This document shows positions 1 to 12,078 of a stretch of 12,078 bases of DNA, piece after piece. Source of the stretch: a virus; UHGV virus genome UHGV-0261881. The stretch is one strand, 5' to 3'. Every line of letters begins with the position of its first letter. The stretch's first letter is position 1. Position numbers and translations under genes: made by a program. Under the pieces are notes generated by a model, which searched no databases, was not told where the DNA came from, and saw only the letters and a list, made by a program, of their open reading frames with translations.

Positions 1-246
1 GCGGGTAGGTGTACCAAAAATAATGGCGTCGTAATCGGCCAGTTCTTGCGGGGTTGCAACCGGTGCAGTTTGCGTTTTACCGCCTGCTTTTTCAAATAAT
101 TGCGGCGGCATGGTTTCCGGTACACGCTTAACGACAACTTCTGCGCCATCCACTTTGCTTGCACCCTCAGCGACTGCGCGTGCCATCGTTTCAATATGTC
201 CGTACATGGAATAATAAAGCACTAGTATTCTTGCCTTAACACTCAT
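1..246 (-). CDS. wrbA: NAD(P)H:quinone oxidoreductase WrbA, N-terminal 82 codons (3' end runs off the window); first 8 codons supplied by the inserted element
   Basis: Minus-strand translation from ATG at 246-244 gives [82 protein letters not shown]. From VLYYSMYGH onward this matches the WrbA N-terminus as I recall it ([31 protein letters not shown]...). SD aggaga sits 8 nt upstream on the minus strand (plus 254-259). Confidence 0.92.
216..225. other. attL junction (host wrbA side | element side), crossover within or next to AAAGCAC
   Basis: Sequence ggaataatAAAGCAC|tagtattc: left part matches wrbA, right part does not. The same AAAGCAC is found at the right junction. Confidence 0.7.
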
Positions 247-297
247 ATCATTGTTCTCCTGTTCAATGAACCACTTAGATAAGCATAGTCCGAAGAT

Positions 298-1941
298 ATG
301 AAGCTGCTAGTGACATACATCAGGTGGAGTACTAAAGAGCAAGACTCAGGAGACTCCTTAAGACGGCAAACAAACCTCATTGATGCTTTCTACTCTAAGC
401 ACAAAAATGATTATTACCTTCTTCCTGCTCACAGATACGTTGATAAGGGTAAATCTGGTTTTCACCAGCAACATAAGAATCAAGGTTCTGACTTCAGACG
501 TATGTTTGAAAATGTTATGTCTGGGGCTATTCCAGAAGGTTCCTTGATTGTTGTAGAGAACTTTGACCGCTTCAGTAGGGCTGATATCGACACAGCTATA
601 GATGATGTCAGGCAGATACTGAGGAAAGGAGTCTCTATACTGACTCTGGGAGATGGTGAACTCTACGACAAATCAGCATTAACAGACCCTGTGAAGTTGA
701 TTAAGCACATCATCATAGCTGAGCGAGCACATCAGGAATCTCTTGTTAAACAAAAGCGTATAGCTCAGGTCTGGAACCATAAAACACAGCTTGCAAGAGA
801 ACTTAAGAAGCCTATGGGTAAGCAAGCCCCCGGATGGTTAGAGCTATCAGATGATGGTTCACACTACATCGTTGATGAAGATAAAGCGTCACTGGTGAAT
901 ATCATCTATGACAAGCGTCTTTCTGGTATGTCGATGTTTGCTATCTGCAAATGGCTAAACGAACAAGGTTACCCGACCATTAATCAGCGTAAGGTCAGAA
1001 TATCCAAGACTAAGAAACCTGATGGTAACTGGTCAGCATTAAGCGTTAAACACATCCTGACTTCACGAAGTGTATTAGGTTACCTTCCCGCTAAGATTTC
1101 TACAGAAGACCGTAAAACAGTGTTACGTGAAGAAATTGAAGGGTTCTATCCTCAGATTGTCACAGACTCTAAGTTTTACGCTGTACAGCAACTGTTAGAG
1201 GAAACAGGGAAGGGGAAAACATCCAGCGGTGAACACTGGCTATATGTGAACATACTGAAGGGGCTTATCCGTTGTAAGTGTGGGCTTGTAATGACTCCTA
1301 CAGGGATACGTAAACCCGTTTATCAAGGTACTTACCGTTGCAATGGTAATAAGGAGTCCCGTTGTAGCTACGGTACAGTGTCCAGAAAGTTACTTGATAC
1401 ACAGCTTTGTAGTCGTCTGTTTAGCAAACTGTCACAGCTACACGATGAAGCTACCGATACAGCTAAATTAGATGAACTGCAACGCAGACTAAACACCGTT
1501 GATAGTGAACTGGAAAAACTCACTGAGACGCTGATACAGCTTCCTAACATCACTCAGATTCAAGAAGCACTACGGGTTAAACAGGAAGAAAAAGATGAAC
1601 TGATAGTTCAGTTATCACGAGAAAAGGCGAGGGTAAAATCTGTATCAAGCTTGGATTTAAGCGGTCTTGATATGGAGTCTGTAGAGGGGAGAACTGAAGC
1701 CCAGATTATTATTAAGCGTTTGGTGAAAGAGATTGTTGTTTCTGGTAATGAAAAGCTGGTGGATATATATCTTCACAATGGAAATATGATTCGTGGTTTT
1801 CCTCTTGATGGTAAAGATGACCACACCTTAACGCTTGAAGAAGCAACCGATGAGATGCAGTCATTAGATGATATGCTTATTTTTGGTGAACCAGTAACAA
1901 GGATTTATCCTGCTGGTGATATGGAAGAGGTGGACGCTTAG
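298..1941 (+). CDS. Large serine recombinase (integrase), 547 aa
   Basis: N-terminal catalytic motifs YIRWSTKEQ (catalytic Ser), [15 protein letters not shown] and ERAHQESL. Cys-rich stretch IRCKCG...[14 protein letters not shown] consistent with a recombinase zinc ribbon. Coiled-coil-like C-terminal region ([21 protein letters not shown]). ATG start at 298. Position next to the att junction. Confidence 0.88.
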
Positions 1942-1944
1942 GAA

Positions 1945-1960
1945 TTGGTATTGTTACCAA
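1945..1960. terminator. Hairpin between convergent genes (TTGGTA-ttgt-TACCAA), possible bidirectional terminator without a clear U-tract
   Basis: Perfect 6-bp inverted repeat with a 4-nt loop, exactly filling the gap between the integrase stop (1939-1941) and the minus-strand gene stop (1961-1963). Confidence 0.3.
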
Positions 1961-2734
1961 TCAATAAGTGCCCTTCTTATTCGGATTCACACTAAATTTC
2001 CGTAAAGCATTACCCGACTTAAGCACTTTTGAAGCCTGCTCATTAGCTGAGGCTGTGAAGGTGCTTACACCATCTTTCACCGTGACATTTTTAGAGCAAT
2101 TGCTACGGACCCTTAGCGCTTCATCAGATAGCTCAGATGCTGAGTAGCTATACAGTTCCTGACACATCAACATAGGTGCGTTATTGCGTTCAGTAGTCAC
2201 GTTACCCGCATTCTTCTTAGAAGTTGCGCCACCATCATTTGTGGTAGCGGCCTTTCCAGTTGCAGCAGAGATATCAGTCTGACCAACAACAGCTTTAAAG
2301 TTAATTTCCTGAAAAGTTAGCTGGATTCTTAGACCATTTGAAATACCAACATCTTTAGATGCTTTAAAGCTTGTAATAATGGAATCATCAATTTTAATTC
2401 CGTCCTTACAGATAACAGAAATAATTTGCTTCTGGTCACGCCAGCTTTCAAGAGTGTCAATGAAGTTTTCTACTAATTGACCCTGACGAGTTAATAATAA
2501 GCTTCCTTCATAGCCAACTACAACGACACCACTAATAGTGATTGTTCTGGGTGCTCTTTGCACATTATCTGTGACGGTTTGCCCTGATTGCATGTTCTGT
2601 GTAGTCACCTGCATAGGGCTATCAAATTCCATGTTTTCAGTTGCTGATAAGGTTAAGAAGGCATCTACATTGTCTCTTAAGTGGAAATAGATGCCATCTT
2701 TGCCACTGTAACGAATCTGATTAGAGTAAATCAT
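1961..2734 (-). CDS. Hypothetical protein, 257 aa; weak resemblance to a phage distal-tail/structural protein given its position after the tape-measure-like gene
   Basis: Long ORF. The track's TTG start at 2755 is replaced here by the ATG at 2734-2732, which has a strong SD (aaggag, 7 nt upstream on the minus strand). Beta-rich-looking sequence ([15 protein letters not shown]). No catalytic motif recognised. Confidence 0.6.
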
Positions 2735-2813
2735 TAAATTCTCCTTTGATTTCAAAGGCTTAGTGTATTTTAATCATTTTTAACCAAGCCTTTGATATAT
2801 AAGTATTTTCTCT

Positions 2814-2895
2814 GTTAAGCGTGAGCTACGTAAATTCTATTTTTCAGTGCAGGTATTAACTTTGCTTTATTCACGTAGCATTCGACTATTCATAG
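2814..2895 (-). promoter_or_regulatory. Promoter-like cassette, copy A, upstream of the 257-aa gene
   Basis: About 37 bp nearly identical to copy B (taagcgtgagctacgtaaattctatttttcagtg). On the minus strand it reads ...ctgaaaaaTAGAATttacgtagc..., a -10-like TAGAAT with no good -35. Dyad arms GCTACGTAAAT (2825-2835) and ATTCACGTAGC (2869-2879) flank and overlap the -10. Confidence 0.45.
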
Positions 2896-2968
2896 TTGAA
2901 TCGTCATACTAGATAAAGATTAATAGATTGCCATGTGTGGCAATAAATATTAGTAGTTCTAACATTGT

Positions 2969-5044
2969 TTATTCCTCTGGGTAAGCTGAGCTAATCAAGG
3001 TATCTTCCTGCATACGATTAATATGCGATGTGGTTCTTTCATCAATAACCTTTCCATCAAGTACCGTCTGAGTTGTGATATTGATTGTCTGAGGCTGAAT
3101 GTTTACTGACGGCTTGATAACCTTTAAATCTTGTGTGAATGTTTCCACTCGACCTTTCAGATTATTTAATGCTTCAGGTGAAAACTGTGGAACATCTTTT
3201 GATTTGCCCTGAACCATAGCCCATAAAACAGCGGCTAAAGAGTTCATGTCACCAGACAATGCTTGGTCTGTAGGTTCCACCTTTGACCTTACAACTTTGT
3301 CAATTGGATTATCTGACTTACTCATCTGACGTTCATAGAACGGTTTAACAATGGAGTTAATCACATCAGTTGCCATACCGACAATCATTACTTTGGTAAT
3401 TGCATCAGCTACAGATAATTTTCCTTTACCACCTTCAACACTACCGGAACGTGAATTAATTCTTCCTGCTGCTGTATTTGCTACATTTCCAAGCGTGGAA
3501 ATAGCCCTAATTAAGCTCCAGATGCCACCTACAGCACCAATACCAGACCTTACAGCAACAATACCAGCAAGTCCCTTTAATGCACTTAACAGGCCATTTG
3601 CGATACCATCAGCTACAGCTTTTTGAGTGTCATTTAATTCTCTGTAAGCAAGGGTCACTCTGTCAAAGAATCCCTGCACTCGGTAGCTAATCGTGGTTAA
3701 ATCATCAATACCGTTTGACATACTTTTCATCAAGTCGCCAAAATGTTCACCAAGATTTTTAGATTGCCCACCTAGCGAATTAAGTAAATTAGTCAGTGAC
3801 CTTGTAAAGTCTGTTAAACCTTCCTGTGAACCGTCGAACATTAAGGCCAGATTATTATTCCATGAATTAGAAAGGCGGCCTAACTGCGTCTGAGTAGAGT
3901 TAATAATCTTTTCCCATCCACCAGCTTTATCAATCATCCTTCCCATTTCAGCGGATACTTTAGGAAGAACATCTTTAGAAAGAACTTTACCGTCTTTCAT
4001 AGCCTTGTCTAATTCTTCTGTAGTCATCCCAAGGCTTCTGGCAAATAACTGGAAAGCACCTGCCATTCTGTCACCTAATTGACCACGTAGCTCTTCAGCC
4101 TGAATCTTCCCTTTAGAAGCCATCTGCTCGAAAGCTTTCAGAATCCCGTTAATTTCATCAGTACTTAAACCCATTAATCTGGATGTGCCAATCACATTAC
4201 TAAATAAGGATTCTTTCTGGCCTGCATCCATATCACCAGCACCAGCGGAAAACTTAGCAAAACTGCTTAATGTTTCAATCTGGTCAACACCAGTATTATT
4301 AGCAAGATTCTTAACAAATTCTGTAGCTCGTTTAGCACCTTCATCACCTAAAACGAATTGTGCCGCTCGTTGTGATGCTTCTTTTTTCAGACCAACCTCC
4401 ATAATCTTCCTGTAAGCTTCTAAGGCTGTCTGAAAACTATAAATGGCTGTACCTGCTTTGATTGCACTTGTAGCTAATACATCCAGACCATTCGAAGCAT
4501 TTTCACTGTGATTATTTTTGCTGGTGGTCTTGTTAAACTTAGAAAGTGTTTCACGAAGAGACTGATTTAATTTTGCTAACTCACGATTAAAAGCTTCGTT
4601 TCCAAGTGTCTTGGATTTACTACTTAATGCGTAAAACTGACTCTTAATGTATTTCTCGACAATTGGGTTAAGACCTTTCAGCTTGCTCATATTCGCTGAA
4701 TAAGCTGCTGTGATTGCTCTGTTTCCGCTAATTCGTGGTTGCCTTGATTGTTTTGGAGGATTAACAGTGTCATTAAATCTGGTGGCAAACTGAAATGCTT
4801 TTGTGCTTCTTGCTCTCTGTTCAATCTTGTCAAAGGTCTTATTAAACTTCCTTTCAAGCTGCCCTAAAGAACTTGTCAGATTGCTGTCAAGTTGCTTGGT
4901 ATCGACCTTAAACGCTCTATTCAAATTGCGTTCAATTCTTTGTGCTGACTGCAAAGCTGCCTTTTCAACTCTTTGCAAGCCCTTAATAACGTTTTCACTG
5001 AAACTAAGTTCAACGATAAAACTATCAACTGTGAATTTGCTCAT
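2969..5044 (-). CDS. Tape-measure-like protein (phage tail length tape measure domain), 691 aa
   Basis: Central block GLSTDEINGILKAFEQMASKGKIQAEELRGQLGDRMAGAFQLFARSLGMTTEELDKAMKDGKV resembles the tape-measure core domain. Gly/Ala-rich hydrophobic segment (GLLSALKGLAGIVAVRSGIGAVGGIWSLIRAISTLG) and coiled-coil-like N-terminus are typical of tape measure proteins. ATG start with SD agaggtg. Confidence 0.65.
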   Translation of the reverse strand: MSKFTVDSFIVELSFSENVIKGLQRVEKAALQSAQRIERNLNRAFKVDTKQLDSNLTSSLGQLERKFNKTFDKIEQRARSTKAFQFATRFNDTVNPPKQSRQPRISGNRAITAAYSANMSKLKGLNPIVEKYIKSQFYALSSKSKTLGNEAFNRELAKLNQSLRETLSKFNKTTSKNNHSENASNGLDVLATSAIKAGTAIYSFQTALEAYRKIMEVGLKKEASQRAAQFVLGDEGAKRATEFVKNLANNTGVDQIETLSSFAKFSAGAGDMDAGQKESLFSNVIGTSRLMGLSTDEINGILKAFEQMASKGKIQAEELRGQLGDRMAGAFQLFARSLGMTTEELDKAMKDGKVLSKDVLPKVSAEMGRMIDKAGGWEKIINSTQTQLGRLSNSWNNNLALMFDGSQEGLTDFTRSLTNLLNSLGGQSKNLGEHFGDLMKSMSNGIDDLTTISYRVQGFFDRVTLAYRELNDTQKAVADGIANGLLSALKGLAGIVAVRSGIGAVGGIWSLIRAISTLGNVANTAAGRINSRSGSVEGGKGKLSVADAITKVMIVGMATDVINSIVKPFYERQMSKSDNPIDKVVRSKVEPTDQALSGDMNSLAAVLWAMVQGKSKDVPQFSPEALNNLKGRVETFTQDLKVIKPSVNIQPQTINITTQTVLDGKVIDERTTSHINRMQEDTLISSAYPEE

Positions 5045-5057
5045 TCATGTTTCACCT

Positions 5058-5140
5058 CTTTAAGCGTGAGCTACGTAAATTCTATTTTTCAGTGTGGATA
5101 TTAGCTTTACAGATTTCATGTAGCACACATAGGATTCGAT
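5058..5140 (-). promoter_or_regulatory. Promoter-like cassette, copy B, immediately upstream of the tape-measure-like gene
   Basis: Same core as copy A. -10-like TAGAAT on the minus strand (plus 5079-5084) sits about 35 nt upstream of the ATG at 5044. Lies between an intrinsic terminator (5160-5201) and the gene start. Confidence 0.5.
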
Positions 5141-5159
5141 AGAAGACTATCTCATATAC

Positions 5160-5201
5160 AAAAAAGGGAGAAACTACCGATATCACTCGATAATCTCTCC
5201 C
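5160..5201 (-). terminator. Rho-independent terminator after the 67-aa gene
   Basis: Minus strand reads GGGAGAgattatcgagtgatatcggtagttTCTCCC followed by TTTTTT: 6-bp GC-rich stem plus U-tract, about 25 nt downstream of the stop at 5227. Confidence 0.6.
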
Positions 5202-5226
5202 GTTGATTTTCACCCAACCAATCTTT

Positions 5227-5430
5227 TTACCTAACCAGATAATAATTACCATCTTCACCGACAATCTGACAATCACTTGGTAATTTATCAAGACACCATT
5301 TAGCGATTCTTCTGATTCTGTTATTTTGCTTAGAGGTGGATGATTTGATTCGTTTTGGTTTGTTGGGTTGTTCTTTCAGTCGTTCACTAATTGCCTTGAT
5401 GAGTTCATAGCGTTCTGTTAAATCAATCAT
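5227..5430 (-). CDS. Hypothetical small basic protein, 67 aa
   Basis: ATG start with a strong SD (aaggaggtg). N-terminus MIDLTERYEL is paralogous to the upstream 102-aa protein (MSDLTERDKR). Confidence 0.55.
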   Translation of the reverse strand: MIDLTERYELIKAISERLKEQPNKPKRIKSSTSKQNNRIRRIAKWCLDKLPSDCQIVGEDGNYYLVR

Positions 5431-5455
5431 TCACCACCTCCTTTTTAATTCGATT

Positions 5456-5764
5456 TTAATCTAAGTAGTGTATACACTCGACACCGCGTTCATTCTTTTG
5501 AATTTCATAACGTAGTGAAAGACCAGTTTGATAATACACAGTATCAAGCTTATTTATCTTATCCTTGAGTTCGATAAGAAGTCGCGTTAAATCATCCCGA
5601 CCATCACACTTTAGTTCGGCAAGAGGCTTTTCTTCCATACGACCAATAAGATATTCAGTGACCTCCTGAATATCACCAAGAGTCATTTTAATTTCATTGA
5701 ACCTATCTTCAAAAGGCTCCATCACCCATTTCATTCTTTTATCGCGTTCTGTTAAATCACTCAT
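5456..5764 (-). CDS. Hypothetical small acidic protein, 102 aa
   Basis: ATG start. Its start overlaps the stop region of the upstream 234-aa gene (5764 versus 5773), suggesting translational coupling. Shares the M-x-DLTER N-terminus with the 67-aa protein. Confidence 0.6.
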   Translation of the reverse strand: MSDLTERDKRMKWVMEPFEDRFNEIKMTLGDIQEVTEYLIGRMEEKPLAELKCDGRDDLTRLLIELKDKINKLDTVYYQTGLSLRYEIQKNERGVECIHYLD

Positions 5765-5772
5765 TATTCACC

Positions 5773-6477
5773 TCAAACAGCCTTGCTAAATTCTCGTGGA
5801 ACACTCAGAAAATCATTGAAGCTGATAATCTGTGCCAACTCTTGACGGTACTCCTTAGCCAGCGCTTGATGGTCACTAATCAGCTTAGCCAGTCTTGATT
5901 TCAGCAATTTAATCTCATTTTCTCTTGCTTTCATCAGTTTCTCTTTGGCAATTTCTTCAAGCTCAGCTTGTGATTTATCAGCAACAATTAGAGACAGTTG
6001 ATGTGGCGCTCTGATGGCCCTTTCCGTACGAATAACCCTTTGACCTTCTGGTAAATCTGCAATCACTTTACCAATCTCTACAGGGTCATACCCCCAACCG
6101 TCACGGTCTAGTCGAGAGAAATAAGCATAAGGATTGGTTTGAAGCTCCATCAAAATAGCCATTTCGTCGATTTCGTCTTCAAGCTTGGACTGAATTTTCT
6201 CGTAAACACTTCTCATTGCTTCTTGAGAGTCTTTAATAGCTTGGAAATATCGGCGTTGCAGCTTCAGTTTCAAATCAAGCTCACATTTCTCATTCATCGA
6301 AAAATCAATTTCAACTCTTGGAATCTCGAGTGGTTCTGGTGGAATATATGGACCTTTATTTACTTCGTGTGATTCCCGCCAAGCTCTATCAAAAGATTCA
6401 CGCAAAGTTAATTCGTGAATATCAAGTGCACTTGGTCTGTTCTCAACAATCATTTCATTTTCATCACGGATAGCCAT
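5773..6477 (-). CDS. Hypothetical protein, 234 aa, charged and coiled-coil-rich
   Basis: Long ORF with ATG start. Its SD (agaagagga) lies inside the 3' arm of an 11-bp hairpin. No motif recognised. Confidence 0.6.
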   Translation of the reverse strand: MAIRDENEMIVENRPSALDIHELTLRESFDRAWRESHEVNKGPYIPPEPLEIPRVEIDFSMNEKCELDLKLKLQRRYFQAIKDSQEAMRSVYEKIQSKLEDEIDEMAILMELQTNPYAYFSRLDRDGWGYDPVEIGKVIADLPEGQRVIRTERAIRAPHQLSLIVADKSQAELEEIAKEKLMKARENEIKLLKSRLAKLISDHQALAKEYRQELAQIISFNDFLSVPREFSKAV

Positions 6478-6487
6478 TAATATTTTT

Positions 6488-6556
6488 CCTCTTCTAAGAT
6501 AATTTACGTTTCAGTTTTTAAAAAGCACACCTGACAACCTACGAACTTAGAAGAGG
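6488..6556 (-). promoter_or_regulatory. 5'-UTR hairpin sequestering the SD of the 234-aa gene
   Basis: Perfect 11-bp inverted repeat CCTCTTCTAAG (6488-6498) / CTTAGAAGAGG (6546-6556) with a 47-nt loop. On the minus-strand mRNA the 3' arm contains the SD, 10 nt before the ATG. Confidence 0.5.
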
Positions 6557-6594
6557 CTTAAAAGGCGTTTGCCAAGTATGCTTTTTAAAAGCTG

Positions 6595-6631
6595 AAAAAA
6601 GCCCTAGATAACTAAAACGCTATAAAGGGCT
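6595..6631 (-). terminator. Rho-independent terminator ending the upstream minus-strand operon
   Basis: Minus strand reads AGCCCTttatagcgttttagttatctAGGGCT followed by TTTTT(T). Confidence 0.5.
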
Positions 6632-6949
6632 AAGGTGAAGAAATTAAAACATCTAAAGGATTCAATAACGAATGAACAAGAGTACTTTTCGAGATGACCT
6701 CTCAGGTTATATAAGAGGTCATGTAGCGAAAAGCATTGCACCTTTCCAAATCAGAATATCCATCCATCGGATTATTGAAAATATGATTTTAGGAAGAGTT
6801 GCTCTTCCCTATAATTAAAATTATGTCATACTTAAGGTTATTTGTCAACAGCCTTTTAACAGATTGGTAACATCAATTTCTATTTACTGTGTTGCCTACC
6901 CAGCAACCAACAAATAAGCCAAGCAACGTCCAAGCAATTATTAAGCCCA

Positions 6950-7279
6950 TTAGTGAACCCTCACAGAATCCGTAACCAAAATATTGTCGCTGTACAGGAT
7001 TGTCACAGCACCTTTCAAAAATTGCTCTGGGGAAATACTGTATTTGTTCGTTTGCTCGATAACCAATCTTTTCATGTTGCTGTCTTTAATTGGTAGCATC
7101 ATTCGAGGCTCGTTAAACTCCACCGACTGAATAAAGTCAGAGATGCTTTCCGCATTATCAGTCATTAACTCTAACAACTTATCAAAGTCAACGCTAACAC
7201 CTACATCAGCGAAAGCCTGAATCATCATGGCGGTGTCGGTATCAATAAAAATCTGTAGTGGGAAGTTTAATTCTCTCAT
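6950..7279 (-). CDS. Hypothetical protein, 109 aa
   Basis: ATG start with SD aaggag. Lies immediately downstream (minus strand) of structured repeat copy 1. Confidence 0.55.
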   Translation of the reverse strand: MRELNFPLQIFIDTDTAMMIQAFADVGVSVDFDKLLELMTDNAESISDFIQSVEFNEPRMMLPIKDSNMKRLVIEQTNKYSISPEQFLKGAVTILYSDNILVTDSVRVH

Positions 7280-7304
7280 TTCTTAAAATCTCCTTTTTAC
7301 CAGA

Positions 7305-7430
7305 CCTCCTCAATCGCTCTGTAACGAGCTAAACAGTCTTTTTCAGGGGTAGCCTGTACAGTGGTATTACCCACCCTAAAATAAGGTAGTTTTTTGCGTT
7401 AGAATGCGATTGAGAGCGTCTGAGAAGCTG
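7305..7430 (+). repeat. Structured inverted-terminus repeat (SIR), copy 1, between the HNH-like gene and the 109-aa gene
   Basis: Aligns base-for-base in the same order with copy 2 (same orientation) and with the reverse complement of copy 3. Shared blocks GCTCTGTAACGAG, CAGGGGTAG, TACCCACCCTAAAATAA, GTTAGAATGCG and AGAGCGTCTGAGAAGCT. Termini are mutually complementary (CTCAATCGC / GCGATTGAG). Confidence 0.75.
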
Positions 7431-7435
7431 TTTTT

Positions 7436-7723
7436 CTAATTTCTCTTAAAGTCTCGGACTTGCATAAGATTTTTTGGTCTGGTATCGGCTCTGTTACCAT
7501 TTCGATGGATAATTTGCTTGTTGGATTGATAGCCATGATAAAGGAACCAGACAACATATTTCACGTAGAAAGTATATCGGCCTATATTAAATGTTTTGTT
7601 GCCGTAGTCGTCGGTATTTATCGTGACTGACTCTCCATCAGACCAGCACAGGGAATCACTGGATTCATCATAGATAAGGTGTTCTGTAAAATATCGTCTA
7701 ACATCTTCATGCCAAGGTTTCAT
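7436..7723 (-). CDS. Small HNH-family endonuclease-like protein, 95 aa
   Basis: C-terminal YVKYVVWFLYHGYQSNKQIIHRNGNRADTRPKNLMQV resembles the HNH motif of phage-type HNH nucleases (consensus-like ...W..hnG...IDHINGN..DNR..NLR). ATG start overlaps the upstream gene by 4 nt. Confidence 0.55.
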   Translation of the reverse strand: MKPWHEDVRRYFTEHLIYDESSDSLCWSDGESVTINTDDYGNKTFNIGRYTFYVKYVVWFLYHGYQSNKQIIHRNGNRADTRPKNLMQVRDFKRN

Positions 7724-7935
7724 AAAACCTCCTCACCCCAATAACCTAATTCAATCTTGTGACGCTCAAACCATTCCGGTTTAACTGCTGTTTTCAGTAC
7801 TTCATTTGGGTCAATGGCTTTAATGAAAATATCTTTTGAGTTATGGATGTCACCGAATCCGTTTCCTTTAATCAGGAGGTCGGAGATGTAGCGAATCATT
7901 TTATCTGTGTGGTATTCAAAGGTAACGCATAGCAT
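7720..7935 (-). CDS. Hypothetical protein, 71 aa
   Basis: ATG start overlapping the upstream stop (TAATG). Part of a tightly coupled operon. Confidence 0.5.
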   Translation of the reverse strand: MLCVTFEYHTDKMIRYISDLLIKGNGFGDIHNSKDIFIKAIDPNEVLKTAVKPEWFERHKIELGYWGEEVL

Positions 7936-8213
7936 TAAACCTCCATCGCTAACTTGTGAATCTTAAGACTCAATAGACGGGCAATATCAATTTTAAAGCC
8001 GTTAAGTGCCTTCAAAGTATCTAAAGCGTCCTGACTAATTCGGATGTGCTTACGACCTTTAGAGACTGGATATTTAAGTAAATCCGACTCAGTGACCTCT
8101 TTAGCAATTGCAAGTTGCATAATAGTTTGATGAGGTAAGTTAGTTGCTTGTTTAATTCTGGTAAGCTCGTTAAAAGCTTCCTCTGAAATACGGGTTAATG
8201 TGTGTTTATTCAT
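7935..8213 (-). CDS. Putative ribbon-helix-helix (RHH)-like DNA-binding protein, 92 aa
   Basis: N-terminus KHTLTRISEEAFNELTRIKQATNLPHQTIMQLAIAKE fits a strand-helix-helix pattern like CopG/Arc-type RHH. A second similar pattern (HIRISQDALDTLKALNGFKIDIARLL) follows. Stop of the upstream gene directly abuts its ATG. Confidence 0.4.
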   Translation of the reverse strand: MNKHTLTRISEEAFNELTRIKQATNLPHQTIMQLAIAKEVTESDLLKYPVSKGRKHIRISQDALDTLKALNGFKIDIARLLSLKIHKLAMEV

Positions 8214-8768
8214 TTAAAATTCCTCTGTAACTAAATACGGGTCAAACTCGAAATCTGGTTCACTAATCGTAAGGCTGATATTGCCCACTTCCGCATGATG
8301 ATTAATTGTCTCAATAACTTTCATGCAAATAGTGGCTAAGTTAGCGCAATATTTATCGCTTGGTAATTCATAGCTAAGTCTGGTTGCTTGTCTTTGAAGA
8401 TGGCTCGTCACTGTGCTTGAGCTAATCTTATCAAGGCTTCGAAGCAAATAGAAAATCTTCCGGTGATAGTTATCCCTTCCAAAGCTGCGACAAGTGCCGA
8501 TAATTACATCTTCAATTCGTGATGGTAGTTGCTCGTAAGAATCAAAGCCCATCAAGAAAGTTTTTAAAGTATTTTCTTTTTCTTTGCGTGTTGGCATATA
8601 TCTGTCTCGTGGCGTAATGCTACGAATGACCGCTTCAATGTTCTTACGTTCGGATTTGCTAAAGGTTGGGACTTCGTAGCTGGTGGGGGTGTCTGTGTAG
8701 CTGTAACCGTTGCTTCTGTTTCTTGCTTTGCTCTCTTCAAGAAACTTTTGAAAATCTTTGTCGTTCAT
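8214..8768 (-). CDS. Hypothetical protein, 184 aa, first gene of the operon
   Basis: ATG start 43 nt downstream of a consensus-like promoter. No motif recognised. Confidence 0.6.
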   Translation of the reverse strand: MNDKDFQKFLEESKARNRSNGYSYTDTPTSYEVPTFSKSERKNIEAVIRSITPRDRYMPTRKEKENTLKTFLMGFDSYEQLPSRIEDVIIGTCRSFGRDNYHRKIFYLLRSLDKISSSTVTSHLQRQATRLSYELPSDKYCANLATICMKVIETINHHAEVGNISLTISEPDFEFDPYLVTEEF

Positions 8769-8817
8769 TCATAAGCTGGCCCTTATAATTGTTAATTTCC
8801 TGTTAACTATATATACA

Positions 8818-8846
8818 ATCTTAGCAGTTTCAAAGGCTAATGTCAA
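8818..8846 (-). promoter_or_regulatory. Sigma70-type promoter of the minus-strand four-gene operon
   Basis: Minus strand reads TTGACA (plus 8846-8841), a 17-nt spacer, then TAAGAT (plus 8823-8818). Confidence 0.6.
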
Positions 8847-8854
8847 GCATTTTT

Positions 8855-8884
8855 TTAACATTTGATTAACATTTATGGTATAAT
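8855..8884 (+). promoter_or_regulatory. Extended -10 promoter firing rightward into the ORF-poor region
   Basis: TTAACA (8855-8860), 18-nt spacer, TGgTATAAT (8876-8884). Divergent from the operon promoter. Confidence 0.55.
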
Positions 8885-8917
8885 GGTTTTATGAGAGAGG
8901 GAAAATATAAAGGCGTG

Positions 8918-8975
8918 GCTATGAGGTTTATTCGATAAACCGAATCAACTATGAGAATGGTCACATGGTTATTGC
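8918..8975 (+). repeat. Direct repeat Rep2, copy A (contains cgaatcaactatgag)
   Basis: Homologous to 10493-10592 in the same orientation (ctatgagRtt ... cgaatcaactatgag ... aatggttatt). Confidence 0.6.
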
Positions 8976-8986
8976 ATTGCACACAG

Positions 8987-9082
8987 GCCTCTTCAATCGC
9001 TCTGTAACGAGTTAAATGGCCTCTTCAGGTCAACTCATAAGGTCAGGTACTTTTTGTATCAGAATGCGATTGAGAGCGTCTT
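8987..9082 (+). repeat. Structured repeat (SIR), copy 2 (shorter), forming the leader of a small ORF
   Basis: Shares the 5' block cttcaatcGCTCTGTAACGAG and 3' block AGAATGCGATTGAGAGCGTCT with copy 1. The central part differs. Terminal 8-bp complementarity TCAATCGC / GCGATTGA. Confidence 0.7.
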
Positions 9083-9095
9083 ACAAGGAAAACTA

Positions 9096-9272
9096 ATGGT
9101 AAACCTCCCTCCTGAGCTGGGGTCACCTGATGTTTGGGCTGGTGGAGGTGTGGGTCTGATTGCAGGCCTGCTACTTCGCTACGTCCTCGTCAGAGTGCTT
9201 GTTGTCTTTAAACTGTTCGGTCGTACATGGACGCTTGACCTTAAGGATAATGACCACACAGACCCCCGTTAA
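9096..9272 (+). CDS. Putative small membrane protein, 58 aa
   Basis: ATG at 9096 with SD aagga 7 nt upstream. Translation MVNLPPELGSPDVWAGGGVGLIAGLLLRYVLVRVLVVFKLFGRTWTLDLKDNDHTDPR has one hydrophobic helix and a charged tail. Weak hairpin (CCCCT/AGGGG, 9286-9309) downstream. Confidence 0.35.
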   Translation: MVNLPPELGSPDVWAGGGVGLIAGLLLRYVLVRVLVVFKLFGRTWTLDLKDNDHTDPR

Positions 9273-9391
9273 ACCCCCTTCAAAACCCCTATACCATCTC
9301 GTACAGGGGTATCTTTAGCATTTTGTGCTATCTATTAAAAAATAGCTTGACAGAACCGGAAAGCTGTATTTATCAAGTATTCACCTCTCTG

Positions 9392-9564
9392 ACAGTGATT
9401 TCTAAAAATACTTATTTTTCAATGAGTTGTAATCACCCATATATAGAGAACTGACAAGTCTCTTCACAGAGAACTCTGTAACCTTAACAGTAATTTCTAA
9501 AAATACTTATTTTTCAATGAGTTGTAATCACCCAATATATAAGGCTGTCCAGTACCTTCACAGA
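9392..9564 (+). repeat. Tandem direct repeat, two units of ~80 bp with a 95-bp period
   Basis: Units 9392-9470 and 9487-9564 share a ~55-bp near-identical core (acagtRatttctaaaaatacttatttttcaatgagttgtaatcacccatatata) and a downstream cttcacaga. A GCTCTGTAAC-like motif lies between the units (9474-9482). Confidence 0.7.
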
Positions 9565-10375
9565 TGACTTCAAGCCTTCTTAGCTATCCACTAAGCGGGA
9601 GAAGAGCGATAACCCCAGAGAGGGAAGCTCCCTTCTAATTGGTATTGTTATGAGGATGCTTCATCCGAATCATCTACCAATCCCTAAACCGACTCTCTTA
9701 ACCAGCCCTTTACGTTATTCGTTCACAGTGTTGATAAGTGGTTTTGCCCTCTGTTTCTGTTATCATCGGGCTTACCTTATCAGGGCTTTGAAATGCCCTG
9801 TAACTCCCCTCTTAACGGGAGAGAAAGAACATAGTGACCCCAAGCGAAGCGCCCCTCTAAAAAGATTTTTTAGCTACTTTGTTTAAAAGCACATCAAACG
9901 ATACATTTTATTGATTTAGGTCAAAGACAAAAGCATTGACAAAATGGTAAGATTGTTCACATGACCTTACTTAACAGATTCTTAAGAGCTTTGAAACGGC
10001 CTATTTAACAAGGTCACTACCTACGGTTCTTCGTTTTCCTTCTTTCTAGGTAGTCATCTGTTAAGAGTTTTTCAGTCTTACTCTTAAGAATCACTGTTAA
10101 GATGATACTCTCCCCTTCGGGTTATATCGTATCTCTTCTCCCGTTAAACACCCCTTCCTAACTATCTACATAATCACTTCTAAGAATCTTACAAGGTAAT
10201 ATCCAGACCTCTTATAGTTGACCTGATACAGAAGTTTTACAGGCATACTCTCTAGGTTACTAATCGGGTGCTATCAAGGGCCACTAAACGAGAGAGGGGA
10301 TATGTGACCATAGGGGAACCCCTCCTGTTAAAAAGGCCACTTAGAAGTCTGAGACTTTAGTAAAATCTGTGAATA

Positions 10376-10492
10376 TAGCTTCTCAGGCGCTCTGTAACGC
10401 ATTCTAAGCGATTTTACCCCTTTATTTTAAGGTGGGTGGTACATCCCTATAGACTACCCCTAAAAATGGGGTTAAAACTCGCTACAGAGCTT
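10376..10492 (-). repeat. Structured repeat (SIR), copy 3, inverted relative to copies 1 and 2
   Basis: The reverse complement of 10371-10500 aligns along its length with copy 1 (blocks GCTCTGTAGCGAG, AGGGGTAG, TACCACCCACCTTAAAATAA, GCTTAGAATGCG, AGAGCGCCTGAGAAGCT). Termini are complementary (GCTCTGTAGCG / CGTTACAGAGC). Confidence 0.7.
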
Positions 10493-10592
10493 TCTATGAG
10501 ATTAGCTTCATGAAGTAATTCATTACTGAATCACCTAATCGAATCAACTATGAGGCTTGGTAAGATTGTGCAAAATCTGTACAATGGTTATT
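10493..10592 (+). repeat. Direct repeat Rep2, copy B
   Basis: See Rep2 copy A. Here it abuts SIR copy 3. Confidence 0.55.
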
Positions 10593-10850
10593 TGGCTTCT
10601 GAAAATTTTTACAAAAATCATAGTAGCCCTCTTTGAATCTCATCTTCCCCGAATCTTCAAAAATATCTGACAGATGTCTGTAGCTGCTAAGTACCCGTCA
10701 CACCAGCTATGTGACCCCCTTTGCAAAAAAGCCAAATATCTATTGACTTTCTATGTGAATTGCTATAAAGGCATCTATCTAGACCTTTAACTGTATAAAT
10801 ACACATGACAACAAACGCCCGTTAAGTGTCTATATAAAAAGGTAGCTGTA

Positions 10851-10895
10851 GCTATAGACAACAATTGTGATAATTGATTTAATGGCTATAGACAA
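10851..10895 (+). promoter_or_regulatory. Two direct GCTATAGACAA repeats upstream of the small recombinase gene (candidate operator or binding sites)
   Basis: Identical 11-mers at 10851-10861 and 10885-10895 (34-bp spacing). Related TATATAG-like motifs at 10828-10836 and 10914-10922. Confidence 0.4.
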
Positions 10896-10935
10896 GCAAG
10901 ACAGACCTTTGTTGACTATATAGAGAGATAAGAAC

Positions 10936-11505
10936 ATGCGTACATTCCTTTATGCTCGTGTATCAGTTGATGACCTCACCACACAAAACCAAGTAGAAGC
11001 TGTTAAACGTGCTGGTTATGAAGTCAAACCTTCACGAGTGATTGAGGAAGTTATTAGTGGTGCTACACCAGCTATGGACAGACCACAATTTGTAAAGCTG
11101 GTGGATAAGCTGGAAGAAGGTGATTGTCTTGTAGTGACCAAGATTGACCGCTTAGGAAGGGATAACATTGATGTACAGAAGACCGTCACAATGTTACTGG
11201 ATATGGGTGTGAAGCTAATTTGTTTAGACCTGCCTGTAAAAGACCTTTCAAGTGCTGAAGGTAAACTTATCCTTCAACTATTCAGTACCTTTGCAGAGTT
11301 TGAACTTAACCGCATCAGAGAGCGAACCAGAGAGGGCTTAGAACGAGCTAAAGCACAAGGTAAGGTGTTGGGTCGTCCTGTAGCTAAAAACACTACAGAG
11401 GCCGTTTTAGAGCATAAGGCAAAGGGATTGTCACAAAGTCAGGTTGCAAAGCTTCTGAATCTCTCTGTGAGAACGGTTAGCCGTCACTGGACAAAGACAC
11501 TGTAA
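10936..11505 (+). CDS. Small serine recombinase (resolvase/invertase family), 189 aa
   Basis: Motifs YARVS (catalytic Ser), VVTKIDRLGRD and ERTREGLERAKAQGKVLGRP, plus a C-terminal helix-turn-helix (GLSQSQVAKLLNLSVRTVSRH). ATG start. Confidence 0.88.
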   Translation: MRTFLYARVSVDDLTTQNQVEAVKRAGYEVKPSRVIEEVISGATPAMDRPQFVKLVDKLEEGDCLVVTKIDRLGRDNIDVQKTVTMLLDMGVKLICLDLPVKDLSSAEGKLILQLFSTFAEFELNRIRERTREGLERAKAQGKVLGRPVAKNTTEAVLEHKAKGLSQSQVAKLLNLSVRTVSRHWTKTL

Positions 11506-11526
11506 GAAACTTAGTAGCATCTTCAT

Positions 11527-11550
11527 AGCCTCCTTCATGGGGGCTTTTTT
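11527..11550 (+). terminator. Rho-independent terminator after the small recombinase gene
   Basis: AGCCTCC-ttcat-GGGGGCT stem (one G-U pair) followed by TTTTTT, about 22 nt after the stop. Confidence 0.6.
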
Positions 11551-11558
11551 GTATCCAC

Positions 11559-11626
11559 TCTCTAAGCGTGTCCTACGCAAAATCTCCTGAACACTTACCC
11601 ACCCTCAGAAATAACTTTCACGTAAG
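11559..11626. repeat. Diverged third copy of the promoter-like cassette (copy C), containing a TTACCCACCCT block shared with the SIR repeats
   Basis: ctctaagcgtgtcctacgcaaaatctc resembles the cassette A/B core. The loop contains ttacccaccctcagaaataa, similar to TACCCACCCTAAAATAA in SIR copy 1. 3' arm ctttcacgtaag. Confidence 0.45.
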
Positions 11627-11937
11627 AAACTGTTAAGCAGCTTGATAGTTATTCTGTGTGACCAAACATCTATATATCGTTATATAGTCCTGTATATAGC
11701 ACTTTTCTAGGAGTCGAGAGAGGGACGACTAACACGATACAGTTTACCCTGAAAAGAGACTTCACAGATTCTCTATATATTTCAATAAGTTAGGCTAAAA
11801 AGAGACTATACCGATACTGCATAGAATCTGTGTAAAACTGCTTAGATACTTGGGAAAATGCCTTTAAATTGAATAGGGATTCACCTGATATTGTCCTGTT
11901 ATTAACAGGTAGTTGAATGTACGTGTTTAGCTATGTA

Positions 11938-11947
11938 AAAGCACCAG
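11938..11947. other. attR junction (element side | host wrbA side)
   Basis: Sequence ctatgtaaAAAGCAC|cagaactttagccat: the right part is the reverse complement of the native wrbA start ATGGCTAAAGTTCTGGTGC. Confidence 0.7.
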
Positions 11948-12078
11948 AACTTTAGCCATTTCTAACCACTCCTCGTGTTATCTCTATTCCGTAGCGATTC
12001 GCTACCACTTATTTAAAGATAAGACGTCCTTTTCAGAGTGCAAATTTCACAACCACTTATTTGATTTATAACAACTTT
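11945..12078 (-). other. wrbA: Displaced native wrbA start codon (11959-11957), first codons, SD and native upstream region
   Basis: Minus strand reads gaggagtggttagaaATGGCTAAAGTTCTGGTGC..., giving MAKVLV, the native WrbA N-terminus. It is separated from the rest of wrbA (1-222) by the element. Confidence 0.8.

Follow-up and report, generated by a model that had tools for sequence, protein, structure and literature searches.

In described res sites, the dimer-binding sites share 12-bp motifs with spacers that differ by 3 and 9 bp, and the residues R2, R32, K54, and E56 are named as the R interface of the gamma-delta resolvase (PMC9943657). The locus analyzed here, where 5 bp separate a 34-bp site from the 29-bp site that comes next, recalls the geometry of these res sites (PMC9943657). 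A res-type docking site beside the gene of its own enzyme is an ordinary arrangement, known from plasmids and transposons. As judged from sequence comparison, the repeats at 10827–10926 are quite probably the half-sites of the adjacent small serine recombinase and would together constitute a res-like site with several subsites that serves recombination and regulation. Multimer resolution is the best reading of what such an array may do, and it probably also autoregulates the recombinase gene.

The window, i.e., the whole stretch of 12,078 nucleotides that was analyzed, corresponds to a satellite-like element of approximately 11.7 kb sitting in wrbA of E. coli, with its ends set by the wrbA att junctions. 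The element encodes a large serine integrase, phage-tail genes (a tube-like protein, chaperones, a tape measure, and Dit), an HNH gene, and the 189-aa small serine recombinase. Elements of this family contain the HNH nuclease and lack capsid and terminase genes, and their conserved right-end block is carried by about 10% of complete E. coli genomes. A Tn3-family transposon is recognized by an adjacent DDE TnpA and terminal inverted repeats of approximately 38 bp; a transposase of this type is absent among the genes of the window, and the element does not show this combination. The 11–13-kb metagenome contigs examined contained no circular excised copies and carried chromosomal flanks instead. 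A scan of viral contigs yielded only distant relatives of the recombinase (about 36% identity), and a literature search on the element family turned up nothing specific.

The recombinase gene (10936–11505, + strand) encodes a resolvase catalytic domain followed by a C-terminal HTH, the organization of the resolvase/invertase family, with an N-terminal catalytic serine near residue 10 and a DRLGR motif. PF00239 matches residues 4–143 (E = 7e-35), and several HTH Pfam families, each below its curated cut-off but mutually consistent, match residues 155–187; the alignment of the C-terminal region with the gamma-delta DBD extends to residue 182. Among solved structures, the closest relatives are the gamma-delta and Tn3 resolvases, with gamma-delta as the best (1e-23), compared with 1e-16 for the Gin invertase and E = 1.7e-12 for Sin, and the best phage-family match is PHROG 125, annotated as 'DNA invertase'. 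Ser10 (in YARVS) and DRLGRD align with the gamma-delta resolvase, and R2, R34, K58, and E60 fall at the aligned positions of gamma-delta R2, R32, K54, and E56, so that all four R-interface residues are kept. The intact catalytic Ser10, DRLGRD motif, and R interface argue for an active recombinase. Downstream of the gene, an intrinsic terminator is located at 11527–11545 (+ strand), consisting of a stem-loop and then TTTTTTG.

Within the 100 bp of 10827–10926, a 12-bp half-site, TGTCTATA(G/T)nnn, is present in four strong copies, which are distributed over both strands. The preliminary description had pointed to two identical 11-mers 34 bp apart upstream of the recombinase start, and these are indeed present: the window has exactly two copies of GCTATAGACAA, at 10851–10861 and 10885–10895, 34 bp start to start and 75 and 41 bp 5' of the ATG at 10936. 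The two apparent direct repeats are the right-hand half-sites of two adjacent candidate subsites. The first subsite is a 34-bp inverted pair of strong half-sites (10827–10860), formed by half-site a, TGTCTATATAAA (10827–10838, + strand), and half-site b, TGTCTATAGCTA (10849–10860, − strand), around a central TA dinucleotide (10843–10844), and it holds the first GCTATAGACAA. The two halves rank second and third of 24,134 by a PWM that was built from these same sites, and across 22 unique relatives the outer TGTCTA and TAGACAACAA vary hardly or not at all. This a/b pair is the best candidate crossover subsite; alternatively, it may be an analogue of the 34-bp 'site II'. The second candidate subsite (10866–10894, 29 bp) holds the second GCTATAGACAA and is composed of a weak left half-site x, TGTGATAATTGA (10866–10877, + strand), and a strong right half-site c, TGTCTATAGCCA (10883–10894, − strand). 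The PWM score of x is low (top 7%), and the pairing of x with c is therefore presumptive. Half-site c is a perfect 12-bp palindrome, TGTCTATAGACA, in two relatives, L001 and L088; TGATAA and CTATAGAC of this subsite are invariant in the 22 unique sequences.

The gene-proximal half-site d, TGACTATATAGA (10913–10926, + strand), reads TCTCTATATAGT on the − strand, lies 10–23 bp 5' of the ATG, and adjoins the RBS; its CCTTTGTTGnCTATATAGA is invariant among the 22 relatives. This half-site is probably an accessory or autoregulatory site. It contains the 10-mer TATATAGAGA, of which the window holds three copies against 0.06 expected, and because the other two copies (9440 and 11770) lie outside the recombinase cassette, d may belong to another motif family. 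Farther upstream, a highly conserved part of the cassette (10782–10826) includes the invariant CATGACAACAAACGCCCGTTAAG, and positions 10803–10826 are invariant in all 22 unique sequences. A possible 29-bp subsite f/e (10782–10810) with the halves GACCTTTAACTG and TGTCATGTGTAT and an AT-rich center, GTATAAAT, can be drawn here; the PWM gives no support to f or e, both of which are weak. The part at 10782–10826 may be an alternative 'site I', a host-factor site, or a promoter element. Accordingly, a canonical layout of f/e (29 bp), a/b (34 bp), and x/c (29 bp) was retained as an alternative only, and a clean three-dimer res cannot be demonstrated because x, f, and e score poorly with the PWM; the array is described by four strong half-sites, one 34-bp inverted pair, and weak partners. 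The consensus promoter scan gave no sigma-70-like site on the relevant strand in 10741–10935 or 11660–11800. Weak promoter candidates were found by hand, namely an extended −10-like TGcTATAAA (10761–10769) and TTGTGA-16-TATAGA (10865–10892).

With respect to chance, exact TGTCTATA occurs three times in the window on either strand, always inside the 68 bp of 10827–10894, compared with a mean of 0.48 in whole-window dinucleotide shuffles, in which three or more copies appeared in 3/500. An exact local repeat of 11 nt arose in the 200-bp upstream region in 11/2000 local shuffles, which is moderately significant alone, and an 8-mer used three times in 32/2000; judged by the window alone, the upstream repeats reach no more than moderate significance (p about 0.006–0.016). 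TATATAG occurs nine times in the window versus 1.9 expected (nine or more in 0/200 shuffles), and the 303-bp right flank contains four TATATA versus 0.36 expected (p = 0.001). Three non-overlapping TATATA inside 30 bp were never obtained in 5000 local shuffles, and 10 of the 13 copies of TATATA(G) in the window fall in the ORF-poor region 8770–11914. The motif frequency thus exceeds what the local AT content would give, and the preliminary description is upheld on this point.

Conservation is footprint-like: the half-site cores are invariant in the 22 unique sequences, whereas the spacer 10895–10901 is variable. The array, the gene, and the terminator constitute an exchangeable cassette (10741–11611, delimited by BLAST breakpoints, sequences, and annotations), of which the recombinase is the only ORF. 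In related E. coli elements, the place of this cassette is taken by type B, by type C, or by a gene-free stretch of 375 bp. Type B has its own array and encodes, in the opposite orientation, a different recombinase; six GTCTCAWAAG half-sites lie in the 122 bp 5' of that gene (seven matches in the locus versus 0.84 expected) and make up two inverted pairs, of 28 and 33 bp, and one direct pair. In type C, ATACCG-type repeats are weak, their three copies equaling the within-gene control. Across 38 unique loci encoding approximately 60–64% identical proteins from marine bacteria (Vibrio, Shewanella, Photobacterium, and others), GGTATCA/TGATACC has a median of six copies in −170 to −1 versus none in control regions. 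The same three-site layout recurs in a Pseudomonas locus (L033), in a further locus (L137), and on a 4.1-kb Providencia plasmid, which carries GGTATCA in an array of six half-sites and whose recombinase is 54% identical. The half-site layout in the window differs from this six-half-site pattern of the relatives. Compared with five loci (L003, L004, and L112–114), the upstream 190 bp are 91–96% identical and the linker plus HTH 96–99%, and the part coding for the catalytic domain is 66–67% identical at the nucleotide level. The binding motif covaries with the DNA-binding domain of the recombinase, and the comparison amounts to a natural domain swap, in which the catalytic domain is exchanged and the DNA-binding domain and its sites stay paired.

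In the mechanism that we propose, recombinase dimers would bind the 34-bp inverted pair a/b and, in addition, a minimum of two other sites (x/c and d). When two directly repeated arrays are present on one supercoiled molecule, the dimers at the accessory sites could synapse via the conserved R interface, and this synapse would activate strand exchange at a single subsite (most likely a/b, which has TA at its center), converting multimers to monomers. As each element carries one array, a substrate for resolution would exist only in multimers or tandem copies. Tandem insertions could supply such paired arrays, and so could the excised, replicating element in dimeric or multimeric form. The sites overlapping the RBS and the promoter region, when occupied, would probably also autoregulate the gene.

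Among the other explanations, the one that survives best regards the near-palindromes of 12–14 bp (TGTCTATAGACA type) as operators for HTH repression by the recombinase or another element protein, with no recombination. As the half-site core is partly palindromic, and c perfectly so in the two relatives named above, a dimeric HTH protein could formally use operators of this length; d abuts the RBS, the extended −10-like sequence lies at 10761–10769, and TATATAGAGA recurs outside the cassette. Furthermore, the Tn3/gamma-delta resolvases are autorepressors at res. However, the protein retains the catalytic serine, the DRLGRD motif, and an intact R interface, the relatives have classic six-half-site res layouts, one of them on a small plasmid, and the cassette encodes no other protein. 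At res sites, regulation can also go together with recombination. Regulation without recombination is considered unlikely.

A second explanation joins the upstream repeats with the cluster of TATATA motifs downstream of the gene. All of the TATATAG-like sequences pointed out earlier are present, including GTCTATATA (10828–10836) and GACTATATA (10914–10922), and the cluster itself, CATCTATATATCGTTATATAGTCCTGTATATAGCAC (11667–11702), starts the family-wide conserved right-end block. Its TATATA motifs begin at 11671, 11681, and 11693, so that of the intervals of about 10–11 bp initially noted at 11670–11700, one is 10 bp and the other is 12 bp. Across 26 unique sequences, among them elements of type B, of type C, and without a recombinase, the stretch from CGTTATATA to CCTGTATATAGCAC is conserved. 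Conservation in homologous elements thus extends to the half-site cores (22 sequences) and to the second and third TATATA motifs (26 sequences), but the first motif is variable, and the copy that diverges most (L088) has altered TATATA cores amid surrounding bases that are kept. The cluster is not the cognate array of this recombinase because the block is conserved with other recombinases or with none.

The right-end block of approximately 250 bp (11664–11916) is conserved across the element family and contains GAGAGGGACGACTAACAC, 34-nt direct repeats (11744–11777 and 11790–11823), a 10-bp inverted repeat (CACAGATTCT at 11763–11772 and AGAATCTGTG at 11823–11832), an IHF-consensus-like TTTCAATAAGTTA (11780–11792), and a terminal palindrome, CCTGTTATTAACAGG (11899–11913), after which an integrase-specific arm follows at about 11917–11943. 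The block had no match at E ≤ 1 in 50,697 phage records and thus does not reproduce the cos or pac region of a known phage. Rfam gave no match in the block and one spurious plant miRNA match far away. An RNA gene in the block is unsupported, as RNAalifold on the 26 sequences and both strands returned invariant inverted repeats without covariation. Our best guess is that nucleoprotein complexes may assemble on the block to serve the element as a whole, in packaging, in replication, or in regulation beside attP, and that IHF/H-NS-type proteins possibly assist.

It has been supposed that both regions form one system, which would make them a single phased array for one protein, either iteron- or origin-like or an H-NS/IHF nucleation site. 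The enrichment of TATATA(G) throughout 8770–11914, the downstream spacings of 10 and 12 bp, and one motif (g3, TGTATATAGC) that lies one base off the half-site are in line with this, and TCGTTATATA presumably resembles the published high-affinity motif of H-NS. However, the upstream motifs travel with the cassette and change with the recombinase type, whereas the flank holding the cluster stays constant in type B, in type C, and in elements without a recombinase. Neither the variable first downstream motif nor the altered cores in L088 fit a common array. A helically phased array would also have motifs in the same orientation at multiples of approximately 10.5 bp; upstream, the orientations are mixed and the spacings (22, 34, and about 30–31 bp) are not whole helical turns. 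The joint system is consequently abandoned as very improbable, and of the cooperative phased array proposed earlier, the phasing of one turn falls away, but the upstream repeats very probably do form a cooperative protein-binding array.

A third explanation, that the recombinase is a Hin/Gin-type invertase flipping its own gene between inverted TATATAG arms (10914–10930 and 11673–11689), draws on a 17-nt inverted repeat (I7, 82% complementary) on both sides of the gene, on PHROG 125, and on the fact that, from element to element, recombinase genes lie either way round between the same flanks. The opposite-orientation gene, however, is a different allele, non-homologous at the DNA level, with boundaries at 10741/11611 and not at the repeat arms. 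A synthetic inverted junction, in which the left flank up to 10913 was fused with the reverse complement of 11689–11330, reached at least 80% coverage in 0/5,426 complete E. coli genomes, of which 297 carry the parts, and the type A loci examined were all collinear. The right arm is also conserved in elements without this recombinase, and the protein is nearer to resolvases, keeping R2 and E56 of the R interface. The invertible segment is therefore rejected as largely refuted, an active inversion being scarcely probable. Chance AT-rich words or −10-like hexamers without specific function are hardly credible: although the region is 60–65% A+T, TATATA resembles the −10 consensus, and the single-window p for the upstream repeats is only about 0.01, they are opposed by the shuffle tests, the strong conservation in 22–26 unique sequences, the parallel arrays in dozens of relatives, and the empty promoter scan.

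With the res-like reading thus preferred, a 'recombinase family protein' with unexplained repeats becomes a putative resolvase with a candidate res module, and the half-site TGTCTATA(G/T) and the candidate subsites are now testable. The related resolvases with distinct specificities (TGTCTATA, GTCTCAWAAG, GGTATCA, and GGTGTCA) could help to engineer orthogonal serine recombinases. In addition, the E. coli element family is widespread and apparently uncharacterized, and its conserved end block may exceed the original finding in interest. A broader reading is put forward tentatively, as a doubtful possibility: that the satellite-like integrative elements of approximately 11–12 kb are an undescribed family, that the right-end block is a cis-acting packaging/replication signal, and that the recombinase cassettes with their own res are interchangeable multimer-resolving modules.

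Among known systems, the locus may be compared with three groups. It resembles Hin/Gin/Cin/Pin in protein superfamily, phage-like context, PHROG annotation, and the weak inverted repeat around the gene, but its clustered multi-half-site array contrasts with two isolated 26-bp crossover sites, and its protein keeps R2 and E56 and is more similar to resolvases. With the Sin, beta, and ParA/RP4-type systems, it shares by analogy a single res and resolvase module on a non-transposon replicon with a presumed role in multimer resolution, and the likeness to plasmid resolvases extends to the 54% identical homologue with its six-half-site array on the 4.1-kb plasmid. The gene-proximal subsite of the relatives has direct-repeat half-sites, as in Sin site II (PMC9943657); however, the window array contains no clear direct-repeat subsite and no evidence of an HU/IHF site between subsites, and the similarity of Sin to the window protein is weaker.

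In the case of Tn3/gamma-delta, the likeness comprises Ser10 with the C-terminal HTH, the closest solved structures, and 4/4 R-interface residues, together with a multi-copy 12-bp half-site beginning with TGTC that forms inverted pairs with differing spacers directly 5' of the gene. The differences are that the locus is carried by a satellite-like integrative element, which encodes a large serine integrase and has no Tn3-family transposase or 38-bp terminal repeats, that the protein is only approximately 35% identical, and that with only four strong half-sites a clean 28/34/25 three-site layout is not demonstrable, the 34-bp candidate crossover site being longer than the 28-bp site I of gamma-delta. 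Nevertheless, a 34-bp subsite followed about 5 bp on by a shorter subsite is common to both, and the dual role in recombination and autoregulation is likely to apply to the window array as well.

Upstream of the small serine recombinase gene (189 aa, 10936-11505, plus strand), the repeated unit is a 12-bp word starting TGTCTATA and present on both strands. Its four strong copies are half-site a (TGTCTATATAAA, 10827-10838, plus strand), half-site b (TGTCTATAGCTA, 10849-10860, minus strand), half-site c (TGTCTATAGCCA, 10883-10894, minus strand), and half-site d (TGACTATATAGA, 10913-10924, plus strand, with a minus-strand reading also possible). Half-sites a and b lie inverted to each other across 34 bp, with TA at the centre, and b and c are the two 11-mers (GCTATAGACAA, 10851-10861 and 10885-10895) singled out in the preliminary description. 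The other motifs quoted there are likewise present: GTCTATATA at 10828-10836, GACTATATA at 10914-10922, and TATATA starting at 11671, 11681, and 11693. Shuffle controls, the background check it had named, place the motifs above the expectation from AT-richness. TATATAG occurs nine times against 1.9 expected, and exact TGTCTATA three times against 0.48, all inside 68 bp, which is reached in 3 of 500 shuffles; among 2000 local shuffles, 11 match the 11-nt local repeat. By themselves, the upstream statistics are only moderate, and the case is made by comparative evidence. Among 22 unique aligned upstream regions of the window's recombinase kind (type A), TGTCTA, TAGACAACAA, TGATAA, CTATAGAC, and CCTTTGTTGnCTATATAGA show little or no variation, 10803-10826 is fully invariant, and 10895-10901 varies freely, a pattern that resembles a footprint. 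At 10781-10786, the weak candidate half-site f carries the hexamer AGACCT, as in L001, L004, and other related loci; most relatives have its exact reverse complement, AGGTCT, through either a 6-bp flip or two neighbouring substitutions.

BLAST breakpoints delimit a cassette (10741-11611) bounded by conserved flanks, with the recombinase as its sole ORF. Elsewhere in the family, E. coli elements carry in this cassette another small serine recombinase that faces the opposite way (type B; L005, L007, and L090-92), one of a third type (type C; L089), or, in L006, no gene. Six GTCTCAWAAG half-sites lie in the 122 bp upstream of the type B ATG (seven matches in the locus against 0.84 expected), arranged as two inverted pairs, of 28 and 33 bp, plus one direct pair. 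Across 38 unique loci encoding approximately 60-64% identical proteins in Vibrio, Shewanella, Photobacterium, Psychromonas, and others, GGTATCA/TGATACC has a median of six copies in the 170 bp upstream and zero in control segments. More distant relatives repeat the three-site layout with GACACCAG or GGTGTCAT, and so does a Providencia plasmid of 4.1 kb that encodes a 54% identical recombinase. Type C is a weak example, its ATACCG-type repeats numbering only three and not exceeding the within-gene control. Each recombinase type comes with its own repeat. In L003, L004, and L112-114, the part encoding the catalytic domain (window 10936-11354 compared) has 66-67% nucleotide identity to the window, with 91-96% for the upstream 190 bp and 96-99% for the part encoding the linker and helix-turn-helix (HTH). 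The catalytic domain is swapped but the upstream region and HTH are kept; therefore, the sites and the DNA-binding domain are inherited together, and these mosaic recombinases represent a natural catalytic-domain swap inside one specificity class. The marine homologues and their GGTATCA arrays (L009-L031; e.g., L012 985-5795 and L019 1715-5871) are situated directly downstream of an AlpA-HTH-tyrosine-integrase module and upstream of variable defence-type cargo, including TIR and SLATT domain proteins and type I HsdM; there, the resolvase module marks the edge of a cargo region.

The protein combines a resolvase catalytic domain with a C-terminal HTH. Its best solved relatives are gamma-delta resolvase (1e-23) and Tn3 resolvase (3e-19), followed by Gin invertase (1e-16) and Sin (2e-12). 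Ser10 and the DRLGRD motif are intact, and in the alignment all four of R2, R32, K54, and E56 are conserved, the residues of the regulatory R interface that holds the accessory-site synapse together in Tn3 resolvase (PMC9943657).

On sequence grounds, the upstream array is most likely the recombinase's own res-like site. Dimers on a/b and neighbouring sites would synapse two directly repeated arrays, a pairing expected only where the element is present as a multimer or in tandem, and synapsis would resolve these to monomers. The gene may also be repressed by binding at d, close to the RBS, with the repressing sites predicted downstream of a possible extended -10 (10761-10769). A purely regulatory set of operators is improbable, and operator function is compatible with a res site, not opposed to it. 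A switch by inversion between the 17-nt inverted arms that flank the recombinase gene is contradicted: none of 5,426 E. coli genomes contains an inverted isoform, and the right arm is independent of recombinase type. The comparative data also contradict a single phased array covering the upstream repeats and the TATATA cluster at 11667-11702, as they do a chance occurrence of the motifs. The cooperative array first proposed is retained as a probable protein-binding array, most likely a res-type site of the recombinase itself, and helical phasing is dropped as its organising principle.

The cluster at 11667-11702 passes the statistical check (0 of 5000 shuffles reach three TATATA inside 30 bp in the right flank) but lies outside the upstream system. 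It opens a right-end block (approximately 11664-11916) for which 26 unique sequences show 80-95% conservation, among them elements whose small recombinase is type B, type C, or absent. Some part of the 10598-11914 module is matched in 578 of 5,426 complete E. coli genomes, many of which match the right-end block alone. Only the second and third TATATA motifs are conserved (CGTTATATAnnCCTGTATATAGCAC). Further features of the block are a 10-bp inverted repeat, 34-nt direct repeats, an IHF-consensus-like TTTCAATAAGTTA (a pattern found three times in the window against 0.01 expected), and a terminal palindrome adjoining the integrase-specific arm. The block has no match in 50,697 phage records or in Rfam and no supported RNA fold; a cis-acting nucleoprotein region with an element-level function can only be proposed. 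This terminal palindrome, the perfect CCTGTTATTAACAGG (11899-11913), ends the block just inside the integrase-specific att arm and is conserved whatever the integration site. Two further over-represented words occur at 9417-9449, 9512-9524, 10917-10926, and 11770-11792. In the window, TATATAGAGA has three copies against 0.06 expected and the IHF-consensus-like TTTCAATRAGTTR three against 0.01; their adjacency at 9417-9449 and 11770-11792 suggests that a regulatory module, separate from the recombinase half-sites, is repeated there.

Over its right 141 bases, the window matches the E. coli wrbA region, a known prophage insertion site, at 100% identity, and related E. coli chromosomes show the same arrangement, with an element of approximately 11.7 kb between wrbA and ymdF. 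When both ends are compared with wrbA, the true right junction falls near 11943, and the whole element spans about 226-11943; elements at other loci share sequence with the window only up to about 11914-11916. Relatives are located beside wrbA, beside a truncated DUF72 gene adjoining yecN, and beside yciI, yegS, and dinB. At insertion, the first wrbA codons (MAKVLVL...) are replaced by an element-encoded start (181-245, minus strand, and 11938-11975), and therefore an intact-length wrbA ORF is kept, which RefSeq annotates in related genomes as a normal 201-aa WrbA. Besides the small serine recombinase, the element encodes a large serine recombinase (integrase, 298-1941), a Dit-like baseplate protein, a tape measure protein, small proteins, an HNH nuclease, and probable tail chaperones and a tube protein; no capsid, terminase, or replication genes are recognisable. 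It looks like a member of an uncharacterised satellite-like family, of which literature searches found no description.

Within the element, about 2 kb (8770-10740) lack any ORF above 78 aa, yet conservation reaches 80-90% in E. coli relatives of the element (L001, L003, L007, and L089-L091); a methyltransferase or HTH gene is located here in other elements. This region includes an approximately 85-bp tandem duplicate (9392-9473 and 9487-9564). A hairpin-like segment of approximately 52 bp (TTGGTATTGTTATGAGGATGCTTCATCCGAATCATCTACCAA, 9636-9687) recurs in L006 (3350-3401) and L092 (3879-3930), and shorter CTATGAGG...CCGAATCAAC pieces lie at 8919-8955 and 10530-10556; segment and pieces occupy differing places in related elements. 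Hairpin-type pieces are also present in two ~88-kb coliphages, NBEco004 and NBEco005, no more than a few hundred bases from where the record starts, and in EC106, at 82.7 kb of 87.8 kb. This pattern resembles that of a small mobile palindromic insert.

The element family and its conserved end block are less ordinary than the upstream array, which belongs to a well-known kind of site and is of modest interest. The resolvase DNA-binding domain binds a 12-mer; the three dimer-binding sites that make up res have central spacers differing by 3 and 9 bp, the half-sites of Sin site II are directly repeated, and Sin-type resolvases serve plasmids, not transposons (PMC9943657). Candidate a/b is favoured as the crossover subsite because it is the best symmetric pair, with even length and a central TA, and because its A-rich inner halves resemble the distal 'site I' of the marine relatives. 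An alternative, canonical-looking assignment pairs weak partners f and e (10782-10810, 29 bp), a and b (34 bp), and weak partner x with c (10866-10894, 29 bp), the three subsites being separated by 16 and 5 bp; although f, e, and x are weak, it imitates the layout of gamma-delta res.
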